From positions 4,941-68,940 of the forward strand of contig CALMAY010000037.1 of NCBI GenBank assembly GCA_937861125.1: a stretch of 64,000 bases of DNA, written 5' to 3'. The DNA is from an uncultured bacterium. Lineage in GTDB: Bacteria; Patescibacteriota; Patescibacteriia; Magasanikbacterales; UBA922. Made by a program: the position numbers and the translations under genes. The notes beneath the pieces were generated by a model. That model was not told the origin of the DNA and made no database searches. It saw only the letters and a list, made by a program, of their open reading frames with translations. Position 1 is the stretch's first letter, and the number at the start of each line of letters is the position of its first letter. This document shows, piece after piece, positions 1 to 64,000 of the stretch.

Positions 1-253
1 TATGCTCAACATCGTCATGTTTTCTATGTAGGTGCTGTTCGCGCAAAAAATGAATAAAAGCATCTTTATGTCCACGTATCAAATCAATCAATTCTTGTGC
101 ACATTCTGTTGTCCTATCTCCTTCAACAGTAGATATACGTGATAGTTCTTGTAACAATGTAATAATACGACCGCGATCTAAATCATCCGGATGTAAATGC
201 TCCGCATACAATTCTATTTGAGATCTCATTTCTAGCGGTGTTTTTCTTTCCAT
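1..253 (-). CDS. hypothetical protein, 5' part only (runs off the left edge)
   Basis: The reverse complement of 251-253 is ATG. The open frame reads MERKTPLEMRSQIELYAEHLHPDDLDRGRIITLLQELSRISTVEGDRTTECAQELIDLIRGHKDAFIHFLREQHLHRKHDDVEH... to the window edge. I recognised no family. Confidence 0.35.
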   Translation of the reverse strand, partial: MERKTPLEMRSQIELYAEHLHPDDLDRGRIITLLQELSRISTVEGDRTTECAQELIDLIRGHKDAFIHFLREQHLHRKHDDVEH

Positions 254-270
254 AGACATACAACGTAATA

Positions 271-1575
271 TTATACTAACCACGTCCACACTCCCCACAG
301 TACCATACCGCCATAGAACAATGAACACAACCAAACAAGAGGAGTAACATATCGTGGACGTGTATATTCTGGTAACTGCTTGTTGAGACGCAGCAAAAGT
401 GGAGGGTATATCGCCATCACAGCCGCCGAGATGACTGCAGAAATATGCAAAAGCGATGCAGGCTGATTGAAGCCAGGAATAATTGCTGCGCACAATAATA
501 TCAATACACCGATACTCCCCACTCGCATTGATAGCTGTTCATGTGAAAGTGATGTAGACATACACCGTTTCAACAAACGCCCACATGCATCCAAAATAGT
601 CATCTGCGCCATCAAAAAAACAAAGAACACACCTAAACTAAACGCGGTGCCCAGATATGGCATAATCATATTAAGTGCATCCACTTCATAGGCAATCACA
701 CCAAACCCTTTGACTGATGCACCCGAGAGGAGTAGTACTGCCAATACAGCCAAAAAACCGATACCAACTACATTTCCGATAATAAAAAGGAGAGAATGCT
801 CAAGACGAACCAAACGCCACCACGACTGCCAGTTCGCACGAGTGTCGGCATGACTCCAATCTATATGTTCTGGTGTATCGTGCATGGATGCACCATATTG
901 CCTACTCATGATCCAATCACTTTGTACGAGATTAAGCACTCCTGCTACACCACCATAGGCAAGCGCAGCAATAAAGGCGACACTGTCACTGGATGCAGGA
1001 AACCACGATCCATTCTGTATTGACTCTATCACTGCATTGAGAGAAAAAATATGTATCACAGCATAAAACACGACACCGAGTACCAAAAACAATCCTACTT
1101 TTGCAATTCCCTCAATCCGTGCGTAACTCTGTTTGCTTTTCCACAAAAATAACAGTGCTACGAGTAATGCGGCACTCACCCATGCTCCATACTCCCCTAC
1201 ACCAAGCCCATATGCAAGCGCGTTCCCCGCAGTAGAAATCCAGGCTGGCCAAACCAGAGAGATCGCAATCACAGCAGGAAAAAAATATCGCACCCACGGT
1301 GCCAAACCAATCAAACCAGAGACGGTGTTTTTTCCTGTCACAATAGTGTAGCGTTCGATCTCGATGTTTACTACATACTGCAGCACCAACACCAGTGGCA
1401 CAAACCACATAATTGTCAGACCATACCGTGATACGAGGTCAGGCCATAATAATAATTCACCACCTGAGAGCGAAAGAGCAACAAATAAAAATGATGGGCC
1501 GAGCATCTGCAGAAGTGATTGGGTTGGTTTGGTGAGGATCATATAGAAAAACGGTTGACTATTAACCATTGACAA
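271..1575 (-). CDS. polytopic membrane transporter, NRAMP/MntH-like (APC fold)
   Basis: 434-aa ORF with about 11 hydrophobic segments. The N-terminal pattern LGPSFLFVALSLSGGELLLWP...YG...W...LQYVVNIEIERYTIVTGK resembles the NRAMP-related family (COG1914). The exact start is uncertain. Confidence 0.5.
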   Translation of the reverse strand: MSMVNSQPFFYMILTKPTQSLLQMLGPSFLFVALSLSGGELLLWPDLVSRYGLTIMWFVPLVLVLQYVVNIEIERYTIVTGKNTVSGLIGLAPWVRYFFPAVIAISLVWPAWISTAGNALAYGLGVGEYGAWVSAALLVALLFLWKSKQSYARIEGIAKVGLFLVLGVVFYAVIHIFSLNAVIESIQNGSWFPASSDSVAFIAALAYGGVAGVLNLVQSDWIMSRQYGASMHDTPEHIDWSHADTRANWQSWWRLVRLEHSLLFIIGNVVGIGFLAVLAVLLLSGASVKGFGVIAYEVDALNMIMPYLGTAFSLGVFFVFLMAQMTILDACGRLLKRCMSTSLSHEQLSMRVGSIGVLILLCAAIIPGFNQPASLLHISAVISAAVMAIYPPLLLRLNKQLPEYTRPRYVTPLVWLCSLFYGGMVLWGVWTWLV

Positions 1576-1618
1576 TTGACTTGTATTTTTATGTTATTTG
1601 TAAATAGTTAATTGTTGC

Positions 1619-2266
1619 TTAAAACGGAACATTAATTGTAAGATCTACATCCTTATCTCCCGTCGCGGTTTTGAAATGCAACTCAGTTGCACACAAGGCA
1701 ATTCCTTTTCCGTCTGCATATTTTGATCGTGCACCATATTTTTTGTCCCCAAAAACTTTGTGTCCAATCGCAGCAAACTGTGCACGAATCTGATGTGGAC
1801 GACCAGTTTTGAGATCAATTTTTACCAACGCATCCCCTTTACGATCGTTGACCACCTCGTATGATAGTTCTGCCTCTTGAGTATCAGGACGTTCTTCGTC
1901 ATATGCTGATACCATATTTTTTTTATGATCTTTGCGAAGGTAGTGCACCAGTGTTCCCTTCTTTTCTTTTGGCATTCCTTCTAGTAATGCATAGTACACT
2001 TTCTTGATCGTCCGTCCACGAAACTGAGCTGTCAGACGTGATGCACCCTTACTTGTTTTGGCAAACAAAACAATACCCGATGCAGGACGATCAATACGAT
2101 GAAGTAGCCCCAAAAAGACATTCCCAGGTTTTTGATATGTTTTCTTCAAGTAATCTTTGACCTGATCCATGAGACACTCATCTCCTGTTTCATCTCCCTG
2201 AACCAAAAGACCAACAGGTTTGTTTACTGCAATGAGATGGTTGTCTTCGTAGAGTATATCAATCAT
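1619..2266 (-). CDS. RluA-family pseudouridine synthase
   Basis: Carries the catalytic motif LLHRIDRPASGIVLFAKT (HRLDxxTSG type), then GRPHQIR later. 215 aa. Overlaps the upstream gene by 4 nt. Confidence 0.9.
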   Translation of the reverse strand: MIDILYEDNHLIAVNKPVGLLVQGDETGDECLMDQVKDYLKKTYQKPGNVFLGLLHRIDRPASGIVLFAKTSKGASRLTAQFRGRTIKKVYYALLEGMPKEKKGTLVHYLRKDHKKNMVSAYDEERPDTQEAELSYEVVNDRKGDALVKIDLKTGRPHQIRAQFAAIGHKVFGDKKYGARSKYADGKGIALCATELHFKTATGDKDVDLTINVPF

Positions 2267-2589
2267 AGTAAATCCATTCTAAATTCAAATCCCCATTTAA
2301 TAAAACCTAGTTTTTCATAGAGTGCATGTACCTGTGGACGTTCCATTCGGCTTGTCGCCAACAGTTTATAACAACCAACCTCTTTTGCTTTGGTGATCAC
2401 AGCATTGGTAAGCTCCGTCCCGATCCCCTCTCCTCGACATGATTCATCCACAAAGACGTCTTCCATAAACCCATAAGGTGCTTCACGCAAATCGTTTCGA
2501 ATCAGATACAGATAAGCACGGCCCACTTCACTACCCTCTCGCTCCACAGAGAAACGAAAACAGCTCGATTGTCGTTCTTCTATATTCAT
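2263..2589 (-). CDS. GNAT-family N-acetyltransferase
   Basis: 108 aa with an acetyl-CoA binding motif (RGEGIGTELTNAVITKAKEVGCYKL...LYEKLGF). Has 4-nt overlaps on both sides, consistent with an operon with the yvcK-like gene and rluA. Confidence 0.85.
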   Translation of the reverse strand: MNIEERQSSCFRFSVEREGSEVGRAYLYLIRNDLREAPYGFMEDVFVDESCRGEGIGTELTNAVITKAKEVGCYKLLATSRMERPQVHALYEKLGFIKWGFEFRMDLL

Positions 2590-3545
2590 ACCAAATCTTT
2601 GATATATATATGGATAATTTCTCCAAGTTTATCTGGATCAAGTCCGCCTTCTTCTTTCTCATAATTCTCCGCAATACAGGGACGCATCACTTGATACACA
2701 TCATCCAAGAACGGTATCCAGCCCTTTTTATCATAAAAAGATCGCTGACTTTCAGTGAGAATAGAACGGTTATATAGTACCACATCCAAAGGTCGCGGCA
2801 AATAGGCTTCCAACGCAGAAACGAACCCAGAAAGTGACGTTGGTCCCAACTCACCTGCTCGCTCCACCGCATTACCCGATACAAAAATGAGTTTGGCATG
2901 TGACTGAGCAATTGCTTCTTTGACACCTAACGGCAGTAGTGTGGCAATAATACTGGCATAAAAGCTTCCTGGACCGATAAGTAATACATCTGCTTCTCGT
3001 ATCTCTTTGAGTGCGCGGTCATACCCTTGTGGATTTGGCTGTAGCGAACAACTCACAATGCGATTTTCTTTTGGTCCGGTTGGGCGGTCAATCTCATGTT
3101 CACCCACCACCTGTGTCCCGTCCTGTAACTCCGCCACTAGATCAGCGCTCTCAAGCGTGACAGGAAACACTGGACCAACGACATCAAGTGCCTGCGCCAA
3201 CGCACGTACAGCATCCACAATTCCGCCATTGTATTTTTCTACCAAACCAATAAACAGATGTCCAACACCAAACCCCTGTAATTTTCCTTTCTCACTATAG
3301 CGAGTATCATAAAAAATTCGCTTGAGCAGATCATAGTCATATCGACTCATCGCCAGCACTGCGCGCAAAATATCTCCAGGTGGTAATACCCCAAGCTCTC
3401 GACGAAGCTGACCAGATGAACTCCCTGAATCACTCATCGCAATCACTGCAGAGATATCATACTGATCGATATATTGTTTCATCGCACGGATAGAGATCGA
3501 ACCACCATTACCGCCGCCGAGGATGACGACTTTTTTCTTTTGCAT
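2586..3545 (-). CDS. YvcK/CofD-family (UPF0052) gluconeogenesis-factor-like protein
   Basis: N-terminus VVILGGGNGGSISIRAM...AVIAMSDSGSSSGQLRRELGVLPPGDILRAV matches the YvcK signature. 319 aa. Confidence 0.85.
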   Translation of the reverse strand: MQKKKVVILGGGNGGSISIRAMKQYIDQYDISAVIAMSDSGSSSGQLRRELGVLPPGDILRAVLAMSRYDYDLLKRIFYDTRYSEKGKLQGFGVGHLFIGLVEKYNGGIVDAVRALAQALDVVGPVFPVTLESADLVAELQDGTQVVGEHEIDRPTGPKENRIVSCSLQPNPQGYDRALKEIREADVLLIGPGSFYASIIATLLPLGVKEAIAQSHAKLIFVSGNAVERAGELGPTSLSGFVSALEAYLPRPLDVVLYNRSILTESQRSFYDKKGWIPFLDDVYQVMRPCIAENYEKEEGGLDPDKLGEIIHIYIKDLV

Positions 3546-3563
3546 ATATTCATGTATGTTATT

Positions 3564-3690
3564 TTGTCATTCCGACCGAAACGAAGTGAAGTGGAGGAAT
3601 CTCTTTCTTACATCTGACCTAGCCAGAACGAAGTGAAAGATAGCACAGAAACTTACGAAAGGGATCCCTCGGCTTCGCTCGGGATGACAA
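3564..3690. repeat. MITE-like palindromic intergenic element, copy 1 (GTCATYCCGAGC...GGRATC family)
   Basis: Termini are TTGTCATTCCGACCGAAACGAAGTGAAGTGGAGGAATC and GGGATCCCTCGGCTTCGCTCGGGATGACAA. It aligns end to end with the reverse complement of 60608-60731. Confidence 0.85.
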
Positions 3691-3697
3691 TGACGGA

Positions 3698-5545
3698 TTA
3701 TTCAACGGTCACAGACTTAGCAAGATTTCTTGGTCGATCCACATCCCGTCCGAGCAACGTCGCAGTATGATACGCAAAGAGTTGCGTCACAACAGTATTG
3801 AGCAATGGCTCAAGCAACTCCATTGTCTCTGGTACAAAGATCACATCATCCGCCAACTGTTTGATCTCCTCGTCCCCCTCTGTCGCGAGCAAGATTAATT
3901 TTGCACCACGTGCCTTTACTTCTTCGACATTACTCTTCATCTTTTCGTACAATTGATTTTTGGTCACAATCGCAAAGACAGGAAACTCAGGGGAGAGCAA
4001 CGCAATCGGTCCGTGTTTCATCTCACCACCCGGATAGCCTTCAGCATGAATGTAGCTAATTTCTTTTAATTTCAAGGAACCCTCGAGCGCTACAGGATAG
4101 TTGATCCCGCGACCAAGGAAATACATATCGTGTGCATCTTTGTATTTATTTGCAATTTGTTTGATCGCATCACTCTGTGCGAGAATCAATTTCATCTTTT
4201 CTGGAATTTCTTGAAGCGCAGTAAGGAGACGCACACCGGTTGCATGGTTGAGTCGTTTGAGACGCCCAAACTGAATTGCATAGAGCAGCAATACCGTTGC
4301 CATATTGGTATATGCTTTGGTTGATGCAACAGCCAATTCTGGACCAGCATGGATGTACGTACCACCATCAGTTTCACGCGCAATGGTAGAACCAACCACA
4401 TTGACAATACCACGCACATACGCGCCTTTACGTTTTGCCTCACGCACTGCTGCGAGTGTATCCGCTGTTTCACCAGATTGCGATATCGCAAAGACCAATG
4501 TCTTGTTGTCAATAATCGGATCACGATAGCGAAACTCACTTGCCACATCCACCTCTGTTGGGATTCCCGCGAGACGCTCAAATGCATATTTTCCTACCAT
4601 TCCCGCATAACTCGCAGTTCCGCACGCAATCAGGACAATACGCTCAATGCTGTGCATCTGTGCCTCAGTCATATTGAGTCCACCGAGATAACTCGTCCCA
4701 TCAGTCATATTGATACGTCCACGAAATGCATCGGCTATTACTGTTGGTTGATCATGTATTTCTTTGAGCATGAAATGTGGAAACCCAGCTTTTTCTGCTG
4801 TTGCTTCATCCCATTCAATTGTCTCTACTGCTTTGAGCACTTGTTGATCTTTGAGATTAAAGGTTGTCAATTTCTCTGCAGTAATTTCTGCCACCTCACC
4901 ATCATCAAGATACACCACATCTTTGGTGTAGGACAAAATTGGTGTTGGGTCACTCGCGATATAATGTTCGCCCTCACCAATTCCAATCACAAGCGGACTC
5001 CCCATACGTGCAGCGATAAGCTGATCTGGAAAATCTGCGTGCATCACTACAATACCGTATGTTCCTCGCACCTCTGCAAGTGCTCGTATCACGGCATTGC
5101 GTAGACCATTTGCAGTGTGCTCTTGCCCTACATACTGAAGTGCAATCAAATGTGCCAACACTTCTGTATCAGTCTCAGAGGTAAACACAGTTCCAAGTGC
5201 AACTAAATCTTGTTTTAATTCTCGATAATTTTCAATAATACCATTGTGCACCAATACCAGCTTTCCGTCGCCTGCCACATGTGGATGTGCGTTTTCCTCT
5301 GTGACCCCACCGTGTGTCGCCCAGCGTGTATGCGCAATACCAACATGACCATCAGGTTGCACTGCTTTTACTTTTTCTGCTAGATTATCCACCTTGCCAA
5401 TCGCACGAACACGTACAATTTCTTGATTCCTAGAAAGAACAGCGATACCCGCAGAATCATATCCACGATACTCAAGCTTGCGCAATCCTTTGATCAAAAT
5501 AGGTGACGTATCCTGATGTCCGATGTATCCAATAATGCCACACAT
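3698..5545 (-). CDS. glmS: glutamine--fructose-6-phosphate aminotransferase
   Basis: Starts MCGIIGYIG (Cys2 amidotransferase nucleophile), has two SIS domains, and ends ...LAKSVTVE. 615 aa. Confidence 0.97.
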   Translation of the reverse strand: MCGIIGYIGHQDTSPILIKGLRKLEYRGYDSAGIAVLSRNQEIVRVRAIGKVDNLAEKVKAVQPDGHVGIAHTRWATHGGVTEENAHPHVAGDGKLVLVHNGIIENYRELKQDLVALGTVFTSETDTEVLAHLIALQYVGQEHTANGLRNAVIRALAEVRGTYGIVVMHADFPDQLIAARMGSPLVIGIGEGEHYIASDPTPILSYTKDVVYLDDGEVAEITAEKLTTFNLKDQQVLKAVETIEWDEATAEKAGFPHFMLKEIHDQPTVIADAFRGRINMTDGTSYLGGLNMTEAQMHSIERIVLIACGTASYAGMVGKYAFERLAGIPTEVDVASEFRYRDPIIDNKTLVFAISQSGETADTLAAVREAKRKGAYVRGIVNVVGSTIARETDGGTYIHAGPELAVASTKAYTNMATVLLLYAIQFGRLKRLNHATGVRLLTALQEIPEKMKLILAQSDAIKQIANKYKDAHDMYFLGRGINYPVALEGSLKLKEISYIHAEGYPGGEMKHGPIALLSPEFPVFAIVTKNQLYEKMKSNVEEVKARGAKLILLATEGDEEIKQLADDVIFVPETMELLEPLLNTVVTQLFAYHTATLLGRDVDRPRNLAKSVTVE

Positions 5546-5571
5546 AGAATTTCAGAATTAAAAAATAAAGA

Positions 5572-6336
5572 TTATACCAATGTCGCAGCACTATCCAACT
5601 CTTCTTTTGTATTGATCCCCATCGCCTCACGTGGCGCGACTGGAACAGAAGAAATTAATTGATGATCCGCAATTGCCATTTCAATCAAATCAGTCAAATA
5701 ATATTCACCTTGTGCATTTGTATTTTGAATCTCGTTTAAGTGGTGCCACAGCCACTCTGCTTTGAAACAAAAGATTGATGGATTTACTTCCAAAATCTGC
5801 AACTCTCCATCACTTGCATCTTTTGCTTCGACAATTTTTTGGATATATCCACCATCCAATCTTACAATACGTCCAAACTTTGCAAAACAAGCGTATTCGT
5901 TTTCAAAATTTGGCACTGTCGTAGTCATCAACGTCACAGTGTTGCCACGCTCAATATGTTTGGCAATCAACTGTTCAATAGACGAGGGAGACACAAATGG
6001 CATATCACCATAGAGCACCACCACATGATCAGCGACACCATGCAATAACCCCTGCGCCTGCATCACCGCATGCCCAGTACCGAGCTGTTGCTCCTGAACA
6101 ACATATTGCGCCCGATCTCCCAGATGATCTTGGACCATCGTATGTTTTGGAGAGACTATAATTACTGGTTTTTGCAAATCAGAAACTGCTTCTGCGGCAG
6201 CAACTGCATGCTCCACTAATGGTTTTCCATGCAAAAGATGCATCACCTTTGGTAGATCGCTTTGCATACGCTTTCCATCGCCGGCTGCGAGAATGACTGG
6301 ATTAATGTGTAATGACATATGCATATATTTCATCAA
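5572..6336 (-). CDS. sugar-1-phosphate nucleotidyltransferase, GlmU N-terminal (uridylyltransferase) domain only
   Basis: ILAAGDGKRMQSDLPKVMHLLHGKPLVEH and QEQQLGTGHAV are GlmU-type motifs. At about 250 aa there is no left-handed beta-helix acetyltransferase domain. The true start is probably an internal Met (about 6318). Confidence 0.8.
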   Translation of the reverse strand: MMKYMHMSLHINPVILAAGDGKRMQSDLPKVMHLLHGKPLVEHAVAAAEAVSDLQKPVIIVSPKHTMVQDHLGDRAQYVVQEQQLGTGHAVMQAQGLLHGVADHVVVLYGDMPFVSPSSIEQLIAKHIERGNTVTLMTTTVPNFENEYACFAKFGRIVRLDGGYIQKIVEAKDASDGELQILEVNPSIFCFKAEWLWHHLNEIQNTNAQGEYYLTDLIEMAIADHQLISSVPVAPREAMGINTKEELDSAATLV

Positions 6337-6940
6337 ATGTAGAATAAATTGGAATATGTAACTCTTCTAATACGTGTGCGTAATTTTTTGTTGGATTTAA
6401 TTTTGTAATTACTTCTACATCTGGATTCATCTTTTTTACCAACACATTTTCACGTCCATTATCATTGATAAAAAATGTTTTTTCTTTTTCCATTCTTTCT
6501 CGCACGTAGACATCTTTACCCCCAGGAATATACACTTCTTGATGTACATGCACATTCACACCACTTCCCTGAACTTTAGATCTTTGAAAATTTGCATTTC
6601 CCGCTGTGAGCAATATTACTTTATGACCACATTCTTTTAGCGAAGCAATAAACTCAATAGCACCTGCAAAAACGTATTTATTCGTAAAGAGTCCGTTTAA
6701 TTCTTTTAAAACTATTTTCTGATCCACATCTTGACCTAGAGATCGCACAGCGGCAATATGCCGCTCAAATGTATAATCAAAATGTAACAATACATCTGTT
6801 GCCACCGCTCTTTCTTTTGCTTCATACGCGATATCAAGCGGTACACCATGTGTATGAAAAATATCACAAATATCTTTTACAAAATTTTCTGTATTGTACA
6901 GCGTCATGTCAAAATCAATGTAGATCATAACGTTTCCCAA
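6302..6940 (-). CDS. HAD-superfamily hydrolase/phosphomutase-like protein
   Basis: HAD motif I is IYIDFDMTLY (DxDxT), motif II is ILLTAGN, and motif IV is FFINDNGRE. The start may be 6928, which would remove the overlap with the upstream gene. Confidence 0.75.
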   Translation of the reverse strand: MGNVMIYIDFDMTLYNTENFVKDICDIFHTHGVPLDIAYEAKERAVATDVLLHFDYTFERHIAAVRSLGQDVDQKIVLKELNGLFTNKYVFAGAIEFIASLKECGHKVILLTAGNANFQRSKVQGSGVNVHVHQEVYIPGGKDVYVRERMEKEKTFFINDNGRENVLVKKMNPDVEVITKLNPTKNYAHVLEELHIPIYSTFDEIYAYVITH

Positions 6941-7659
6941 AGTGTATCAAAAATACCTTTTTGCGTTTCACTAATACCAATATTTTCAATCATCACACCG
7001 ACCGCTTCTTGTTTTGCATTGAGTGAAATATAGGCGGTCTTACCAGGATAAATAATGATATAGGTCGGTGTAGTGGATGACGCTTTCATGTATTTTCGCT
7101 CATCGAGCCCACGCAACTCCCCACCTTCACCAATCGCAATCGCTCGTACTGCGATCCCCTTACCAATACGCGCATCACTAAAGGTCGGAAAATCTTTGTA
7201 TAATTGTTCACGCAGTCCATCAACAGAATAGACCCGATACATTAATTCTCCACTCACCTCACACGTATCCAGCACATCTGTTAAAATCCGCATAATCGTA
7301 TCAGGAGTAAAGTATCGCGCCACTGGCCGATTACCCCCAGCATTGTACACTGCCAACAACTCACTCATCGAGCGATCAATCTCTTTTTGAGCACTCATTA
7401 GCCCCTCTTGTTCTTTTTCGATCAATTGTTTCAGTTTTTCCGGATGTTCGACGACAAAATGCTGTTTACTGGCCTTTTTATAAAAAGAAACCAGCTCCCG
7501 ATCCTGCAGCCACTTGAGGGCGTCATACGTACTCCCGCGGTTGAGATCACAAAATTCCGCGAGAACGCGCACAGAACTAGGACCGAGCTGAAGCAAAGCC
7601 AGATAGACATCCGCAGATTTGTCAGGAAAACCTATTTTTTTGAGTAGTGAAATATCCAT
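6925..7659 (-). CDS. TrmB-family transcriptional regulator
   Basis: N-terminal winged HTH: LKKIGFPDKSADVYLALLQLGPSSVRVLAEFCDLNRGSTYDALKWLQDRELV. 244 aa. Confidence 0.8.
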   Translation of the reverse strand: MDISLLKKIGFPDKSADVYLALLQLGPSSVRVLAEFCDLNRGSTYDALKWLQDRELVSFYKKASKQHFVVEHPEKLKQLIEKEQEGLMSAQKEIDRSMSELLAVYNAGGNRPVARYFTPDTIMRILTDVLDTCEVSGELMYRVYSVDGLREQLYKDFPTFSDARIGKGIAVRAIAIGEGGELRGLDERKYMKASSTTPTYIIIYPGKTAYISLNAKQEAVGVMIENIGISETQKGIFDTLWETL

Positions 7660-7667
7660 ATATACGT

Positions 7668-7696
7668 AGTGTACCTGTGGATAAAAAAACTGTCAA
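7668..7696 (-). promoter_or_regulatory. sigma70-type promoter of the trmB-like/HAD/glmU/glmS operon (near-leaderless)
   Basis: The minus strand reads TTGACA-N17-TACACT. The -10 box ends 9 nt before the ATG at 7659. The -35 box lies in the left arm of a perfect 10-bp hairpin (AAAAACTGTC/GACAGTTTTT, 7685-7715). Confidence 0.55.
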
Positions 7697-7800
7697 CTTT
7701 TGGTCGACAGTTTTTGACAACAGTACAGGTAAACACCTCTCGCCCACCACAGTGGGAGAGGGTAGGGTGAGAATTACACAGATTTATACACTTTTGAGCA

Positions 7801-7831
7801 TTGACATCTCTCTCTCTCTCTTTGCTATACT
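7801..7831 (+). promoter_or_regulatory. promoter upstream of the RNase P RNA, with a (TC)7 tract in the spacer
   Basis: TTGACA (7801-7806), a 19-nt spacer made of (TC)7TTTGC, then TATACT (7826-7831). The block AGCATTGACA-(CT)n-TTTG recurs at 16078-16106. Confidence 0.55.
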
Positions 7832-7837
7832 AAGCCG

Positions 7838-8240
7838 TTCCTCAATCACCCAGCAATCCAGCTGGAGAGGGGCGTAAGGCCACAATGGCTAGTAGATGGG
7901 AAAAAAAATGGATGACAAGTCCGAAGACTAGGACCTGTATGTGGTCCAAATACCAAAATGCGGACGATGACCGACGTCCCAGTTGTCCGAGACCACAAAT
8001 TCCCGCGGGGACCGAGTATGTAGAAATGCGAAGGTCTCCAACAAATGTCAGGTTCTTCTGCAGCGACGAGTGCTGTGCTGAGTACACGAAAGTGGCTCTA
8101 AAGCGACACGCGTATCGAATGCTCCCAGGCGAGGAGTAACCCTTTGGCAGAAGGGTAAGGAGGGATTTCTCTGCACCTGCCTTACGCAGAGAAGTCCGAC
8201 TAAAGAGAGAAATAGTTTTTATCTTTTTAATTGGAACAAA
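7838..8240 (+). ncRNA. rnpB: probable RNase P RNA (bacterial type); ends uncertain
   Basis: Has a CR-I-like GAUGACAAGUCCGAAG (7910-7925), a CR-IV-like ACAAAUUCCCGCGGGGACCGAG, and a CR-V-like GCAGAGAAGUCCGACUAAA (8186-8204). A 9-bp long-range P2 pairing links GCGUAAGGC (7872-7880) to GCCUUACGC (8179-8187) in the expected order: P2-5', P3, P4-5' ... P2-3', J2/4, P4-3'. It sits between a promoter and a terminator. The ORFs called here (7842..8246 minus, 7885..8139 plus) are taken to be spurious. Confidence 0.6.
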
Positions 8241-8242
8241 AA

Positions 8243-8264
8243 ACACCTAAACAGGTGTTTTTTG
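8243..8264. terminator. bidirectional intrinsic terminator (rnpB on the plus strand, fba on the minus strand)
   Basis: ACACCT-AAAC-AGGTGT hairpin flanked by an A-run on the left and a T-run on the right. Confidence 0.7.
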
Positions 8265-8280
8265 TTTTACCTCACCATGT

Positions 8281-9273
8281 CTATTTCTTAGCACATGCTT
8301 CACTATTTCTCCTCGCCTGCTCCAAAAATGCACTCTGTGCAGCAGGTACATTTTCACTCTTCCCGCCCCACGCTTTGAGTACAGCAGTCTGGAGCGCTCG
8401 TCCGTATGAAAATGAAAGTTTCCACATATGTTCTTCACGTAGACGGTTTATCTCACGCAAGGCATCCACTGCATCAGTATCCGAAAGTCCACCTGAAAGA
8501 AACATCACACCAGGTACCTCTAGTGGCGTCGTCTCACCCAGCACATCCAACGTCTCTTTTGCTGACACGACTGGATCAAATACTTCACCAGACTCTTTTC
8601 CTGGAACCACAAAATTTGGTTTGAGAATAATTCCCTTGAGATCAACGCCGATTCTCTCCAACTCTTCAAATAATGTATACTGTACGCTCAGTGTCACCTC
8701 TTTGCATGTTTGCAATGAGTGTGCCCCATCCATGAGCACCTCAGGCTCCACAATCGGCACCATACCCGCCTCCTGTACCAACTTCGCATACTGTGCGAGT
8801 CGTACCATATTTTCGCGGATACACTCGTCGGTTGGAATACCTTCACCAATAGTCACCACCGCACGCCATTTGGTAAATGTAGCACCTAGACGAGCGTACT
8901 CTACGAGACGCTCAGCGAGACCGTCCAATCCTTTGGTCACCACCTCAGTACTGCTATCACGAAATAGTTCTGTTCCAAGATCCACTTTGATACCAGGTAA
9001 CACACCGATACGTTTCAACACGTCAACAAACAAAACACCATCATGTGTACTCTGTCGGATCGTTTCATCGTATAGAATCACACCACTGACATGCTGTTCA
9101 AAACCAGGTGTCGTAAACAAGAGCTCACGATACGCACGGCGATTATCTTCGGTATTTTCTACACCAATTCCATCAAACCTTTTTTGAATTGTTCCTGTAC
9201 TCTCGTCAGCTGCGAGAAGTCCTTTATTATCTGCGACCATTTGTCGGGCAATAGTGTAAAGATTAGTATTCAT
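8281..9273 (-). CDS. fba: class I fructose-bisphosphate aldolase
   Basis: LLAADESTGTIQKRFDGIGVENTEDNRRAYRELLFTTPG is the class I FBA signature. 330 aa. Confidence 0.93.
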   Translation of the reverse strand: MNTNLYTIARQMVADNKGLLAADESTGTIQKRFDGIGVENTEDNRRAYRELLFTTPGFEQHVSGVILYDETIRQSTHDGVLFVDVLKRIGVLPGIKVDLGTELFRDSSTEVVTKGLDGLAERLVEYARLGATFTKWRAVVTIGEGIPTDECIRENMVRLAQYAKLVQEAGMVPIVEPEVLMDGAHSLQTCKEVTLSVQYTLFEELERIGVDLKGIILKPNFVVPGKESGEVFDPVVSAKETLDVLGETTPLEVPGVMFLSGGLSDTDAVDALREINRLREEHMWKLSFSYGRALQTAVLKAWGGKSENVPAAQSAFLEQARRNSEACAKK

Positions 9274-9323
9274 AATGTAAAAATTTAGATTGAAATTAAG
9301 ATTTAGATATTATTAAAATGTAT

Positions 9324-9371
9324 ATTGAGATTAAGATTCTCTCCGAAAAAAATCTTATTCTTAATCTCAAT
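9324..9371 (-). terminator. hairpin after glpX (probable terminator)
   Basis: Perfect 13-bp stem (ATTGAGATTAAGA 9324-9336 with TCTTAATCTCAAT 9359-9371) and a 22-nt loop. It lies 7 nt after the glpX stop, and T-rich sequence follows on the minus strand. Confidence 0.5.
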
Positions 9372-9377
9372 CTTAAA

Positions 9378-10316
9378 CTATTTTAAATGATACGTCTCTA
9401 TAAAACGCACCGTCTTACTCCGACATCGCATTACGACCGAATGAGTAATGTGATGTGTGAAGGTTTCTCGTATACCTTTAAGCAATGGTCCATCAATAAT
9501 TCCAGTGGCAGTAAAACTCACATCATTACCCACGGCCAAATCATCCTGAGTATATACACGTGATACATCTGTGATACCGACACGAGCCAGACGCTTTATT
9601 TGTGCATCATCTTTTGGCACCAAGCGTGTCAACAATTCACCACCCAGACACTTCACCGCAGCAGCAGCAAGTACCCCCTCTGTACTTCCTCCAACACCAA
9701 GGAGCATATCAATCCCACTATCGTCCTGTGAACACGCAATAGCAAAGGCAACATCGCCATCAGAAAATAATCGTACACGCGCGCCAGCGTCTCGAATCTG
9801 TGCAATCAATGGTTCATGACGCGGACGATCCAGCACTGCCACTGTCATATCTGCAATCGGTTTTTGAATCGCTTCAGATACTGACTCAATATTACGTGCC
9901 ACAGTGTTGTCAAACGAGACACGTCCCACTGCACGTGGTCCGACAGCGATCTTGTCCATATACATGTCCGGAGCTGATAGAAGTGACCCGCGTGGACCAG
10001 TAGCGATCACCGAGATAGCATTTGGAACGCCATACGCAACACTGTTGGTACACTCCAATGGATCTACTGCGATATCAATCACAGGACCCACCCCCATACC
10101 CACACGTTCACCGACATAGAGCTCTGGCGCCTCATCCTTTTCACCTTCACCAATCACAACCACACCATCAATAGCGACATCAGCAAAACGAGCACGAATT
10201 TCAGATACAGCAGCTCCATCCGCTGCGTTTTTGTCCCCTTTACCAATCCATACGGCGGCGGCGAGCGCACCCGCTTCAGTTACTCGAACAAATTCTAATG
10301 CAAGATTTCTATCCAT
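9378..10316 (-). CDS. glpX: class II fructose-1,6-bisphosphatase (GlpX)
   Basis: MDRNLALEFVRVTEAGALAAAVWIGKGDKNAADGAAV... is collinear with GlpX throughout. I chose the start at the MDRN Met (10316); the ORF track extends to 10334. Confidence 0.93.
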   Translation of the reverse strand: MDRNLALEFVRVTEAGALAAAVWIGKGDKNAADGAAVSEIRARFADVAIDGVVVIGEGEKDEAPELYVGERVGMGVGPVIDIAVDPLECTNSVAYGVPNAISVIATGPRGSLLSAPDMYMDKIAVGPRAVGRVSFDNTVARNIESVSEAIQKPIADMTVAVLDRPRHEPLIAQIRDAGARVRLFSDGDVAFAIACSQDDSGIDMLLGVGGSTEGVLAAAAVKCLGGELLTRLVPKDDAQIKRLARVGITDVSRVYTQDDLAVGNDVSFTATGIIDGPLLKGIRETFTHHITHSVVMRCRSKTVRFIETYHLK

Positions 10317-10342
10317 ATAACATAGTATAGCCACATCATACC

Positions 10343-10382
10343 AAAAACAAAAACTCTACGCTAGTGCACGCAGAGTTTTTTA
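10343..10382. terminator. intrinsic terminator after the acidic-protein gene
   Basis: 9-bp stem AACTCTACG/CGCAGAGTT with one mismatch and an 8-nt loop, with an A-run on one side and a T-run on the other. Confidence 0.6.
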
Positions 10383-10394
10383 TAAATTATATAT

Positions 10395-10763
10395 TTACCA
10401 GTCACTCTTACTACCTGCCATATCATCTTCCTCTTCTTCACCAAACCCATCAATATCCCCGCCAATACCATCTAAAAAATCGTCGTCGTCTTCATCGTCT
10501 TCTTTTTCTGTCGCCATACCACTCGCCTGACTCCAGAGTTCATCAACATCCATATCCAAATCCAAATCATCTTCATGTTCATGATACCACTGTTCAAACG
10601 CAACCTTCAACTCATCGTTATCACTTGCATTTTCAAATGCGTCTTCAAGTAACGCATATTTTTCTTGATGTGAAATAGCCATCTCTTCCTCCATTTCAGC
10701 AAACACCTGTTGGATATGAGAAAGAACTGATGATTTTGTTTTTTCAAACGTGTCAATCGTCAT
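10395..10763 (-). CDS. hyper-acidic small hypothetical protein
   Basis: 122-aa ORF. The C-terminal half is dominated by Asp/Glu (EKEDDEDDDDFLDGIGGDIDGFGEEEEDD). No family recognised. Confidence 0.55.
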   Translation of the reverse strand: MTIDTFEKTKSSVLSHIQQVFAEMEEEMAISHQEKYALLEDAFENASDNDELKVAFEQWYHEHEDDLDLDMDVDELWSQASGMATEKEDDEDDDDFLDGIGGDIDGFGEEEEDDMAGSKSDW

Positions 10764-10835
10764 ACAAAAAAAGAAAAAAATAATCTATGCAAGAATATAC
10801 CACAGTACATCTTCTAAATAAAGAGAGAAAGTGTG

Positions 10836-10900
10836 GATAAATAGACAAATAAATATTGATGTATGACACACAAATACATATATATGTGTCACACATCAAT
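10836..10900 (-). terminator. probable terminator of the 23S-5S operon
   Basis: 16-bp stem (ATTGATGTATGACACA 10855-10870 with TGTGTCACACATCAAT 10885-10900, one mismatch), followed on the minus strand by ATTTATTTGTCTATTTAT. Confidence 0.5.
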
Positions 10901-10933
10901 TATTATTTTTTACAAAAGAAAAAAGACACAGAA

Positions 10934-11041
10934 TCTGGGCGCTGACCTACTCTTGCCTTGCGACTACCATTGGCGCTGACAGGCTTAACTGCTGTGTTCG
11001 AGATGGGAACAGGTGGACCCCTATCGCAAAAAGCACCCAGA
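10934..11041 (-). rRNA. rrf: 5S rRNA
   Basis: The reverse complement reads UCUGGGUGCU...CCACCUGUUCCCAUCUCGAACACAGCAGUUAAGCC...GGUAGUCGCAAGGCAAGAGUAGGUCAGCGCCCAGA. Helix I is a 10-bp terminal pairing. Flanking sequences extend the stem. Confidence 0.93.
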
Positions 11042-11140
11042 TTCTATGTCCTTTTGAGACGTAGAAATGTGATGAAATGAATACGTATTTAAGGAAGTGT
11101 TTTTCGTTTCTTTCAGTGGTACATTGGAAAAGCACAACTT

Positions 11141-14168
<3,028 letters not shown>

Positions 14169-14390
14169 CAATTGTGCTTCGTAAGTGCTTTTATCTGCGC
14201 TTAAACAGATAAAAAGCGCTTCGTTGTACTATATGCTTCCCCACCATAGGAAAACAATATAGCTGCATTTTTTATACCCTAATTTGTTTCTTTAAATACG
14301 TATTCAATTGTAATGGTCAATCAGATTCATTCATCACAGTGTGACTACAACGTGGTTGTAAGAACACTGTGAGAAACGAGGGTGAGAAAC

Positions 14391-14605
14391 AAAAAACCGC
14401 TTTCCAAGCGGCCAACAACGAGTGTGGGCATTATCTGCTTGGGCAAAGTCTTTGGTATGCTCTTGATATAGACATTGTAATAATGTGTCAATTGAGAGTA
14501 ATGACTCCCATATGGAGTCGCATACCAGAGGTCCGATGCAGCAGTAATGCTTATTAGGACATGGCCTCGCAAGAGCGAGGAGATGTGCACTCAATTTGAA
14601 TGCTC
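14391..14605 (-). ncRNA. structured RNA of unknown class (stand-alone sRNA or terminated rRNA-operon leader)
   Basis: Bounded by a consensus promoter (14610-14638) and a hairpin CCGCUUGGAAAGCGG plus U6 (14391-14411). Internal helices include CCUCGC-UCUU-GCGAGG, GACUCC-AUAU-GGGAGUC, and CUCUGGUAUGC/GCAUACCAAAG. ORFs called here lack any coding support. Confidence 0.5.
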
Positions 14606-14609
14606 CGCA

Positions 14610-14638
14610 ATAGTACACGAGTTTATAATCGTTGTCAA
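14610..14638 (-). promoter_or_regulatory. consensus sigma70-type promoter
   Basis: The minus strand reads TTGACA (14638-14633), a 17-nt spacer, then TACTAT (14615-14610). Confidence 0.65.
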
Positions 14639-14668
14639 GAAACTATCTGTGGATAACATGTGAGATGT

Positions 14669-14761
14669 CGTATACGAAGGCTTAAGAGGCTTAAAAAGCT
14701 CAAAAGGCTTACATATAATTTGTACATTTTAGCCTGTTAGGCCTCTTGGGCTTTTTAAGCC
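14669..14761. repeat. long imperfect palindrome, family B copy 1
   Basis: Left arm GGCTTAAAAAGCTCAAAAGGCTTAC, right arm TTAGGCCTCTTGGGCTTTTTAAGCC. It shares the head GTATACGAA..GGCTTA and the core TAGGCCTCTTGRGCWTTTTAAGC with 27970-28078. Confidence 0.8.
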
Positions 14762-14812
14762 AAAAAAGTTTCTCCTTGCGCCCCACACCACTGTCCTGTA
14801 TAGTGAATATAT

Positions 14813-15283
14813 ATGATAAAAATTACCCTCATCACCCTCGGATCGCTCAAAGAAACGTACTGGAAAGAAGCGGAAAAAGAGTATCTCAAACGCCTGAATT
14901 TATATGTCAAATTTCAACATATAGAACTCAAAGAAGAACGTTTTTCTGATTTACATGAACGAGAAACAGTTCGTATTACTGAAGCACAAAAAATACTCAA
15001 AGTGCTCCCTAATGATTGTTATTTGATTGTACTCGACGAACGTGGCAAAGAGATGGATTCACCTGCGTTTTCTAAGCTATTATTTCATACTATTCCACAA
15101 GGTACACATATTGTGTTTGTCATCGGCGGACCACTTGGATTTAGTGAGGAAATAAAAAAGAAAGCACGGTTACTGCTTTCTTTTTCTCAGTTCACATTTC
15201 CGCACCAAATGATACGCACTATTTTACTCGAACAGATATATCGTGCTGGGACGATTGCACATGAAAAGCAGTACCACTACTAG
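14813..15283 (+). CDS. rlmH: 23S rRNA (pseudouridine1915-N3)-methyltransferase RlmH
   Basis: 156-aa SPOUT protein. The start MIKITLITLGSLKETYWKEAEKEYLKRL, then FVIGGPLGFSEE and the C-terminal FPHQMIRTILLEQIYRA, fit RlmH. Confidence 0.9.
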   Translation: MIKITLITLGSLKETYWKEAEKEYLKRLNLYVKFQHIELKEERFSDLHERETVRITEAQKILKVLPNDCYLIVLDERGKEMDSPAFSKLLFHTIPQGTHIVFVIGGPLGFSEEIKKKARLLLSFSQFTFPHQMIRTILLEQIYRAGTIAHEKQYHY

Positions 15284-15303
15284 TATTACTGCGTATCAAT
15301 ACC

Positions 15304-16023
15304 TTACATATGTGTCAAGTATTTCTTCCTCTTACCCTGAGACATTTTCTCAATCGCATAGCGCAACATTGTCCGTGGCATTTGTTTTGCATATGCATCT
15401 AAAAAATCTTGCAATATTGTTTCATCCTTTTTCCCCATTTCACGTAGCATCCATCCACATGCTTTGTGAATCAAGTCGTGTTTATCAGATAGCAACTGAG
15501 TTGCAATTCTTATCGTTGGTTCATACACGCCCTGACGAATAAAATAGTGTGTAGAGATAATAGAAATTCGTCGCTCCCAAAGATTGTCTGATTGTGCGAG
15601 TGATAACAACACCTTTTTCCATTCACTCTTTTTTTGACCAAAGAGATAGGCACCAACGATATAACTCGCACTACTATCAACCAGATCCCAATTGTTTATT
15701 CGACGAGCGTTTTTGAGGTACCAATCATATATTTTTTTCTGCCTCATTTCATCACCTTTTTGGTATTGATGCACTACAATCAAAAGCGCCGTCAATCGAC
15801 ACTCATGCACTGGATGACGAATCAATTTGTCTATATCTAAAAGAGACAAATCAAAGAACTTTTTTGCAACTATTCTCTGCTGTGGAACCGTAATACCAAA
15901 GAATTGATCGCCTTCCCCATACTGACCTTTGGCAGTCTTGAAAAACCGCTGATATACCACGGCTTTTTGTTTGTCTTGTCGTTTTTTTAATGCGTGGATA
16001 ACTTCGAGATAGGTAACTTTCAT
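15304..16023 (-). CDS. DNA alkylation repair enzyme (AlkD-like HEAT-repeat glycosylase family)
   Basis: Motifs YQRFFKTAKGQYGEGDQFFGI, NNWDLVD, LWERRISI, KACGWMLREMGK and RTMLRYAIEKM fit the DNA_alkylation family. I chose the start at MKVTYLEV (16023). Confidence 0.8.
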   Translation of the reverse strand: MKVTYLEVIHALKKRQDKQKAVVYQRFFKTAKGQYGEGDQFFGITVPQQRIVAKKFFDLSLLDIDKLIRHPVHECRLTALLIVVHQYQKGDEMRQKKIYDWYLKNARRINNWDLVDSSASYIVGAYLFGQKKSEWKKVLLSLAQSDNLWERRISIISTHYFIRQGVYEPTIRIATQLLSDKHDLIHKACGWMLREMGKKDETILQDFLDAYAKQMPRTMLRYAIEKMSQGKRKKYLTHM

Positions 16024-16081
16024 ATACCAATTAGTATACCAAAATACTGTCAACTGAGGTAATTTTATCCACTTTTTAGCA

Positions 16082-16134
16082 TTGACAACTCTCTCTCTCT
16101 ATTTGTTAGTGTGGTTTCCGTCACACGGTGTGAC
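16082..16134 (+). promoter_or_regulatory. promoter block duplicated from rnpB, plus a 15-bp palindromic operator
   Basis: TTGACA (16082-16087), a 19-nt spacer containing (CT)6, then TAGTGT (16107-16112). A perfect palindrome GTCACACGGTGTGAC follows at 16120-16134. Confidence 0.5.
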
Positions 16135-16156
16135 GCTCAAACCAAGAGGATACACA

Positions 16157-17029
16157 ATGAACGGTCCAAACACAATCGAAGAAACACTGGGAATGATGGA
16201 AGATGAGAGGAAGCAGGAGCAGGCTGACCGTACGGCGGCCTACGTCGCCAACATCTTCGCCAGCCACAAATTGAGTAGGGTGTTGGCACGCAACATTGTT
16301 CACAAAAACGCCACCGTGCCATCGACCCAAGGTGACGTAGAACTCAACATCGAACTCACATACGTCGGCCCCTCACAGCACACGTTGACATACTTTGAGT
16401 TCAAAGACGAGGCTGACCGTGGATTTCATTTCCACCTTCATCGACATGGATCCGAATGGTGTGTTCGGTACTTTGTGTCTATGTTGGTGTGCTGTCACTG
16501 GTCAGGACATCGCAGCAAGACGACCCGGGAGTTCCAGGGTCATTTGGCGAACATCAACAAGAAACTGACGACCCCGAGACACACGCATCCCCACCGAGCG
16601 ACCAGGACACCTGCATCCACGCCTGCGCGGGTCGCAGCTTCAGCAACGCCCAAGGTCGACATAGCACCCCTCATCCGTGAGCGGGAAGAAGTGACTCGAC
16701 TGATCACGGACCTGCGAACACAGCTCAATCCTGTGCAGGAGCAGCTGAACTTGATCTCGAGTCGTCGAACTGCAAATGCGCGGCGGCTGCAGTGGATCAA
16801 AGCGAAAGAGGCTGAGTTGGACGCAATGCCAGTGCATGTACGACTTTATTACCCACCGGCCATACGTCTACAAACGGAGGTCGAGAGCGCTCGAGCCAGG
16901 ATCAAGCACGTCGACGATGCTATGGAAATGCAGCTGCGGACAAAGGTGGACCAACTCAGTCTGCAACTGCGTCAGCACGAAGCAGCGTTCGCCGATCTCG
17001 ATCGACGAATCAAGGAGGCGCAGCGATAG
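16157..17029 (+). CDS. GC-rich orphan protein with a C-terminal coiled-coil-like region
   Basis: The ATG at 16157 sits 7 nt after AAGAGGA. 290 aa, starting MNGPNTIEETLGMMEDERKQEQ..., with a Pro/Thr/Ala/Arg linker (TPRHTHPHRATRTPASTPARVAASATPKV) and then heptad-like helical sequence. Sampled lines are about 55-62 % G+C. No family recognised. The ORF-track start at 16082 is the TTG of the -35 box. Confidence 0.6.
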   Translation: MNGPNTIEETLGMMEDERKQEQADRTAAYVANIFASHKLSRVLARNIVHKNATVPSTQGDVELNIELTYVGPSQHTLTYFEFKDEADRGFHFHLHRHGSEWCVRYFVSMLVCCHWSGHRSKTTREFQGHLANINKKLTTPRHTHPHRATRTPASTPARVAASATPKVDIAPLIREREEVTRLITDLRTQLNPVQEQLNLISSRRTANARRLQWIKAKEAELDAMPVHVRLYYPPAIRLQTEVESARARIKHVDDAMEMQLRTKVDQLSLQLRQHEAAFADLDRRIKEAQR

Positions 17030-17054
17030 GAACATCGCACCTGTCGCTACTGAC

Positions 17055-17080
17055 GACCGTCCCGGCACCCCGGGACGGTC
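17055..17080 (+). terminator. GC-rich hairpin terminator of the orphan gene
   Basis: GACCGTCCCGG-CACC-CCGGGACGGTC (perfect 11 bp), followed by AACTATTTTAT. Confidence 0.6.
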
Positions 17081-17158
17081 AACTATTTTATACACCAAAA
17101 ACACTGGTAAAAATATTGTATTAGGTATACTATATTTGTCGATAGCACACCGTACGAT

Positions 17159-18583
17159 ATGGACTTTTCTGAACTTAGAGAGAGTGTATTAGACAAAACA
17201 CCCGGACTCAAACACGCACTCAACCGATATGGTGACATGTCACTTTTGACATATTTCAATACCTTTTCTCACATCTCTTTCCCAGTATCAGAAACCAAAA
17301 AAGATGAAATTACAAGCACAGTCTACGACTATATCGCACGCACGATCGACCCAATTGTCGCCAATCGTGTTGCATCAGAGTTTCACACATCATACTACGT
17401 CTCGACTGCTGACCATCACCATCCACAGACACATCCCTACTCACTCAGCAGCTCCCTCGTTCAGTCTCACGTTGCTACCAAGTCGGGACGAAACACTGTA
17501 TGTATTTTTTCCTGCTCAGGCATATCGATGAACAACAATTCATCACCACGCGGACCACTGTTTCATACTGACACATTGGACGAACAACGACTTCCGCTTT
17601 TTAGTCTAGGACACAAACATCATCCAGTCTATGGGCTACCAGCATATACATCGCAGCAGCTCAAAAAAACGCAACAACTTTTAGCTGAAAACAAACATGT
17701 TACAGATACACAAAAAAAGATTCTTGTACCACTTCTCCAACATATATACGGTACCAGTACAGCTCAATCTCTACACTACTACTCTGAACAACTCACACAT
17801 ACCAATTATCACCTATGGAAACTACTGCCAGAACAGTCCCACATCGACCTCGCTATTATCCCTCAAGAAGATATAGTAAACACACTCTTGATCAAATACC
17901 ATTTGGGAATGAACAGCACTATTGACAAACTCTTACACGAACAAGCATGTTTGGAACGTTTTGAACTTTGTTTTGATGGAATTGATGGCGCATTTTCTCT
18001 GAATGAACGTACAGGCACGTTTTTGTTTTGGGCGATTGTCGACGGAGAACGCAAGGCGCTCTGGCACAACAATGGAACACTGCAAACAGAAGACGCCTCA
18101 TATACCATTACACTCACACCAGAATCAATCACACACGCACTCCAAAATAAAATACTGATGCCGAGCATGGCATTGACGTACATTGTCATTTCGTTCTACT
18201 ATGGAGTTACCTGTGGCGGTGGTTTTTTGCAAGGAAGTTACCTTTCAAAAATGAAATATGCCTACCTTAAATGGCTTGACGCAATAAACGGAGCAACTGA
18301 AGAAAGAAACCAAGTAGAGATGCTTGAGACAGACCTTGTGATGGCAGATTTTTCTTTTTTGACACTCACACACAATGATACGATTGTTCCCGCCACCACC
18401 TTTGATCTGCTCCTCTACCCACAAACAAATCCAAACCACTCTCTGTCTTCATATATAGATAGCTGGACACTCAAGGAAGCAGTGGACCAACTTATGCCGA
18501 TGTTTTACAAAATTCTTTTTCATACAGACAGTAGTATTTCCTCACCCAAAACACCACACACACCATTTCTCTATGTCAAATAA
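17159..18583 (+). CDS. hypothetical protein (474 aa), no recognised family
   Basis: Long ORF with host-like composition. It overlaps the downstream ATP-grasp gene by 11 nt. Confidence 0.7.
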   Translation: MDFSELRESVLDKTPGLKHALNRYGDMSLLTYFNTFSHISFPVSETKKDEITSTVYDYIARTIDPIVANRVASEFHTSYYVSTADHHHPQTHPYSLSSSLVQSHVATKSGRNTVCIFSCSGISMNNNSSPRGPLFHTDTLDEQRLPLFSLGHKHHPVYGLPAYTSQQLKKTQQLLAENKHVTDTQKKILVPLLQHIYGTSTAQSLHYYSEQLTHTNYHLWKLLPEQSHIDLAIIPQEDIVNTLLIKYHLGMNSTIDKLLHEQACLERFELCFDGIDGAFSLNERTGTFLFWAIVDGERKALWHNNGTLQTEDASYTITLTPESITHALQNKILMPSMALTYIVISFYYGVTCGGGFLQGSYLSKMKYAYLKWLDAINGATEERNQVEMLETDLVMADFSFLTLTHNDTIVPATTFDLLLYPQTNPNHSLSSYIDSWTLKEAVDQLMPMFYKILFHTDSSISSPKTPHTPFLYVK

Positions 18584-19775
18584 CACGACGACACAAAAAA
18601 AATGTCTTGCCTGTGGCAACAACCCGACTCATCATACCATGACATGGTTCAACCAAAGTTCAACCATCTTTATGATGGCATTTAGTCGCAGTACTGCATC
18701 GCTCTTTTTGTACCCAATTGTCTCAAAAACAATTGATTGGCTCTTTCGCTACTGGATGCTTTTGTTACTCAAATGTGGCATTGTCACAATCAATACTGAC
18801 ATTGATAAAGCACCAAGCTATCGTGGCAAAGTACTGTGGGAAGAAGCGCAAGCACGTGGTATACCAATGCACAACTTTTTTACATTCAACAAAGCCACGG
18901 ATATTTACGAAGCCACGGTAAAAGGAAAACATATCTTTTTTACTGGCCTCCCACGTCCAGCAGCAACCAAGACAGGATCAGAGTGGTGGCTCGATGACAA
19001 ATGGATCCTCAAGCAGAAACTCATGGCAGCCAACCTTCCCGTCGCACGCGGAGGTGTCTTTACTACATTTGCTCCCATGCGAGAATTATTCAACCAGCTC
19101 GAAAAACCAGTGATCATCAAACCACGCCTCGGATCACGTGGTCGACATACAACCACATATATCACCACAGAAGACCAACTTCGTGACGCGTTTACCAGTG
19201 CCAAACAACTCTGCCACTGGGTAATCATGGAGGGACATCTCATCGGCAGTGTCTATCGTGCCACCATGGTGGACAATAAACTCGCAGGCGTGCTCAGTGG
19301 TGACCCACCACGTGTGACAGGAGATGGCACGCACACTATTGCAGAACTCATTGAACAAAAAAATGCAACCAGACATCCTGGAATCAAAGATGTCGTCCCG
19401 ACAAATGCACACCACACATTTTTGTCTCGTTTAGGACTCACACTTCAGAGCGTACTACCCACAGGAAAAACCATTGACCTACTAGAAAAAATCGGTGTCT
19501 CATACGGTGGCAACAGTGGCGAGGTAACGCACCTCACACATCCAGAAATTAAACGAATATTAGAAGAAGTGGCCAAAGTGGTTGATGACCCCATCGTCGG
19601 TTTTGATTTTATCATCGAACACATCGACCAATCCCCACATACCCAAAAATGGGGTGTCATTGAATGTAACGGCGTTCCATTTATTAATTTGCATCACGAC
19701 CCAATTGAAGGACCATCAAACAACGTGGCAGCAAAAGTATGGGATTATGTGGAGGCGCATGTCGATGAACTGTGA
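18573..19775 (+). CDS. ATP-grasp ligase, cyanophycin-synthetase (CphA) N+G-domain-like, with an N-terminal hydrophobic region
   Basis: VIIKPRLGSRGRHTTTYITTEDQLRDAF...GSVYRATMVDNKLAGVLSGDPPRVTGDGTHTIAELIEQKN parallels the CphA ATP-grasp core. There is no Mur-ligase-like domain (400 aa). Residues about 25-70 are hydrophobic. Confidence 0.7.
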   Translation: MSNNTTTQKKCLACGNNPTHHTMTWFNQSSTIFMMAFSRSTASLFLYPIVSKTIDWLFRYWMLLLLKCGIVTINTDIDKAPSYRGKVLWEEAQARGIPMHNFFTFNKATDIYEATVKGKHIFFTGLPRPAATKTGSEWWLDDKWILKQKLMAANLPVARGGVFTTFAPMRELFNQLEKPVIIKPRLGSRGRHTTTYITTEDQLRDAFTSAKQLCHWVIMEGHLIGSVYRATMVDNKLAGVLSGDPPRVTGDGTHTIAELIEQKNATRHPGIKDVVPTNAHHTFLSRLGLTLQSVLPTGKTIDLLEKIGVSYGGNSGEVTHLTHPEIKRILEEVAKVVDDPIVGFDFIIEHIDQSPHTQKWGVIECNGVPFINLHHDPIEGPSNNVAAKVWDYVEAHVDEL

Positions 19776-19814
19776 TCACACAACACACAAACACTGTAGC
19801 ACAGAAACACACGA

Positions 19815-19941
19815 CGTCATCCTGAGCGGCTGAACATAGTGAGGGAGTCGAAGGATCCCGACCACCCCAACAGTAATCAAACATTTTTAAACATTCGTTA
19901 GTGTACAAGCACTGGGATCCTTCACTGCGTTCAGGATGACG
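19815..19941. repeat. MITE-like palindromic element, copy 2
   Basis: Termini CGTCATCCTGAGCGGCTGAACATAGTGAGGGAGTCGAAGGATCC and GGGATCCTTCACTGCGTTCAGGATGACG. Confidence 0.8.
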
Positions 19942-19990
19942 TGTATACAAAAAAAGATTCTTTACACAAAGAATCTTTTTTAATACATTT

Positions 19991-20299
19991 TTATCGTTCA
20001 AATATGACGAGAAGTATTGGACCTTTGTCAATTACTTTCCCCACAATACCATTGAGATACGGCCTGAGTAATGATTGAACACGTCTCTTCATAGCGCCAG
20101 TACCAGTACCGCAGACAATCCCACACCCATTTTCTCCAGCATTCGACATATCAGTAATAAATCGATCAATATCTTGTTCTACATCGTCTGGCATCCTACC
20201 ATGCAAATCAATTTCTTTAAGTGTCCTATGTTGATACGCCAATTCAACCGCAAATATTGCAGCATCTAAATGTTTTTTTGGACTTTCTGAAAACGACAT
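19991..20299 (-). CDS. Smr-domain protein
   Basis: IDLHGRMPDDVEQDIDRFI...GCGIVCGTGTGAMKRRVQSLL fits the Smr pattern (DLHG ... HGxGxG). 102 aa. Confidence 0.7.
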   Translation of the reverse strand: MSFSESPKKHLDAAIFAVELAYQHRTLKEIDLHGRMPDDVEQDIDRFITDMSNAGENGCGIVCGTGTGAMKRRVQSLLRPYLNGIVGKVIDKGPILLVIFER

Positions 20300-20305
20300 A
20301 AAAGG

Positions 20306-20340
20306 TGTGCCCAGAGGGAGACTCGAACTCCCTTGGCTTT
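20306..20340 (-). pseudogene. duplicated 3' fragment of tRNA-Leu (att-like direct repeat)
   Basis: 20306-20332 (TGTGCCCAGAGGGAGACTCGAACTCCC) is identical to 21224-21250, which is the T-arm and 3' acceptor strand of the intact tRNA-Leu. No 5' half is present. Confidence 0.85.
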
Positions 20341-20375
20341 ATCAACAGGTAAAATTAGTCTTGAGATAAATATTT

Positions 20376-21125
20376 TTAACCAAGCTTTGCTAAATTCTTG
20401 CGGCAAATAGAACAATTGCAATTATTTTCTTCAATTAACACTTTTCCGCCGAAAGGTATTGAAACGTGGGTAATGATAGCGCTCCAGTATTTGAATTTTT
20501 GTTTCAGGTTACGAGCAGTCAAAAAATTTCTCAGATAATTAGCTAAATTTTTGTCCCAAGTTTCTAAATCCTTAAGCATTCTTTTGTTGCTTACCCACCA
20601 TTTCCGATTTATTCGATAATATATTTTAAGCACGTCATCAATTCCACCGTTCATACAGAGCAACGCAGCATGTGGATCTTTTTTTAAATTCCGCCTTACT
20701 TTATTATCACAATTGTAAATCAGATATTGCTGAAATTGGTACTCCGTTTTAGCAAACCCAATCCGTTTCATCTTACGAGTGGCTTGTCGTAGTTTTTTTA
20801 ACTTACCTGTCTTATCAAACAAAATAATAGATTCAGCAATGAACGGTATACGTTCAGATTTGGTTATTTGTTTCTCAGTCAGTTTTAACAATTGGTCGTA
20901 AGGGAAAAAAGTAATATCTAATTTGATTCCTTCAATAAAAGGGTGGTTAACCTGCTCGCAGTATGTAGAGTCTCTCACAATCACTCTGACATCCAAATCA
21001 CTATCTTCTGTAATTTCACCCCGAGCAACGGAGCCAAAGATAAAAGCACCTACATAACGATCATCGCTTTCGAGCTTTTTTACTATGTTGATCGCTTGTT
21101 TGAATTTTTGCGATAAAACAGACAT
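20376..21125 (-). CDS. nucleotidyltransferase-domain protein (MNT/KNTase-like) with a helical C-terminal domain
   Basis: N-terminal Pol-beta-type NTase motif GAFIFGSVARGEITEDSDLDVRVIV. The C-terminal half is helical and contains RNLKKDPH (RX6H-like). 249 aa. Confidence 0.7.
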   Translation of the reverse strand: MSVLSQKFKQAINIVKKLESDDRYVGAFIFGSVARGEITEDSDLDVRVIVRDSTYCEQVNHPFIEGIKLDITFFPYDQLLKLTEKQITKSERIPFIAESIILFDKTGKLKKLRQATRKMKRIGFAKTEYQFQQYLIYNCDNKVRRNLKKDPHAALLCMNGGIDDVLKIYYRINRKWWVSNKRMLKDLETWDKNLANYLRNFLTARNLKQKFKYWSAIITHVSIPFGGKVLIEENNCNCSICRKNLAKLG

Positions 21126-21225
21126 AGGTTAAAACTGTCACTGAGGATTATTACCGCTCAACTTATTCAAAATTTTTTCTCCTATACAAATAGCCACAAC
21201 ACTAACCCTCAGGTCGTCTGCAATG

Positions 21226-21306
21226 TGCCCAGAGGGAGACTCGAACTCCCATGCCTTGCGGCGTCTGCTCCTAAGGCAGGTGCGTCTACCATTTCGCCAT
21301 CTGGGC
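21226..21306 (-). tRNA. tRNA-Leu(UAG), CCA not encoded
   Basis: Reverse complement: GCCCAGA-UG-GCGAAAUGGUAGACGCA-CCUGC-CUUAGGA-GCAGA-long variable arm-GGGAG-UUCGAGU-CUCCC-UCUGGGC-A. The anticodon loop CUUAGGA gives UAG. Confidence 0.9.
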
Positions 21307-21406
21307 GCGAAATATACACAGAATACTACTGTGTTTTACTCCATCTGTCAATCGTACGTGCGATGAATTTACAAATTGATCAGTTAACCAATAACCAGGT
21401 AACTGT

Positions 21407-22027
21407 CTAACTTACCAACTGATTAACTGACCCACTTCCCATATATCGCTCCACCGTCGAGACCACCGCCTGAATCATCGGATCAATCTCCACATTCACC
21501 TTCTCCCCTACTTGCTTTCTCCCAAAGGTTGTTTTTTCAATTGTCTCTGGAATCAATGCGACAGAAAACGTACCCGCTTTTGCATCGGGATCAATAACAG
21601 TGAGACTGCACCCATCCAACCCAATAAATCCTTTTTGAAAAATAAATTTCATGTACTGTGGATCAATCTGAAATGTCCAACGATTTTCAATGATCGAAAC
21701 AATTTCCGCAGTTGTCATCACATGTCCACTCATCACATGTCCACCCACCTCGGCACCAAAACTCATCGAGCGTTCGATATTTACCTTACTACCAATCTCA
21801 AGCGTACCAAGGTTGGTACGACTCAGCGACTCTGCAATCACATCAAAGGTCGCATGACTCTGCTCATATGAGACGACTGTCAGACACGTACCAGATACAG
21901 ATACACTCGCACCAATCTGCACACCATCAAAAAGCCCATCAGATGAGGTAAGGACAAACGTACGGATACTGTCATGATCAGTGATCGATGTGACTGTAGC
22001 CATGCCTGAGACGATGCCGGAGAACAT
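21407..22027 (-). CDS. ribE: riboflavin synthase (alpha chain)
   Basis: MFSGIVSGMATV..., GASVSVSGTCLTV, GGHVMSGHVMTTAEI, GFIGLDGCSLTV and LIPETIEKTTFG match the duplicated-barrel riboflavin synthase. I chose the start at MFSGIV (22027). Confidence 0.9.
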   Translation of the reverse strand: MFSGIVSGMATVTSITDHDSIRTFVLTSSDGLFDGVQIGASVSVSGTCLTVVSYEQSHATFDVIAESLSRTNLGTLEIGSKVNIERSMSFGAEVGGHVMSGHVMTTAEIVSIIENRWTFQIDPQYMKFIFQKGFIGLDGCSLTVIDPDAKAGTFSVALIPETIEKTTFGRKQVGEKVNVEIDPMIQAVVSTVERYMGSGSVNQLVS

Positions 22028-22186
22028 ATAGAAAACTATACAAAATACATGGATAACGATACACGAGACTGATAAAAAAAGCAAGAAAAAAGACCATCAT
22101 TGATAGACGATCTTTTTTAAAAAAAGTAAAGTTTAACATCTTCTATATACGCTTATCAATATTGTTTATCTCCAAAATATCCCTTT

Positions 22187-22714
22187 TTAGTCTTCTCCAT
22201 ATGGTTTTTTAAAAGCTTCCCTTGCTTCCGGTGTCATGCTTTCAAAATAATTAATACATGCATTAATTTCCATTGTATCCAACACAGTTTTTGAGATACC
22301 AACTAAACCGCCAAGGTTTTCCATAATTTTTGGAGGGATGGCCTGTTGTGCTTTCTTGACAGTCTCAATTGCACGACGCATAGATGTAATATATCTATCT
22401 ACACTAGATTCATTCTCTTCATCTTCGCCCATTTGATGCATATATGTTTCCTCCTCCTCGGACACACCAATAACCTGCACTATCGCATCTGTTATAAAAA
22501 TAACATCATACTCTCCGATGTACTTTTGCTTGTATCTAAAAGTAACATTCTCAACACCACTAGCTACTGCAGCAATAGCCTCATACGGATCTGTTTTAAC
22601 GTTCTCTCTTAGCTCCCTCTCTCTTTTCTCTCTTAAGTGATCTCTTAAGATTATCGACTCTTCTGTTGGTTCTTCTGGCATTCTTGGTAATGATTCTGGC
22701 ATAAAATGTAACAT
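22187..22714 (-). CDS. hypothetical protein (175 aa)
   Basis: ORF only; charged, helical-looking sequence with no recognised motif. Confidence 0.5.
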   Translation of the reverse strand: MLHFMPESLPRMPEEPTEESIILRDHLREKRERELRENVKTDPYEAIAAVASGVENVTFRYKQKYIGEYDVIFITDAIVQVIGVSEEEETYMHQMGEDEENESSVDRYITSMRRAIETVKKAQQAIPPKIMENLGGLVGISKTVLDTMEINACINYFESMTPEAREAFKKPYGED

Positions 22715-22771
22715 AGCTCAGATAACTCTGATAATACAGATATATTACCCCCTCCTACAACTTTTCGTCAA

Positions 22772-22806
22772 TAGAAACAAAAAACACTCACCATCCGGCA
22801 AGTGTT
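22772..22806 (-). terminator. intrinsic terminator after pnp
   Basis: AACACT...AGTGTT stem, followed on the minus strand by TTTTTTGTTTC. Confidence 0.55.
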
Positions 22807-22835
22807 TTCATCTCAATCTTATTCTTAATGTTCAA

Positions 22836-25208
22836 CTACTCACTCTTCTTCCCAAACCCAAAGAATCCACGTTTCTCTTCTTTCTTCTCTGGTGCTGGAG
22901 TTGCTACTGGAGCTGTTGGTGCAGATGGGACTGGTGGAGGAATAGGACGATTGAACTGCTGTGGAGGACGTGGACCGCGATCAAAGCCGCCACGATTACC
23001 GCCACCGTGACCACCACGGTTTCCACCACCACTAAACCCACCACTGCGTGGAGGACGAGAGTCCATCGGAGGACGTTCGACATAGCCATCTGGTTTTGGT
23101 GTCAGCGCACGGATAGAGAGATTGACACGACCCATGTTATCGATTTCTTTGACCAACACTTTGACCTTGTCACCAATCTTGAGGGCATCACTTGGTGCAT
23201 TGGTGCGACCCCATGAGATCTCAGAGACATGGACAAGTCCGTCTTTACCTGGGAGGATGTTGACAAAGGCACCAAAGCTCTCGAGACGTACCACCGTACC
23301 ATCATACTGCTCACCAGCCATCACCTCTTTGGTGATCAAGTTAACCTTTTCAATCGCCGCTGCCATCGCAGCGCCATCCACACTGGTGATGAGCACACGA
23401 CCATCCTGTTCGATGTCGATATCTACTCCTGTTTCTTCGATGATTTTCTTGATTGTCTTTCCACCTGGACCAATCAAATCACCAATCTTTTCTGGATTGA
23501 TCTGAATCGTCGTGATACGTGGTGCGTATGGTGAGAGCTCGGTACGAGGAGCGGCGATTGCCTCTGCCATTTTTTTCAAGATAACGAGACGTGCTTCACG
23601 AGCCTGTGCAAATGTTTGACGGATAATATCCCAACTCAAACCCTGTGTTTTGGTATCCATCTGAATCGCGGTAATACCGACATCAGTTCCAGCAATTTTG
23701 AAATCCATTCCGCCAGGACCGTCTTCGACATCCTGCAAATCAGTCAACACTTTCCAAGAAGATAGATCAGATGTAGAAGCAAGTCCCATCGCAATACCTG
23801 CCACTGGACGTTTGATTGGTACACCTGCTGCCATCAGTGAGAGTGATGAACCGCAAGTTGACGCCATCGAACTACTTCCGTTACTCCCAAGCACTTCAGA
23901 CGTCACACGAATCGCGTATGGGAAATCAACCTCTGCAGGCAACACTGGCTCGAGTGCGCGCTCAGCCAGAGCACCGTGACCAATCGCACGACGACCCGGA
24001 CCACGCATAGGTCCTGCTTCACCGTATGTATATGGCGCATCAGAGTAGTGATGCATGTAGCGTTTTTTGAATTCCTCATCCATGGTATCTACTGTCTGTG
24101 CGTCGCCAGGAGCACCCAGTGTCACAGTCGAGAGTACCTGTGTATCACCGCGCATAAACATACCGCTCCCGTGGACACGTGGGAGAAGATCCACTTCTGC
24201 ATGCAATTCGCGAATCTCAGTGAGACTGCGGCCATCCAAGCGTTGTTCTTTACTAAGGATGCGTTCACTGATCACAATACCAACCATCTCTTTGGCAGCA
24301 ACACCCATCTGCTCGATCAATTTTTCATCCACTCCCTGTTCTGTGAGATATGTAACCACTCCTTCTTTGAGTTTCTTGACCATACCAACACGATCTTTGC
24401 GTCCGATTTTGATAGAGTCAAAAATGACTGTGTCCGCACATGATCGGATATAGTTGAGTGTCAGATCAGTGACACGAGCGACCTCTTTTTTCTCATCAGT
24501 TTCTGCTGGCACATATTTTTCTACTGCCATCTCTTTTTTTATTGATTCGATAAAATCAATCAATGCTTTGGTTTGATTGAGACCAAATTCCATGGCAACG
24601 AGTGCTTGATCTTCTGGCAACTCTTTACTATTGCTTTCAATCATGACAAGTTTTTCTGGTGTACCAGCGAGCATCATGTCGATATCACTTTCTTTCATCT
24701 GTGCTTCAGTTGGATTGAGGATCAACTCTCCTGCCACACGACCAATCAATGACGCACCCATTGGACCATTCCATGGGATTGGTGAGATAGAGAGGACTGC
24801 GCTCGCAGCCACAAGTGAGACAAGTGTGAGGTTAGCATCGGTGTCATATGAAAGTGGAGTGAGTACGAGCTGCACCTCATGGCGCATACTATTGTCAAAG
24901 AGTGGACGAATCGCACGATCCACCACACGACCCCAGAGAATTGATTCGTCAGATGGGCGACCTTCACGTTTGATAAAACGAGAACCTTTGATCTTTCCTG
25001 CTGCTGAGAGTTTTTCTTGGAACTCAACACTCAGTGGAAAGAAATCTACCCCTGTTTTTGGTTTGTCACTCATCACCACTGTCGCGAGCACGACGGTATC
25101 GCCGTACTGGACTGTGAGTGAACTAGTTGCCTGCAATGCGTACTTACCTGTCTCGATGATCATGTTACGACCACCCCAATTTGTTGACCAACGTTTTACG
25201 TTCAACAT
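22836..25208 (-). CDS. pnp: polyribonucleotide nucleotidyltransferase (PNPase) with an RGG/Pro-rich C-terminal tail
   Basis: Two RNase PH domains, KH (GPGGKTIKKIIEETG) and S1 (GTVVRLESFGAFVNILPGKDGLVHVSEIS). 790 aa, including a low-complexity tail of about 85 aa. Confidence 0.96.
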   Translation of the reverse strand: MLNVKRWSTNWGGRNMIIETGKYALQATSSLTVQYGDTVVLATVVMSDKPKTGVDFFPLSVEFQEKLSAAGKIKGSRFIKREGRPSDESILWGRVVDRAIRPLFDNSMRHEVQLVLTPLSYDTDANLTLVSLVAASAVLSISPIPWNGPMGASLIGRVAGELILNPTEAQMKESDIDMMLAGTPEKLVMIESNSKELPEDQALVAMEFGLNQTKALIDFIESIKKEMAVEKYVPAETDEKKEVARVTDLTLNYIRSCADTVIFDSIKIGRKDRVGMVKKLKEGVVTYLTEQGVDEKLIEQMGVAAKEMVGIVISERILSKEQRLDGRSLTEIRELHAEVDLLPRVHGSGMFMRGDTQVLSTVTLGAPGDAQTVDTMDEEFKKRYMHHYSDAPYTYGEAGPMRGPGRRAIGHGALAERALEPVLPAEVDFPYAIRVTSEVLGSNGSSSMASTCGSSLSLMAAGVPIKRPVAGIAMGLASTSDLSSWKVLTDLQDVEDGPGGMDFKIAGTDVGITAIQMDTKTQGLSWDIIRQTFAQAREARLVILKKMAEAIAAPRTELSPYAPRITTIQINPEKIGDLIGPGGKTIKKIIEETGVDIDIEQDGRVLITSVDGAAMAAAIEKVNLITKEVMAGEQYDGTVVRLESFGAFVNILPGKDGLVHVSEISWGRTNAPSDALKIGDKVKVLVKEIDNMGRVNLSIRALTPKPDGYVERPPMDSRPPRSGGFSGGGNRGGHGGGNRGGFDRGPRPPQQFNRPIPPPVPSAPTAPVATPAPEKKEEKRGFFGFGKKSE

Positions 25209-25417
25209 ATCTATATGTGTTGTACTGGTCCTGAATAGATAGATCCGCGAGCGGAGCTAGGTTACTCAGGAACAGTGTGGTGAATAAAAACAAAAAATTA
25301 AAAGGATACAAGATACAAACAATACTCAATTTCCAAATTACAATTTTCGATATATTGTGATTTGTGGTTTTTAATTTATTTGTGTCCTTGTGTCCTTTTT
25401 CTTTTTAATTTTAAAGA

Positions 25418-26014
25418 CTATCGTCGAAACTTTGGTCTCATCGTCCTACGTTTATCATGCATTGTAAAGACTGCCACATTTTCAGACAGATCCAAAAACT
25501 CATCAGCGACCTCCTGCAACTTCATCGATACTGCACTCCCAAATCCTGCCACCTCCACACGTTTACCAAATCCATCTTGGAGATAAGTCACGAGCGGGAC
25601 ATAGTCTCCGTCCCCTGATAATAGTACCACAACATCCAGTGATTGCGCGAGACGAATCGCGTCCACTGTCAACCCGACATCCCAATCCCCTTTTTTATTT
25701 CCTGTATTGATAAATACTTGCAAATCTTTTTGTCGAATTTCAATGCCCATCCCTTCAAGTGCCTCAAAAAAGGCTTGTTCATCAGGATTGTCTGTACGAA
25801 TCACATACGCAATCGCCCGGATAAGCTGACGACCAGCTACCACCTCTTCGAGAATGGCACGGAAGTTTACCTTTTTTCCAAACAACGCTCGCGCACTATA
25901 GTAGAGATTCTGTATATCAAGAAACACCCCTACGCGCTGGTCGGGGTGTTTGAGAAATGAAGAATTATTTGTCGTCAGCAATGTCTGATTCATCGATATC
26001 GTCATGGTCGTCAT
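25418..26014 (-). CDS. NYN-domain (LabA/DUF88-like) protein
   Basis: VGVFLDIQNLYYSA...LLSGDGDYVPLV is typical of LabA-like NYN nucleases. The start is uncertain (Met codons at 26014, 26005 and 25993); all candidates overlap the rpsO 3' end. Confidence 0.75.
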   Translation of the reverse strand: MTTMTISMNQTLLTTNNSSFLKHPDQRVGVFLDIQNLYYSARALFGKKVNFRAILEEVVAGRQLIRAIAYVIRTDNPDEQAFFEALEGMGIEIRQKDLQVFINTGNKKGDWDVGLTVDAIRLAQSLDVVVLLSGDGDYVPLVTYLQDGFGKRVEVAGFGSAVSMKLQEVADEFLDLSENVAVFTMHDKRRTMRPKFRR

Positions 26015-26318
26015 CTAGTGTCGCAGAAGCACCTGGACGAACGAGTGCTTTTGCTTGTTTGAGTTTGAGTTTAACAATCACATCCTCGTAACTTTTTGCG
26101 TTTTCTTTTTGGAGATAGCGCAACAAGCGACGACGTTCACCAACTTTCTTTAAGAGTCCGCGACGTGATGAGTGATCTTTGGCATGCAATTTGAGGTGTC
26201 CAGTCAGCTCCTCGATCTCAGCAGTGAGGATAGCGATTTGGACTTCACTCGAACCAGTATCTGATCCGTGTGTTTGGAACTTTTTGATAATGTTTTGTTT
26301 CTTTTGTTTACTCAACAT
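25965..26318 (-). CDS. rpsO: 30S ribosomal protein S15 with an acidic C-terminal extension
   Basis: TGSSEVQIAILTAEIEELTGHLKLHAKDHSSRRGLLKKVGERRRLLRYL is S15. About 30 extra residues follow, ending LDDDHDDIDESDIADDK. Confidence 0.92.
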   Translation of the reverse strand: MLSKQKKQNIIKKFQTHGSDTGSSEVQIAILTAEIEELTGHLKLHAKDHSSRRGLLKKVGERRRLLRYLQKENAKSYEDVIVKLKLKQAKALVRPGASATLDDDHDDIDESDIADDK

Positions 26319-26441
26319 AGAGTGATATATTTACAGGCCGACATCGAGCACACCCCAGGTGGGCCAAATCGTGGTCTGTCTCCCATGACAGGAGAATAAA
26401 TGAATGATGTAATGATAGCAGAAAGGGGCTTTTTTGTCAAC

Positions 26442-27092
26442 CTAACTCTGAGCCAATTGTGCCTCAACTTCGGCAGCAAAATCGACCTCTTTTTTTTCAA
26501 TACCCTCACCAAGCTCAAAACGAGCAAAGCGGCGAAGTGACATTTTTTCTCCAGTTTCAGCTGTTTTTTCTGAGAGCACCTGTTCCACAGTTTTGTCTTC
26601 ATCACGAATGTATGCTTGCTCAAGCAAACAGATGTCAGAGAAGAATTTGTTCATCTTGCCCTCAACAATCTTTTCAATCATCTCGGCTGGTTTGCCTTCT
26701 TGTTTGAGTGTCTCACGGTGAACATTTTTTTCTGCCTCAATCTCTGCCTCAGTTACCTCAGCACGTGAGAGATAGCGTGGACTACTTGCGGCGATATGCA
26801 TCGCAATACCACGAGCCAGATCTTGAAAGGCTGGAGTATTTGCCACAAAGTCAGTTTCACAGTTGAGCTCAAGGAGCACACCGACACGTCCACCAGCGTG
26901 AATATAGCTCATCACCACACCCTCAGCAGCAACTTTGTCAGCGCGTTTGGCTGCCTTTGCGATTCCTTTGGTACGGAGCAATTCAATTGCTTTTTCTAGA
27001 TCACCACCGACCTCTTCAAGTGCTTTTTTACAATCCATCATGCCAGCACCTGTGCGAGCGCGCAGGGTAGCGACATCTTGTGCAGTAGCCAT
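26442..27092 (-). CDS. tsf: elongation factor Ts (short form)
   Basis: MATAQDVATLRARTGAGMMDCKKALEEVGGDLEKAIELLR is the EF-Ts UBA-like N-terminus. I chose the start at 27092. Confidence 0.92.
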   Translation of the reverse strand: MATAQDVATLRARTGAGMMDCKKALEEVGGDLEKAIELLRTKGIAKAAKRADKVAAEGVVMSYIHAGGRVGVLLELNCETDFVANTPAFQDLARGIAMHIAASSPRYLSRAEVTEAEIEAEKNVHRETLKQEGKPAEMIEKIVEGKMNKFFSDICLLEQAYIRDEDKTVEQVLSEKTAETGEKMSLRRFARFELGEGIEKKEVDFAAEVEAQLAQS

Positions 27093-27166
27093 ATGTTTAA
27101 AATGAAAAATTATGAATGAAGAATAAAAAATAATCAAATGATCATACGATCATCTGATTATCAGTA

Positions 27167-27880
27167 TTATTTCACTGCTTCGAGTTTTTTCTTCTCAAAC
27201 TCTGCTTTTCCTTCTTTTACCGCTGCAGCAAAGAGGTTGATGATCAATGTGAGAGATTTTACTGCATCGTCATTTGCTGGGATTGGATATGTAATTTTTT
27301 CTGGATTTGCGTTTGAATCACATACACCAAAGACAGGCACGCCCATCTTATTGGCTTCCATAATTGCAGTTTTTTCTTTTTGTACACTTGGGATAAAGAG
27401 TGCTGCTGGCATGTTTTCTACAGTTTCCAAACCAGCGAGTGTAACACTCATTTTTTCAATTTGTTTGTCGATGCGAACACGCTCTTTCTTTGTGTAACGC
27501 TCCCACTCACCTGTCTCTTTTTCTGTTTTCATGCTTGTGTATTTTTTGAGCAAACGGCGGAACTCTCCAAAATTGGTAAGTAAACCACCCATCCAACGCT
27601 CAACCAAGAATGGTGAACCACAATCAATTGCAGCTGCACGAAGAATGTTTTTTGCCTGTGGTTTTGTGGTCACAAACAAAATTGTTTTTCCTTCTGACGC
27701 CATTTGTTTGGCAGTCGCGAGGATGGTTTCGAGCTGTGCCTGTGTCTTTTCCAGATCAAGCACGTGTACACCTGCACGTTCTGTGTGAATAAACGGCTTC
27801 ATTTTTGGATGCCAACGACTGGTTTTGTGTCCAAAGTGAACACCAGCTTCGAGCATCTCCACTAAACTTGGAATTTGCAT
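27167..27880 (-). CDS. rpsB: 30S ribosomal protein S2
   Basis: LLEAGVHFGHKTSRWHPKMKPFI... and VFGVCDSNANPEKITYPIPANDDA are S2 signatures. Confidence 0.96.
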   Translation of the reverse strand: MQIPSLVEMLEAGVHFGHKTSRWHPKMKPFIHTERAGVHVLDLEKTQAQLETILATAKQMASEGKTILFVTTKPQAKNILRAAAIDCGSPFLVERWMGGLLTNFGEFRRLLKKYTSMKTEKETGEWERYTKKERVRIDKQIEKMSVTLAGLETVENMPAALFIPSVQKEKTAIMEANKMGVPVFGVCDSNANPEKITYPIPANDDAVKSLTLIINLFAAAVKEGKAEFEKKKLEAVK

Positions 27881-27969
27881 AATTTCCTTGTTACCTCCCC
27901 ATACGACCCCCCGAAGTGATTCAGGAGAGGAAATTGGTATGTATGGGTGAGAAATAAATATGAGCGGAT

Positions 27970-28078
27970 TGTATACGAAAATGGCTTATCTGTCAAGGAA
28001 ATGTGGGCTTACAGGGCCTAACAGGCTCAAGAAGCTTAAAATATAGGCCTCTTGAGCATTTTAAGCTTCTTAAGCCTG
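27970..28078. repeat. long imperfect palindrome, family B copy 2
   Basis: Left arm GGGCTTACAGGGCCTAACAGGCTCAAGAAGCTTAAAAT, right arm ATAGGCCTCTTGAGCATTTTAAGCTTCTTAAGCC. Shares its head and core with 14669-14761. Confidence 0.8.
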
Positions 28079-28132
28079 ACAAATTAGCAACATTCTCATT
28101 TCTCTCTTTTTCGTGTATACTACTCTCCATAT

Positions 28133-28879
28133 ATGGATCCCTCGTTTCAACCACAACCAAAATGGTACCAAACCCACATAGGACGTGTTTTTTTGGCTAT
28201 ACTAACCTTTATTTTTATTATCACTCTCTCATTTAGCATGTTGGTCGGGTATTACCTCTGGCAGGTATTTCGTGGCAACGAAGTAATCCTAAAAAGTCCA
28301 TTTTCCTCTACACTCAGCCAAGAAACACTTTCACAAAAAGCAAAGGATGTCTCAGAGAAAGAGCTTGCCGAAGTGATCCATCCTCAGAATCCCACACATG
28401 GTGAAGATAGCGCACCTATCACTATCATTATGTTTATTGATTTTGAATGCCCATATTGTCGTGCCTCATTTGCACCTCTCAATGAAGCTCTCGCAGAATA
28501 CGGAGAGGCCGTGTATATGGTATTTAAACACGTCCCACTCCTCGCTATCCATCCACGATCAGTCGCCGCTTCCCTCGCAGCACAATGTGCTCATGAACAA
28601 GGCAAATTTTGGGAATACCATGACACTCTTTTTACCGCCCAAGATCTGTCAGATACAGGACTCATGCAAGCAGCACGTCTACACAACCTGGATATACCAA
28701 AATGGTCCGCATGCCAAAAAGAAAGTCGGATTGAAACGCTTTTAAACAAAGATCTCAAAGATGCAACCACACTCGGTATACGCGGAACACCTACTTTTTT
28801 TGTCAACGGTACACGTATCGAAGGAGTGAAAACTGCTGAAGAGTGGAAACGTATTTTATTGGAAGCATTGAAAAAATAA
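28133..28879 (+). CDS. membrane-anchored DsbA-family thiol:disulfide oxidoreductase
   Basis: N-terminal TM helix, then a thioredoxin fold with the active site FECPYCRA. 248 aa. Confidence 0.85.
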   Translation: MDPSFQPQPKWYQTHIGRVFLAILTFIFIITLSFSMLVGYYLWQVFRGNEVILKSPFSSTLSQETLSQKAKDVSEKELAEVIHPQNPTHGEDSAPITIIMFIDFECPYCRASFAPLNEALAEYGEAVYMVFKHVPLLAIHPRSVAASLAAQCAHEQGKFWEYHDTLFTAQDLSDTGLMQAARLHNLDIPKWSACQKESRIETLLNKDLKDATTLGIRGTPTFFVNGTRIEGVKTAEEWKRILLEALKK

Positions 28880-28952
28880 ATGAGTGAGGATCAAATGATC
28901 GGTAACCATTTTTTATATCTAGTGATCATTTTATCATCTGATCATTACCATT

Positions 28953-30620
28953 ATGACTGTACAAAAGATCATACACACTCTCCTACTTTCTGGCATTCTC
29001 CTGCCATGTTTTATCACTCCTGCATTTGCAGCAGAGGGTATTGATCCACGTTGCATGACGCTCGAAGATTGCAAGACAATGCGAGCACAGATTGGCGTTC
29101 CTGACGAAGAACTTGCTGATGGATTTATGACACGCGCTGATTCTGCTGAAGTACGACGCTCCTGCCCAGAAACAATGTTTGGTCTCGAAGGTGGCGAACA
29201 AAAAGAAGCAGGGCTCTGTCTCCCAGCTCAGGCAGCTGAGACAAAAATTGCGATTGGTGGCAAAACTACATTTCTCTCACTGGCAGAATACATCGCTTAC
29301 ATCTATCGGTATTCCATGATTGTCGCTGGGGCACTGTGTGTTTTATTACTTATTATTGCTGGTATTGAATGGACGATGTCGGGTGGAGATGGCAGCCGTA
29401 TTGATGAAGCCAAAAACAGAATCTCCAACGCTATCACCGGACTTATTTTGATGGCGACATCATATGTGGTTCTCTATACTATAGACCCCAATCTCACCAC
29501 ACTCAAGCCACCGGAAGTGTATATGGTACGTGGTGTGGGAGTATTTGATCCGTGGTGTAGTGCCATAGCAAATGACAACATGGCTCTGGGTGAAGCAAGA
29601 AACATGAGCCAACCAAATACGCAACCCACCCCATTTAAAACTGCGGACTTTAGCGCACGGCCAAATACTGCCAAATGTGGTTTTGAATATCATATCAGTG
29701 CATCCGAAGGACAGATGTGTAAAGGAAGTTATTGTGCCAGAAGTGCTACAGGAGCCATACAGACATGTGGACAAAAAACAAGCACGAGTACACCTACGTG
29801 TGTGGAAGGAAATATTGTTGGTAGAATATTTAGCTCGAACTTTTGGGAGGCCATTCGAGATGAAACATCTGCGGATAGATTTACCATTACTGCTGGCCGA
29901 TTTTTTTTAGGAGATGGGTGGATTTGGGATCCTGCATCTGGATGGATCCATGGATCTGGTTCTGGAAATCTAGCACTCAAAGCAGTGTGTGCTGATGGTG
30001 AAGTGATAGATGTTGATACAACGAATACGGTTACGCCACATGAAACAGACAAATCTCAATTCTACCAAATATCCGTAACAGAAGCTGCACTTGATCAAGC
30101 AAAGAACAGCTGTACTGGCACCAATATCCGCGGCTACCTGACATGGTTTGATCTTAATGAACTGGAGTTAGGCGATGTTGCGGCAAGTGGCAACTGGTAC
30201 GGTAGAGCAGGTGCGGGCTGTGTACTTGGTGTTGCAGGAGGCTGGATCGGATGTGGTGTTGGTGCAGTAGTCGCGCTAGCGGTTCCACTCGATCGTGTAC
30301 TAAGTACCGATGAAGAACACTATATTGGTAAAAAAAACACAGAGATTATCGACATTATAGATGAAGGAGGGGCAGAACTTACCTGCTATCTCTCAACTAT
30401 CGACCCCAATGTGTACTTAACCAAACAAGCAATTCTAAATGGTATACAAATGAATGTAGACATGAATGATATTGCTGATATAGATGATGACACCGCGGAT
30501 AGGATTAAAGCATATGGATCAATATATGAGAACTGTTGGAATACAGCGCAGGCAGAACACGCACAACAAGCAATTACAAATTATGAAAATGGGCCAAGAC
30601 CAGGATACAGGGAACGTTAA
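28953..30620 (+). CDS. secreted Cys-rich protein with a T4SS-pilin-like (TrbC/VirB2-like) two-helix membrane module
   Basis: Signal peptide ending in AFAAEG. The module [62 protein letters not shown] resembles CPR type IV secretion pilin domains. By my count there are about 18 Cys. Confidence 0.6.
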
Positions 30621-30622
30621 CA

Positions 30623-30651
30623 TTGACACCACATAATTTTTCTGTCATACT
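30623..30651 (+). promoter_or_regulatory. uvrA promoter
   Basis: TTGACA-N17-CATACT, 47 nt upstream of the ATG. Confidence 0.55.
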
Positions 30652-30697
30652 AGACACCCAAAAACAGGGTGTCTTTTGTTGAACTAACATTTTTTCT

Positions 30698-33550
30698 ATG
30701 CCCAAACAATCTGTCATCAATGTCCGTGGTGCACGTGTGCACAATCTCAAAAATGTTTCGGTAGATATTCCCAAAAATGCGATGACAGTGGTAACAGGAC
30801 TTTCGGGGAGTGGTAAATCATCTCTCGCCTTTGACACCATCTATGCTGAGGGACAACGCCGTTATGCGGAAAGTCTCTCATCATATGCGCGTCAGTTTAT
30901 GGGAGTTGGTGACAAACCTGATATTGATGATATCATTGGTCTCTCTCCGACGATTGCGATTGACCAAAAAAACATCTCTCAAAATCCACGTTCAACTGTG
31001 GGAACCTCGACTGAAATCTACGACCTGCTTCGTCTCCTCTTTGCTCGCGTCGGTGTTCAGTATGATCCAGCAACCAACACGCCAGTACGAGTCTACAGTG
31101 TCGGTGATATTGTCGAACGTGTCCGTTCACAAACAAAAAAACACGGCACAATAAAAATATTTAGCCCAATTATTTTTCGCACCAAAACCACTCTCGCCAA
31201 CACGATCAGTAAACTCGAACACATGCAAGCAGAGATTGTACGTATCAATGGAGTGGAAATGAAACTCGGTGATGTTCGTCGTTTTACCTTTGAACCAAAA
31301 CAAACATACACAGTAGAGATGCTCATCGCCACCTCTACTGCAGATGCAAAAAAACAAAACAATCTCGTCGATGTCATCAATAAGGCAGTAGACCTCAGCA
31401 ATGGATTTGTCATACTCGCCACTGACACACATCACGAAGAACTCCTCAGTACCGTTCCATTTTCACTCGAAAGTCAGCGACTGTTTGAACCACTTGAGTC
31501 ACGTAGCTTTAGTTTCAACAGTCCACACGGTGCCTGTCAACGTTGCACAGGACTCGGATACACCATGGAAGTCGATCGTGATTTGATTATCCCAAACCCA
31601 CGTCTCACACTCGCAGAGGGCGCTATCCAACCATGGATGCGTATTGTTGGCAATCAAGCATTTTACCAAAAACTCCTCACAGAGGTCGCTATTGCACACA
31701 AATTCTCCATGGATATCCCAGTAGAGAAACTCAGTAACGCAGCCATGCAAATTATTTTTTATGGCACAGACGGACAGCTCTACGAGGTAGATGGCAAACA
31801 AGTACACTTTGAAGGTGTTGTCCAAAACCTGCTTTTGCGTTACAACGAGACAGACTCAGACTACGTCAAAAAAGAAATCGAGGAATACATGCGCGAAGCG
31901 CGCTGTAGTGTCTGTGCTGGACGACGTCTCAAACCAGACTCACTCGCAGTACGAATCGGTGAACATAACATTGCAGACATTGCCGAAAAAACAGTCGAAG
32001 AAGCACACGAATATTTCGATACATTGTTACAATCAATTACAAAACAAACAAAAAACACAGACGCGATAATCAGTACCGCACAGATTCCAATCGTTGTTCC
32101 AATTTGTAAAGAAATTCTCAAACGACTCGAAACACTGACACGCGTCGGACTCTCATATCTGACACTTGATCGCTCTGTCACCACCATCTCAGGCGGTGAA
32201 GCACAGCGTATCCGTCTCTCAACCCAGCTCTCCTCTGGTCTCTCTGATGTCGTCTACATTCTCGACGAACCGTCTATTGGACTCCACCCAAAAGATACTG
32301 AAGAGTTGATTGATACGCTCCGAGCATTGCAAAAAAATGGCAACACAGTGATTGTTGTAGAGCACGATAACGCGATGATTGAAGCAGCGGACTATGTGAT
32401 TGATATGGGGCCAGGTGCTGGTACACGCGGTGGTGAGGTGATGGCTGTGGGTACACCAGAACAGATCAAGAAAAACAAAAAATCATTGACTGGACAATAC
32501 CTCGCAAACAAAGAAGAAATCGAAACACCAAAAAAATATCGCAAAGGCAGTGGGAAGTTTCTCACTATCAAAGGTGCGAAAGCATTTAACCTCAAAAATG
32601 TTGATGTCTCTCTCCCACTCGGAACACTGCTCTGTGTCACTGGTGTCTCTGGATCTGGTAAATCTACACTCATCTCAGATGTACTGAGTAAATCACTCCA
32701 CAAACAGCTCTACCGCGCCAAAGCAGAACCGGGTGCACACGACTCGATTGAGGGAACAAACAATATTGATAAAGTCATCACGATTGACCAAAAACCAATC
32801 GGTCGTACACCCCGCAGTAACCCTGCGACATATACTGGTGTATTCACTGCCATTCGTGATCTCTTTACCGAGGTACCAGAGGCCAAGATGCGTGGACTCA
32901 ACGCCGGTATGTTTAGTTTCAACGTCAAAGGTGGTGGGCGCTGTGAAGCATGTGCTGGTGATGGATCGATCCGCATCCCAATGCAGTTTCTCTCTGATGT
33001 CTATATGGAGTGTGGCGAATGCAACGGTAAACGCTATACCCGCGAAGCACTCGAGGTAAAACTCAAAGACAAAACCATCGCCGATGTCCTCGCGATGACG
33101 ATTGAGGATGCGGTCCGTTTTTTCTCAGACGTTCCTACCATTCGTGAAAAATTAAGCGTGTTGCAAGATGTTGGTCTGGGATACATCCAACTCGGTCAAA
33201 GTGCAACGACACTCAGTGGTGGTGAGGCACAACGAATTAAACTCGCAACAGAGCTCTCTCGCCGACAGACTGGCAAGACACTTTACATTCTCGACGAGCC
33301 GACTACCGGTTTACACTTTGATGATATCAAACGTTTACTCCTCGTTCTCAACAAACTCGTCGATAAAGGCAACACAGTACTGATGATCGAACACAATATC
33401 GACGTCGTCAAATGCAGTGACTGGGTGATCGATATGGGGCCTGGTGGCGGCAAGCACGGTGGACTCGTGGTAGCAGAGGGAACTCCAAAAGATGTAGCAA
33501 AAGTGAAAGGGAGTGCGACAGCGAAGTATTTGAAAGAAGTGTTGAAGTAA
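30698..33550 (+). CDS. uvrA: excinuclease ABC subunit A
   Basis: Two ABC modules ([14 protein letters not shown] and [14 protein letters not shown]), zinc-finger Cys clusters, and LSGGEAQRI twice. 950 aa. Confidence 0.97.
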
Positions 33551-33666
33551 TAGAAAAACTTACACTGTTTTTATTTTACCTAAGTTTTTAAGGTAATACA
33601 AATATACTATTGCATAGACAGTAGTATTTTTGTATTATTACTCTATAATCTATACAAAATAATTTT

Positions 33667-34896
33667 ATGGACGAAAGAATGCGGCACATAGGCGACCCAA
33701 CCAGACAACCTGATGAAAAAAAGTCAATACCAGAAATATACAGACTTACAGAATCCGGCGCGTCAGATAATGAAATCGCCCTGTACCTTTTCCGTGAATT
33801 CAACGCACATCATGATGGTGGACAAATCGCTGTTCTCGCATTTTTAGAACTCCAACGACGTCTTCCTAGTAATCAACCCATTTTTGAAATGTTAGCGCGT
33901 GATCCATCTCAAATAGGACAGGTCGCTCAGGAGATTCTTACGAATGGACAACTAGAGTGGTGGGAACTAGAAACGCGACTTAGTTCTAGAGAAAGAGCGC
34001 GATACACTACAAAAATAAGAGAGACTTACGAAGGAATTGGCTCATTTCTTAATGACTTATACGAATACGCAAAGAGAGAGAAAATGGCTAAACCAGAAAT
34101 ACTTGAATCTATTCATAGATTTACCTCTTATGCACATACAAAAGATGTAGCAATAGGCAGTAACCGACACAAAAGAGGGGCGGTAGTAGAGGAGTATATA
34201 GTACAAAGTTATACTTTCGGAGTTAATGAACCAGCATATGCAGAGACCTTGGGGCCTCATGAAATTTTGAGATTACGCGCTTTGCAGAGCCCACGAATGG
34301 CCTTACTTGGTTCATATTTTACTCACTCAGCACGTGAATTTGCCACATTTTGTAAAAAAATAAATCAACGCACAGAGCCTATAGTGATTGATAAAGATCC
34401 AGAGTGTGTTGCGGCGATAAACCAACACACACATGAAAACGGACTGGCTGTTGCACAAATGGACGCCTTAGCTCTAGAAAATATGAGTGAAATGGACACA
34501 CTTTTCACCAATCATTTGTTTCACTTTCTACTACAAAATAAGGGTGATAGTACAACAAGAGATGTACTTTTACGATTTTTTAAGAATGCATATGCTGCAT
34601 TAAATGAAAGCGGATCATTGGTAGTTGTGGAACAGCCATTTGGTTTTGATGACATTGGAGGTTACAGAGCGTTTCAATCATTTGTTATACGCATAGCAGA
34701 AGAATGTGGTTTCAAACCAGAAAAGAGAACAAATTCTGGAAACTACGGCTTTCCATTCAGAATGAATGTAGTGCAACCACCGGACACAAACACGGGTGTG
34801 CAACTGAATCAATATGGTTTTGCAGAATATGGTGATAAATTACTAATGACAGACTCAGAAAATAATCTATACACAAGATTTTCAAAGCAAAAATAA
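33667..34896 (+). CDS. hypothetical protein; the C-terminal half is loosely class-I-methyltransferase-like
   Basis: 409-aa ORF. The segment IVIDKDPECVAAIN...LNESGSLVVVEQP resembles post-motif-I MTase strands, but I could not see a clear GxGxG. Confidence 0.5.
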   Translation: MDERMRHIGDPTRQPDEKKSIPEIYRLTESGASDNEIALYLFREFNAHHDGGQIAVLAFLELQRRLPSNQPIFEMLARDPSQIGQVAQEILTNGQLEWWELETRLSSRERARYTTKIRETYEGIGSFLNDLYEYAKREKMAKPEILESIHRFTSYAHTKDVAIGSNRHKRGAVVEEYIVQSYTFGVNEPAYAETLGPHEILRLRALQSPRMALLGSYFTHSAREFATFCKKINQRTEPIVIDKDPECVAAINQHTHENGLAVAQMDALALENMSEMDTLFTNHLFHFLLQNKGDSTTRDVLLRFFKNAYAALNESGSLVVVEQPFGFDDIGGYRAFQSFVIRIAEECGFKPEKRTNSGNYGFPFRMNVVQPPDTNTGVQLNQYGFAEYGDKLLMTDSENNLYTRFSKQK

Positions 34897-34901
34897 ACTA
34901 T

Positions 34902-34937
34902 AAAAAACCACCTCGTATTATACGGCGTGGTTTTTTG
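34902..34937. terminator. bidirectional terminator between the 33667 gene and ftsH
   Basis: AACCAC...GTGGTT stem, extended to about 10 bp, flanked by an A-run and a T-run. Confidence 0.6.
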
Positions 34938-34948
34938 TTTAAACTGTT

Positions 34949-36787
34949 TTACGCCCCCATAATCGCGCGGAACTCCTCCTGCTCCACCGTCTCAACCTCA
35001 AGCAGTCGTTTGACCAGTGCATCCATCTGTGCACGGTGTGCCACGATCGTTTCTTTGGCACGAGTGAGTGCTTCATCGAGTACGAGACGAATCTCTTCAT
35101 CAATCACCTCGGCTGTTTTTTCACTATAGTTTTTCTTGTCATGGATTTCCTGTGCGAGGAAGATGAACTCTTCGTTTTCACCATACTGACGTGGTCCAAG
35201 TTTGTCACTCATACCATACATCTTGACCATCTTGGTCGCCAGCTGTGTTGCTTTTTTGAGATCACTACTTGGACCAGTAGAAAGCTGATCATCTCCATAG
35301 ATGAGTTTCTCAGTCACATACCCACCCATGATCATCGCCATTTGATCTTTCATCTGTGCAATCGTCGTGTAGCGCACATCACCCTCTGGCATCGATAATG
35401 TATATCCACCCGCACGACCACGACCAATGATACTCACCTTTCGTACCGCATCAGCATGTTTCATAAAGTGACCAACAATCGCATGCCCCGCCTCGTGATA
35501 CGCTGTCATCTCACGTTCTTTGTCTGTCATCACACGAGATTTTTTGGCTGGACCAATCAGCACTTTCTCAATACTCTCCAAAATCATATCCTGAGTTACC
35601 TCTGTCTTTTCTTGACGTACAGCCAAAATTGAGGCTTCATTGAGCAGGTTTTCAAGATCAGCTCCTGCCATCCCAGGAGTCCGCTCTGCTACTTTTCGTA
35701 GATCCACATCTGCTGCCATTGGCTTGCCTTTGGCATGTACTTTGAGAATCTCTTCGCGCTCAGCGATATCTGGCATATCAATCACCACCTGGCGATCAAA
35801 ACGACCCGGACGAAGCAATGCCTGATCCAACACATCTGGTCGGTTGGTTGCAGCCATGATAATCACCCCTGCATTTGGCTCAAACCCATCCATTTCAACG
35901 AGGATCTGGTTGAGTGTCTGCTCACGCTCATCATGTCCACCACCGAGCCCTGCACCACGTTTGCGTCCTACAGCATCAATCTCATCGATAAAAATAATAG
36001 CTGGTGCTGCTTTTTTGGCTTTGTTAAAGAGATCACGAACACGTGACGCACCCACACCGACAAACATCTCCACAAATTCAGATCCACTCATGTGAAAAAA
36101 TGGTACCCCAGCCTCACCTGCGACCGCCTTTGCCAGGAGTGTTTTACCTGTTCCAGGGCTTCCCATCAAGAGAACGCCTTTTGGAATCTTGGCACCCATA
36201 TCTGAATATTTTTTTGGACGTTTGAGAAAATCTACGATTTCTACCAGCTCTTCCTTGGCCTCACGAGCACCTGCGACATCAGCAAATGTCTTGATTTGAG
36301 GATTTTTTTCCTCTGGTTTCATCACTTTGGCACTACTTTGTCCAAATCCCATCGCTTTGTTGTTCATCCCAGAAACCTGGCGAGTCATGAAGTACAAAAT
36401 ACCTCCAAGCAACAAAAACGGAAACAGATATGGAGCCAACGCTTTGAACCAATACAATGCCCCACTTTCTTCTTTGATACGAATATCGACAGCTGCCAGC
36501 TTTTCTGGTGCCACATTATATGGCTGTACAAACTCAGAAAATGACTGTCCAACCTCTTTTTTGACCTCTTGTTTTTTGGCACCATCTTCGATAAGGGTTG
36601 CGGTGACGGTATCTCCTGTAACGTCAATACTTTTGACTTTTCCTTCATTGATCAGGGTCACCAATCCAGAAATACCAATCTCCTCAGCTTTTTCAGCATG
36701 ACTCGAGGCATAACTCATGACAGAAGCAACCAAAAAAAGAACGACGAAAATGGCAATAAAATTCTTCAAAAATGAGGGCATATGCAA
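34949..36787 (-). CDS. ftsH: ATP-dependent zinc metalloprotease FtsH
   Basis: Walker [14 protein letters not shown], the SRH region, and the zinc motif HEAGHAI. 612 aa. Confidence 0.97.
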
Positions 36788-36805
36788 TATATATAAGTAT
36801 AGGTT

Positions 36806-36834
36806 ACTATACTGTTTTTCACGTTAATTGTCAA
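36806..36834 (-). promoter_or_regulatory. ftsH promoter
   Basis: The minus strand reads TTGACA-N17-TATAGT. Confidence 0.6.
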
Positions 36835-37020
36835 TTGGCTCTACACAATACAAAAGAGAGAGAAATGCCAAATTACTAATTACTAATTTCTAACTAGAAT
36901 TGTAATCTCAATATTAAATTTAATCTTTTAGTCTTCCAATCTTCTCATCCGTACCAATTCCACCACCTCCACTTTCCCCACCATTCTTTCTATGTTACAA
37001 TAGAGTCACTTTTTTCTTTT

Positions 37021-39408
37021 ATGCGCAAACCAAAACAACTTCCTATCGAAACTGTCGCTACCACCGAGCTTTCTCGTGGTATTCTCGCGATCATCTACCT
37101 CGTCACAACTGCTATTATCACCCTCTCATTTTTTGACGCAGCTGGTGCATTTGGCACCATGCTCAATGAGTACGTCCTCTCTACATTGTTTGGTGGTATG
37201 CGGTTTGCAACACCACTTATTTTTGTTGTCCTTGCCTACTTTGTCATACGCGATGAAGTATACAACTATCGTGCAACACATACGATTGGTGGTGTCCTGT
37301 TTTTTATTGCGACATCAAGCATGCTCCACATGCATATAGAGCCTACATATATGTGGAGCGAGGCACTTTTGGGAAATGGTGGTGGTATGATTGGTATGTT
37401 TGCATGGGTAATGCAAAATTACCTTGGTAATCTTGCGGGATTTCTCGTACTTTTTGCGCTTCTCCTCATCTCACTCCTTCTTCTGTTTAATACACTTCTG
37501 ACACACCTAATATTACTTCACCATAAATTTTTTGAAGGTCTCGGCAGTATTGGCACACAATTTATCGCTATCATTCGACGCGTCTTTGAACGACCCAAAC
37601 AATATGATAGTTCATGGATGAACGACGAAAACAATGACGAAGAAGACACGCTTGAAAAAAAGAGGTCATTTTTTGCACGCAAGATTCAGGACGAAGAAGA
37701 AACTGAAGAGTCTGAGGACGCTGAGGATGATGAAGAAACTAATGACGCTGAAGAAAATGAAGATGAGGAGACACAAGAACCAGAATCAACTCTCGAAGAA
37801 CCAACCAGTAACGAGGTGCAGTATTTGCAAAATGTGATTATCAAGCAAGTACCACCAATGACCTTTTTGACAGAAAACAAAACCAAACCATCTATCGGTG
37901 ATGCCAAAGCCTCCCAGCAAACAATCAAAGACACATTTTCTGATTTCCGTATCGACGTCGACATGGGCGAAGTGCGGGTCGGACCAACGGTCACTCAGTT
38001 TACCTTTAAACCACAAAAAGGAGTAAAACTGACACGCATTACATCTCTTAATAACAATATTGCACTCGCACTTGCAGCTCATCCTATCCGTATCGAAGCG
38101 CCAATCCCAGGAACATCACTCGTAGGTATCGAGGTGCCAAATCTCAAAGCTGCACAAGTGACGATGAAAGAATTGCTTGAAAGTAAAGAATTTAAAACTC
38201 GTCCACACAACTTAATGGCAGTGCTCGGAAAAGATGTATCAGGTAAAGTCTGGCTCGCAGACCTCCCACGCATGCCCCACCTCCTCATCGCTGGTACGAC
38301 TGGTTCTGGAAAAACTGTCTGTGTCAACACACTCATCATGGGACTCCTCTACCAAAATACTGCAGAAACATTACGCTTTATTATGGTAGATCCAAAACGT
38401 GTAGAACTCACGATGTACAATGGTATACCACACCTCCTTACTCCTGTGATTACCAACGTACACCAAACCATCAACGCACTCAAATGGGCAATTGGTGAAA
38501 TGGATCGACGTTTTGAGCTACTTTCCCAAGTTGGCAACCGTGATATTGCGAGTTACAACAGCGCACATCCAGATAAAAAATTACCGCACATTGTCTTTAT
38601 CATTGATGAGCTCGCAGATCTGATGCAAACAGCAGGCAACGACATAGAAGCAGGTATTATCCGCCTCGCACAGATGGCTCGCGCGATCGGTATTCACCTC
38701 GTCGTCGCGACACAGCGCCCCAGTGTCGATGTTATTACTGGCTTGATGAAAGCCAACATCCCCGCCCGTATCGCCTTCTCTGTCGCATCTATCACTGACT
38801 CTCGCACCATTTTGGATGAACCAGGTGCAGAAAAACTTCTCGGTCGTGGTGATATGTTGCTCTCCACCGCAGAGCTTGGCAAACCAGTCCGCATCCAAGG
38901 TGCATACATCTCAGAAAAAGAAGTCAAAAGTGTCATCGAATATCTCAAAGGAGATGATGAACCACACTATGATACATCGATTGTGGAAAAACCAAATGGC
39001 GCCAAAGGTGGTACTGCCAATATGTTTGGTGGTCCAAGCGATGATCAAGATCCTATGTTTGAAGAAGCAAAACGAATCGTCGTCGAATCGGGCAAAGCCA
39101 GCGCGTCTCTCCTCCAACGCCGTCTACGTCTCGGATACGCTCGTGCAGCACGCGTACTCGATGAGCTTGAAGAAGCAGGGATTATCGGCCCAGCAGACGG
39201 TGCCAAACCACGTGACATATTGATCAAAAAAAGCCAACTCGAAGACACATCTATGCAAAGTGGTGGACACCTCAATGTCTTTGATACGCCACCGACAGAC
39301 ATCTTGGACGAACCAGCGTCGGACGATGACGAAGAATCAAACACAGATGACGATGATACAGCTGTTCCGGATGATATTGAAAATGAGAAACCTACGTTTC
39401 GATATTGA
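37021..39408 (+). CDS. ftsK: DNA translocase FtsK/SpoIIIE
   Basis: N-terminal TM helices, an acidic linker, the motor domain with GTTGSGKTVCVN, and a gamma-domain winged helix LLQRRLRLGYARAARVLDELEEAGIIG. Confidence 0.95.
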   Translation: MRKPKQLPIETVATTELSRGILAIIYLVTTAIITLSFFDAAGAFGTMLNEYVLSTLFGGMRFATPLIFVVLAYFVIRDEVYNYRATHTIGGVLFFIATSSMLHMHIEPTYMWSEALLGNGGGMIGMFAWVMQNYLGNLAGFLVLFALLLISLLLLFNTLLTHLILLHHKFFEGLGSIGTQFIAIIRRVFERPKQYDSSWMNDENNDEEDTLEKKRSFFARKIQDEEETEESEDAEDDEETNDAEENEDEETQEPESTLEEPTSNEVQYLQNVIIKQVPPMTFLTENKTKPSIGDAKASQQTIKDTFSDFRIDVDMGEVRVGPTVTQFTFKPQKGVKLTRITSLNNNIALALAAHPIRIEAPIPGTSLVGIEVPNLKAAQVTMKELLESKEFKTRPHNLMAVLGKDVSGKVWLADLPRMPHLLIAGTTGSGKTVCVNTLIMGLLYQNTAETLRFIMVDPKRVELTMYNGIPHLLTPVITNVHQTINALKWAIGEMDRRFELLSQVGNRDIASYNSAHPDKKLPHIVFIIDELADLMQTAGNDIEAGIIRLAQMARAIGIHLVVATQRPSVDVITGLMKANIPARIAFSVASITDSRTILDEPGAEKLLGRGDMLLSTAELGKPVRIQGAYISEKEVKSVIEYLKGDDEPHYDTSIVEKPNGAKGGTANMFGGPSDDQDPMFEEAKRIVVESGKASASLLQRRLRLGYARAARVLDELEEAGIIGPADGAKPRDILIKKSQLEDTSMQSGGHLNVFDTPPTDILDEPASDDDEESNTDDDDTAVPDDIENEKPTFRY

Positions 39409-39413
39409 CACAC

Positions 39414-39508
39414 GTGTCATTCCCGCGCAGGCGGGAATCTAGAACGTACCACAAGCACAAGATCCCCGATCAACCTCCGCTGCGGCGGAGTGTTGTCGAG
39501 GATGACAC
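39414..39508. repeat. MITE-like palindromic element, copy 3 (short)
   Basis: Termini GTGTCATTCCCGCGCAGGCGGGAATC and GATCCCCGATCAACCTCCGCTGCGGCGGAGTGTTGTCGAGGATGACAC. Confidence 0.75.
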
Positions 39509-39523
39509 ACCAATGCAACCACT

Positions 39524-40207
39524 ATGTCCGCTTTCTTCACAAAAAAAACACTCGCACCCACCAAACGGGTGTGTTTGCGTTTACGTGAAGCACGTGAAGC
39601 AAAAAAAATGTCGCTTTCATTGTTGGCAGAAAAAACAAAAATTGACGTCAAATATCTCAGAGCACTTGAAGCGTGTGAATTTGATCAACTCCCCGCTGGC
39701 ATTGTCTATCAAAAAAACTATGTCAAAAAATACATTGAGGCACTTGGGATGGATCCAAAAGATTATATCGCTCAATTTATCGATGATGAATTTGACCACG
39801 CAGAACCAAACACACGCGTTCACCCAATACGACACATAAAAACAATCTGGTTTAGCTCAGTACCTATATATATCAACATACTTATCGGTAGCAGTATCAG
39901 TCTCTTACTTCTTGGTTATATAGGATTACAAGTTCGTACCATCCTCCAACCACCCACACTATTTATTTCTTCTCCCCAAAATGGAGTTGTAATCAACGAA
40001 CAATCTATAGCGGTCTCTGGAGAAACTGAACCAAACACAACCGTCCTGCTCAATGGTACAGAAATAAAAAACAGCGAACGAGGTACATTTGATGAAACGA
40101 TTGATCTCAGGCCTGGGCTCAACACCATCACGATCACGGTGCAAAAAAAACACGGAAAAATGACTACAGAAACACGCTACGTCGTGAGGAAAGAGATGGG
40201 AGAGTGA
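39524..40207 (+). CDS. HTH (XRE/RodZ-like) single-pass membrane protein
   Basis: LREAREAKKMSLSLLAEKTKIDVKYLRALEACEFDQLP is a RodZ-type HTH. It is followed by a TM helix and a beta-rich extracellular domain. Confidence 0.7.
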   Translation: MSAFFTKKTLAPTKRVCLRLREAREAKKMSLSLLAEKTKIDVKYLRALEACEFDQLPAGIVYQKNYVKKYIEALGMDPKDYIAQFIDDEFDHAEPNTRVHPIRHIKTIWFSSVPIYINILIGSSISLLLLGYIGLQVRTILQPPTLFISSPQNGVVINEQSIAVSGETEPNTTVLLNGTEIKNSERGTFDETIDLRPGLNTITITVQKKHGKMTTETRYVVRKEMGE

Positions 40208-40299
40208 AAAATTAACCTAATTGACCTAATTATTCTAAAGATAGTTAGACTAAGTCCTGGGTTAGAACAATTAATATAATTAGAATAATTTCCACGCTC

Positions 40300-40328
40300 T
40301 TGACACCAAAAACCAGCCGTCGTACAGT
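40300..40328 (+). promoter_or_regulatory. recA promoter
   Basis: TTGACA-N17-TACAGT. Confidence 0.55.
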
Positions 40329-40363
40329 ATAGCTACTTTACACTAATAAACCTATATAATTAT

Positions 40364-41419
40364 ATGGCAGACGATGCAAAAATGAGAATTAAAGCAGCTC
40401 AAACGGCGATTGATCAAATCAAAGAAAAATACGGTGATGGTGCCATCATGAAATTTGGTGAAGCCAAAAATTCACAGGTTGATGTTGTCCCTACTGGCTC
40501 GATTTCACTCGATATTGCTCTAGGCGTCGGTGGTGTCCCACGCGGTCGTATTATTGAAATTTTTGGAGCAGAAGCGAGTGGAAAAACAACTATCGCTCAA
40601 CACATCGTCGCAGAGGTCCAAAAACTGGGCGGCCTCGCTGCCTTTGTCGATGCAGAACACGCACTTGATCCTGACTATGCTCGCAAAATCGGCGTAGACG
40701 TCGACAACCTCCTCATCTCTCAACCAGATACGGGAGAACAAGCACTTGAAATCGTTGAAACACTCGTCCGTAGCAACGCAGTAGACGTTGTGGTCATCGA
40801 TTCTGTCGCTGCTTTGGTACCAAAAGCAGAAATCGAGGGTGAGATGGGAGAGTCCCATATGGGCCTCCAAGCTCGTTTGATGAGTCAAGCGTTGCGTAAA
40901 CTCACTGGTATCGTCAGCAAGACAAAAACAGTGGTGATCTTTATCAACCAAACACGTCTCAAAATCGGCGTCTTCTTTGGCAACCCTGAAACCACAACCG
41001 GTGGTACAGCACTCAAATTTTATTCCTCTGTTCGTCTCGAAGTACGCCGCGCAGCACAGATCAAACAAGGTGAAAAAATCATTGGCTCTCGTGCCAAAGT
41101 AAAAGTGGTCAAAAACAAAGTCTCGGCACCATTCCGCACTACTGAATTTGATATCATGTATAATGAAGGTATCTCTGTATCAGGCGACATTCTCGATACA
41201 GGCGTACTTCACAAAATTATTACCAAAAGTGGCAACACCTTTAGTTTTGGTAAAGAAAAACTGGGTGTCGGTCGTGAAAATGCAAAACAGTTCCTCCGAG
41301 AACATCCAGAAATGATCAAGCAAATCAACGAAAAAATCTGGGAGTCAGTCAAAGCGGGTGAAGCTCCTGAAGAAGAAAAAGGAAATCCAGATGAGGACAG
41401 TGAAACCGAGGAGACCTAA
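40364..41419 (+). CDS. recA: recombinase RecA
   Basis: [53 protein letters not shown] and [11 protein letters not shown]. 351 aa. Confidence 0.97.
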
Positions 41420-41511
41420 ACACAACACACGACTCATATACCACGACTCAACCCTGCGCCACATCGTGCAGGGTTTATATATCGAGCGGACTGGTGATTT
41501 GACTGCTATAC

Positions 41512-41541
41512 AAAAAACCACTCATCAAAAGAGTGGTTTTT
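41512..41541. terminator. bidirectional terminator (recA / spoIID-like gene)
   Basis: ACCACTC-ATCAAAA-GAGTGGT flanked by A6 and T5. Confidence 0.7.
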
Positions 41542-41554
41542 AAACACATTACTC

Positions 41555-43432
41555 TCATTCAAACAACTTCGCCACCTTTGTCCCAGTATAATAATACCGC
41601 AGTAATTCTTTCCAACCGAGCCCTTCTTTGTCAGCACGAGCAGCAGCATCCAGCTGACTCATCCCAACTCCGTGCCCAAACAGTTTCTTTCCTTTGTCAT
41701 AGTTGGCGACCACTGGTACGAGCCATGGTTTCTCTGTCCCACCCCAGACACTCTTCCAACTTTTTGTTTTTCCATTGGTGTTGGCAAAATATGGTGTGAT
41801 CACAGGCACTTTATCATATGTCACTACATATCCACGCACAGACTCAGCTGCTTGCACAAACCGTGGCATGAGCAATTCGCTATTGTACCCAAGATACAGC
41901 TGATCTCCTGTCGTCGCAACAACATCAAAAATACCATACTTATCCGTCTGCATAATCGCATAAGCATATGACACCTGTGCGACAGACTGAGCTTTGAGAT
42001 ATTCCATTGGTGAACCATTACTATTCTCACTAATTCCTTTGGCATAATCAGACAACAGAAGATCATTGACCACCCAAACATCATCACTTTTTTGACCTTT
42101 TCTCATTTCCAATTTTCCTCGATATGCATTAAAGTTTTTAGGGCCTTTCCAACTCACCAACCGTTCATAACTCTCAATGGTGTACACCGCACTGTCATTT
42201 GTTTTTGGAATAAGTTCAAGAGATTCACTTCCATGGTATCGCTTTACGCCAATACGAGCGGTGTAGCTCCCAGCATTATGATACAACTTGATGGACTTAC
42301 CCGGCGCAAGAGTGGCCACATCAATACCATCGACAACTACACGATATGTATCTGACACACGGACTCGCACAGTCTCTTTGACAACAAAAAGGCCTACTCG
42401 AATCCATGGTTCATCAATCAAAGAGATATGTTCCTCATCAACAGAAGTGGTATCTTCTATCATTTCCTCAATAGTATCATCAGGAAGTCTCACTACTCTA
42501 TACGATGACGGTGCATCTGTACTCACTATGACTGGAAGTTTGGTCTCGCCTACAACCACCCCTTTGACAACCAAACGAAATGTCAATGTATATGTGCCCT
42601 GCTTTGGTGGTGTCCGAAAGACAAACTTCTGACGCAAAAAACCACCGACTTCAGTGGATTTTGTCTGAGTAGCGATCACTGTCTTACTCTCCCAGCTCGT
42701 ATCTGCAAACAACGACGGATCATCAGCTGAAACTTGCAGTACTGTATCTCCCCATGATTCCGCCCCCACATTCCTGTATGCCAATGTAAATGGTATAGTT
42801 TCACCTCCAGCAGCTGTAATTTTTGACCGTGTCATAAACGACTTCTTGGCCAAAAGTGCAGGCACGGTGTTACTTGAGGAGGACGTATCACCTTCCTCTG
42901 TCACTGTATGTGTAGGAGACACGACCAGCTTGAGAAAAAAATACCCACCCTCAAGCCAACTATAATTCTCTGCAGCGAGATAAAACTCTTCTGTATATTC
43001 ACCTGCAATAGTGGGTGCTCTCAAAACAACGGTAAGCTCTGCCACCTCTCCGGGTTTGGTAGTCTTTGTAATCGCATTGGTCTGTTTTTTGCTCTTCCAC
43101 GTACTATCTGCAAAAACAGACGATCGATCCCGTGGCTCCATCGTATACGCTGAGATATAGCGCGCGCCACTTGCATTCCAAGTCTGAGTACCAGTATTCC
43201 TAAACTTGATAGTGATCGTACGCGTCTCCCCAGCCTCCATCTCAATAGGATCAGGAATAGATTGGGAGATATATTTGGCACTATACCCTGCTGCATCTTT
43301 GATTGTTGGTTTTGGATCAGCTGCATGAACAGTCAAAGGAACAAAAAACAAGGACCAAAGAACAAGGAACAAGGAACATGTAACGAGAAAAAAGAGGTGT
43401 GATACATGATACGTGGTACGTGTATGTAACAT
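41555..43432 (-). CDS. SpoIID/LytB-domain protein with N-terminal beta-sandwich repeats
   Basis: C-terminal TPYFANTNGKTKSWKSVWGG...GHGVGMSQLDAAARADKEG is the SpoIID signature. N-terminal signal/TM segment. 625 aa. Confidence 0.8.
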   Translation of the reverse strand: MLHTRTTYHVSHLFFLVTCSLFLVLWSLFFVPLTVHAADPKPTIKDAAGYSAKYISQSIPDPIEMEAGETRTITIKFRNTGTQTWNASGARYISAYTMEPRDRSSVFADSTWKSKKQTNAITKTTKPGEVAELTVVLRAPTIAGEYTEEFYLAAENYSWLEGGYFFLKLVVSPTHTVTEEGDTSSSSNTVPALLAKKSFMTRSKITAAGGETIPFTLAYRNVGAESWGDTVLQVSADDPSLFADTSWESKTVIATQTKSTEVGGFLRQKFVFRTPPKQGTYTLTFRLVVKGVVVGETKLPVIVSTDAPSSYRVVRLPDDTIEEMIEDTTSVDEEHISLIDEPWIRVGLFVVKETVRVRVSDTYRVVVDGIDVATLAPGKSIKLYHNAGSYTARIGVKRYHGSESLELIPKTNDSAVYTIESYERLVSWKGPKNFNAYRGKLEMRKGQKSDDVWVVNDLLLSDYAKGISENSNGSPMEYLKAQSVAQVSYAYAIMQTDKYGIFDVVATTGDQLYLGYNSELLMPRFVQAAESVRGYVVTYDKVPVITPYFANTNGKTKSWKSVWGGTEKPWLVPVVANYDKGKKLFGHGVGMSQLDAAARADKEGLGWKELLRYYYTGTKVAKLFE

Positions 43433-43538
43433 AGAGTATCAGTATATCACATTTTTACCTCCACCGAAAGTTGTTTTCATCACCAGAAGCAGGTATACTA
43501 CACTCGTATTTTCGCAGCTTCATCCCATCAAAGCTTCT

Positions 43539-44972
43539 ATGTCCACCAACCGCGCTATCGCCCATAATACTGCTATCCAAATGATCGGCAAAGCCATCTC
43601 AACCATGCTTGGTCTTGTCGCCATGGCGATGTTGATGCGATATCTTCCGACCGAGCAGTTTGGATGGTACGTCACCACTATTGGATTTTTGGGATTTGTC
43701 GGTATTTTGATTGATTTTGGACTTATTCCTGTCACCGCACAAATGCTCAGCGCACAACCAGAACGAAAACAAGAGCTTGTCAGTAATCTACTCGGTCTTC
43801 GCATAACAACTGCAGGGTTCTTTCTGCTCCTGACACCACTTATTTCCTTTTTACTTCCCTATCCAACGGAAGTACACATTGCTATTGCCATTTCGTGTAT
43901 CTCTTTTTTTTGTATTAGCGTCAATCAAATCTTTACTGGATATTTTCAAACCAAGATGCAAATGATTGTACCTGTGATTGGTGAATTTGTCTCGCGAATC
44001 ACCCTCGTCACAGGACTGGCACTTGGTATATGTTTCTCTACTCCATTTCTTGGCATCATGAGTATCATCACGCTTGCAGGAGTGATGTATACACTCATAA
44101 TGGGAATTATCTTTTACAAAGACAAGATACTTCACCTTGCCTGGAACATGCCCGTCTGGCGTGAAATCGCTCTCCAGAGCTGGCCTATCACTGTTGCGGT
44201 GCTTTTCAATGTTGTATACCTTCGCAGTGATACCGTCATCCTCTCCCTTTTTCGTGATCAAGTGGAGGTAGGAATTTACGGTGCTGCATACCGTGTCATT
44301 GACATTATCGCCCAAACCGCGCTGATGATCATGGGTATCATGCTTCCACTCCTCACCAGTGCATATACCAAACGACTCACCAATGAATTTCACGATAGGT
44401 TTAGTCAGTCTGTCTCAATTATGGCACTTCTTGGGCTCCCCATGGTCGCCGGACTACTCATGCTAGGTCATCCTATTATCGAATTTATTGGCGGTACACG
44501 GTACAACGAGTCAGGTACCATATTACAAATCCTTGCACTCGCATTGCTTGGAATCTTTTTGGGTAGTATCTTTGGACACATGGCAGTCGCCACCAATACC
44601 CAGCATAAAACACTCTGGATATATGCCCTTACTGCAGTACTGACACTGACTGGATATTTTGTCATGATTCCTCGATTTGGCATTTATGGTGCTGCATGGA
44701 TGAGTGTTTTTTCTGAGTGGCTCACTGGAATACTACTATGTCTATCACTGATATACTTTACCAAAGAGCATATCGAATGGACACCTTTGATAAAAATCAT
44801 CTGCGCAACACTTGGCATGAGTGCAATGATCTACTTTACCCGCCCATACCTTCATATCATCCTCCTTATCCCTCTGGCTATGGCTGTCTATACAGGACTG
44901 ATCTTACTGCTTCGTGTGGTGAAAAAAGAAACACTACAAGAGCTATTACCACTTCAAAAAACAACACTGTAG
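43539..44972 (+). CDS. MOP-superfamily polysaccharide/lipid-linked-oligosaccharide flippase
   Basis: About 14 TM helices. The start MSTNRAIAHNTAIQMIGKAISTMLGLV is typical of Wzx/MurJ-like proteins. I chose the start at 43539. Confidence 0.75.
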   Translation: MSTNRAIAHNTAIQMIGKAISTMLGLVAMAMLMRYLPTEQFGWYVTTIGFLGFVGILIDFGLIPVTAQMLSAQPERKQELVSNLLGLRITTAGFFLLLTPLISFLLPYPTEVHIAIAISCISFFCISVNQIFTGYFQTKMQMIVPVIGEFVSRITLVTGLALGICFSTPFLGIMSIITLAGVMYTLIMGIIFYKDKILHLAWNMPVWREIALQSWPITVAVLFNVVYLRSDTVILSLFRDQVEVGIYGAAYRVIDIIAQTALMIMGIMLPLLTSAYTKRLTNEFHDRFSQSVSIMALLGLPMVAGLLMLGHPIIEFIGGTRYNESGTILQILALALLGIFLGSIFGHMAVATNTQHKTLWIYALTAVLTLTGYFVMIPRFGIYGAAWMSVFSEWLTGILLCLSLIYFTKEHIEWTPLIKIICATLGMSAMIYFTRPYLHIILLIPLAMAVYTGLILLLRVVKKETLQELLPLQKTTL

Positions 44973-44974
44973 AT

Positions 44975-45655
44975 ATGTCTATCTCTTGTATTATCCCCTT
45001 TTACAACGAGGGAGAACGTCTCAAACGCACTCTTGATATTGTTACTCTTGTTCCCGACATAGATGAGATTATTTGTGTTGACGACGGATCAACTGACGGT
45101 GTCCATGAATATATCCGACAATTATTCCCATCCATCATACTCATACGACAAGAGGTAAACCAAGGAAAAGTCGCTGCCATTGCCCAAGGTGTCTATCGTG
45201 CGACACACCCCACGCTCTTTTTGCTAGATGCTGATCTAGAGGGACTGAGTACATCAGAACTCTCTCGTACCATTCAAAGATATACCCGTGGCGATATCGA
45301 TGTATTGATCATGGGACGTCGATCGACCAATTGGTTTGTACGACTCAATCGAGGGGATATTATCTTTTCTGGTCAACGCATTGTCACAAAAGAAGATGTA
45401 ACCAAAACAATCTCACTCAAACCAAAAGGATATCAACTTGAAATAGCCATGAACAAAGTATTACGACAACAAAAACGTCGTATTGGTGCACTCATGTCAA
45501 CTGGCATGACCAATACATACAAATACAAAAAATGGGGATATGTCGGTGGCTGGTACAGAGAACTCGCTATGGCGTGGAGTCTGATTCGCTTTGCTGGTAT
45601 ACGTGAATATCTCAGCCAAGTACTCACCTTTGCCAAAACAGAAATTACACTATGA
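44975..45655 (+). CDS. family 2 glycosyltransferase
   Basis: SCIIPFYNEGERL...CVDDGSTDG...LLDADL are GT2 motifs. The ATG lies 3 nt after the flippase stop. The longer ORF-track call (44717) overlaps the flippase. Confidence 0.85.
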   Translation: MSISCIIPFYNEGERLKRTLDIVTLVPDIDEIICVDDGSTDGVHEYIRQLFPSIILIRQEVNQGKVAAIAQGVYRATHPTLFLLDADLEGLSTSELSRTIQRYTRGDIDVLIMGRRSTNWFVRLNRGDIIFSGQRIVTKEDVTKTISLKPKGYQLEIAMNKVLRQQKRRIGALMSTGMTNTYKYKKWGYVGGWYRELAMAWSLIRFAGIREYLSQVLTFAKTEITL

Positions 45656-47073
45656 CGTATACACTGATTGCCCTATACACATTTCTCTTTGCATACATTA
45701 CGTGGCGTCGTTTTGAGCACGGACTGTTTTTGTTTTTTCTTCTTCTCCCCACATATTTGATTCGCTTTCCTCTTTTTGGCGTTCCGACGACGTTGCTTGA
45801 GGTAATGTTTTGGATATTGTTTGGTGTGTGGGCTTTATCGCGTATCACATACCATATATCACACAGCGAACAAACCAAAGAAAAACTTTTGTTACGCGTT
45901 ACGCGTTATGTGAAAAATACATACACCAAACAACCGCTTCTTTTTACTTCAATTATTCTCTTTCTCCTTGGTGCCACTATTTCCATATTCACCTCTATTA
46001 ATATCCGCACAGCACTCGGTGAATGGAAAGCATTTTATGTTGAACCGGTTATTTTATTTCTACTACTCGTTACCACAATAAAAGATAGAGGGCAGAATAT
46101 AGAAGATAGCGAAACACGTCCCCATCTTCTGTATTCTATACTCTACATTCTAACACCTCTCCTCCTCTGCGGCCTCATCACCTCCCTCCTTGCTATCTAC
46201 CAACACTTCACTGGTTGGTACGTACCATACGCATTTTGGGAAAATAGAGCGACCTATCGCGTCACCGCATGGTATGGATTTCCAAATGGAGTAGGGTTGT
46301 TTCTTGCTCCTTTGGTGCCGTTGGCAATCGGGATGATAATTTCATTCATTCATGAAACAAAAAGCAGCATAATCAAAAGATCATATAATCATATAATCAT
46401 TACCACAATTTCTTTACTTTATATTCCTTGCTCTATACTCGCTATTCTCTTTGCCAAAAGTACTGGTGCTCTCATTGGTATTGCAGCAAGTATTGGTTTC
46501 CTTCTACTGCTATACAAAAAAACACGTTGGCTCACACTCGCTGTTGGTATAGTAGGTATTGTCAGTCTTTTTAGTGTTTCAAGTCTCAAACCCATTCGTG
46601 ATGAAATATTTTTTCAAGATCGTTCTGGACAAATCCGCCTTGCAATCTATGATGAAACAATACAACTCCTCAAAGATCGACCAATCTTTGGGGCAGGTAT
46701 CGCATCATACGACGAACGTATTGCCCCATACCATGGACGTGTCAACGGTGAATCAATCGAAATATTTCACCATCCCCATAATATCTTTTTGACCATGTGG
46801 GTAAATATAGGGCTGATTGGATTAATTGGTTTTTTGGGAATTATTGTTTGGTGTTTCAAGAGAAGTTACGAAGTGATGATGTTACGAAGTTACGAAGAAA
46901 AAACCAATTACCAATTACCCATTACTCATTACTTGCTTACCCCAATGATCGTACTTCTAACAAGCGGCCTCGTTGACTCTCCCTATATCAAAAATGATTT
47001 AGCATTTTTATTTTGGGCTATCATCAGTATCATCTATAGCATGTCCTACAAAAAAATAAATTCCTCTCTATGA
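45652..47073 (+). CDS. O-antigen ligase/polymerase-like (Wzy_C) membrane protein
   Basis: Polytopic; it has an AKSTGALIGIAAS loop and a periplasmic loop with GAGIASYDE. ATGA overlaps on both ends. Confidence 0.65.
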   Translation: MTYTLIALYTFLFAYITWRRFEHGLFLFFLLLPTYLIRFPLFGVPTTLLEVMFWILFGVWALSRITYHISHSEQTKEKLLLRVTRYVKNTYTKQPLLFTSIILFLLGATISIFTSINIRTALGEWKAFYVEPVILFLLLVTTIKDRGQNIEDSETRPHLLYSILYILTPLLLCGLITSLLAIYQHFTGWYVPYAFWENRATYRVTAWYGFPNGVGLFLAPLVPLAIGMIISFIHETKSSIIKRSYNHIIITTISLLYIPCSILAILFAKSTGALIGIAASIGFLLLLYKKTRWLTLAVGIVGIVSLFSVSSLKPIRDEIFFQDRSGQIRLAIYDETIQLLKDRPIFGAGIASYDERIAPYHGRVNGESIEIFHHPHNIFLTMWVNIGLIGLIGFLGIIVWCFKRSYEVMMLRSYEEKTNYQLPITHYLLTPMIVLLTSGLVDSPYIKNDLAFLFWAIISIIYSMSYKKINSSL

Positions 47074-47675
47074 TAGAGTTACTTACCTCCTACATACTCA
47101 ACGCGCTCACATTTGGCGGGTATACCACCTTTTTTCTTTTGACATTTCTCGACAGCACCATCATCCCACTCCCAAATGAAACATTTATGCCATTTGTCGG
47201 TGCACTGATACAACGTGGTGAGTTTACCTGGTACGCTATCCTGGTACTCAGTAGTATTGGTGCGATACTGGGGTCTCTCACTTCTTATGCGATTGGATAC
47301 TACGGTACCGAACCCTTTGTCAAAAGATATGGGAAATATTTTTTCATCACCATAAAAGATATTGAAAAAACACATCTCTTTTTCAAAAAACATGGTGAAA
47401 TAACCATCCTCATCGCTCGTTTCATTCCGGTAGTACGACAATTCAGCTCTCTCCCTGCCGGTGCTGCAAAAATGAATATCTGGAAATTTTGTCTCTACAC
47501 TGGACTCGGCTCTCTTATTTGGAACACACTTATTCTCTTTGCAGGATACAGCACCAGTAAATATGCTTTGATACTCTCACAGAGTATGCCGTATATAGAA
47601 AAAAGTATGTACATAGGAGCGATTATTGCAATAAGTATTTGGTTTATCCAATACATAAAACACAAAACAATATAA
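47070..47675 (+). CDS. DedA-family membrane protein
   Basis: The FIPVVRQFSSLPAGAAKMN motif and overall topology fit DedA/SNARE-associated proteins. Confidence 0.85.
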   Translation: MIELLTSYILNALTFGGYTTFFLLTFLDSTIIPLPNETFMPFVGALIQRGEFTWYAILVLSSIGAILGSLTSYAIGYYGTEPFVKRYGKYFFITIKDIEKTHLFFKKHGEITILIARFIPVVRQFSSLPAGAAKMNIWKFCLYTGLGSLIWNTLILFAGYSTSKYALILSQSMPYIEKSMYIGAIIAISIWFIQYIKHKTI

Positions 47676-47685
47676 ACAAAAAACC

Positions 47686-47756
47686 CACCCTCCAGTTCCC
47701 CCTCCCACTCATATCAATATGTTTGATACGAATGGCAGTGGCTGGAAGGTGAGTTC
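47686..47756. repeat. R1a: 71-bp three-tier hairpin module (3' flank of cassette A)
   Basis: 70/71 identical to 48488-48558. Outer stem CACC(C/T)TCCAG/CTGGAAGGTG, middle stem CCACT/AGTGG, inner stem TATCAA/TTGATA. On the minus strand this copy is followed by GGTTTTTTG. Confidence 0.9.
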
Positions 47757-47783
47757 TCAAACCACCCCTCAATACAAACGGAT

Positions 47784-48365
47784 TCAATCCCGTGGAGGAA
47801 CACCAGACATTAACCCATCACGGATCTTGTCGATTTCTGCAATAATGTGTGCAGCTCCAACAGGATCAATCCGAGAAAATGCCGATGTCCACTCTTCAGC
47901 GCGATTAATGGTCATTGGAATGTACCCTGTACCAACGCCGCTCAGTGCAGATTTGTGTGTGCCAAGCTCATGGGCAGCTTGCTCCAGAGTCCACCCCCGG
48001 ATAGTTTTCCAACGATGTATGAGTTGTACTACTCGTTGCTGACGTGGCAACAGCCATACTTTATCCTCTTCGTGGACAGAATTCTTGCGCATCACACCCC
48101 TTCGAACAGCTGCGGGTCCAGACACAGGCGCAACAGGTACCGGCACAGCAACCTCGGGGGCAGTCGGTGCCGGTGACGAAATCACATGTTGGATAATCGC
48201 CGGTGTAGGATTTGCACCCTGCAAAGAAAACCCACCGTACTCAACCAAGAACCCAGCGTCTTTCAGGTCACCCAACATCTTACTGAGCACAGATGTCGCT
48301 GCCTCCAGATCTTCGATGCGAACCACGACAACCACCTGAACCTTCTGGAGCGTTTTATGCGCCAT
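47784..48365 (-). CDS. GC-rich orphan protein A with a C-terminal XRE-like HTH
   Basis: 193 aa, with RBS AAGAGGT 7 nt upstream. A Pro/Ala linker (PAPTAPEVAVPVPVAPVSGPAAV) is followed by GWTLEQAAHELGTHKSALSGV (HTH-like). Sampled lines are 60-65 % G+C. Confidence 0.65.
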   Translation of the reverse strand: MAHKTLQKVQVVVVVRIEDLEAATSVLSKMLGDLKDAGFLVEYGGFSLQGANPTPAIIQHVISSPAPTAPEVAVPVPVAPVSGPAAVRRGVMRKNSVHEEDKVWLLPRQQRVVQLIHRWKTIRGWTLEQAAHELGTHKSALSGVGTGYIPMTINRAEEWTSAFSRIDPVGAAHIIAEIDKIRDGLMSGVPPRD

Positions 48366-48387
48366 GACTCTACCTCTTGTGTTTGAA

Positions 48388-48460
48388 ACCAGGGACCATC
48401 CCCAGCCTTCATACTAGTCACAAAATATATGAATAGTATGAAAGTGAGGATGGTGTTTGT
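48388..48460. repeat. R2a: 73-bp 5' module (promoter/operator-like) of cassette A
   Basis: 71/73 identical to 48937-49009. Contains the inverted repeat CATACTA-N17-TAGTATG, and on the minus strand a TAGTAT box and a CTGGGGA-TGG-TCCCTGG hairpin. Confidence 0.9.
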
Positions 48461-48487
48461 TTTGATTGGAATGACCATACGAACTTT

Positions 48488-48558
48488 CACCTTCCAGTTC
48501 CCCCTCCCACTCATATCAATATGTTTGATACGAATGGCAGTGGCTGGAAGGTGAGTTC
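48488..48558. repeat. R1b: 71-bp hairpin module (3' flank of cassette B)
   Basis: See R1a. Confidence 0.9.
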
Positions 48559-48583
48559 CGATTCCACTCCGATGCACGAAGGA

Positions 48584-48916
48584 TTACCCGACACCAAGAA
48601 GGATAGCGTTCGAATGCTTTGCAGCACGCGCCTGCTTGCCGTCATCTTGTCGTACAATCCATCTGTCTTTTTCGAGACAGTAGGCACTCATGACGATGCC
48701 ATTGTCTACGAAGTACAGACGTATAACTGCCCTACCAAACTGCATTTCTCCTCCATGCTCCTTGGTGAGCATGTCAAACGTCGTGCGGTTTGCTGGGGCA
48801 ATCCCCAAGCGAGTGAAGGCCTGTGAAGGCCTTTCCTCAGCTTCAATGACACGCGAATGAAGGCGAACCGTAACGCCACTACTCAGCGTGAACACATCTT
48901 GTTTTTTTCTGCTCAT
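48584..48916 (-). CDS. GC-rich orphan protein B
   Basis: 110 aa from the ATG at 48916 (MSRKKQDVFTL...), which directly follows R2b. The ORF-track call to 49114 reads through the repeat. About 55 % G+C in the sampled line. No family recognised. Confidence 0.55.
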   Translation of the reverse strand: MSRKKQDVFTLSSGVTVRLHSRVIEAEERPSQAFTRLGIAPANRTTFDMLTKEHGGEMQFGRAVIRLYFVDNGIVMSAYCLEKDRWIVRQDDGKQARAAKHSNAILLGVG

Positions 48917-48936
48917 TTTTTTCCTTTGAAAGAATA

Positions 48937-49009
48937 ACCAGGGACCATCCCCAGCCTTCATACTAGTCACAAAATATATGAATAGTATGAAAGTGGAGAT
49001 GGTGTTTGT
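48937..49009. repeat. R2b: 73-bp 5' module of cassette B
   Basis: See R2a. Confidence 0.9.
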
Positions 49010-49178
49010 ATATGAATTGTAATGTGCTTTCCTCTTTTGTGAGGATGAGATACTATATCGTACTGATACATTTTTATCAATAATCCTTATATATACAAAT
49101 TTTATAAATACCATAAATATGCATAATTTTAGCTTTGTATAGCAAAATATTTATACACACAAATAATATAAAATATTT

Positions 49179-49207
49179 TTGACAAAAATAATATTATATG
49201 CTATACT
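49179..49207 (+). promoter_or_regulatory. promoter of the second trmB-like gene
   Basis: TTGACA-N17-TATACT within a very AT-rich 200-bp spacer. The ATG lies 10 nt after the -10 box. Confidence 0.6.
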
Positions 49208-49216
49208 CCCTCTACT

Positions 49217-50002
49217 ATGTTCCCCATACAAACCATTTTGAGCTATTTTTCCTTTACCCATCAGGAAGCTGAGATCTACCTCGCATCCCTCACGCTCGGA
49301 CGAGCGAGCCTGACAGAACTAGCCAAAAAAGTCGACAAACAACGCTCTGCTGTCTATTTTCATATCAAAAACCTTGTAAAAAAGGGGTTTCTTTTTGAGC
49401 ACAAGCAAGGCAATAAGCTCCTCTTTAGCCCAATATCACCAAGCGAACTCTCAAATGAATTCAGTCGACGAGTAGAGACATTTCAAACACACGTACCAAA
49501 CCTCGAAGCACTCAAGCAGATCGAGACAGACACACCCGCCATCACAGTACTCGAATCAAAAACCGGATACCTCAAAATTTACGAAGAAATTGCAGCGCTC
49601 CCGCCCAAAAGTATGTTTCGTGTCCTCGAAGGACGCACAGCACTCGCACATGAGCTCACCCTCTTTAGCAAAGAACAATGGGGTACTTTTTTTTCTACTA
49701 TTGTTGACAAAAAAATTGAAACAAAAGGATTGTTTACTCACGCATGTAGACGTATTCCACAAATGACATTCGACAAGGAAACACACCAAAAACTTACCAA
49801 ACGTATTTGGCACATGCGATTTATAGATGAAACAGTATTCCCGTTTGAAGACCTGATTATGATTTATGGCAATACTATTGCATTTATGTTTCCGCAATCA
49901 CGCCTAACAGTTAAAATAGTACACCGCGATATCGCACGACTTATGACACTCTTATTTGATACTGTCTATCTTACTGGTGTGCCAGATAACACACCGTGGT
50001 AA
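49217..50002 (+). CDS. TrmB-family transcriptional regulator
   Basis: FTHQEAEIYLASLTLGRASLTELAKKVDKQRSAVYFHIKNLVKKGFL is a TrmB-type wHTH. 261 aa. Confidence 0.75.
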   Translation: MFPIQTILSYFSFTHQEAEIYLASLTLGRASLTELAKKVDKQRSAVYFHIKNLVKKGFLFEHKQGNKLLFSPISPSELSNEFSRRVETFQTHVPNLEALKQIETDTPAITVLESKTGYLKIYEEIAALPPKSMFRVLEGRTALAHELTLFSKEQWGTFFSTIVDKKIETKGLFTHACRRIPQMTFDKETHQKLTKRIWHMRFIDETVFPFEDLIMIYGNTIAFMFPQSRLTVKIVHRDIARLMTLLFDTVYLTGVPDNTPW

Positions 50003-50071
50003 CATATACCATAATGTACCAAATATACATAATATGCTACACTTAACCCATATTATAATTTCAAAAAATAT

Positions 50072-51478
50072 ATGAAATATCGATTCCTCCTACCATATGC
50101 AGTTGCTAGCCTATGTATAACTATAAACTCCATACCAACTACAGCACTCGCGACAATTGATCCAAGTGTAAAAATAGACATGAAAAAAACTATCCAAGAA
50201 ATATATCAAGCTTCATCAATTACTGCAGATACAGTCATCCAACAACAATCTATATCACCAAAATACGAATATGTGCCAAGTACAAACGATACAGATGGCA
50301 CGTATGATCTCTTTAACTACACTTATAAAAAAACGGGAAATAAAAAAAATAATATAACCTATACCCTACACACAGAAAAAGATGCCAAAACAGATGCTTC
50401 ACACATAGCAGCATCTATCACAACAAAAACAGATACAGGAGAGAACACTGAAATTGAACTAGAAGCACGATTAGTCACAGATGATATATACCTAAACATT
50501 AAAAAACTAGATTTTACAAGCACTGGATCATCTGCACAGGAGACAGTCACCTACTCAGATCTACTAGATAGCTTTATCAACCAATGGATCCATATACCAA
50601 TCTCAACCGCTATCAAACGGTCAGACACATCTTTGCAACAAAAAGGAATTGGTGGACTAATCAAAGAAGACCTTACAAGTGATCAAAAAATTGCCCTACT
50701 ACACACACTTCTTGATTCCAAAGCAATCATAGTAAAACAAATACCAGACAGCAAAACTACTGCAACCCATATACATATCACGATTGTAAAAAAACACATA
50801 CCAACACTTATCAACAACATAAGCCCAATTCTGGGCGAACCAACTCTCACAGGTGCAGAAAAAAAAGCCCTCCGCAAAGCATTGCTCAAATTTAAACCAC
50901 CAACAATAGATCTATGGATCAACACAGATACACACTTACCTGAAAAAATGATTGTACAAGGTACATGGAACTCACTAAAACAAAACACATACTCAAACCG
51001 CCTCAGTGGCTCCCGTGGTACATACACCATAGAAACAGTGTGGAGTAATTGGGGAAACAAGATCACCATTACACCTCCAAGTTCTTCTAAGACATTTGAA
51101 CAAATACTCAATCAATTATTTACAAGCGACAATACGACACAAAACACAGCAAGCCTCGATGCACAACGCATTACTGATATACGACAGGTCCAAACTGCAT
51201 TAGAGCTATACTATGCAGACCAATCACATTATCCAGCTGCAACACAACCAATCGTACTTGGAAAATCGTCTACAATATGTCTCAATAAGACAGGATTTAG
51301 TGCATACGGATGCACAGCACCATACATGTCCATTGTCCCAAGTGATCCAGGCACATACACATATATATATCAATCATCTGGCGGGGCCGAATATACACTC
51401 ACAGCAATACTCGATGACAATCTGGGTAACCTCAATGCAGGTGTTATCACCGCTACACCAAATGGCCTACGAAACTAA
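50072..51478 (+). CDS. secreted protein with a C-terminal pilin-like globular domain
   Basis: Signal peptide. The C-terminus DAQRITDIRQVQTALELYYADQSHYP...C...C...YTYIYQSSGGAEYTLTAILD matches the post-helix part of CPR type IV pilins, but without the N-terminal prepilin helix. Confidence 0.55.
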   Translation: MKYRFLLPYAVASLCITINSIPTTALATIDPSVKIDMKKTIQEIYQASSITADTVIQQQSISPKYEYVPSTNDTDGTYDLFNYTYKKTGNKKNNITYTLHTEKDAKTDASHIAASITTKTDTGENTEIELEARLVTDDIYLNIKKLDFTSTGSSAQETVTYSDLLDSFINQWIHIPISTAIKRSDTSLQQKGIGGLIKEDLTSDQKIALLHTLLDSKAIIVKQIPDSKTTATHIHITIVKKHIPTLINNISPILGEPTLTGAEKKALRKALLKFKPPTIDLWINTDTHLPEKMIVQGTWNSLKQNTYSNRLSGSRGTYTIETVWSNWGNKITITPPSSSKTFEQILNQLFTSDNTTQNTASLDAQRITDIRQVQTALELYYADQSHYPAATQPIVLGKSSTICLNKTGFSAYGCTAPYMSIVPSDPGTYTYIYQSSGGAEYTLTAILDDNLGNLNAGVITATPNGLRN

Positions 51479-51584
51479 ATAAATATCAAAACATCCTTTA
51501 CAGGGATGTTTTATGTTACCGCAAAAAAAATACATATTATGTTCTTTGCCAAAATATGCTATACTACATATATATTACATCTCT

Positions 51585-52661
51585 ATGCGCCACGCACCCC
51601 AATCATCCAAAGTCAACTTTCTCTCCGTACGATCATTTTTCTTTTTTGCACTGATCGTGCTATTTGGCATTAGCATATTGTACATTTTTCAACCCTTTAT
51701 ATACCCACTGTTTTGGGCAGCAGTAATTGCTACTATTTTTCATCCTGTGTACGCATATGTAGCCAAACACTCAAAACTCCCAAGTGTCAGCTCAGCACTC
51801 ACACTTATTTTAGTAGTTGCAACGTTATTTATTCCACTCCTTGGTATATCTATTTTGGTCGTCCAACAATCTCTCAACCTCTACACCATCGTCGCGCAAA
51901 GTGGATACCAATTTTCTGTCGGTGACGCTACTGGCTGGATCGCGCAAACCCCTTTGGCACCATACCACACCATGATCGTGGATCAATTTCAAGCACACGC
52001 AGGAGACATAGCAAAAAACGTGACATCATTTATCATTCAAAACTTTACAACCATCACACAAGTATCTGCGACATTCATATTTCAGTTTTGTATCATGATG
52101 TACTCGCTCTATTATTTTCTCAAAGATGGTGAAAGAATTGTACAACGCATTGTCCACCTCTCTCCACTTGGAGATACCTACGAGCAACTCCTCTTTACCA
52201 AATTTATCTCCACATCACGTGCAACACTCAAAAGCACACTCATAATTGGTGGTGTCCAAGGCACACTTGGTGGACTACTCTTTTTCTTTACTGGTATTCC
52301 CGCACCGATTGTCTGGGGGATCGTCATGATAGCTTTTTCTATTATCCCTGGACTAGGTTCATTTGTAGTATGGTTTCCTACAGCCCTCATAGTACTCCTA
52401 ATGGGAAACATACAGACAGGAATTATACTGCTTATCGGTGGATCTATCATTAGTATGGTCGACAACCTCCTGCGTCCACCGCTCTTGGGCCGTGACACAC
52501 AGTTGCACCCACTTGTCGTCCTCCTCTCAACACTTGGTGGTATTTTCCTTTTTGGTGTCTCTGGATTCATCATTGGCCCAGTCCTGGCAGCGCTCTTTAT
52601 CGCCGTTATTGATATGTACGACCACTACTATAAAGATGAACTTACACACAACAAAAACTAA
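51585..52661 (+). CDS. AI-2E family (PerM/UPF0118) transporter
   Basis: LRPPLLGRDTQLHPLVVLLSTLGGIFLFGVSGFIIGPVLAALF is the family signature. I chose the start at MRHAPQ (51585). Confidence 0.85.
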   Translation: MRHAPQSSKVNFLSVRSFFFFALIVLFGISILYIFQPFIYPLFWAAVIATIFHPVYAYVAKHSKLPSVSSALTLILVVATLFIPLLGISILVVQQSLNLYTIVAQSGYQFSVGDATGWIAQTPLAPYHTMIVDQFQAHAGDIAKNVTSFIIQNFTTITQVSATFIFQFCIMMYSLYYFLKDGERIVQRIVHLSPLGDTYEQLLFTKFISTSRATLKSTLIIGGVQGTLGGLLFFFTGIPAPIVWGIVMIAFSIIPGLGSFVVWFPTALIVLLMGNIQTGIILLIGGSIISMVDNLLRPPLLGRDTQLHPLVVLLSTLGGIFLFGVSGFIIGPVLAALFIAVIDMYDHYYKDELTHNKN

Positions 52662-52685
52662 TACTTACTTTATCTTGGAGGAGAT

Positions 52686-55600
52686 ATGAGACACCACACT
52701 TCTTACACACTCACGTTGCTCGTATTGCTCGTGAGTGTTTTTTATTTTATTCAAAATGCTCGTGCTACCTCGAGTGATATCCACATCAACGAGATCGCCG
52801 CATTTGAATCTACTGGAAATGAATGGATTGAAATTGTAAATAATGGATCTGAACCGATAGAACTCACAGGCTGGAAATTTGTCGAAGCAGGGGTCAATCA
52901 CGGACTTACTCTCGCACAAGGATCTGATATGGTTCTTGGACCAGACGAATATGCAATTATTACCCAAGATGCCACGGTATTTGTTGCTGCATACCCAAAT
53001 GTCACGGTACGTATTTTTGATAGTTCTTGGGGTACACTCAACGAAAGTGGTGAACTCATTGGACTTCGTGACGCAAATGGAAACATGGTTGAAGAGTTTA
53101 CATATGTTAGTGCACCTGATTTTTCACTCGAACGAAAAGAAAATATATCAGACTACACAGCATCAAACTGGATACAGCACCCAAATGGACAGACTGCCGG
53201 CACAGAGAACTACTGGACGACCAATGAACCAACCGAACCTATTGATACTGCTCCTGTTTCTATTATCACCGCGCCAAACTCTGGATCGATCAATGTACCA
53301 ATCTCGTTTGACGGCAGCGCTTCCACTGATGACATAGGTGTCGTCACATATACCTGGGACTTTGGCGACGGAACCACAGAGAACTTAGCCACAGTACAGC
53401 ACACATATACGACAGCTAGTACATATACCGTTACACTCACTGTCTCAGACCTCGCACTCCAAACACACACGACGAGTCACGCTATTACTATCACAGACAC
53501 AAGCACGACAACACCGCCTACTGGTTTGGCAACAGATATTCGTATCAATGAAATTGTCTCTGATCCACAAACAGAAGATGAGTGGATAGAACTCTACAAT
53601 ACCAGTGCAAGCAATGTCTCACTAGTTGGATGCACGCTTTTAGACGGAGTAGGTACAATTGCAACACTGACAGAGAACGTGTCAGCAAATGAATTTATCG
53701 TATACGAACTAACTAGTGCAAAACTCAACAATGCTGGTGACATAGTACAACTCAGCTGTAATAACATTATTATCGACTCAGTATCCTATGGTACTTGGGA
53801 TGACGGAGATACAAGCAACAACGCACCCACACCAACCAAAGGAGAAAGTATTATCCGTTTTCCAAATGGGACTGATTCAAATAACGACTCAATAGATTGG
53901 ACCAAAACAACAACTATAACGAAACAAGCACCTAATACACAAACAAATGTATCTTCCAACGCAAGTACATCAACCTCTCAACAGGGTGGTGGAAGCAGTG
54001 CCCCAACACCACCTCCCACGTTTGCCCCAAGCACACTCATCATCAATGAATTTGTCAGTGACCCAGGAGATGAAGGAGTTGAATTTATTGAACTCTACAA
54101 TCGCACAGCTACAGCCATTGATCTCACACGTTGGTATATAGAAGATGGGAGCGAAGCAAAAACTGCACTTACTGGTACTATCAATGGATTTGGATATATC
54201 GTCATTGAGTCACCAAAAGGACAACTCAATAACGCAGGTGATCAAATTACCCTCTATGACCCATCAGACAGAGAAATAGACCGTGTCACCTATGGCACGT
54301 GGGATGATGGAAACACAAGTGACAACGCACCAGCACCAAACGATCCATACAGTCTCGCCCGCAAAACCAATGGTCAAGATGCAGATAACGATCTCTATGA
54401 TTTTATCAAGACAGATACAATCACCAAAGGGAAATCAAATATCATCACCAACACAAATGCAAATCCAGATGAGCTCCTCCAAACAATTACCCAAGCACCC
54501 GCCAATACCAAAAGTATTGTCATAAATGAAATCTACCCAAACCCACCGGGAAGCGATAATGATGATGAATTTATAGAAATCAAAAATATAGGTACTGAAA
54601 CCATCTCGCTCACTGGGTGGAAACTTCAGGACGGGAGTAGCAGTGGAGGATACACACTTCCCGCTACAACACTCCCACCAAACGGGCTCATCGTCATCAA
54701 ACGCACACAGAGTACTCTCGCACTCAACAATAGTGGTGGCGAAGATGTGCGACTATCCCTAAACAACGGTGCACTCGTCACCAAAGTAAGTTATACCGGT
54801 AGTGTCGCGGATAACATGAGTTATAGCCGCACAACAGATGGAAATTACGTATGGAGTACCGTCGCCACACCAAATAAAGAAAACATCATTGCCGCAAAAA
54901 ATAGCGCACCAAAAGTACTTTTTGATGCAGACACAGATGTACTGGTTGGTGAGACAATTTCATTTGACGCATCAGATACAACCGATTCAGATACCGACAC
55001 CCTAACTTTTATTTGGGACTTTGGTGACGGAGAAAGTGCGACAGGTGACGCAGTCGAACATGTCTACATGAAACGCGGCATCTACACCGCCAAACTCCAA
55101 GTCACTGACTCACAAAAAAATACCGTTGAAAAACGAGCAGTCATCACTGTTCGTGAAGACGAAGGAGATACAGAGATACTCATGAGCAGTGAACTACCGC
55201 CGGGCCTGCGTATCAATGAAATATTCCCAAATCCAACTGGCTCAGATGATGCTGAATTTATCGAGCTCTACAATGATAGTGACGAGACAATCACCCTCTC
55301 AGGACTCAAGCTGGATGACGAAGACGGTGGCTCGCGACCATTTGTCTTTGACGACGACACCTTTATAGAATCCGGAGAATACCGTGTCTTTGGAAAATCA
55401 GAAACCAAGCTGGCACTCAATAACACCAATGATAGTATCCGGCTCCTCGATGGAAGCAATAGCGTGCTTACAAGTGTTGACTTTGACGGAGTTATTGAAG
55501 GTGCAAGTTACTCATTCACCACAGATGACATATGGCAATGGTCGAGTAAACCAACTCCAGGAGCAAAAAATAATGCGACACTCGCAAAAGAAAAAGGAGT

Positions 55601-56399
55601 ACGAAAAACAAAAAAGACAAAAACAGGTGGTGCCGTTATCAGTACAACACTAGACAAAGTACGCGAAGAAGATGTCGGTGACCGTGTACAAGTCACTGGA
55701 GTAGTTGCTGTACTTCCTGATATTTTTGGGACACAGTACTTTTATATTGTCGGCGAACAAACACCACCTGCCAGCGGCATTCAAATATACTCGTACAAAA
55801 AAGATTTTCCCAACCTCTCAGTAGGTGATATCATTACCGTCACTGGAGAGATTTCTGAATCAAACGGAGAAACGAGAATCAAAACTAGTGAACAATCAGA
55901 TATGGTTCAGTCAGGAACGACGCTAAATATTGTAGCCTTTCCTCTTGAAACCACAGAAATTGGAGAGTCAGTAGAAGGTGCATTTATTCGAGTAAGCGGC
56001 GAAGTGACAGAGAAAAAAGCGTCATATCTGTATCTCGACGATGGTGTAGGGGAAATAAAAATATACTTTAAGAAAAATACTGGTTTAAGCGGTTCAGAAT
56101 TTCAAGTAGGTCAAAAAATTACTGTATCAGGAATTGTCAGCGAGACACGCAGCGGCTATCAGCTCATGCCACGAGATATCACTGACATCACATACGAACA
56201 AGCAGTAGAAAAACTAGATATAGAGACTAACAGTACACACTCTTCATCAGTAGCAGAGACATATCTCACTGCAACAGCGGGAGGTCTGACATCAATTCTT
56301 TTGGGTCTTCTTGCCAAAGCACGCGGCGCTGTCGCGCTTGCTTTTTTGAAACGTGTTGGAAACATTGCACTAGCGCTTGTAAAAATAAAACGCGGATGA
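52686..56399 (+). CDS. giant surface protein: 5 lamin-tail domains, 2 PKD domains, 2 OB-fold-like domains and a C-terminal TM anchor
   Basis: Five LTD signatures (INEI..x..EWIEL/FIEL.N......L.GW.L.D) begin near aa 33, 285, 452, 612 and 845. There are two PKD motifs, TYTWDFGDGTT...YTVTLTVSD and FIWDFGDGES...YTAKLQVTD. Also has a signal peptide and a C-terminal hydrophobic anchor. Confidence 0.8.
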   Translation: MRHHTSYTLTLLVLLVSVFYFIQNARATSSDIHINEIAAFESTGNEWIEIVNNGSEPIELTGWKFVEAGVNHGLTLAQGSDMVLGPDEYAIITQDATVFVAAYPNVTVRIFDSSWGTLNESGELIGLRDANGNMVEEFTYVSAPDFSLERKENISDYTASNWIQHPNGQTAGTENYWTTNEPTEPIDTAPVSIITAPNSGSINVPISFDGSASTDDIGVVTYTWDFGDGTTENLATVQHTYTTASTYTVTLTVSDLALQTHTTSHAITITDTSTTTPPTGLATDIRINEIVSDPQTEDEWIELYNTSASNVSLVGCTLLDGVGTIATLTENVSANEFIVYELTSAKLNNAGDIVQLSCNNIIIDSVSYGTWDDGDTSNNAPTPTKGESIIRFPNGTDSNNDSIDWTKTTTITKQAPNTQTNVSSNASTSTSQQGGGSSAPTPPPTFAPSTLIINEFVSDPGDEGVEFIELYNRTATAIDLTRWYIEDGSEAKTALTGTINGFGYIVIESPKGQLNNAGDQITLYDPSDREIDRVTYGTWDDGNTSDNAPAPNDPYSLARKTNGQDADNDLYDFIKTDTITKGKSNIITNTNANPDELLQTITQAPANTKSIVINEIYPNPPGSDNDDEFIEIKNIGTETISLTGWKLQDGSSSGGYTLPATTLPPNGLIVIKRTQSTLALNNSGGEDVRLSLNNGALVTKVSYTGSVADNMSYSRTTDGNYVWSTVATPNKENIIAAKNSAPKVLFDADTDVLVGETISFDASDTTDSDTDTLTFIWDFGDGESATGDAVEHVYMKRGIYTAKLQVTDSQKNTVEKRAVITVREDEGDTEILMSSELPPGLRINEIFPNPTGSDDAEFIELYNDSDETITLSGLKLDDEDGGSRPFVFDDDTFIESGEYRVFGKSETKLALNNTNDSIRLLDGSNSVLTSVDFDGVIEGASYSFTTDDIWQWSSKPTPGAKNNATLAKEKGVRKTKKTKTGGAVISTTLDKVREEDVGDRVQVTGVVAVLPDIFGTQYFYIVGEQTPPASGIQIYSYKKDFPNLSVGDIITVTGEISESNGETRIKTSEQSDMVQSGTTLNIVAFPLETTEIGESVEGAFIRVSGEVTEKKASYLYLDDGVGEIKIYFKKNTGLSGSEFQVGQKITVSGIVSETRSGYQLMPRDITDITYEQAVEKLDIETNSTHSSSVAETYLTATAGGLTSILLGLLAKARGAVALAFLKRVGNIALALVKIKRG

Positions 56400-56470
56400 T
56401 ACATAGGACATGCAATTATATTTGTTACATGTTATATGTTACACGGCACATGTGATATAATACATCCACT

Positions 56471-58150
56471 ATGATTCAAAATGTTTTTTTTGATGTAAGC
56501 ATCTTACTTGCCCTCACCATCACTATCGCATTTATCGTGCGACTCCTCCGTCAACCGATGATTGTCTCGTATCTGATTGCTGGTATTTTTGCAGGACCAG
56601 TATTTTTTAATTTACTTCATGGAAGTCATGAAATATTTGAAGCGCTTGCACAGTTTGGTGTTCTCCTTCTCCTATTCATGTTGGGTCTGAGTCTCAACAT
56701 GGAACATATCAAAAAAATAGGGAAAATAGCAACTATCGCAGGTGTTACACAGGTCATATTTACAGCAGCAATTGGATTTCTCATCTTACGCGCCCTAGGA
56801 ATTGACCCAACCGCAAGCGCCTATCTTGCAGTAGCAATCACATTCTCGAGTACTATCGTCATCGTCAAACTCCTCTCAGACAAAAAAGATCTCGAGACTG
56901 TCTACGGGCGCTATGTAGTCGGCGTCATGATTATCCAAGACATTGTTGCTATCCTCGCCCTTCTCCTCCTCTCTGTATTTGGAGGTGAACAAGCACTCAG
57001 TACAGCACTTGGACTTTTTGTTGCCAAAGCATGTGTCCTACTGGTTGGTATTACATTTTTAGCTCGCATTGTTCTCCCACGTCTCGTCAACTATATTGCT
57101 AGCTCAGCTGAATTTCTCTTTCTCTTTACTATTACCTGGTGTTTTCTCGTTGCGACGAGCCTCTCCGCTCTAGGCTTCTCACCTGAGATCGGTGCGATTG
57201 CCGCTGGTCTCACACTCGGATCCTCTCCGTACCAGCCACAGATTATCAGTCGTATCAAGCCACTCCGCGACTTCTTTTTGGTTATCTTCTTCCTCATGCT
57301 TGGTGGCAACCTCTCGTTTGATAGTATTGGTGAATCCATTATCCCAGGACTTATTATTTCAGCATTTGTCTTGTTTGGAAATCCATTTATTTTTTATCAC
57401 ACCTTCCGTCGCTTGAAATTTACTCGACGCAATAGTTTCCTCGCCGGTATTACCGCAGCACAAGTCAGTGAATTTGGATTTATCCTCCTCGTTGCAGGCG
57501 TCTCATATGGGCACATTACTGGTAGCACTGAGCTTCCCATCTTTACTATTGTGGCATTGATTACTATCATCTGCTCTTCATATGCTATCACATATGGAGA
57601 CGCACTCTATCGTCTACTCTCACCACTCTTCAAACTCTTTGGGCCTGACAAATATGTGCAGGCACAACAAAAACCAGAATCATACCACACTCTCGTTGTT
57701 GGATACCACCGCATGGGCAAACGCATTGTCACTACATTACAAAAAAAGAAACAAACATTTGCTGTACTTGACTACAATCCAGAAAATATACGTGCACTAT
57801 CAAACAAAAGTATCCCACATTTTTTTGGAGATATCGCAGATGTTGAATTCCTTGATATTGTACCATTCAGTGAAGCAAAACTAATTATCTCAACAGTACC
57901 AACAACTGACGACTCAATTACACTTCTCAAACACATCAAAGCAAACAATAAAAAAGCAATTATTATTGTGACCGTATCAAGCGAAAAAGACATCCCACTT
58001 CTCTACTCACATGGCGCATCATACGTCATGATGCCACATCTCCTTGGTAGTCACTTTATCTCAGATGTACTCCACAAAAAGGAATGGACCAAAAAAACAT
58101 TTGAGCTACTCAAAAAAGAACAGAAAAAAGATTTAGAACAGCATGGTTAA
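56471..58150 (+). CDS. CPA2 (Kef-type) cation:proton antiporter with a C-terminal RCK/TrkA-N domain
   Basis: About 12 TM helices, then HTLVVGYHRMGKRIVTTL (Rossmann GxGxxG-like). 559 aa. Confidence 0.85.
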   Translation: MIQNVFFDVSILLALTITIAFIVRLLRQPMIVSYLIAGIFAGPVFFNLLHGSHEIFEALAQFGVLLLLFMLGLSLNMEHIKKIGKIATIAGVTQVIFTAAIGFLILRALGIDPTASAYLAVAITFSSTIVIVKLLSDKKDLETVYGRYVVGVMIIQDIVAILALLLLSVFGGEQALSTALGLFVAKACVLLVGITFLARIVLPRLVNYIASSAEFLFLFTITWCFLVATSLSALGFSPEIGAIAAGLTLGSSPYQPQIISRIKPLRDFFLVIFFLMLGGNLSFDSIGESIIPGLIISAFVLFGNPFIFYHTFRRLKFTRRNSFLAGITAAQVSEFGFILLVAGVSYGHITGSTELPIFTIVALITIICSSYAITYGDALYRLLSPLFKLFGPDKYVQAQQKPESYHTLVVGYHRMGKRIVTTLQKKKQTFAVLDYNPENIRALSNKSIPHFFGDIADVEFLDIVPFSEAKLIISTVPTTDDSITLLKHIKANNKKAIIIVTVSSEKDIPLLYSHGASYVMMPHLLGSHFISDVLHKKEWTKKTFELLKKEQKKDLEQHG

Positions 58151-58157
58151 TATATAT

Positions 58158-58191
58158 CAAAAAACACTCTCGAGAATATCGAGAGTGTTTT
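58158..58191. terminator. bidirectional terminator (kef-like gene / tRNA cluster)
   Basis: Perfect 11-bp stem AACACTCTCGA-GAATA-TCGAGAGTGTT flanked by A and T runs. Confidence 0.75.
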
Positions 58192-58197
58192 AGTGTG

Positions 58198-58270
58198 TCG
58201 GGGCGATAGGACTTGAACCTACGGCCTCATGGTCCCAAACCACGCGCTCTACCAACTGAGCTACGCCCCG
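58198..58270 (-). tRNA. tRNA-Pro(UGG)
   Basis: Reverse complement: CGGGGCG-UA-GCUC..GAGC-G-CGUGG-UUUGGGA-CCAUG-AGGCC-GUAGG-UUCAAGU-CCUAU-CGCCCCG-A. Confidence 0.9.
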
Positions 58271-58287
58271 GTAATACTATACGGAAG

Positions 58288-58359
58288 TGCCTGGGGCCAG
58301 GATCGAACTGGCGACACAAGGCTCTTCAGGCCTCTGCTCTACCACTGAGCTACCCAGGC
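58288..58359 (-). tRNA. tRNA-Phe(GAA)
   Basis: Reverse complement: GCCUGGG-UA-GCUCAGUGGUAGAGC-A-GAGGC-CUGAAGA-GCCUU-GUGUC-GCCAG-UUCGAUC-CUGGC-CCCAGGC-A. Confidence 0.9.
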
Positions 58360-58367
58360 GTTTGTTG

Positions 58368-58440
58368 TGGACCTTACCGGGATCGAACCGGTCACCTCCG
58401 CATTGCAAATGCGGCGCTCTACCAGATGAGCTAAAGGCCC
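58368..58440 (-). tRNA. tRNA-Ala(UGC)
   Basis: Reverse complement: GGGCCUU-UA-GCUCAUCUGGUAGAGC-G-CCGCA-UUUGCAA-UGCGG-AGGUG-ACCGG-UUCGAUC-CCGGU-AAGGUCC-A. The G3:U70 identity pair is present. Confidence 0.9.
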
Positions 58441-58457
58441 GTAAAACAAGTGACATC

Positions 58458-58486
58458 AGTGTACCAGTCTCTTTATTTTTTGTCAA
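58458..58486 (-). promoter_or_regulatory. promoter of the tRNA-Ala/Phe/Pro cluster
   Basis: The minus strand reads TTGACA-N17-TACACT, 18 nt upstream of tRNA-Ala. Confidence 0.6.
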
Positions 58487-58558
58487 TATCAATCGATACA
58501 CAGGAAGATGTAACCATGATATACTACCACATATTCTTTATCTCTCACAAGAGCCTAT

Positions 58559-58954
58559 ATGAAACCAGTAATTCTCACCCTCACTACACTCAGCATTATG
58601 CTCATCTTGGATGGCATCTGGCTTGGACTTGTTGCTAAACAATTTTATAGCACCCACATAGGACACCTCATGTCTAGTCAAGTCAACTGGAGCGCAGCAA
58701 TTGTGTTTTACCTTCTTTTTGGATTCTCACTCGTCTTTTTGATTCTCCTCCCACACCAAAACGCACCGCTAACAACCATTGCACTCTACGCAGCACTCTT
58801 TGGTGTTGCCTGCTACGGGACATATGATCTCACCAATATGGCCACGCTCAAAAACTGGCCTCTTATTGTCACAGTAGTTGATATGATCTGGGGTGCGACT
58901 ATTACCACAATCACCGCTGTGGGAGCTACATATCTCTCACGTTTCTTTGGCTAA
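58559..58954 (+). CDS. small 4-TM membrane protein (DUF2177-like)
   Basis: 131 aa. The LDGIWLGLVAKQFY motif and topology resemble DUF2177. Confidence 0.55.
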   Translation: MKPVILTLTTLSIMLILDGIWLGLVAKQFYSTHIGHLMSSQVNWSAAIVFYLLFGFSLVFLILLPHQNAPLTTIALYAALFGVACYGTYDLTNMATLKNWPLIVTVVDMIWGATITTITAVGATYLSRFFG

Positions 58955-58959
58955 ACAGT

Positions 58960-59772
58960 ATGTCCACTGTCCTCCTCTATACCCTGTTTTTTCTCGTCGT
59001 TGCGCTTGGATATGCTACGATTTGGTTTTGTCTCTCACTATACAAACAGCGAACTGATATAGCCGATATTGCGTGGGGTGTAGGTGGAGCTCTCTTTGCA
59101 CTTCTTGCCCTTGCATCCACCCCATCACCCACTATTCGTGCCTATCTCGTCACCCTGTTTGTCGTATGCTGGGGTATTCGTCTTGCGCGCCATATTTATA
59201 CCAGAAACAAAAATAAACCAGAAGATGCCCGCTACGTCGCCATGCGATCCTCTTGGGGCGAACTTGCGGCAGTCCGTGTCTTTTTACAAATCTTTACACT
59301 CCAAAGTATCCTTTTGCTAGGCGTCCTCCTCAGCACCTTTGCCGTCATCCTTTCAGACACCCCACGCACATTGACACTTTGGGATATTATCGGTAGTGTG
59401 GTCTGGTTAATTGGTTTTTATTTTGAAGCCATAGGTGACAAACAGCTTTCTACATTTCTCGCAAATCCACTCAACAGAGGAAAGATTATGACGGGAGGAC
59501 TGTGGAAATATACACGCCACCCAAACTACTTTGGCGAGATGACACAATGGGTCGGTATCTTCATTATTTCTCTCAGTGTTCCATTTGGTTTTGTCACCAT
59601 CATTAGTCCACTCCTCATCTCCTACCTCCTCCTACATATCTCAGGTATTCCAATGCTAGAGAGACGGTACGAAGGAAACAAAGACTATGAAGCATACAAA
59701 AAAGTAACACCACCATTATTCCCAAAAGAATGGTTTGTAGAAAAAATAAAACAGATTAAGATTAAAAATTAA
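58960..59772 (+). CDS. DUF1295 / steroid-5-alpha-reductase-like membrane protein
   Basis: GLWKYTRHPNYFGEMTQW is the family signature. 270 aa. Confidence 0.8.
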   Translation: MSTVLLYTLFFLVVALGYATIWFCLSLYKQRTDIADIAWGVGGALFALLALASTPSPTIRAYLVTLFVVCWGIRLARHIYTRNKNKPEDARYVAMRSSWGELAAVRVFLQIFTLQSILLLGVLLSTFAVILSDTPRTLTLWDIIGSVVWLIGFYFEAIGDKQLSTFLANPLNRGKIMTGGLWKYTRHPNYFGEMTQWVGIFIISLSVPFGFVTIISPLLISYLLLHISGIPMLERRYEGNKDYEAYKKVTPPLFPKEWFVEKIKQIKIKN

Positions 59773-59836
59773 GATTGAACTTAGTCAACCTATTAACCAT
59801 CCTAAGCCTGGGAAACCTCTTACATCTTCAACGCAT

Positions 59837-60595
59837 ATGACAAAGAAAAACACCTCTTGGGGCAATGTCGCTGACTGGTACGACGATACCATTAAAGATG
59901 ACAACAGTTTTCAAACCCACGTCATTGCACCAAACATGCAGCGTCTTTTGAATATCACAAAAGGACAATCTGTACTGGATGTAGCATGTGGCAGTGGTTT
60001 TTTTTCAAAATATTGTAGTGAAGCTGGTGCTCATGTGACAGGTATTGATATTGCACCAGAATTAATTACCATTGCAAAAAACCTTAAACTTCCAAATACA
60101 ACTTTTTCTGTTGGCAATGTAGAGACACTTCCGACAGTTGCCGATAAAAGTATTGACACAGCATTTTGCATCCTCGCACTCCAAAATATTCGCAATGTTT
60201 CATCGGTATTCAAAGAAGTCAATCGTACACTCAAACCAGGTGGACGATTTCTCGTTGTCCTCAACCATCCGACATTCCGTATCCCAAAACAAAGTAGCTG
60301 GGGATGGGATGAGGCGACAAAAACTGAGTACCGACGTATCGACGGATATCTTACTGAATCGCAAATTGAGATCGACATGAATCCAGGAAGTCATACCAAA
60401 AAAGAAATGACTGTCTCATTTCACCGCTCACTCCAATACTATTTCAAAGTTGCCACAAACGCTGGTTTTTGTGTCAGTCGGCTTGAAGAATGGATCTCAC
60501 ACCGTGAACCGCCAGCAGGCAAAACATTTGCCGCGAGAAATAAAGCAAGAAAAGAATTTCCGCTTTTTCTATTCTTGGAATTTACTAAGTCGTAG
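59837..60595 (+). CDS. class I SAM-dependent methyltransferase
   Basis: Motif I VLDVACGSGFFS, motif II GIDIAPE, and post-I LKPGGRFLVV. Confidence 0.85.
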   Translation: MTKKNTSWGNVADWYDDTIKDDNSFQTHVIAPNMQRLLNITKGQSVLDVACGSGFFSKYCSEAGAHVTGIDIAPELITIAKNLKLPNTTFSVGNVETLPTVADKSIDTAFCILALQNIRNVSSVFKEVNRTLKPGGRFLVVLNHPTFRIPKQSSWGWDEATKTEYRRIDGYLTESQIEIDMNPGSHTKKEMTVSFHRSLQYYFKVATNAGFCVSRLEEWISHREPPAGKTFAARNKARKEFPLFLFLEFTKS

Positions 60596-60607
60596 TCGCC
60601 GCCCACT

Positions 60608-60731
60608 TTGTCATCCCGAGCGAAGCCGAGGGATCCCTTTCGTAAGTCATTGTAAAACTTTTCACTTTGTTCTAGCTAAATCAAATATAAGAAAGAGATT
60701 CCTCCCCGCTATGGCGTGGTCGGAATGACAG
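60608..60731. repeat. MITE-like palindromic element, copy 4 (inverted relative to copy 1)
   Basis: TTGTCATCCCGAGCGAAGCCGAGGGATCC ... GATTCCTCCCCGCTATGGCGTGGTCGGAATGACAG. Its reverse complement aligns along the whole length with 3564-3690. Confidence 0.85.
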
Positions 60732-60743
60732 TGTTATAAACAT

Positions 60744-61238
60744 ATGCAACTCCCCTACCGCAAACCCACAAAATTCAGCGTCATGCAGCTGGACCCAATC
60801 ATGAGCCAAGAAAAATTTGATGAACTCTCACGCAAACTTGCCAAGCTCAAAGCCGACCGACCAAAGGCGGCTGCTGATGTCAGTCGACTCGCTGAGCTCG
60901 GAGATTTTTCTGAGAACGTTGAATACCAACTTGCCAAAGGCAGACTACGAAAAATAAACGAGAATATTCTTATCATTGAGACACACATCAATCAAGCCAC
61001 AGTTATACAAAAAACAAATACGGAAGTAGTGGAAATTGGGAGTATCGTGACAGTAGAGGTAGATGGTAAGGAAAAAACGTATGAGATACTTGGATCATCT
61101 GAGACTAATCCGACCAAAGGGATTATCTCTCATACATCGCCGATTGGGGCGGCGTTAATTGGACACAGAGTCGGTGACGTGGTATCGATAGAAATAGCAA
61201 AAAACAAAAAAGGATACCTGATCAAAAATATCAAATAA
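60744..61238 (+). CDS. greA: transcription elongation factor GreA
   Basis: The coiled-coil N-terminal region (DELSRKLAKLKADRPKAAADVSRLAELGDFSENVEYQLAKGRL) and the C-terminal ISHTSPIGAALIGHRVGDVV fit GreA. The true start may be an internal Met (60783 or 60801). Confidence 0.9.
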   Translation: MQLPYRKPTKFSVMQLDPIMSQEKFDELSRKLAKLKADRPKAAADVSRLAELGDFSENVEYQLAKGRLRKINENILIIETHINQATVIQKTNTEVVEIGSIVTVEVDGKEKTYEILGSSETNPTKGIISHTSPIGAALIGHRVGDVVSIEIAKNKKGYLIKNIK

Positions 61239-61303
61239 AAATCCCTTCATCAGGGATTTTTATCTTTTCACACATTGCTCTATGTATGTTGTCTATTGAT
61301 GCA

Positions 61304-62077
61304 CTACGCCCGCAACCCTCTCCCCGTCTTGAATAGCCACCACACGAAACAGAACAACATAACAGTTAATCCAATCAATAATCCAGCTGCAAAAGGAATG
61401 GACACATCGGACACACCAAGCAATCCATATCGAAACCCTGCAATCATATAGAGAATCGGGTTAAACGATGATACCGCTTGCCAAAACGGTGGTAACATCG
61501 AGACAGAGTAAAACACCCCGCCCAAATATGTCAGTGGTGTCAGGACAAAGTTTGGGATGATAGAGATACCATCAAAACTTTTGGCATACACACCATTGAT
61601 GAGACCTACCAAAGAAAACAGCACAGAGGTAAGAACCGCAAATAATACAGTTATGCCAATATGTGCAATATGCAATTTGGTAAAAAATAATGCGGTAGAC
61701 ATCACTAATGTCGCAGTCAACAATCCACGCAATACTCCTCCAGTCACATATCCTGCAATCACAATCGGAAATGGTGTTGGAGAGACAATAATCTCTTCAA
61801 TACTTTTTTGAAACTTGGCAAAATAATACGATGAGACCGTATTCATAAACGACTGCATGATCACCGCCATCATCACAAGTCCAGGAACAATAAACTGCAT
61901 ATAACTATATCCAGCAATATCACCGACCTGTGAACCGATAAATTTACCAAAAATAACAAAGTACAAAGTCATGGTAACAACCGGCGGCAACAGCGTCTGA
62001 CTCCACACACGCAAAAAACGAATCACTTCTTTGCGCACAAGTGTAGAGTAGGAAATCCAATTTTTATATGGGGTCAT
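61304..62077 (-). CDS. ABC-2 type transporter permease
   Basis: Six TM helices. The start MTPYKNWISYSTLVRKEVIRFLRVWSQTLL is typical of ABC-2 permeases. I chose the start at 62077. Confidence 0.85.
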   Translation of the reverse strand: MTPYKNWISYSTLVRKEVIRFLRVWSQTLLPPVVTMTLYFVIFGKFIGSQVGDIAGYSYMQFIVPGLVMMAVIMQSFMNTVSSYYFAKFQKSIEEIIVSPTPFPIVIAGYVTGGVLRGLLTATLVMSTALFFTKLHIAHIGITVLFAVLTSVLFSLVGLINGVYAKSFDGISIIPNFVLTPLTYLGGVFYSVSMLPPFWQAVSSFNPILYMIAGFRYGLLGVSDVSIPFAAGLLIGLTVMLFCFVWWLFKTGRGLRA

Positions 62078-62138
62078 ACTTGAAAAATAAAAAATCAAAG
62101 ACACAAGATACAAACTACACCAAACTTGCAAACCCTTA

Positions 62139-62245
62139 CGTCATTGCGAGGAGCTCGCGCGACGTGGCAATCCAGCAACGTCTGGTTGATTATAACGCTT
62201 ACCAAACGGATACTGGATTGCTTCGCTTTGTCGCTCGCAATGATG
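62139..62245. repeat. MITE-like palindromic element, copy 5 (between the ABC ATPase and permease genes)
   Basis: Termini CGTCATTGCGAGGAGCTCGCGCGACGTGGCAATCC and GGATTGCTTCGCTTTGTCGCTCGCAATGATG. Confidence 0.75.
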
Positions 62246-62262
62246 TAGGTACTTTATAAACT

Positions 62263-63174
62263 CTAAGCTGTCTTCTGTAAAAAGAACTCTTCCAACCGAT
62301 TAGTCTTGTTTTTGATCGACGTCACCACTACACCCATCTTATTAAGCAAATCAATTGCAGTAGAAAGTGTGTATTGTTTTGAAAGGGTCAATGACACTTC
62401 CTGACTATCAAGCACTGGAGCAAAAGATGAAAGTTGTTTTATTTCAACGTCAGTCAAGGCACGACTCAGATCACACACCACCGTCATCGCTTCCATCTGT
62501 GAAAGCAACTCTTTCATCCCGCCTCGTGCCACGATCTCTCCCTTATTGATAATCGCCAAGTTACGACAGAGCTCCTCTGCTTCCTCAAGGTAGTGTGTTG
62601 TTAAAAGAATAGTGACACCAGAGGCATTCAACTCTTTCAAAAAAACATACATATCACGACGCAACTCGAGATCCACCCCAGCAGTTGGCTCATCCAAAAT
62701 CAACAACTTTGGTGAATGCACCAACGCACGAGCAATCATCAAGCGACGTTTCATACCACCAGAAAGCGCACGTGCTTTTTCATTTCTTTTTTCCCACAAC
62801 CCAAGCTGTTTAAGATATCGTTCAGCCTGAATTTTTGCTTGTGCACGAGGAATACCATAATATCCTGCCTGTGTTACAACAATATCTTCTACTTTTTCAA
62901 AAATACCAAAATTAAATTCTTGCGGCACAACTCCCACACGTTCTTTTGCACCTTGTGCATCATTATCGATAGACACACCGTTAATCACCAAAGATCCATC
63001 ACTCTTTTTTACCAGTCCAGAAATAATAGAGATCAACGTTGTCTTGCCCGCACCATTTGGTCCAAGTAACGCAAAAAAATCTCCAGACTCAATGGTCAGA
63101 TCAATTCCTCTGAGTGCCTGTACTGTCCCGTTATACGTTTTTTTTAGACCATGTACTTCAAGAGCAAACGACAT
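62263..63174 (-). CDS. ABC transporter ATP-binding protein
   Basis: Walker A GPNGAGKTT, signature LSGGMKRR, Walker B LLILDEPT. 303 aa. Confidence 0.95.
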   Translation of the reverse strand: MSFALEVHGLKKTYNGTVQALRGIDLTIESGDFFALLGPNGAGKTTLISIISGLVKKSDGSLVINGVSIDNDAQGAKERVGVVPQEFNFGIFEKVEDIVVTQAGYYGIPRAQAKIQAERYLKQLGLWEKRNEKARALSGGMKRRLMIARALVHSPKLLILDEPTAGVDLELRRDMYVFLKELNASGVTILLTTHYLEEAEELCRNLAIINKGEIVARGGMKELLSQMEAMTVVCDLSRALTDVEIKQLSSFAPVLDSQEVSLTLSKQYTLSTAIDLLNKMGVVVTSIKNKTNRLEEFFLQKTA

Positions 63175-63185
63175 ACGATAGATAA

Positions 63186-63713
63186 TTACATGGTTTCCAT
63201 ATCATACATCGGCACATTTCCCAGATAATCCCCTTTTCCAATTTGCACACCCAAATGACGTGCAATACCATACGCAGTCACGACATGAAAATAGAAATTT
63301 GGTAACCCAAACATTGCCACAAATTCTTCTGGTTTAAAATATTTTCCTGGAAAATATGACATCACTACTTTGCGTGTGTCTGCTTGTGCAAATTGATCTT
63401 CAGACAATGATTCAAGAAAGGTAACAGTTTTCTGTATACGCTCAATCAGCTGTGCAATCGTCGTCTCAGTATCTTCATATACTGGTTTTTCAATTGCTGC
63501 GAGCTGCGCTGCAGTATTTCTCGCATTATCAGTCGCAATTTGTACTTGTTTAACAAGAGGAAACATGTCAGGCGCCAATCGAGCGTCGAGTACATCAGTA
63601 TCAGACATGCCTTTTTCTTGTGCAAATATTTGTGTCTTTTCTAACACAGTACCCAAACCTTTTAATGAAGAAATAAATGGCACAACTGTGACATGATGAT
63701 AATTTGTTTGCAT
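63186..63713 (-). CDS. DUF1993-domain protein
   Basis: ARLAPDMFPLVKQVQIATDNA and GLPNFYFHVVTAYGIARHLGVQIGKGDYLG match the DUF1993 pattern. Confidence 0.75.
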   Translation of the reverse strand: MQTNYHHVTVVPFISSLKGLGTVLEKTQIFAQEKGMSDTDVLDARLAPDMFPLVKQVQIATDNARNTAAQLAAIEKPVYEDTETTIAQLIERIQKTVTFLESLSEDQFAQADTRKVVMSYFPGKYFKPEEFVAMFGLPNFYFHVVTAYGIARHLGVQIGKGDYLGNVPMYDMETM

Positions 63714-63773
63714 ATATACAAATTAGATAAGTAACTTACATATAATACACCCAGATGCAGAGAAATGCAAGAA

Positions 63774-63804
63774 ACAAAAATCGCCCCGTAGAACGGGACG
63801 ATTT
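63774..63804 (-). terminator. intrinsic-terminator-like hairpin in the leader of the DUF1993 gene
   Basis: AATCGCCCC-loop-GGGACGATT (one mismatch), followed on the minus strand by TTTTTG. It lies 61 nt upstream of the start codon. Confidence 0.45.
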
Positions 63805-64000
63805 ATTGCGCCATACAAATGTCGGGCGACGTCTGTATGAATAATACAGCTTTCGCTGTGTGACGTTACATACATTACTGCACTAACGTCGTGAAAGAAT
63901 TGTACCACACATGCACCCCAAACACAATATAGGAGTTTTCCACAGGGTAATAAACAAACACAGACAAACAAAAAAGTTCTTTATTACAAGAACTTTTTTT

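Follow-up and report, generated by a model that had tools for sequence, protein, structure and literature searches.

A conserved structured leader RNA with an intrinsic terminator, a candidate transcription attenuator of the unlinked 23S-5S rRNA operon in a small clade of Patescibacteria

The 23S-5S rRNA operon analyzed here is headed by a leader unit in whose sequence we observed a promoter, a folded and covarying RNA, an intrinsic terminator and a processing stem, in an order that is conserved in relatives. We tentatively propose, giving it somewhat less than an even chance, that this leader is a clade-restricted, riboswitch-like transcription attenuator of the unlinked operon. The operon lies in a stretch of 64,000 nt of DNA from an uncultured bacterium, designated here the window.

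Organization of the 23S-5S locus

No 16S gene occurs within the 64-kb window and the 23S-5S operon is, thus, unlinked. Unlinked 16S and 23S genes are frequent in Patescibacteria and in several other phyla (bioRxiv 10.1101/705046). The leader is flanked on its upstream side by the divergent gene rlmH, coding for a 23S methyltransferase, and the 5S gene is followed by a gene for a small acidic protein and then by glpX and a class I aldolase gene. The deduced GlpX shows 60–66% identity to proteins named as from Patescibacteria, Magasanikbacteria and Uhrbacteria, and RlmH shows no more than 48% identity to any species representative, with the top match in a Parcubacteria genome. The locus of the window is also present on long metagenome contigs in ENA. 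The features of the region are as follows, with those of the leader RNA given in the direction of transcription.

14813–15283, plus strand: rlmH (23S methyltransferase), upstream of the leader and divergent
14648–14656, minus strand: TTATCCACA, perfect DnaA-box consensus, 10 nt 5′ of the leader −35
14638–14610, minus strand: leader promoter TTGACA-17-TACTAT, from a consensus scan
14587–14603, minus strand: hairpin SL1, GCAUUCA-AAU-UGAGUGC, 81% of cells paired
14565–14580, minus strand: hairpin SL2, CCUCGC-UCUU-GCGAGG, with a variable stem
14525–14564, minus strand: conserved core CCAUGUCC...GGACCUCUGG, from the cross-type comparison
14540–14550, minus strand: 5′ strand of helix Pa (GCAUUACUGCU), with its partner at 14439–14428
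14454–14526, minus strand: Pb domain, closed by GGUAUGC/GCAUACC (14526–14520 with 14460–14454)
14428–14439, minus strand: 3′ strand of helix Pa (AGCAG-A-UAAUGC), overlapping the 5′ arm of the putative antiterminator
14404–14442, minus strand: alternative antiterminator stem-loop, a predicted pairing
14391–14413, minus strand: intrinsic terminator, 8-bp stem, GGA loop and U6 tract
14335–14371, minus strand: hairpin after the terminator, CACAGUG...CACUGUG with inner ACAAC/GUUGU, an inverted repeat
14153–14306, minus strand: 5′ strand of the 23S processing stem, outer arm UGAAUACGUAUUUAA (14306–14292) and inner arm (14180–14154)
14161–11146, minus strand: 23S rRNA, part of the 23S-5S unit (10934–14161)
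11078–11156, minus strand: 3′ strand of the processing stem, 23S 3′ end and 23S-5S spacer
11040–10934, minus strand: 5S rRNA, downstream of the 23S
10832–10840 and 7676–7684, minus strand: other copies of TTATCCACA, exact consensus matches

The 23S gene (window 11146–14161) spans 3016 nt against 2925 model positions, and the first 259 model positions of the 23S occupy 347 nt in the relative L012 (1–347), indicating an expansion of ca. 90 nt in the 5′ domain of the 23S. Directly after the 5S terminator there is a large palindrome, AATTGATGTGTGACACA...TGTGTCATACATCAAT (10855–10901, minus strand), which adjoins a TTATCCACA box.

Leader units in related genomes

Relatives were defined as contigs encoding close homologues of the flanking proteins RlmH and GlpX, and the comparison set comprised six distinct leader sequences (the window, L012, L014, L015, L038 and L040), corresponding to roughly three independent types. 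Conservation and covariation upstream of the 23S were looked for in related genomes and found in five other lineages. All units share the same order, consisting of TCCACA boxes, a near-consensus promoter, the motifs CCAYGUC...GACCUCUGG, a covarying long-range helix and a terminator.

The window type is represented by the RlmH relatives L012 and L013 (88% identity) and L014 (68–72%), which carry the whole unit 5′ of rlmH. A core of ca. 100 nt is identical among them, with diverged flanks and peripheral stems, and includes GGACCUCUGGUAUGCG, CAUUAUUACAAUGUCUAYAUCAAGAGCAUACC, CAAGCARAUAAUGCC and the terminator. The short type was found in the GlpX relatives L038 and L040 (81–82% identity), with the gene order rlmH, leader, 23S, 5S, small ORF and glpX. 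The leader is here ca. 150 nt long and contains two TCCACA boxes, TTGACA-17-TACAAT, CCAYGUC, a 7-bp hairpin, GACCUCUGG, a 9-bp long-range helix and the terminator. L015 is of an intermediate type, mixing features of the other two, and has a gene for a Rim-type acetyltransferase between the leader promoter and rlmH.

A covariance model built on the window type (R1) matched L015 with E = 0.006–0.02 and missed the L038 leader, also when run unfiltered; the link with the short type therefore rests on position and orientation, on the architecture and on two invariant motifs. The pattern CCAYGTC-N5-45-GACCTCTGG occurs solely in these leaders among 385 kb of compared sequence. We found no second copy of the leader in the window, and pattern scans of the JGI metagenome collection returned no matches and then 17 chance matches devoid of any core motif. 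A genome collection queried with RlmH yielded relatives with up to 48% identity, none of them adjoining rRNA genes, and most RlmH relatives with 55–61% and 92% identity are not beside a leader or a 23S gene, L015 being the exception. From these sequence searches, the leader RNA family appears to be restricted to a small clade.

The closest RlmH relative (92%), from L019, has a membrane-protein gene 5′ of rlmH (1–240) instead of the leader and the 23S, indicating that the rlmH neighborhood reorders quickly in the clade. The contigs of three independent lineages (L013, L014 and L015) end 20–50 nt past the leader terminator, a possible effect of strains having rRNA-proximal sequence in common or of the boundary of a repeat.

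The leader promoter and its upstream boxes

The TTGACA-N17-TACTAT promoter of the original prediction is present and matches 10 out of 12 consensus positions, with a perfect −35 and four out of six positions in the −10. It is the sole promoter-like site on the minus strand between positions 13900 and 15400, and transcription would start near 14604–14602. A G+C-rich stretch, TGCGGAGC, is situated 3′ of the −10. With its near-consensus hexamers and the G+C-rich stretch past the −10, the leader promoter resembles those of rRNA genes, and this stretch might, by analogy, correspond to a discriminator. The equivalent promoters are TTGACA-17-TACTAT in L012, TTGACA-17-TACAAT in L038 and TTGACA-17-TAGAAT in L015.

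A TCCACA or DnaA-like box 5′ of the leader promoter is kept in the six leader loci, with diverged flanks. The box is double in L038 (5977–5995) and L040 (3121–3139), and L015 contains three degenerate TCCACA boxes (about 263–225, minus strand). There are three copies of TTATCCACA in the window, against 0.9 expected, and all three fall within promoter-like regions of minus-strand transcription units, namely those of the 23S leader, of the gene for the acidic protein after the 5S and of a TrmB-family gene, where the copy lies within the spacer of TTGACA...TACACT. TTATCCACA may be a site for DnaA or for another regulator. GC skew gave no sign of a replication origin in the window.

The region between the leader promoter and rlmH (14677–14761) contains 9-nt periodic repeats, AAGGCTTAA, GAGGCTTAA and AAAGCTCAA, which make up a 24-nt inverted repeat with 88% complementarity and gave weak microRNA-like Rfam matches. 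This block is present in L020 and absent from L012 and L014.

Structure of the leader RNA

The window had been predicted to contain a densely structured, non-coding RNA of ca. 215 nt, running from promoter to terminator just upstream of the 23S, and this description was borne out, its class still lacking a match. The RNA folds with −69.3 kcal/mol, compared with −50.6 ± 4.2 kcal/mol for shuffled sequences (z = −4.4), and none of 200 shuffles folded as well. The three helices named in the prediction are all there, namely a 6-bp helix capped by UCUU (14580–14565), a 6–7-bp helix capped by AUAU (14519–14503) and an 11-bp long-range helix with one bulged A (14550–14540 with 14439–14428). Likewise, no ORF is conserved: frames of 94 and 81 amino acids are interrupted by stops in L012 and L014, and a pseudo-protein derived from the six frames of three window-type RNAs found no matches with E ≤ 10.

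SL1 is retained in L014 and lost in L012; three pairs of SL2 have changed on both sides, and this hairpin is present in L015 and missing from L038 and L040. In the core, CCAYGUC and GACCUCUGG are invariant in the six leader sequences. Helix Ha is formed by GUCC/GGAC around a small hairpin (AGCA-UUAC-UGCU) and changes from GUCC/GGAC to GUCU/AGAC, its fourth pair being C-G in four of the six sequences and U-A in the other two. The 11 pairs of Pa are 100% paired in the window type, with one of them appearing as C-G, U-G or U-A, and formation of Pa excludes the inner hairpin of Ha. Helix Pb begins right after the invariant CUCU and encloses hairpins Pc (14519–14503), which has three pairs with changes on both sides, and Hc (ACAUU-AUUAC-AAUGU, 14486–14472). 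All seven pairs of Pb can form in the six sequences and five of them covary, its versions in the three types being GGUAUGC/GCAUACC, GGAGUAA/UUACUCC and GG-UUG-GAC/GUC-CAA-CC.

Overall, 93% of cells are paired in the window-type structure and eight pairs have changed on both sides; neither value was reached by any of 500 shuffles, and sliding the partners left 33–39% of cells paired. Covariation across types was counted on a manual register, since neither MAFFT nor Infernal aligned the shared helices of the different types in register. These comparisons indicate that the leader RNA family is a genuine structured RNA. The hairpin following the terminator (14335–14371) is conserved in L012, and L038 and L040 have a hairpin of unrelated sequence in that place.

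Terminator and alternative pairing

The predicted terminator is present as GGCCGCUU-GGA-AAGCGGUU (14413–14395) with a run of six U (14396–14391), its hairpin having −9.2 kcal/mol, and there are equivalents in L012, L014, L015, L038 and L040. An alternative pairing, hereafter the antiterminator, is predicted between CCAAGC (14442–14437) and GCUUGG (14409–14404), which comprises the terminator 5′ arm and loop. This stem stacks on a hairpin designated Hx (14429–14411), and its basal pair, C-G in the window as in L014, is replaced by U-A in L012. In this alternative fold, the 5′ strand of Pa would fold back on itself within Ha, and CCAAGC, which overlaps the 3′ strand of Pa, would be available for the pairing.

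Five of the six leader sequences can form an antiterminator of nearly equal energy, supported by a few compensatory changes; a convincing one was looked for and not found in L015. At the decision point, on completion of the terminator 5′ arm, the energies of the two folds are within ca. 1 kcal/mol of each other in the three window-type sequences and 1–3 kcal/mol apart in L038 and L040. The minimum-energy fold of the truncated transcript contains the antiterminator in L012, L014, L038 and L040, and Pa is still preferred in that of the window. In the short type, GUUC situated 3′ of Pb has two possible partners, a GAAC in the Ha hairpin and another in the terminator arm, and the three substitutions by which L038 and L040 differ leave both alternative pairings intact. 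Each of these alternative helices shows one or two compensatory events, among six sequences of about three independent types, and complementarity of 6 nt to a terminator arm is not an uncommon chance event.

Transcription of the 23S gene through the leader

The 23S gene follows the terminator wherever the contig extends that far (the window, L001, L002, L012, L038 and L040). As had been noted for the window, there is no other good promoter for the 23S: in the window, L012 and L038, nothing promoter-like was found in the region from the terminator to the 23S. The 15-nt sequence that had also been described as complementary to the 23S-5S spacer (11092–11078) is real, with its leader arm at 14306–14292, ca. 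6 nt away from the position first given. This arm opens the 5′ strand of the processing stem, which starts 85 nt past the U tract in the window and ca. 73 nt after the terminator in L038. The stem of the window contains 54 intermolecular pairs, with −129.1 kcal/mol compared with −91.2 ± 3.2 kcal/mol when the spacer was shuffled, and those of L038 and L040 contain 61 and 59 pairs, respectively. Between the window and the short types, the outer arms show no relationship in sequence, and within each type they are complementary.

Weak hexamers downstream of the terminator, TTGACC-16/17-TATTTA(A) near 14322–14294 in the window and CTGACA-18-TATAAA in L038, scored below the limits of the promoter scan. 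As both are covered by the 5′ strand of the processing stem, initiation at either would yield a transcript devoid of the outer 15–25 bp of the stem, and the precursor has to originate farther upstream. The lack of a downstream promoter, together with the upstream reach of the processing stem, suggests that the 23S precursor most likely arises by read-through, and we consider it probable that the 23S is made through the leader terminator. A promoter outside the sigma-70 consensus could be hidden downstream.

In L012, an insertion of ca. 80 nt sets the terminator apart from the 23S leader, showing that the leader unit is separable from the latter. Within this insertion (about 575–655, minus strand) we found a hairpin, UUCAUAGC-UCG-UGCUAUGAA, together with a short direct repeat, CCCUGAGYGA, and no promoter-like site.

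Searches for known families and motifs

An Rfam scan of positions 14100–15000 with E ≤ 10 gave no family for the leader, in agreement with the failure of the original prediction to place it in a class; the only matches were to the 23S 5′ end and chance matches of microRNA-like type. Rfam scans of L012, L014, L015 and L038 gave no family either, with gathering or with permissive thresholds. No boxA (GCUCUUUAACAA-like) was found with up to three mismatches on the minus strand of 14150–14640, using the E. coli consensus, which a divergent boxA could escape.

Several candidate identities were examined and rejected. A boxA candidate in the SL2 loop, CGCUCUU, is not conserved in L012 or L014. The only recurring AUG, in CCAUGUC, is ACG in L015 and L038, and we discarded a leader peptide. 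As to pairing of the leader with the 23S or 5S, the sole long complement falls in the non-conserved SL2, and the conserved core has no significant complementarity to either rRNA. A 9-nt identity, ACCUCUGGU, with helices 96–97 of the 23S is at chance level as evidence of mimicry and is not maintained in L038 and L040, whose 23S has CUCUAG. Likenesses to T-box, SRP and 6S RNAs noticed by eye gave nothing in Rfam scans.

Comparison with known systems

The leader resembles transcription attenuators and riboswitches in that a structured domain right after the promoter leads to an intrinsic terminator, a predicted competing helix would overlap the terminator 5′ arm as well as the helix closing the domain, and peripheral stems vary with compensation around invariant junction sequences. 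However, the genes downstream of the leader are rRNAs and not an mRNA, there is no match to a riboswitch or leader family in Rfam, and the three types differ considerably in the domain, more than is usual for an aptamer that binds a metabolite.

As with the boxB-boxA-boxC leaders served by Nus factors and SuhB, the unit comes after an rRNA promoter and before both the leader strand of the processing stem and the mature rRNA, and precedes a long untranslated transcript for which the polymerase has to be kept from terminating. It differs from them in the lack of any boxA-like sequence found here, in a structured part that far exceeds a boxB hairpin and in the canonical intrinsic terminator that it contains and that described rRNA leaders, to our knowledge, lack. 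The put sites of phage HK022 and the EAR element of Bacillus likewise have a promoter-proximal folded RNA and then a terminator to be passed for a long operon, although the likeness is one of gene order alone, with no detectable similarity of sequence or fold; we know of no association of put or EAR with rRNA operons.

6S and other housekeeping small RNAs share with the leader a size of 150–215 nt, a strong promoter and a terminator of their own, and high conservation within a clade. Nevertheless, the leader lacks the 5′-3′ closing stem and the central bubble of 6S RNA, being composed of local hairpins and a branched domain, and has no Rfam match to 6S, SRP, tmRNA or RNase P. The 23S-methyl RNA motif of Lactobacillales, attributed to Weinberg and co-workers in 2010 and to Rfam, is said to occur in the 5′ UTR of a methyltransferase gene, on the same strand. 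It resembles the leader in being a structured RNA with a terminator that adjoins a 23S methyltransferase gene, here rlmH, whereas our leader is transcribed away from rlmH, toward the 23S, and is without an Rfam match.

Alternative explanations

The original prediction offered two readings, an independent small RNA or an rRNA-operon leader with a terminator to be overridden by antitermination. The second is now favored, since the arrangement recurs in relatives, no downstream promoter was found and the processing stem begins upstream of the weak hexamers, although its Nus/boxA component is unsupported, as there is no boxA-like element. The first, an abundant small RNA acting in trans with a housekeeping or regulatory role, the 23S being then transcribed from a weak or unconventional downstream promoter or by leakage of the terminator, is in our opinion unlikely. 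A canonical promoter and terminator do bracket a discrete unit of 150–215 nt in the six sequences, sequence conservation is very high in the window type, the insertion of L012 makes the unit physically separable from the 23S leader, and there are promoter-like hexamers downstream in the window and in L038. Yet these hexamers fall short in the scan and are embedded in the 5′ strand of the processing stem, Rfam returned neither 6S, SRP, tmRNA and RNase P nor any other family, the fold is not a 6S-like rod, and the unit was seen only near rlmH or the 23S among the handful of loci examined. That the promoter- and terminator-like sequences arose by chance in an ordinary rRNA leader, whose folded part would have no specific function, deserves hardly any credence. 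Shuffled sequences do average 4.6 promoter-like and 0.9 terminator-like sites in a region of this size, but this reading is contradicted by the comparative data: the whole unit is conserved in relatives while the surrounding intergenic DNA has diverged, the helices covary and the folding z-score is −4.4.

The folded RNA could instead act constitutively in cis, making its own polymerase resistant to terminators and Rho in the manner of put and EAR, or with the help of a protein. Such a polymerase would get past the terminator of the leader and transcribe the long rRNA with high efficiency, and the terminator would then only filter out unmodified complexes; in a variant of this idea, the leader merely aids folding of the 23S. 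We judge this explanation, including its variant, to be rather improbable, if slightly less so than a small RNA acting in trans. The order of promoter, structured RNA, terminator and long untranslated genes matches that of put and EAR, there is no boxA to recruit NusB/NusE, the core motifs are invariant across types, as a binding surface would be, and the 23S apparently depends on read-through. Against it, the leader is similar to put or EAR in neither sequence nor structure and has no Rfam match, its core is not significantly complementary to the 23S or the 5S, and the existence of nearly isoenergetic folds with compensatory changes would be left unexplained.

A model for attenuation of the 23S-5S operon

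We infer from the sequence comparisons that the 23S is probably transcribed by read-through and, more tentatively, that termination is regulated in accordance with a two-state model. In this putative mechanism, polymerase would start at the single strong promoter (14638–14610) and transcribe the folded domain, consisting of CCAYGUC, helix Ha, GACCUCUGG, helix Pb and hairpin Hc, to reach next the intrinsic terminator (14413–14391). The leader would by then adopt one of two mutually exclusive folds. If Pa forms, the terminator would be left free, so that transcription would stop and a leader RNA of ca. 215 nt would be released. If Ha persists instead, the 3′ strand of Pa would pair with the terminator 5′ arm as the antiterminator, and polymerase would continue through the processing-stem region into the 23S and 5S genes. 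The conserved domain might be the sensor in this process, responding to a small molecule, to a protein or to the speed of the polymerase.

Synthesis of rRNA is the main cost of ribosome production. Model bacteria regulate it at the promoter and rely on the Nus/boxA system to safeguard elongation. Patescibacteria have tiny genomes in which the 16S and 23S are no longer co-transcribed. A leader with an intrinsic terminator is of a well-known kind, and its position at the head of an rRNA operon is not a known one, as far as the literature searched shows; we know of no regulated intrinsic terminator described within an rRNA leader. A bolder form of the proposal, possible but in our view doubtful, is that the riboswitch-like attenuator in the unlinked 23S-5S leader would be the first RNA switch acting directly on rRNA synthesis, sensing some signal linked to growth (for instance nucleotide pools, an alarmone, a ribosomal protein in free form or the speed of the polymerase) and setting the 23S/5S output in Patescibacteria.

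Also under the rival explanations, the leader would define an unclassified family of structured RNAs with covariation support. The terminator before the 23S and 5S genes suggests a previously undescribed gate on ribosome production and, if the 16S gene had the same leader, this would hint at co-ordination of the two unlinked operons. A leader gating entry into the 23S-5S operon would offer a concrete handle, testable in vitro without culture, on how the balance of 16S and 23S subunits is kept in organisms with unlinked rRNA genes.

Follow-up and report, generated by a model that had tools for sequence, protein, structure and literature searches.

A GC-rich orphan gene in a CPR bacterium, probably acquired as a single-gene cassette behind a reused native promoter block

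In this study, we describe a 290-aa gene that stands out from a CPR genome in nearly every compositional respect, is missing from the corresponding site of a close relative, and is preceded by a promoter block of which copies lie in front of unrelated genes. The window analysed here, a stretch of DNA of 64,000 nucleotides, surrounds it with rlmH, an alkD-like gene, 23S/5S rRNA, Smr, PNPase and S15. The reading we favour, with a probability of about 0.7, is that of a horizontally acquired, self-contained ("moron-like") single-gene cassette that recruited a native promoter. The cassette would span at most ~1.07 kb, between 16044 and 17117, in a CPR host related to Magasanikbacteria/Falkowbacteria, and its insertion would have separated two divergent core promoters, that of the alkD-like gene and that of a 474-aa/ATP-grasp-like gene pair. 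Because these neighbours are divergent, read-through cannot supply transcription of the orphan gene. The features of the locus are as follows:

16033-16041, minus strand: core promoter of the alkD-like gene, reading TGGTATACT, an extended -10 that stops 9 nt short of the ATG at 16023; bounds the insert on the left
16041-16055, plus strand: 15-nt element upstream of the block, AAATACTGTCAACT, 93% identical over 15 nt to 7684-7698 upstream of the other copy; part of the left direct repeat
16046-16072, plus strand: left copy of a gapped direct repeat, ACTGTCAACT[GAGGTA]ATTTTATCCAC
16064-16108, plus strand: reused promoter block, TTATCCAC, then TTGACA (16082-16087) and (CT)6 (16089-16100), with a degenerate -10, TAGTGT, at 16107-16112
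16119-16135, plus strand: 8+1+8 palindrome, CGTCACAC-G-GTGTGACG, placed at the inferred transcription start or shortly behind it
16144-16150, plus strand: Shine-Dalgarno (SD) sequence AAGAGGA, 7 nt before the ATG
16157-17029, plus strand: GC-rich orphan gene, 290 aa, ATG start, from the ORF list, composition and homology
17055-17092, plus strand: intrinsic-terminator-like hairpin, GACCGTCCCGG-CACC-CCGGGACGGTC, then AACTATTTTATA
17075-17095, plus strand: right copy of the gapped direct repeat, ACGGTCAACTATTTTATACAC
17118-17158, plus strand: spacer and promoter of the 474-aa gene, with TATACT at 17126-17131, conserved with the empty site of the relative; right limit of the insert

The original prediction called this ORF visibly foreign, and its G+C content, GC3 and codon fit are indeed all outlying. 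At 55.1% G+C versus 43.2% for the window, it is richer in GC than any other 873-nt stretch of the 64 kb, with single 60-nt lines reaching 0.62-0.67, in agreement with the ~62% first read from sampled lines. Its GC3 of 0.61-0.62 lies 3.8 SD above the 0.38±0.06 of 52 ORFs, and in synonymous-codon fit to the host it ranks among the two poorest, which makes it the strongest protein-coding composition outlier of the window. The tetranucleotide and codon-usage comparison that had been proposed as a check found an outlier in both: the 1-kb window 16251-17250 has a tetranucleotide z of 3.5, ranking second behind the one that holds the 23S rRNA. Only ~5 of the 12 points of excess GC are due to amino-acid composition. 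Seven overlapping shadow ORFs of at least 60 aa are present in other frames across the gene, as had been noticed, and the possibility had been raised that the ORF itself is an artefact of high G+C. It is a real gene: GC1, GC2 and GC3 follow a coding-frame type of pattern, the open frame of 290 codons exceeds all of 2000 shuffles (114±27, maximum 256), and it has a homolog. Misassembly is ruled out as a source of the locus by the identity of the window sequence in independent ENA, Logan and NCBI assemblies.

Word-indexed searches, a full HMMER scan and profile searches all led to a single homolog, P0050, which aligns with aa 25-290 at 30% identity (E 7e-24), so that the family found among 1.8 billion representative proteins and 5.8 billion clusters consists of P0001 and P0050 only. 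The gene for P0050 is itself SD-led and GC-elevated, with a GC3 of 46% versus 22% in its neighbour, and is followed by a G+C-stem terminator. As a GC island in an AT-rich contig, we count it as support for a foreign origin of the 290-aa gene. The protein has no matches in phage records, plasmid records or viral contigs, and these searches, together with the protein searches, yielded neither a donor nor a vector. Neither the GTDB genomes nor the JGI metagenomes gave a match in any scan, be it for the neighbouring protein or for the promoter block, and the lineage is apparently missing there.

Between the two family members, an alpha/beta N-domain (aa ~25-135) is conserved, which AlphaFold models at a pLDDT of 30-45 from the 2-sequence alignment and also when given the N-domain alone. 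A disordered Pro/Thr/Ala/Arg linker follows at aa ~139-165; a Pro/Ala/Thr-rich linker had been noted earlier. The remaining ~125 residues (aa ~165-290) are confidently predicted as a helical hairpin (pLDDT ~90) with heptad-like hydrophobic a/d positions, which bears out the coiled-coil C-terminus of the original prediction. No signal peptide or membrane segment was found, and the protein is predicted to be soluble. Pfam, PHROGs, NCBIfam and PADLOC return sub-threshold coiled-coil matches only (SMC, Rad50, LmuB, tropomyosin), and PDB sequence searches, with the single sequence or with profiles, return no match. The structural matches of Foldseek to p85 niSH2 and Rad50 in the PDB (TM ~0.2) are architecture-only noise. 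A coiled-coil ATPase of the SMC/Rad50/LmuB type was rejected, given that the matches cover the coiled-coil part only, score 10-22 bits against cut-offs of 300-700, and are not accompanied by an ABC-type head domain. As the family matches are generic coiled-coil noise far under the cut-offs, any functional assignment is a guess. The predicted architecture suggests a dimerising scaffold or adaptor; that its role is accessory, in defence or in interaction with a host or competitor, is our guess and the least secure step of the interpretation. In L006, the 474-aa homolog is followed by a gene of likewise 290 aa, which has its length alone in common with the orphan and is unrelated to it.

Comparison of the site with one close relative, contig L003, shows synteny on both sides of the spacer between the alkD-like and 474-aa genes. 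In L003, the orthologs of the alkD-like gene (74% aa identity) and the 474-aa gene (77%) lie ~80 bp apart, and the orphan ORF is absent, which is the result of the synteny check proposed earlier for the spacer before the gene at 17159. The alkD-like core promoter has the same arrangement in both genomes, and BLAST homology begins again at 17118, with a right-flank match at p 0.008. For the left flank, homology with this spacer of L003 was rejected (p = 0.74). The compositional, codon and tetranucleotide anomalies, the absence from this site, and the GC island that holds the one homolog all bear out the foreign origin first suggested for the gene, and the event was probably a gain.

The 5' end of the cassette, however, would be native. 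It is an AT-rich copy of a block already present in the lineage, which elsewhere appears to drive unrelated small genes, whereas the remainder is foreign in style: a ~37-nt leader that starts with the hairpin or palindrome, the SD, the GC3-rich ORF and the G+C-rich terminator. A borrowed promoter block had been proposed, and 16064-16108 is indeed paralogous to sequences inside the window (7783-7827; 88.9% over 45 nt, E 1e-12) and in L003 (1214-1249; 91.7% over 36 nt, within a block spanning 1214-1260), each with an unrelated gene behind it. The block pattern occurs twice in the window versus zero expected. The second copy in the window leads a cassette of its own:

7783-8266, plus strand: cassette at 7.8 kb with the same block (7783-7827), TTGACA at 7801-7806 and TATACT at 7826-7831

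Here the 19-nt spacer contains (CT)7, in a tract at 7807-7821, and the cargo is an SD-led, Cys-rich ORF of 84 aa (7885-8139), followed by a terminator at 8235-8266. The L003 block is orthologous to this block at 7.8 kb and has a different cargo, a 128-aa ORF; the 290-aa, 84-aa and 128-aa proteins show no mutual similarity. The evidence for promoter function is consensus reasoning, based on TTGACA together with TATACT as the -10 of both paralogous copies and TAGTGT at the orphan gene. The arrangement TTGACA-(CT)6-TAGTGT reported ahead of the orphan is present at 16082-16112 with a 19-nt spacer. A consensus scan calls no promoter there because its -10 matches the consensus at just 3/6 positions. 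Searches of the public collections, viral contigs included, did not find the block. An oriC/DnaA-box meaning of TTATCCAC was rejected, as its enrichment is merely mild and a skew turn is absent from the window.

So what is the palindrome between this block and the gene? The original prediction described a perfect 15-bp palindrome, GTCACACGGTGTGAC, at 16120-16134 and took it for an operator at which a repressor would block initiation. The palindrome is present, while its true extent is 8+1+8 (16119-16135). In favour of the operator of a dedicated repressor, the dyad is perfect and falls at about +1, with the -10-like hexamer before it and the SD behind it, and with only ~2-4 palindromes of this length per 64 kb, it is a priori unlikely for one to land in a 130-bp spacer. 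However, palindromes whose arms reach 7 bp or more are no more frequent in the window than chance predicts (9 versus 8.9±2.9 expected), no second copy of this one exists in the 64-kb window or the related loci, and the cassette encodes no regulator, nor is a cognate one evident. Furthermore, the small hairpins found at roughly this position in the other two block-led cassettes differ in sequence, so that a sequence-independent 5'-leader RNA stem-loop fits at least as well, even if the palindrome folds no more stably than shuffled sequences (z between about -0.9 and -1.3). We therefore regard it as a candidate for either an operator or a 5'-leader stem-loop, and the operator as the doubtful one of these.

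Translation of the orphan gene would start from its SD in a mostly SD-less genome, where the recruited promoter would supply transcription and possibly regulation like that of its paralog. An SD is present at only 5/51 genes of the window, and 3 of these 5 genes are compositional outliers; at 10/51, a -10 hexamer lies 7-12 nt before the ATG, which is the leaderless signature of host genes. The orphan gene and ORF A (48365) both possess an SD. The likeness in RBS context between the two that was reported earlier is real, yet short: TCAAAC-CAAGAGG matches at 13/14 positions, with p = 0.08 versus shuffles. The common foreign source that had been read from it does not hold, since the proteins are unrelated and the upstream regions have just the SD-containing 14-mer in common. 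A common origin with ORF B was likewise rejected.

The degenerate -10 also raises the question of whether the cassette is expressed at all, or is instead a silent, decaying relic with an intact ORF behind a recruited promoter that has lost its -10. TAGTGT in place of the TATACT of both paralogs, the 19-nt spacer and the missing promoter call would all fit such a relic. Conversely, the ORF is fully open and its SD ideally spaced, and the paralog at 7.8 kb has a 19-nt spacer as well. The exact protein is present on 14 contigs, among which no frameshifted variants were seen, and at the DNA level the two assemblies compared, L001 and L002, show 100% identity with the window, which leaves no population variation usable for dN/dS. 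We consider a silent relic unlikely, if the foremost of the alternatives to the cassette as a whole, and expression of the gene from the recruited promoter probable.

At the 3' end, the original prediction pointed to a hairpin that differs from the terminators of the host, and this difference is evident. The element at 17055-17080 is a perfect stem of 11 bp, 9 of them G-C, closed by a 4-nt loop and followed by AACTATTTTA, whereas ~8 host hairpins have an A-run/stem/T-run form with 2-5 G-C pairs; it is the sole long GC stem among them. Its folding energy is -26 kcal/mol (z -5.0), and the tail AACUAUUUUAU, with an interrupted U run, passes the terminator scan. Judged by its sequence, it qualifies as a putative Rho-independent terminator, which would insulate the downstream operon, itself equipped with an intact promoter from 17118. 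The hairpin was not found in viral contigs.

Both ends of the cassette can also be read in another way, namely as one unit of an uncharacterised cassette-exchange system, in which the block C[TG]GTCAACT ... TTAT[CA]CAC ... TTGACA-(CT)n is promoter and recombination site at once, with cargo being swapped behind it. Across two genomes the block has three instances, each with a cargo unrelated to the others, and the orthologous TrmB/aldolase slot holds a different cargo in the window than in L003. On either side of the cassette at 16 kb stands a gapped repeat of the 5' end of the block (16046-16072 and 17075-17095), C[TG]GTCAACT occurs at three sites in the window, all at cassette borders, and block-flanked cassettes are found as a further pair at 47.7-49.0 kb. 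Moreover, the block (89-92% identical) is better conserved than the flanking orthologous genes (76%). Yet there are just three instances, the flanking repeat is marginal (p ~0.04) and missing downstream of the other two cargoes, and the block is absent from every public collection scanned. No recombinase or transposase lies near the orphan gene, no integrase domain is on record within ±10 kb, and ordinary illegitimate recombination with promoter duplication accounts for the data. An exchange system thus seems improbable to us. With as little confidence, one could go further and suppose that the portable block with TATACT marks slots where SD-led, GC-rich orphans are captured or exchanged, with the (CT)n spacer and adjacent TrmB-like regulators tuning expression; two TrmB-like proteins are encoded in the window, at 6925-7659 and 49217-50002. 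Minimal genomes would then receive accessory genes through an integrase-independent or not-yet-recognised cassette system, the 290-aa protein being cargo from an unsampled gene pool.

Known insertion types fit poorly. The inverted repeats 16032-16043 and 17121-17132, candidates for the ends of an IS or MITE, are two host promoters that also exist in the empty site, and a transposase is absent. As a possible target-site duplication there is just the gapped direct repeat 16046-16072/17075-17095 (p ~0.04). In integrons, attC sites are imperfect inverted repeats of ~57-141 nt with conserved core sites, and cassette ORFs are promoterless, being expressed from a common Pc next to intI. The 3' end here consists only of a perfect 11-bp stem, a 4-nt loop and a T-rich tail, and the orphan gene has its own promoter block, which led us to reject an integron cassette.

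The least probable alternative, which we largely discount, is that of vertical inheritance, with an ancestral gene lost by deletion in the L003 lineage and a composition reflecting constraints of the protein itself: there is one empty-site relative only, ~5 GC points of the excess come from an Arg/Ala-rich composition, and the GC3 of P0050, ~24 points over its host, could hint at a family-intrinsic bias, but a homolog is absent from all other sequenced relatives even though the 474-aa family has 48 members, the GC3, SD, leader and terminator are atypical for the host, and the L003 spacer between the alkD-like and 474-aa genes holds no promoter-block remnant.

Lateral acquisition and promoter reuse are already known, and each is an ordinary kind of event. 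Laterally acquired ORFans typically show atypical composition and codon usage, have few homologs, and occupy spacers between conserved genes. The orphan gene is likewise atypical, nearly homolog-free and located in such a spacer. Its host, in contrast, is an SD-poor CPR bacterium with leaderless-style genes, and both the orphan and the P0050 gene exceed their hosts in GC, although AT-richer foreign DNA is the more frequent case. In phase-variable promoters, such as that of Haemophilus influenzae hif with its (TA)n, a repeat tract separates the -35 from the -10. Similarly, a dinucleotide repeat fills the spacer of the block, and copies differ in having 17 or 19 nt; however, there are only 6-7 repeat units, and length polymorphism was not seen between the assemblies compared.

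Phage morons, a concept of Hendrix and Juhala, have their own transcription signals and deviant G+C, and lie between adjacent phage or prophage genes (PMC2920897). As with morons, the orphan is a single extra gene between otherwise adjacent genes, absent from the same spot in a relative, with predicted signals of its own (a block with a perfect -35, a terminator with z -5) and the deviating G+C and GC3 described above. Unlike morons, it is flanked by chromosomal housekeeping genes (an rRNA operon, rlmH and the alkD-like gene), and it has no PHROG or phage-record matches. Putative mobile promoters, in turn, are upstream segments of 50-100 nt with at least 80% identity that precede non-homologous genes (Matus-Garcia et al. 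2012; PMC3488235). The block resembles these in being a short conserved segment reused before non-homologous genes, both within the genome and across relatives. Its contiguous match of 45 nt at 88.9% falls just under that range, with a separate 15 nt at 93%, and it differs from mobile promoters in being joined to a compositionally foreign gene and in having a (CT)n spacer of 17 or 19 nt.

CPR genomes are tiny and streamlined, and the ways in which they acquire and express additional genes are poorly understood. The present locus offers a clean, dated example, in which a relative retains the empty site and a foreign gene is joined to the lineage's own promoter, with an SD-led leader retained in a largely SD-less genome. 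It also defines a two-member protein family and points to a promoter block that can be reused while the cargo behind it is swapped. Should this block turn up before other orphans in additional genomes of the lineage, it would indicate a mechanism of accessory-gene turnover in CPR bacteria.

Between an alkD-like gene and a 474-aa gene of this CPR bacterium lies a GC-rich 290-aa orphan ORF with its own promoter block and terminator, here called the 16-kb cassette. Each sequence feature listed in the original prediction is present, and the neighbourhood reads as follows.

10934-14161, minus strand: 5S and 23S rRNA genes
14813-15283, plus strand: rlmH
15304-16023, minus strand: alkD-like gene, as called on matching contigs (Pfam DNA_alkylation, E 3.5e-63)
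16033-16041, minus strand: extended -10 of the alkD-like gene, TGGTATACT, 9 nt 5' of its ATG, same in L003
16046-16072: left repeat copy, ACTGTCAACT[GAGGTA]ATTTTATCCAC
16082-16087: -35 TTGACA, perfect
16107-16112: -10-like TAGTGT, 3/6 positions as in TATAAT, 19-nt spacer
16119-16135: 8+1+8 palindrome, CGTCACAC-G-GTGTGACG
16157-17029, plus strand: 290-aa ORF, directly after the alkD-like gene in gene order; Shine-Dalgarno (SD) AAGAGGA 7 nt 5' of its ATG
17055-17080: terminator hairpin, 11 bp, 9 G-C (-26 kcal/mol, z -5.0)
17075-17095: right repeat copy, ACGGTCAACTATTTTATACAC
17159-18583, plus strand: 474-aa gene, next after the ORF and followed by an ATP-grasp-like gene (weak match)

The rRNA genes (10934-14161) have no adjoining 16S gene, and the 23S match of 3016 nt, against a 2925-position model, may include a small insertion. 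The 474-aa protein has no Pfam domain and 48 homologs, with relatives labelled Candidatus Magasanikbacteria or Falkowbacteria. With the next protein of ~395-400 aa (weak ATP-grasp match) it forms a conserved pair (17159-19775), kept across Magasanikbacteria/Falkowbacteria-like contigs (L006, L008) with varying upstream neighbours; the pair is an uncharacterised lineage-specific two-gene module.

The foreign composition attributed to the ORF is borne out. It has 55.1% G+C (GC1/2/3 of 0.61/0.42/0.62) versus 43.2% for the window, is the window's most G+C-rich 873-nt stretch, reaches 0.62-0.67 in single 60-nt lines, and has a GC3 3.8 SD over the mean of 52 ORFs. The codon-usage and tetranucleotide checks mark it as an outlier on both counts, its synonymous-codon fit to the host being among the two worst of those ORFs, and its region deviating more than any other non-rRNA kilobase (z 3.5). 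Recoding the protein with host codon usage gives 48% G+C, so that amino-acid composition accounts for ~5 of the 12 excess points and codon choice for ~7. The predicted shadow ORFs exist (seven, each 60 aa or longer, lie across the gene in other frames). The open frame of 290 codons compares with 114±27 in shuffles of the segment (maximum 256 in 2000), and the GC1/GC2/GC3 pattern is of the coding-frame type. The ORF is a real gene, for which its homolog P0050 is decisive.

A full HMMER scan covering 1.84 billion representative proteins yielded one homolog, P0050 (295 aa, on a separate 1.4-kb contig), which aligns with 30% identity (E 7e-24) over residues 25-290. Both proteins have a domain, then a Thr/Pro-rich linker, then a helical C-terminus, and in the N-domain share the motifs VGPSQ, RGF-F--H--G--W and W-G--SK. 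Neither a word-indexed search nor a profile search of 5.8 billion clusters added a member to these two, and phage records, plasmid records and viral contigs gave no match to the family. The P0050 gene behaves like the 290-aa ORF: it is SD-led (GGAG), has raised G+C (47.9%, GC3 46%; flank 37%, next gene GC3 22%) and is followed by a G+C-stem terminator, while the next gene has a leaderless-type promoter layout.

AlphaFold confidently predicts a helical hairpin at aa 165-290 (pLDDT about 90), whose a/d positions are hydrophobic in a heptad-like pattern, in agreement with the anticipated coiled-coil C-terminus. It follows a disordered Pro/Thr/Ala/Arg linker (aa 139-165) and an N-domain with pLDDT of 30-45 in two attempts, though its secondary structure is consistent (roughly, helices followed by 4-5 strands and a helix). 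No signal peptide or membrane segment was seen in the sequence, and fold and family matches were dismissed as coiled-coil noise. The architecture points to an adaptor that dimerises; to go further than 'accessory protein' would be a guess.

The expression signals, too, are un-host-like. An SD is present at 5/51 window genes, and three of these five are compositional outliers (the 290-aa ORF and two orphans at 47.8-48.9 kb, ORFs A and B); among non-outlier host genes the figure is 2/48. Ten of the 51 starts show a leaderless signature, a -10 hexamer 7-12 nt ahead of the ATG; these hexamers, at about a fifth of starts, are TATA[AC]T-like, which suggests that leaderless mRNAs with extended -10 (TGnTATACT) promoters are widespread. 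The terminator differs from those of the host as had been claimed, with 9 G-C pairs versus 2-5 in the ~8 long host hairpins of A-run/stem/T-run type.

The presence/absence comparison was made with L003, a JGI contig and the closest relative available, in which synteny holds on both sides (protein identity 74% for the alkD-like, 77% for the 474-aa ortholog), the two genes lie ~80 bp apart and the 290-aa ORF is absent. Homology to the L003 spacer restarts at window 17118, GTATTAGGTATACTATAT (p = 0.008), and the alkD-like -10 is intact on the left; the extra DNA is thus at most 16044-17117, flanked by two intact divergent host promoters. An assembly artefact is dismissed, since independent assemblies from ENA, Logan and NCBI show the arrangement with 100% identity. 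Loss of the gene in the L003 lineage is a formal alternative, as a single relative supplies the empty site. Foreign composition, absence in L003, un-host-like signals and the likeness to P0050 nevertheless make gain by horizontal transfer the best reading, with one relative compared. A reverse indel lies nearby: between its rlmH and alkD-like genes L003 has ~410 bp extra (8813-9214) that contain a 133-aa ORF, a segment missing from the window (15283-15304), making another small-gene indel amid conserved neighbours.

A consensus scan called no promoter upstream of the ORF. Comparing L003 with the window by BLAST turned up an off-diagonal match that had not been expected, through which copies of the promoter block surfaced in the spacer between TrmB-like and aldolase genes.

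7801-7831, window: TTGACA (7801-7806), 19 nt including (CT)7, TATACT (7826-7831)
7850-7865, window: leader hairpin
7885-8139, window: SD-led 84-aa Cys-rich ORF; terminator at 8235-8266
1231-1259, L003: TTGACA (1231-1236), 17 nt including (CT)6, TATACT (1254-1259)
1272-1290, L003: leader hairpin, ATTCTAC-ATTGC-GTAGAAT
1305-1691, L003: 128-aa ORF, GC3 59%, with a long terminator

The segment 16064-16108 matches window 7783-7827 at 88.9% identity (45 nt, E 1e-12) and L003 1214-1249 at 91.7% (36 nt); the block pattern occurs twice in the window versus 0 expected. At the orthologous spacer the block is kept in both genomes, yet the DNA 3' of it is wholly different (cargo regions 7783-8266 and L003 1214-1810), so that three unrelated small genes with elevated GC3 stand behind one lineage-specific block. 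The spacer looks like a cargo-swap slot, and the block is conserved at 89-92% versus 76% for flanking orthologous coding DNA. The 128-aa ORF has a faint receiver-domain match. The promoter had rightly been called borrowed, and the 16-kb cassette is thus a chimera, its AT-rich promoter block native and its ORF and terminator foreign. The (CT)6-7 tract forms the -35/-10 spacer (7807-7821, 16089-16100, L003 1237-1249), with spacers of 19, 19 and 17 nt; such a promoter could be slippage-prone and phase-variable. The assemblies compared did not differ in length here.

The palindrome, described as a perfect 15-bp operator, is present but really 8+1+8. With TAGTGT as the -10, transcription would start at ~16119-16121, at the palindrome, a position compatible with an operator. 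It is single-copy in the window and the related loci compared, where the regulon check found no others, and no cognate regulator is evident. A 5'-terminal RNA stem-loop is at least as likely. Such stem-loops stabilise bacterial mRNAs, and the leaders of both sister cassettes hold small hairpins, each a different one, at a comparable place; no leader fold was convincingly better than shuffles. Chance is at least as likely as well. The window holds 9 palindromes whose arms are 7 bp or longer, versus 8.9±2.9 in shuffles.

On both sides of the cassette stands a gapped direct repeat of the 5' end of the block (p about 0.04, marginal), and all three window sites of C[TG]GTCAACT lie at cassette borders. 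Because p is marginal and the 84-aa and 128-aa cargoes have no right-hand copy, the repeat is taken as something that recombination may have left behind, and it does not prove a mobile element. The DnaA-box-like octamer TTAT[CA]CAC (7676-7684, 7784-7791, 10833-10840, 14649-14656, 16065-16072, 17088-17095, 49151-49158) is mildly enriched, with 9 copies versus 4.7±1.9 expected; its sites are mostly intergenic and include the edges of promoter-block cassettes. The window shows no turn in GC skew.

A common foreign source with ORF A had also been proposed.

47784-48365, minus strand: ORF A, 193 aa, 52% GC, SD-led orphan
48584-48916, minus strand: ORF B, 110 aa, SD-led orphan unrelated to ORF A
48387-48460 and 48936-49009: 74-nt upstream block, 97% identity
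47686-47768 and 48488-48570: 83-nt downstream hairpin-like block, 93% identity

The proposal is not supported: the proteins are unrelated, the low-complexity linkers are indeed Pro-rich in both but are no evidence of shared origin, and the similar RBS context comes down to a short TCAAAC(A)CAAGAGG, the only upstream sequence in common (p = 0.08). Their true likeness is that both are SD-led compositional outliers within repeated expression blocks. ORFs A and B are tandem cassettes (47686-49009, minus strand) framed by shared repeated blocks, and a TrmB-like regulator gene (49217-50002) is divergent from both.

The cassette is neither an integron cassette (no attC, its own promoter, no integrase within ±10 kb) nor an IS element or MITE, terminal inverted repeats and transposase being absent. 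It fits the anatomy of a phage moron, with its own promoter/operator and terminator, deviant G+C and variable presence between two conserved genes (PMC2920897), but fails the defining context because its surroundings are not phage-derived. The block's reuse fits a 'putative mobile promoter' (PMC3488235), although the contiguous match is 5 nt below that study's length window, and is consistent with promoter propagation. A laterally acquired ORFan and a reused promoter are both known kinds; the locus is moderately interesting because its host is a CPR bacterium, its protein family is extremely rare and a conserved block hints at swapped cargo.

Follow-up and report, generated by a model that had tools for sequence, protein, structure and literature searches.

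Cis-mobilizable elements (CIMEs), as defined previously (PMC5704250, PMC6323972), and decayed tRNA islands lie between attL and attR sites, and one of these two sites coincides with the 3' end of a tRNA gene that is still intact. They carry accessory cargo without integration or transfer genes, and related genomes have the corresponding empty site. Remnants in the tycheposon islands of Prochlorococcus are also flanked by partial tRNA sequences (10.1101/2020.12.28.424599), and the segment made up of the T-stem, T-loop and acceptor 3' half is where tDNA-targeting integrases usually recombine (bioRxiv 10.1101/2020.11.02.365908). Here we analyzed a 64,000-nt stretch of DNA, hereafter the window, in which a small islet shares these properties: it is enclosed by attL- and attR-type sequences, one of them formed by the 3' part of a tRNA gene that is intact, it has accessory cargo and no integration or transfer genes, and its site is empty in relatives. 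The identical 27-bp copies at its ends, together with the lack of any recombinase or transfer gene within it, fit the definition given in PMC5704250. Unlike described CIMEs, the islet is only 0.9 kb long, carries a single gene without remains of any parent element, and resides in an uncultured Magasanikbacteria-like host of the Candidate Phyla Radiation (CPR); no cognate integrase, parent ICE or parent IME was found in the window, and the islet unit also occurs at a second site that does not look like a tRNA. By mechanistic analogy alone, the islet may also be likened to integron cassettes and to IMEX, which borrow the host Xer proteins, in that it would combine one ORF with a 3' recombination site, depend on a recombinase supplied in trans and presumably pass through a small circle. 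Unlike these elements, its site is a mimic of a tRNA 3' end rather than an attC hairpin or dif sequence, and there is no integron platform or array.

An insertion between tRNA-Leu and Smr

The target of the integration, an intact tRNA-Leu(UAG) gene, lies on the minus strand at 21226..21306, as found by both ARAGORN (tRNA-Leu(tag), 21225-21306, minus strand) and Rfam (RF00005, 21226-21306, 55.4 bits). The 3' 25 nt of this gene fall within the left copy of a 27-mer, TGTGCCCAGAGGGAGACTCGAACTCCC, whose two exact copies in the window occupy 20306-20332 and 21224-21250; shuffled sequences (n = 100) indicated that no 27-mer repeat is expected by chance, even with 3 mismatches tolerated. In the orientation of the tRNA, the repeat consists of the T-stem, loop and stem (17 nt), the 3' acceptor strand (7 nt), the discriminator (1 nt) and 2 downstream nt, and it can be extended imperfectly by 7 nt (5/7 identical), giving a total of 34 nt at 94% identity. 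Because it spans exactly the segment at which tDNA-targeting integrases usually recombine, the repeat supports an insertion model. The attL-type copy (21224..21250) includes the T-arm, the acceptor 3' half, the discriminator and CA. The attR-type copy (20306..20332) is an orphan, at which the Rfam scan found no second tRNA, and the native upstream flank of the Smr gene comes next to it.

Results from related genomes showed that this site can be empty. In three relatives (L007, L008 and L065), the tRNA-Leu gene is followed by 5-14 nt and then by Smr, and the insert is absent. The flanks of these empty sites are 84-90% identical to the window, the part of the window left unmatched by blastn is exactly 20340-21221, and tblastn revealed no nucleotidyltransferase (NTase) gene at any of the three loci. 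The tRNA and the next 2 nt (83 nt) are 100% identical in L007, L008, L064 and L065. We defined the empty-site junction as AAGGCATG followed by the 27-mer and CCTTTTATGTCG. Beyond the orphan copy the window reads CCTTTT-ATGTCGTTTTCAGAA, compared with TTTTTT-ATGTCGTTTTCAGAA at the empty site of L008; the original downstream flank thus remains beside the orphan copy. Relatives L007, L064 and L063 were reached through 90%-identity cluster members of the riboflavin synthase encoded at 21407..22027 (minus strand; two Lum_binding domains, Pfam 1.4e-43), which is the conserved upstream neighbour. L008 also has the adjacent ATP-grasp genes in common with the window. Since three relatives carry an identical tRNA-Leu beside Smr without the insert, the islet is a genuine insertion, i.e., a horizontal gene gain at tRNA-Leu. 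Furthermore, the same arrangement was present in about 16 independently assembled contigs, so it is no assembly artefact. In sample SRR14234033, a contig that breaks off at the tRNA was considered as a sign of polymorphism between empty and occupied sites, but it was uninformative.

A preliminary description of this DNA had reported the 27-bp repeat, assigned one copy to an intact tRNA-Leu(UAG) and the other to an orphan fragment, interpreted the pair as an attL/attR-type duplication of the tRNA 3' end, and predicted that relatives would have tRNA-Leu directly adjoining Smr. All of this was upheld by the shuffle control, the two tRNA predictions and the three empty sites. The same description had named a larger tandem tRNA duplication as a result that would speak against integration; no such duplication was seen, the tRNA likeness upstream of the orphan being just 6/8 nt.

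The islet is a 918-bp unit in which a 98-nt leader precedes the single gene, and a 43-nt tail and the 27-bp tRNA-like site follow it. The 891 bp between the repeat copies hold one intact ORF (20376-21125, minus strand), the sole cargo gene, whose 249-aa product was assigned as an NTase from Pfam, an AF2 model, Foldseek and family conservation. In the tail, or right arm (20333..20375, minus strand), the final 8 nt, AAGCCAAG, match AAGGCATG, the tRNA sequence ahead of the core, at 6/8 positions. Such imperfect tRNA similarity reaching into the right arm is what is expected of an attP site, and it favours insertion. The leader, or left arm (21126..21223, minus strand), is 75% identical to the corresponding stretch of a second occurrence of the unit, L072 (see below), and includes a 22-nt block, GTAGGAGAAAAAATTTTGAATA, that is fully conserved between the two. 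No promoter-like site was found by a promoter scan of the leader. It is probably non-coding, because its differences from L072 have no bias toward third codon positions (7/6/6). The leader was also considered as a small ORF or as the 3' end of a lost gene, and this was rejected on the same even spread of differences, most of which are transitions. The translation of the leader aligns to that of L072 with an in-frame indel.

The GC content of the islet is 0.35, versus 0.43 for the window, and the NTase gene has the second-lowest GC among 48 genes (z = -2.0), yet its GC3 is within the normal range (z = -0.65). Composition thus gives a genuine signal, though a modest one. Thus, an initial impression of an AT-richer islet with a single 249-aa gene was correct with respect to the single ORF and the lower overall GC, but GC3 is not outlying.

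The Smr-domain gene (19991..20299, minus strand; 102 aa, Pfam Smr 4.5e-9) is the native 3' neighbour of tRNA-Leu and was moved 918 bp away from it by the insertion. A sigma-70-like promoter of the tRNA, TTGACA-17-TAGTAT (21323..21351, minus strand; 10/12 matches), is kept in L007, L008 and L065 and is the only good match on the minus strand upstream of the islet and Smr. An AT-rich hairpin followed by a T-run lies 3' of Smr (19950..19981) and is conserved in L008 and L065. The terminator scan missed this hairpin, whose stem has no G-C pairs; from its sequence, it is likely the terminator of a tRNA-Leu/NTase/Smr transcription unit. The insertion would accordingly fall within the tRNA-Leu-Smr transcription unit, and read-through from the tRNA promoter, which would drive both NTase and Smr, probably accounts for expression of the NTase.

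Recombinase, second context and mobility

No recombinase was found in the islet or among the about 46 ORFs of the window, where the Phage_integrase, Resolvase and Recombinase profiles gave no match and no IntI-like gene was present. The absence of an integrase from the islet, remarked on from the start, thus extends from its single NTase ORF to the larger ORFs of the window. Because it lacks a recombinase, the islet is structurally a CIME-like, non-autonomous element. In a search for an attP donor, neither the 27-mer nor a 20-mer sub-core matched IMG/VR, and the 27-mer occurred in 29 contigs of JGI metagenomes, single-copy in all of them and in unrelated tRNAs and contexts. Hence, no sister elements at this site were found in these collections.

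The reading that we favour, with somewhat better than even confidence, is that the islet is an integrase-less, att-flanked, CIME-like element that arrived by Campbell-type site-specific integration and has a probable small-molecule nucleotidyltransferase as cargo. A circular incoming DNA with a tRNA-like site would have recombined with the identical 3' end of tRNA-Leu(UAG) in the chromosome of the Magasanikbacteria-like CPR bacterium. Integration would have rebuilt the tRNA from element DNA and left the displaced original 3' end as the orphan before Smr. The predicted attP, or circle junction, is GATAAAGCCAAG-(27-mer)-TTGCAGACGACC. The recombinase would lie outside the islet, and may have acted in trans or been lost since; we infer both the circular intermediate and the type of the enzyme, which would most likely be a tyrosine integrase of the T-loop/3'-end class.

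The same 0.9-kb unit was also found on a short contig, L072 (from SRR31051132), in an unrelated context in which both flanks differ. The L072 gene has 98.4% nucleotide identity to the NTase gene of the window. The ends of the two units are only 75-85% identical, whereas their coding centre exceeds 99%; because the ends have diverged so much more, a simple recent transposition does not explain the pair. The L072 unit ends in a decayed tRNA-like sequence that matches the 27-mer at 23/27 positions and has a T at position C61. In tRNAs, C61 is universally conserved under the G53:C61 rule. The fragment must therefore be a carried relic and no fresh copy of a working tRNA. L072 is also flanked by a direct repeat (13/16 nt) that lies 7 nt from the left boundary and is of marginal significance (p about 0.01). 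The left flank amounts to just 28 nt on the contig, and an SDR gene, for which a search returned no named relatives, flanks the unit.

The most serious alternative, which we consider doubtful though by no means negligible, is that a larger island or prophage, integrated at tRNA-Leu and equipped with its own integrase, was cut down to the present stump by one internal deletion that removed everything from the attL core to the NTase leader. The islet would then be an immobile remnant, and L072 an intact or larger relative. Decayed elements with partial tRNA repeats are common, and the distance of only 43 nt between the NTase gene and the attR core would suit a terminal cargo gene; on the other hand, no pseudogene debris is present, the non-coding DNA amounting to just 98 + 43 nt. 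The point at which homology stops between the two copies of the unit would automatically be a deletion endpoint, but the deletion would have to begin 0-2 nt from the core. The left flank of L072 is not a tRNA, and a reading frame continues without a stop as far as the left contig end; against this, the direct repeat 7 nt from the same left boundary suggests that the unit ends there too, and the T at C61 marks its tRNA-like end as carried along. Because the same unit was found in a second context, we lean slightly toward travel as a small cassette rather than toward a stump. That the unit is moreover an active non-autonomous single-gene cassette, consisting of an ORF and a tRNA-3'-end-like site and moved in trans by a tyrosine recombinase of the chromosome or a helper element, we regard as possible but unlikely.

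The nucleotidyltransferase cargo and its family

The NTase contains the motifs FGSVARGE...SDLDVRV and RNLKKDPH, and a Pfam NTP_transf_2 match (2.2e-8) confirmed the N-terminal Pol-beta-type domain that had been recognized at the outset. This domain is followed by a helical C-terminal domain, and a CxCxxC motif is located at the C terminus. For the AF2 model (pLDDT 94.8), the top Foldseek match was ANT(4')-Ia (E 3e-8, TM 0.60-0.64 over 248-251 columns; 6p01, 6nmk, 1kan), and LinB, ANT(6) and ANT(4')-IIb also matched over the full length. Like ANT(4')-Ia/KNTase, Lnu(B)/LinB, ANT(6) and ANT(4')-IIb, the protein has about 250 residues, an N-terminal Pol-beta domain with GS, DxD and a third Asp, and helices in its C-terminal domain; its FDxTG-type motif is also found in LinB and HalB. 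The family profile matched LinB with E 7e-5, the FDxTG motif included. Among 88 homologues, G31, S32, D43, D45 and D70 vary little or not at all.

Unlike the ANT and Lnu enzymes, the NTase has no KNTase_C match in Pfam, and neither KNTase_C nor HEPN was matched in 43 family members. Its family has invariant residues of its own (K142, K181 and D191) and a specific four-Cys site, in which Cys56 co-varies with CxCxxC. This site, probably for Zn, would tie a loop of the N-terminal domain to the C-terminal tail. The identity of the NTase to any characterised enzyme is about 12%, and its NCBIfam scores against ANT and Lnu families are 15-19 bits versus cut-offs of 340-525 (ANT_4p_I 14.6 bits, cut-off 350; LnuB 15.4, 525; LnuF 15.1, 450). 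Proteins of DUF4037, a family with no function given to it, likewise consist of an NTase domain and then a helical domain (PDB 3c18, from Exiguobacterium, Foldseek rank 5). The NTase itself falls below the gathering score of DUF4037 (16.4 versus 22.1 bits), and 10/43 relatives match at E <= 0.05 (best 1.8e-5); the link suggests no mechanism for the NTase.

The family is rare and patchy: members at 42-52% identity were found in Patescibacteria, Chloroflexota, Gammaproteobacteria and Acidobacteriota, and even the closest homologue, from other phyla, reaches just 52%. No neighbour gene is conserved across 23 homologue loci. IMG/VR and phage records contained no relative of the NTase, and the plasmid set gave a single marginal match, to a Bacillus chromosome. 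One homologue adjoins two ABC-F ribosomal-protection-like genes and another adjoins an MsbA-like exporter; with 2-3/23 loci, such resistance-gene neighbours are anecdotes. In P0358, an NTase-like domain that has lost its catalytic aspartates is fused to an ABC exporter; judged by these residues the fusion appears catalytically dead, and it offers a weak lead only.

Its modelled structure places the cargo, a predicted stand-alone NTase, in the structural class of kanamycin-NTase, ANT(4') and Lnu. Its most likely activity would be the transfer of NMP from NTP/Mg2+ to a hydroxyl group on a small molecule, which could plausibly resemble an antibiotic; we infer this substrate class and give the function a little less than even confidence. 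The preliminary description had offered either a toxin-antitoxin or defence function or a resistance-type nucleotidyltransferase. Because the two-domain fold of the whole protein is KNTase/ANT(4')-like, the latter is the closest known reading, and the former gained no support.

In particular, a role as a defence or toxin-antitoxin component, whether an MNT-HEPN fusion (type VII TA) or a HalB-like NTase of a Hailong-type anti-phage system, is improbable. KNTase C-terminal domains are classed with HEPN-like bundles, and weak partial matches over the NTase core were obtained for HalB (6.9e-7, 29 bits) and MntA (1.2e-5, 25 bits), but the respective cut-offs of 190 and 60 bits are far above these scores and only the generic GS...DxD core is covered. 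PADLOC candidate-system matches extend over residues 4-57, and HalB structures appear in the Foldseek list, at a TM of 0.33-0.41 versus 0.60-0.64 for ANT(4'). The RX6H motif, from which HEPN kinship had been proposed, was rejected: R145 is conserved in 77/88 homologues, but position 152 most often holds A, D, L or E, so that His152 is not among the top four residues of its column, and HEPN is absent from the Pfam matches of the 43 members. Furthermore, the NTase is alone in the islet, the 23 homologues have no conserved partner or effector next to them, and the phage and plasmid collections yielded no homologue beyond the marginal Bacillus match.

We also compared the genomic positions of homologues. 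Family genes directly follow a tRNA on its 3' side in 5/27 loci, versus 7/252 for other genes (odds ratio about 8, p = 0.003), and in 4/26 loci when the window, which was ascertained via its tRNA, is left out. This enrichment would suit an enzyme that acts on tRNA or RNA 3' ends, CCA-adding or MenT-like, for which a position beside a tRNA is functional, as would L070, where the NTase lies between tRNA-Gly and tRNA-Pro with a CCA-adding enzyme and a tRNA_bind protein alongside, and L069, where a tRNA_bind gene is nearby. We nevertheless consider this reading improbable. The tRNAs next to family genes are of various kinds (Leu, Thr, His, Met and Gly) and occur in either orientation, which is the pattern of an island hot-spot, 22/27 loci have no nearby tRNA, and the fold matches the small-molecule enzymes ANT and Lnu, with CCA-adding enzymes far lower (TM 0.28). 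Flanking repeats of at least 11 nt at the 23 homologue loci included none of note, and neither tRNA-fragment repeats within 3 kb of tRNA-adjacent homologues nor orphan T-arm motifs near homologues were detected. Between tRNA and NTase, no conserved sequence is shared by the spacers of the window, L025 and L070.

Finally, that no mobile element was involved, the islet being a tandem tRNA-Leu duplication with one decayed copy or an ancestral gene deleted in the relatives, is very improbable: recombination between the 27-bp copies would indeed regenerate the exact empty site, but nothing tRNA-like is found upstream of the orphan beyond the 6/8 nt, all three relatives, including L008 with its shared ATP-grasp neighbours, are without the islet, the nearest homologue is so distant and from other phyla, the GC content is low, and L072 carries the unit at an unrelated locus.

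Implications for gene gain in CPR bacteria

Mobile elements and transfer routes of CPR bacteria are poorly known, and this locus provides an unusually clean, though fairly ordinary, natural case of horizontal gene gain in the group, with one occupied site, three empty sites and boundaries defined to the single nucleotide. It indicates that integration at a tRNA 3' end can leave or deliver a one-gene unit. The cargo represents a rare branch of ANT/Lnu-like NTases that is scattered across phyla and has a four-Cys site, and the NTase is a candidate for a new small-molecule- or antibiotic-modifying enzyme. If the unit were an active cassette, CPR bacteria would have a counterpart of integron cassettes directed at tRNA genes; the second locus with its flanking repeat, together with the enrichment of the family beside tRNAs, would be the footprints of repeated insertion, and the mechanism would represent a form of gene shuffling that has not yet been described.

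Empty sites at tRNA-Leu in related genomes

The 27-mer TGTGCCCAGAGGGAGACTCGAACTCCC occurs exactly twice within the 64-kb window, at 20306-20332 and 21224-21250, with 891 bp separating the copies; no third copy was found there with 3 mismatches permitted, and 100 shuffles gave none. The second copy lies in tRNA-Leu(UAG), which was placed on the minus strand at 21225-21306 by ARAGORN and at 21226-21306 by Rfam, and Rfam saw no second tRNA at the orphan copy. On the tRNA strand, the repeat consists of the T-arm (GGGAG-TTCGAGT-CTCCC), the acceptor 3' strand (TCTGGGC), the discriminator A, and CA. An imperfect extension adds 7 nt (5/7 matching), and local alignment of AAGCCAAG with AAGGCATG, before the core, scored 29, with shuffles reaching at most 11.5. 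The 27-mer count, both tRNA placements and the presence of a single ORF between the copies (NTase, 249 aa, 20376-21125, minus strand) confirmed the preliminary description of a one-gene islet bounded by a duplicated tRNA-Leu 3' end. An identical arrangement was present on ~16 independently assembled contigs. The islet had also been described as AT-richer than its surroundings, which held for GC content (0.35 vs 0.43, second lowest among 48 genes) but not for the GC3 of the NTase gene, which was unremarkable.

Relatives were traced via proteins sharing 90% clusters with the flanking riboflavin synthase (RibE) and PNPase. The host's RecA, ~82% identical to that of named MAGs and 91% identical to that of the contig carrying locus L008, places it among Candidatus Magasanikbacteria. 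In L008 and two other related loci, L007 and L065, the gene order was RibE, tRNA-Leu(UAG) and the Smr-domain gene, with no intervening gene, and tblastn did not find the NTase in these loci. The flanks were 84-90% identical to those of the window and the 83-nt tRNA(+2) was identical throughout, while exactly 20340-21221 of the window was unaligned by blastn; for each relative, the two aligned window segments overlapped by the duplicated stretch. The junctions read ...GGGCACA-TTTTTT-ATGTCGTTTTCAGAA in L008, ...GGGCACA-TTTTT-ATG in L065 and ...GGGCACA-CTAGTATTCCTCT-GTG in L007, compared with GGGCACA-CCTTTT-ATGTCGTTTTCAGAA at the orphan copy. Because these three tRNA-Leu/Smr junctions lack the insert, the predicted empty site is real. 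The comparison ruled out a tandem tRNA duplication as the source of the repeat and shows the islet to be a genuine insertion, which supports its reading as an integration; the simplest history is a single gain on the window's branch.

The tRNA-Leu neighbourhood is variable in these relatives (window 22100-22830 and 17159-19775). The PNPase-RibE interval holds a 175-aa ORF in the window, three ORFs in L008, a 325-aa ORF in the opposite orientation in L065 and none in L007, and the two genes on the far side of Smr, 474 aa and 400 aa (ATP-grasp-like), are missing from L007. A 174-nt stretch (19776-19949), with the ATP-grasp-like gene on one side and the Smr terminator on the other, folds as DNA into a long hairpin at -26.6 kcal/mol (z = -4.2). 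It has no equivalent in L008 and L065, which have ~9 nt or none between the same flanks. It represents another small insertion specific to this lineage, 360 bp away from the islet, and may be MITE-like; no second copy was found in the window. Farther away, the 23S (11146-14161) and 5S (10934-11040) rRNA genes, both on the minus strand, have no adjoining 16S gene and are bracketed by inverted repeats (11075-11156 / 14153-14309), presumably processing stems. Two copies of a ~150-nt intergenic element (3552-3690 and 60608-60743) lie 57 kb apart in opposite orientation, with a 98-nt inverted pair (86% complementary) and an adjoining 26-nt pair. Two direct-repeat sets at 47686-49009 (83 nt at 93% and 74 nt at 97% identity), around two small minus-strand ORFs without a Pfam match (47784-48365 and 48584-49114), look like a recent local duplication, and a 1237-aa ORF (52686-56399) is internally repetitive, with a ~500-bp period (families D4 and D7).

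The cargo nucleotidyltransferase and its probable expression

Pfam recognized only a Pol-beta NTase core in the 249-aa protein (residues 13-99), with DUF4037 below threshold, and NCBIfam gave partial matches to HalB, MntA, ANT(9), Lnu and ANT(4'), every one far under cut-off. The AF2 model (pLDDT 94.8) had its best match, a full-length one, in ANT(4')-Ia (E 3e-8, TM 0.60-0.64), followed by 3c18, LinB, ANT(6) and ANT(4')-IIb; HalB (TM 0.33-0.41) and MNT antitoxins matched only in part, and viral structures were poorer (TM <= 0.43). We conclude that the cargo is a predicted stand-alone ANT/Lnu-like enzyme, which probably nucleotidylates a small molecule. The earlier suggestion of a resistance-type nucleotidyltransferase survives as an ANT(4')-Ia-like fold but not as family membership. 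The suggested HEPN/toxin-antitoxin identity was dropped, based on a variable His152, the partial match to MNT antitoxins and the lack of any HEPN or KNTase_C Pfam match among 43 family members, 10 of which matched DUF4037.

Approximately 90 full-length homologues (34-52% identity) were found in Patescibacteria and other sources, and GTDB representatives put the family in Ktedonobacteraceae, Chloroflexia, Gammaproteobacteria, Patescibacteria and Luteitalea; E <= 1e-30 was reached by only 70 of 1.84 billion cluster representatives. Across 88 sequences, G31, S32, S42, D45, F103, D104 and K181 are invariant, D43, D70, K142 and D191 nearly so, and R145 is common, whereas His152 is not conserved. 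Cys56, Cys236, Cys238 and Cys241 are jointly present in 73/88 sequences, and all five sequences without the C-terminal cysteines also lack Cys56. Because the four cysteines occur and vanish together, their distribution is suggestive of a single four-Cys metal site.

In relatives, Smr starts 5-14 nt past the tRNA and therefore must share the tRNA-Leu promoter (TTGACA-17-TAGTAT). Given this sharing, and since the scan called neither a minus-strand terminator nor a good promoter within the islet, the NTase is probably expressed by read-through within a tRNA-Leu/NTase/Smr unit, which would end at a conserved AT-rich hairpin (19950-19981).

Mode of insertion and a second copy of the unit

The layout of the islet (tRNA body, core, element left arm ... 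element right arm, core, native downstream flank) is that of a classical Campbell-type recombination product, the partners of which would be a circular DNA with a tRNA-like attP and the tRNA-Leu 3' end. The tDNA part duplicated here is the segment that island integrases use most often (10.1101/2020.11.02.365908; 10.1101/2020.12.28.424599). As first described, the islet contains no recombinase, and none was found among the ~46 ORFs of the window. The 27-mer was absent from IMG/VR and was single-copy on each of 29 unrelated JGI contigs; neither source yielded a donor or sister element. A CIME retains attL/attR without integration and transfer genes (PMC5704250; PMC6323972), and the islet agrees with this structural definition. 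Islets at a tRNA that are flanked by att sites but lack an integrase are already a known kind of element; this is a new example, very small, in a CPR host and with an uncharacterised NTase as its cargo.

The 90% cluster of the NTase has just one further member, P0120 (4 substitutions), which is encoded on a 1.4-kb contig, L072 (1-1431; Logan SRR31051132). Identity to the window was 75% in the leader, 98.4% in the CDS (8 synonymous and 4 non-synonymous differences, gathered toward both ends) and 33/34 in the tail, and homology terminated in a tRNA-like fragment, GGGAGTTCGAGTTTCCCTCTGGCTATA, matching the core at 23/27. Both flanks differ from the window: an SDR-type gene replaces Smr on the right, and 28 nt with no tRNA end lie on the left. 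C61 of tRNA is universally conserved. Because the L072 fragment carries a T at this position, it looks like a relic carried along rather than one newly copied from a functional tRNA. From the differing flanks and tRNA-like end it follows that the unit has come to lie at two or more loci, the tRNA-like site moving along with the gene, and we therefore lean slightly to a small cassette mobilised in trans and away from an island that has shrunk. Against a simple cassette picture stand the short L072 flank, ends that diverge far more than the centre, and a marginal flanking repeat: across the whole contig, these 28 nt find their best match, CTATA(TTT)TTTACGAT (13/16 nt; p ~0.01 by shuffling), at the right border, where it begins with the last 5 nt of the tRNA-like fragment. 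The boldest reading, a system of single-gene cassettes mobilised in trans, is considered unlikely. The divergence forms a mosaic, with 25% in the leader, ~3% over the first 80 codons, 0.4% over the central 160 and ~28% in the core together with the last 9 nt of the tail, and almost all differences are transitions; this may reflect recombination between cassette copies or hypermutation of the ends.

Family neighbourhoods at tRNA genes

No conserved neighbour gene of the homologues was found. In a low-GC Gammaproteobacteria MAG (L033:5001-9391), two ABC-F 'ribosomal protection-like' genes, scoring 447 and 400 bits against a cut-off of 380, come after a homologue, and another homologue adjoins an MsbA-like ABC exporter (L009:5001-7684); these neighbours are anecdotal. 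In P0358 (840 aa), a distant relative, an NTase-like domain (hhalign probability 98.5%) is joined N-terminally to an ABC exporter (ABC_membrane + ABC_tran) and has lost the DxD catalytic aspartates. The closest named homologue (51% identity; L070:4503-6238, CPR MAG GCA_030699045.1) lies between tRNA-Gly and tRNA-Pro, in a locus with tRNA-Arg, a CCA-adding enzyme, a tRNA_bind protein and, 2.3 kb off, a Xer-like tyrosine recombinase; no flanking repeat was found around it.

The family gene was the immediate 3' neighbour (<=200 bp) of a tRNA (Leu, Thr, His, Met or Gly) in 5/27 loci, compared with 7/252 for other genes of the same loci (odds ratio ~8, p = 0.003); the count was 4/26 when the window, ascertained through its tRNA, was left out. 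Among the homologue loci examined, only the window copy retained a tRNA-fragment repeat. With a functional tie of the family to tRNA as a minor rival for this adjacency, the pattern fits an accessory gene delivered repeatedly to tRNA hot spots.

Follow-up and report, generated by a model that had tools for sequence, protein, structure and literature searches.

We analysed a 64,000-nucleotide stretch of DNA (the window) in which two orphan open reading frames, ORF A and ORF B, are each framed by the same pair of hairpin modules, with R2 on the 5′ side and R1 on the 3′ side of the coding strand. The order given in the initial annotation, in which R1a, ORF A (minus strand), R2a, 27 nucleotides, R1b, ORF B (minus strand) and R2b follow one another, is correct (Table 1). 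The two units lie between a gene for a DedA/VTT-domain protein and a gene for a TrmB-family regulator, whose own promoter-like site is at 49179–49207. The neighbourhood is that of a housekeeping chromosome, including dedA, wzy, a glycosyltransferase gene, recA, ftsK, uvrA, pnp and rRNA.

Table 1. Positions in the window of the two hairpin-framed units and the features that adjoin them.
Feature	Position	Strand	Remarks
DedA/VTT-domain gene	47070..47675	+	PF09335, E = 1.9e-22; convergent with the cassettes
R1a, terminal 3′ hairpin module	47678..47768	-	stem at about 47679-47758; U6 at 47678-47683
ORF A, 193-aa orphan (cargo A)	47784..48365	-	
R2a, 5′ leader hairpin module of ORF A	48387..48460	-	stem at about 48395-48454
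27-nt 'spacer'	48461..48487	-	carries leader motif AAGTTCGTATGGT
R1b, internal copy of 3′ hairpin module	48488..48570	-	stem at about 48481-48558
ORF B, 110-aa orphan (cargo B)	48584..48916	-	
R2b, 5′ leader hairpin module of ORF B	48936..49009	-	stem at about 48944-49003
Sigma-70-like promoter TTGATA-17-TATAGT, upstream of R2b	49052..49080	-	10/12 matches
TrmB-family wHTH regulator gene, divergently transcribed	49217..50002	+	PF01978, E = 9e-10

The two R1 copies agree at 70 of 71 positions over the span first described, and the repeat extends to 83 nucleotides (47686–47768 and 48488–48570, 93% identity) with an identical core of 62 nucleotides. They lie 802 nucleotides apart, each 3′ of a different ORF, and a search of the window recovers the core at these two places only, against none in 100 shuffles. 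Both R1 and R2 form long hairpins on the coding (minus) strand that are rich in G·U pairs. For R1a and R1b the folding energies on this strand are −48.2 and −44.8 kcal/mol (z = −8.4 and −7.2), and no other 80-nucleotide window on either strand of the 64 kb is as stable as these two copies. The initial annotation had proposed folding R1 on both strands, and the coding strand gives the stronger fold (−48 versus −28 kcal/mol), from which we conclude that R1 most likely acts as RNA. Folding of the hairpins as DNA is also strand-asymmetric (−21.9 versus −11.6 kcal/mol).

A consensus structure built from the R1 hairpins of the window and of two sister species (L028 and L029) contains 32 pairs, three of which show compensatory changes, and several further pairs exhibit G·U/A-U or C-G/U·G changes. 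The model derived from it scores R1a at 91.9 bits and R1b at 84.5 bits. R1a is a G·U-rich hairpin of roughly 30 bp followed by U6, and the stable stem–loop and U-tract of an intrinsic terminator are likewise found in the R1 hairpins of L029 (U9) and L028 (U4). No U-tract lies downstream of R1b, and transcriptional read-through is therefore expected there. A simple terminator scanner did not report R1, whose stem and loop exceed the limits that it sets. Judged from sequence and position, R1a belongs to the intrinsic-terminator type and corresponds, as positional orthologue, to the R1 hairpins of the sister species. Its identity across species is around 75–78%, whereas the TrmB proteins of the same species share only 55–58%. 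This conservation exceeds what an ordinary terminator needs and hints at an additional function. Searches of Rfam with the modules returned only weak matches to miRNA precursors, which are generic for long hairpins.

R2 is also nearly identical between its copies (72 of 74 positions between 48387–48460 and 48936–49009), with exactly two matches to its core in the window and none in 100 shuffles. On the minus strand R2a folds at −36.4 kcal/mol (z = −5.6) and R2b at −37.8 kcal/mol (z = −6.1). The inverted repeat CATACTA-N17-TAGTATG noted earlier is present, as the inner part of a hairpin stem of around 27 bp. In R2a this stem ends 29 nucleotides before the ATG of ORF A and leaves a GAGG Shine–Dalgarno sequence free; in R2b it ends 27 nucleotides before the ATG of ORF B and leaves AAGGA free. 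The suggestion that R2 is a promoter module did not hold, as no sigma-70-like site lies inside it and the TAGTAT box falls outside every sigma-70-like promoter match. Sister loci and scans of sequence collections yielded no R2 outside this species.

Two other views of R2 were considered. As a DNA operator it would present 9-bp half-sites about 26 bp apart, centre to centre, a spacing that we judge atypical for a helix–turn–helix (HTH) dimer, and this role appears less likely than that of an RNA hairpin. The possibility that R1 and R2 are diverged copies of one hairpin is unproven, since the similarity given by a naive shuffle (p = 0.002) is not robust: it weakens to p = 0.015 when arms and to 0.057 when blocks are preserved, the reverse complement of R2 scores as well as R2 against R1, and the R1 model matches R2 only weakly (18.8 and 17 bits, E of about 0.05–0.16).

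The ORFs inside this shared shell are unrelated to each other. BLASTP aligns them with E = 1.2 and shuffle tests detect no similarity, which argues against a duplicated pair of diverged paralogues. Their G+C contents were overstated in the initial annotation as 55–65%; the values are 52.2% for ORF A and 50.5% for ORF B, against a window mean of 43.2%. These correspond to z values of 2.3 and 1.5 relative to sliding windows and to roughly 3.2 and 2.6 standard deviations above 35 host genes, and GC3 of both ORFs exceeds the host range. Thus, the cargo is compositionally atypical as had been claimed, but the shift is modest and is seen in another ORF as well. That orphan ORF, at 16.1–17.0 kb, has 57% G+C, is richer than the cargo and lacks the R1/R2 shell. 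Gene callers lengthen ORF B to 176 aa, across R2b and the promoter, a start that is probably wrong.

Neither cargo protein resembles a known one. A phmmer search of ORF A against 1.84 billion representative proteins recovered only ORF A itself, a word-indexed homology search with both ORFs likewise returned only the proteins themselves, searches of PDB sequences gave nothing significant, and nothing above threshold was found in Pfam, PHROGs, NCBIfam or PADLOC. As neither ORF comes near the curated cut-off of any Pfam or NCBIfam family, and PADLOC gave no match, the pair shows no recognisable domains of a type II toxin–antitoxin system. In its predicted layout, ORF A begins with a small alpha/beta domain, continues through a linker rich in Pro and Ala and ends in a helical C terminus. 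The XRE-like HTH reported at this end has sub-threshold counterparts only (Sigma70_r4, E = 0.015; helices predicted at 107–136), so an HTH in the C terminus is possible. Structure prediction for the two proteins with single-sequence AlphaFold reached pLDDT values of 41.5 and 35.8, too poor for fold searches.

The site between dedA and the TrmB-family gene is variable in related species. At the sister loci (L028 and L029/L030), the order is dedA or a contig end, an ORF that is different and unrelated each time together with an R1-like hairpin that carries compensatory changes, and then the TrmB-family gene. The slot there holds a single ORF, unrelated to both ORF A and ORF B. The DedA/VTT-domain gene is the conserved flank on one side of the slot, being the same neighbour in L029/L030, and the TrmB-family gene is its conserved partner. 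A promoter-like TTGACT-17-TATCAT, as read from the sequence, is also present in L028 at the position that aligns with the promoter upstream of R2b. Thus, the proposal that the 3′ module would flank different cargo elsewhere is borne out in two sister species and at a second locus of the same genome, described below. We also considered whether the cargo genes of the three species are orthologues diverged beyond recognition, as their lengths of 193, 193 and 196 aa might suggest. This is unlikely: local and global shuffle tests detect no similarity, and the proteins contain 0, 11 and 4 cysteines. The dedA/TrmB site looks like a local hotspot of gene turnover. Among more distant loci, the TrmB genes of L031 and L034 adjoin Pfam-less, G+C-richer ORFs with no R1 there, and the closest dedA loci in GTDB genomes (L003–L005) are non-syntenic or end at dedA.

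The 27-nucleotide spacer between the units connects the window to these relatives. The motif AAGTTCGTATGGT has one occurrence in the window and one in L029/L030, the latter in the leader at the start of the cargo, and the same distribution holds for AAGTWCGTATGGT (once in the spacer, once in the L029/L030 leader). The L028 leader carries the related TCGTACGGTT. The presence of a leader motif conserved in sister species suggests that the spacer is the ancestral leader of a resident cassette A, and that cassette B lies inside that leader.

The roughly 85 kb of this genome that were inspected contain four R1-type hairpins, spread over two loci, and two copies of R2, both at a single locus. The second locus, about 19 kb away, is a tandem pair of R1-type hairpins, followed by U6–7, behind two different tiny hydrophobic ORFs. 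Each of its units has a TTGACA promoter module; promoter and hairpin bases are around 76% conserved overall, and the mini-ORFs cannot be aligned. R1-type copies are more alike within a locus than between loci. The initial annotation had proposed to count cassettes by searching beyond the locus, and such searches found R1-type hairpins in the sister species and at the second locus; exact cores of R1 and R2 were not found in viral contigs, GTDB genomes or JGI metagenomes. A degenerate scan with the 3′ arm of R1 gave two chance matches only, in eukaryote-like contigs, blastn against phages and plasmids gave none, and covariance models detected no further copies in 231 kb of window and loci. The modules behave as RNA elements specific to this locus, a 5′ leader hairpin and a hairpin of the terminator type, and do not resemble dispersed recombination sites.

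One related strain (L002) exhibits a mosaic pattern of divergence. Its cargo B differs from that of the window at 0 of 365 positions, against a background of 3.0% (P = 1.4e-5), while the flanks of cargo B differ by 3–11%. The modules differ at 12 of 134 positions (9%), which relative to the 3% background gives p = 0.002 for all sequence and 0.06 for intergenic sequence alone. All differences in R1 and R2 fall in loops or bulges or preserve pairing, and the identity begins and ends within about 4 nucleotides of the module edges. The L002 contig stops inside R1. Taken from these alignments, cargo appears to have been exchanged between strains very recently.

We propose, with moderate confidence, that the locus is a two-gene operon of lineage-specific orphan genes in a variable dedA/TrmB slot, whose hairpins act as RNA; the chromosome probably belongs to Patescibacteria/CPR. 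For the cassette pair we found a single promoter-like site, which lies upstream of R2b; the stretch between the ORFs has none, and one operon P-R2b-ORF B-R1b-R2a-ORF A-R1a-U6 is the likeliest arrangement on this evidence. Transcription would start at the sigma-70-like promoter (49080–49052, minus strand), pass through R2b, ORF B, R1b, the ancestral leader, R2a and ORF A, and end at R1a. In the transcript, R2 would form a 27-bp leader stem–loop that leaves the Shine–Dalgarno sequence free and R1 a long terminator-type 3′ stem–loop, with the internal R1b, which has no U-tract, letting polymerase through. The two hairpins around each cistron may constitute a 5′ and a 3′ barrier against exonucleases; PNPase is encoded in the same genome at 22836–25208. 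Long duplexes of this kind are typical RNase III substrates, and the cistrons could thus be cut into separately stabilised mRNAs.

Under the same proposal, cassette A would be the resident unit, which retains the ancestral leader motif and the R1 adjoining dedA, and cassette B would be a copy of the shell (about 22 nucleotides of leader, then R2 to R1) placed inside that leader around different cargo. We infer that cargo turns over by recombination with end points at or near the cargo/module borders. In the simplest view, conserved modules and flanks would serve as homology arms, and gene conversion would keep the shells alike. With arms of only about 70 bp, homologous recombination works poorly and would normally convert part of the arms as well. 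Also set against a homology-arm route is the observation that the L002 modules are more diverged than the background.

A rival explanation is a dedicated mobile-cassette system, in which R2 and R1 are strand-specific hairpin recombination sites, akin to the attC sites of integrons and CALINs or to the left- and right-end hairpins of IS200/IS605-type PATEs, and a recombinase encoded elsewhere uses them for the insertion, excision or exchange of orphan cargo. Several features fit it: the strand asymmetry extends to DNA folding, borders between modules and cargo are sharp, the cargo is unrelated and compositionally atypical, L002 has identical cargo between diverged modules and a contig that ends inside R1, as expected were R1 repeated there, and the second locus follows the same logic of a shell with different ORFs. 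Cassette B also lies inside the ancestral leader between two GAAAG sequences, a possible target duplication, although a match at such loosely defined positions is not significant. However, no integrase or transposase Pfam family is present among the genes called in almost all of the window and a further 9 kb or so outside it (roughly 75 kb), in agreement with the initial annotation, and Y1_Tnp, TnpA and TnpB were not found in the region inspected. The attC cores R″ (RYYYAAC) and R′ (GTTRRRY), looked for by reading the sequence, are absent from the R1 bases on either strand: neither GAGAAC.../...GGGTGGGTTTTTT and CGGAAC.../...GGTGAAAGTTCG on the coding strand nor ...GGTGAGTTCTCAA and ...GGTGAGTTCCGAT on the other fit the consensus. 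There are two copies per locus and no others by covariance models or collection scans, R1 occupies one orthologous position in three species with a terminator-like U-tract, and the many G·U pairs favour RNA. We regard this explanation as unlikely.

An old tandem duplication with concerted evolution, in which coding parts diverged while gene conversion and selection kept the hairpins, would account for the higher similarity of copies within than between loci. It would also fit the second locus, which keeps promoter and hairpins beside mini-ORFs that no longer align, much as a diverging duplicate would, and the leader stretch adjoining R2, which is around 75% identical between the units compared with 97% for R2 itself. 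Yet the ORFs encode 110 and 193 aa, share no similarity in any test and differ in composition, the sister slot holds a single ORF unrelated to either, and an identical cargo B between flanks that differ by 3–11% needs a recent transfer anyway. A duplication origin is thus improbable.

Quite unlikely, in our judgement, is an undescribed hairpin-delimited cassette system of Patescibacteria-like bacteria in which a trans-acting factor swaps orphan cargo at the module edges. Such a factor would act on single-stranded hairpins, as an unknown recombinase or by an RNA-templated route, with two landing sites (the dedA/TrmB slot and the second locus).

That the cargo is not protein-coding, its G+C-rich segments being non-coding or decaying foreign DNA with chance ORFs and the hairpins alone functional, is very doubtful. 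Neither ORF has a homologue, AlphaFold confidence is low and several overlapping ORFs of 84–109 aa lie on the opposite strand. But in codon score the annotated frames rank first among all six, with a single stop, both ORFs show GC1 > GC2 as host genes do and a well-spaced Shine–Dalgarno sequence, and single-sequence prediction is expected to be poor for orphan proteins. Finally, repeated modules of 70–80 nucleotides can mis-join contigs, and the L002 contig does break inside R1, but an assembly artefact is extremely improbable given the same gene order on 9–10 contigs of ENA and NCBI assemblies of up to 329 kb and ordinary read lengths that exceed those of the modules.

Literature searches turned up no comparable arrangement, and the proposed operon shares features with several known systems. 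As in integron arrays and CALINs, orphan ORFs of the same orientation, mostly promoterless, are read from one upstream promoter, an imperfect, strand-specific hairpin of about 70 nucleotides follows each ORF, and the cargo differs between relatives. Unlike in those arrays, there is no IntI in about 75 kb, the hairpins lack R″/R′ core motifs, each cargo has a 5′ hairpin (R2), there are two units only, and R1, with a U-tract at its end, is conserved at one orthologous chromosomal site in three species. The cassette-array interpretation of the initial annotation stands in part: same-orientation hairpins spaced by single ORFs, a shared shell, unrelated cargo and a variable slot support it, whereas no recombinase, attC core motif or dispersed copies were found in the sequence inspected, and a dedicated mobility mechanism is unproven. 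The term 'moron-like' is a loose fit. Like a phage moron, each unit is an extra gene of atypical composition that lies between conserved genes and has regulatory flanks of its own, a terminator among them. Unlike a moron, it resides on a housekeeping chromosome rather than in a prophage, with no significant PHROG match, and R2 contains no promoter. In place of one promoter per unit, the cassette pair appears to have one for both units; at the second locus, every unit does have its own, a TTGACA module.

Repeated imperfect palindromes between co-transcribed genes are also typical of REP/BIME, ERIC, Neisseria Correia and pneumococcal BOX/RUP elements, which fold in mRNA, can stand side by side and function in stabilisation, termination or cleavage by RNase III/E. 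Those families have tens to hundreds of dispersed copies per genome, whereas about 85 kb here yielded two loci, each with two copies that invariably follow an ORF on its 3′ side in the sense direction. Long stem–loops at cistron ends further recall stabiliser and processing hairpins such as the RNase III sites of the T7 early region, the 3′ 'positive retroregulator' of Bacillus thuringiensis cry and the 5′ stabiliser stem–loops of the ompA and aprE leaders; the 3′ hairpin can double as terminator and exonuclease barrier, as would be the case here. Different from these is the reuse of one hairpin pair around unrelated cargo and a hairpin that is more conserved across species than the genes it flanks. 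With IS200/IS605-derived PATEs the units share left and right sub-terminal hairpins on one strand, the lack of an internal transposase and a possible tandem arrangement, but their hairpins are about three times longer than IS608-type ends, no dispersed copies were found in the sequence inspected and the resemblance of R1 to R2 is not robust.

Small-genome bacteria, for example those of the Candidate Phyla Radiation, contain many orphan genes whose origin and turnover are poorly understood. Here, the promoter, the leader motif and a terminator hairpin of unusual conservation persist in a slot beside a regulator gene, while the enclosed gene changes from species to species. In one of the genomes, a copy of the regulatory shell surrounds a further gene, unrelated to the first. 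The locus thus offers a compact, testable case of orphan-gene turnover. Should the hairpins serve only in RNA stabilisation and termination, it shows how recently gained genes can be fitted with an existing shell; should they set the boundaries of exchange as well, it would represent a new kind of cassette mechanism.

The 3′ hairpin module R1 and the 5′ leader hairpin module R2 form the largest two direct repeats of the region. The R1 copies (R1a and R1b) are 93% identical over 83 nt, or 70 of 71 positions over the span chosen in the initial annotation, and the R2 copies (R2a and R2b) match at 72 of 74 positions. Their identical cores, of 62 nt and 58 nt, have exactly two occurrences apiece in the 64 kb, and 100 shuffles yielded none. 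The plus-strand order is R1a, ORF A (minus strand), R2a, 27 nt, R1b, ORF B (minus strand) and R2b, and thus the two repeat pairs and tandem layout described in the initial annotation are reproduced.

Both modules fold into hairpins on the coding strand. Specifically, R1 RNA folds at −48.2 and −44.8 kcal/mol on the coding (minus) strand (z = −8.4 and −7.2) and at −27.7 kcal/mol on the opposite strand, and the corresponding values for R2 are −36.4 and −37.8 versus −29.9 kcal/mol. This asymmetry is due to G·U pairs, and for R1 it is kept under DNA parameters (−21.9 versus −11.6 kcal/mol). No 80-nt segment on either strand of the whole window is more stable than the two R1 copies. An Rfam search of the modules returned no family match, only weak matches to miRNA precursors that are generic for long hairpins. 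A near-perfect long palindrome in the intergenic region separating rpsB from a divergent DsbA-like gene, with folding energies of −39 and −34 kcal/mol for its two strands, is unrelated to R1 and R2.

Coordinates of features in the window and at related loci
Feature	Location	Strand	Detail
R1a	47686-47768	-	
R1b	48488-48570	-	
R2a	48387-48460	-	
R2b	48936-49009	-	
Promoter-like site	49080-49052	-	TTGATA-17-TATAGT
ORF B in public gene calls (P0012)	48584-49114	-	176 aa
Pilin-like (T2SSG-type) gene	50072-51478	+	468 aa
Second TrmB-family gene	6925-7659	-	244 aa
23S and 5S rRNA	10934-14161	-	
ORF without Pfam match	16082-17029	+	315 aa in ORF list, 290 aa in collection gene call
Hairpin ending that ORF	~17055-17080		perfect, 11 bp
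Long palindrome	27985-28095		intergenic
Leader hairpin of L028	L028:1241-1300	-	19 bp
R1 of L028	L028:517-605	-	
Pilin-like gene missing	L002:1-900		
Pilin-like gene missing	L029:10851-12008		
Distant TrmB-family locus	L031:960-2700		
Distant TrmB-family locus	L034:6400-10000		
Second tandem locus	L045:4895-5432	- (of L045)	~67,743-68,280 in window numbering

The promoter-like sequence upstream of R2b is the only such site serving the cassette pair; none was found inside R2 or between ORF A and ORF B, and a divergent TTGACA-17-TATACT site belongs to the TrmB-family regulator gene. A U6 tract follows R1a and none follows R1b. The R2 stems end 27–29 nt ahead of the start codon, leaving the Shine–Dalgarno sequence unpaired. 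The likeliest arrangement predicted from sequence is one operon, P-R2b-ORF B-R1b-leader-R2a-ORF A-R1a-U6, wherein R1a would most plausibly be the terminator and the hairpins would serve as 5′/3′ stabilizer or processing elements bracketing each cistron.

The cassettes occupy a slot between dedA and the TrmB-family gene. Syntenic loci of sister species (L028 and L029/L030) were reached through TrmB homologues of 55–58% identity. The order at L029/L030 is wzy, dedA, a single minus-strand ORF and TrmB; the L028 contig stops short of dedA. The sister slot ORFs (193 and 196 aa) show no relationship to one another or to either ORF A or ORF B, have no Pfam matches and exceed their surroundings by 6–8 points of G+C. 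Downstream of each lies a clear homologue of the R1 hairpin with a U-tract behind it, so R1 flanks different cargo elsewhere. The R1 consensus has 32 pairs, with compensatory double changes in 3 and wobble-compatible single changes in several, and its covariance model gives 84–98 bits for all copies. No R2 counterpart was found at these sister loci. The leader of L028 has a different hairpin, with a loop containing the 14-mer ATGTGAGTGGTAGG that also forms part of the 3′ arm in the L028 R1; this leader could therefore possibly compete for the R1 5′ arm in a long-range 5′–3′ interaction. A second ORF follows R1 in L028. Adjoining the slot, the pilin-like gene after TrmB constitutes a second presence/absence difference, being missing in the related strain L002 and in L029, where an AI-2E-family transporter gene apparently lies directly after TrmB (annotated in L029, inferred in L002).

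A single copy of the 13-mer AAGTWCGTATGGT is present in the window, within the 27-nt spacer, and a single copy in L029/L030, where it lies in the leader at the start of the cargo; L028 carries TCGTACGGTT at the corresponding leader position. The spacer thus appears to be the ancestral leader. Because the motif is common to spacer and sister leaders, cassette A would have kept the original leader and the dedA-adjacent R1, and cassette B would be a second shell copy (about 22 nt of leader, then R2 through R1) between the promoter and the ancestral leader. The inserted block is bordered by GAAAG at each end; with positions this loosely defined, a match of 5 nt is not significant.

The L002 contig contains TrmB, the intergenic region, R2, ORF B and part of R1. 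Relative to the window, it differs at 22/786 positions in TrmB, 8/207 in the intergenic region, 8/74 in R2, 0/365 in cargo B and 4/60 in the partial R1. Zero differences in cargo B have P = 1.4 × 10−5 given the background rate, and the modules diverge beyond background (p = 0.002 for all background, 0.06 for intergenic sequence alone). Both ends of the identical tract lie no more than about 4 nt from a module edge, and all module differences lie in loops or bulges or preserve pairing. This mosaic, a single comparison, is the strongest hint that cargo has recently been exchanged as a unit.

The joint reading we favour, at roughly even odds, is a regulator-adjacent variable slot with a copied shell, unrelated orphan genes, RNA hairpins and homologous turnover. 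The slot transcription unit would keep its promoter, leader motif and long terminator-type RNA hairpin, and the shell would have been copied in this lineage, the two shells now carrying unrelated orphan genes. Recombination through the conserved shell and flanks would be the simplest explanation of cargo turnover, and gene conversion would keep the two shells alike.

A dedicated hairpin-based cassette mechanism seems unlikely, although the sharp borders between module and cargo, the L002 mosaic and an R1 conservation stronger than a terminator requires all speak for it. The hairpins lack attC-type cores, dispersed copies were not found in 231 kb of window and loci, and, in accord with the initial annotation of the window, no integrase or transposase family is present among the genes called there and in about 9 kb beyond. 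Absence in collection scans is weak evidence, since a degenerate scan missed the L029 source even though it bears R1.

The window is ordinary chromosome, with 23S and 5S rRNA, tRNAs, pnp, rpsB, tsf, uvrA, ftsH, ftsK, recA and cell-envelope genes, and one relative of the TrmB-like protein is labelled Patescibacteria. The Rfam search detected no 16S rRNA in the entire window and matched 3016 nt of 23S rRNA to a model of 2925 positions. Unlinked rRNA genes are one possibility, as is a small insertion in the 23S gene.

The other explanations considered are less probable. Ancient paralogy with concerted evolution is improbable: comparison of ORF A (193 aa) with ORF B (110 aa) found no relationship, as initially noted. 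Neither scored above threshold in protein-family collections or matched another protein in a word-indexed set of 5.8 billion, and when ORF A was compared with 1.84 billion representatives in a full HMMER search, it matched only itself. That the cargo is non-coding is more doubtful still, as both ORFs look coding: the annotated frame has the top host-codon score among six, GC1 exceeds GC2, and a Shine–Dalgarno sequence lies 6–7 nt ahead of each ATG. AlphaFold single-sequence models of the proteins are of low confidence. Public gene calls start ORF B at an upstream ATG, spanning R2b and the promoter-like site; the 110-aa version with an AAGGA Shine–Dalgarno sequence, as called in L002, probably has the right start. 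G+C is 52.2% for ORF A and 50.5% for ORF B versus 43.2 ± 2.8% for 35 host genes, and GC3 of both exceeds the host range. The compositional shift initially noted is real, yet moderate and not peculiar to this locus: another ORF of the window without Pfam match, in the stretch richest in G+C outside rRNA (up to 57%), ends in an ordinary GC hairpin and has no R1/R2 shell, so G+C-rich orphans are not confined to cassettes. An assembly artefact is exceedingly improbable, since the cassette gene order on 9–10 ENA and NCBI contigs excludes an assembly accident.

A second tandem locus lies in the same genome about 3.7–4.3 kb past the window end (L045), roughly 19 kb from the cassette pair and between efp and a DUF1294 gene. 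There the R1 model finds two further hairpins (35.5 and 34.3 bits, E ~1 × 10−6), which are long and G·U-rich and end in U6–7; their folding energies are −44 and −48 kcal/mol for the coding strand versus −23 and −27 kcal/mol for the other. The ORFs ahead of them are tiny, hydrophobic and differing (29 aa, MEDIWTTLKLVLLLFFILAVWSAIRAGD; 32 aa, MIAAIIIAYSVGFGSGLLLGFGICLIFVKR), each preceded by a common TTGACA-type promoter module, GGCATTGACAAC(TC)nTTT.... The encoded peptides look like type I toxins or small membrane proteins, and these elements matched nothing in Rfam. A broader model from all six hairpins has eight covarying pairs and found no further member in the 231 kb of window and loci.

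At the more distant, Patescibacteria-like loci L031 and L034, divergent TrmB-family genes adjoin two or three Pfam-less ORFs, which in L031 lie about 10 points of G+C above their surroundings; no R1-type hairpins were found at either. The pairing of such a regulator with orphan genes may be general. The second TrmB-family gene of the window, at the head of a sugar-nucleotide/GlmS cluster, lies beside no orphan genes. Across the approximately 85 kb of genome covered by inspection, the L045 pair and the slot pair together indicate that this genome has more than once reused a shell around different small ORFs, each time as a local tandem pair.
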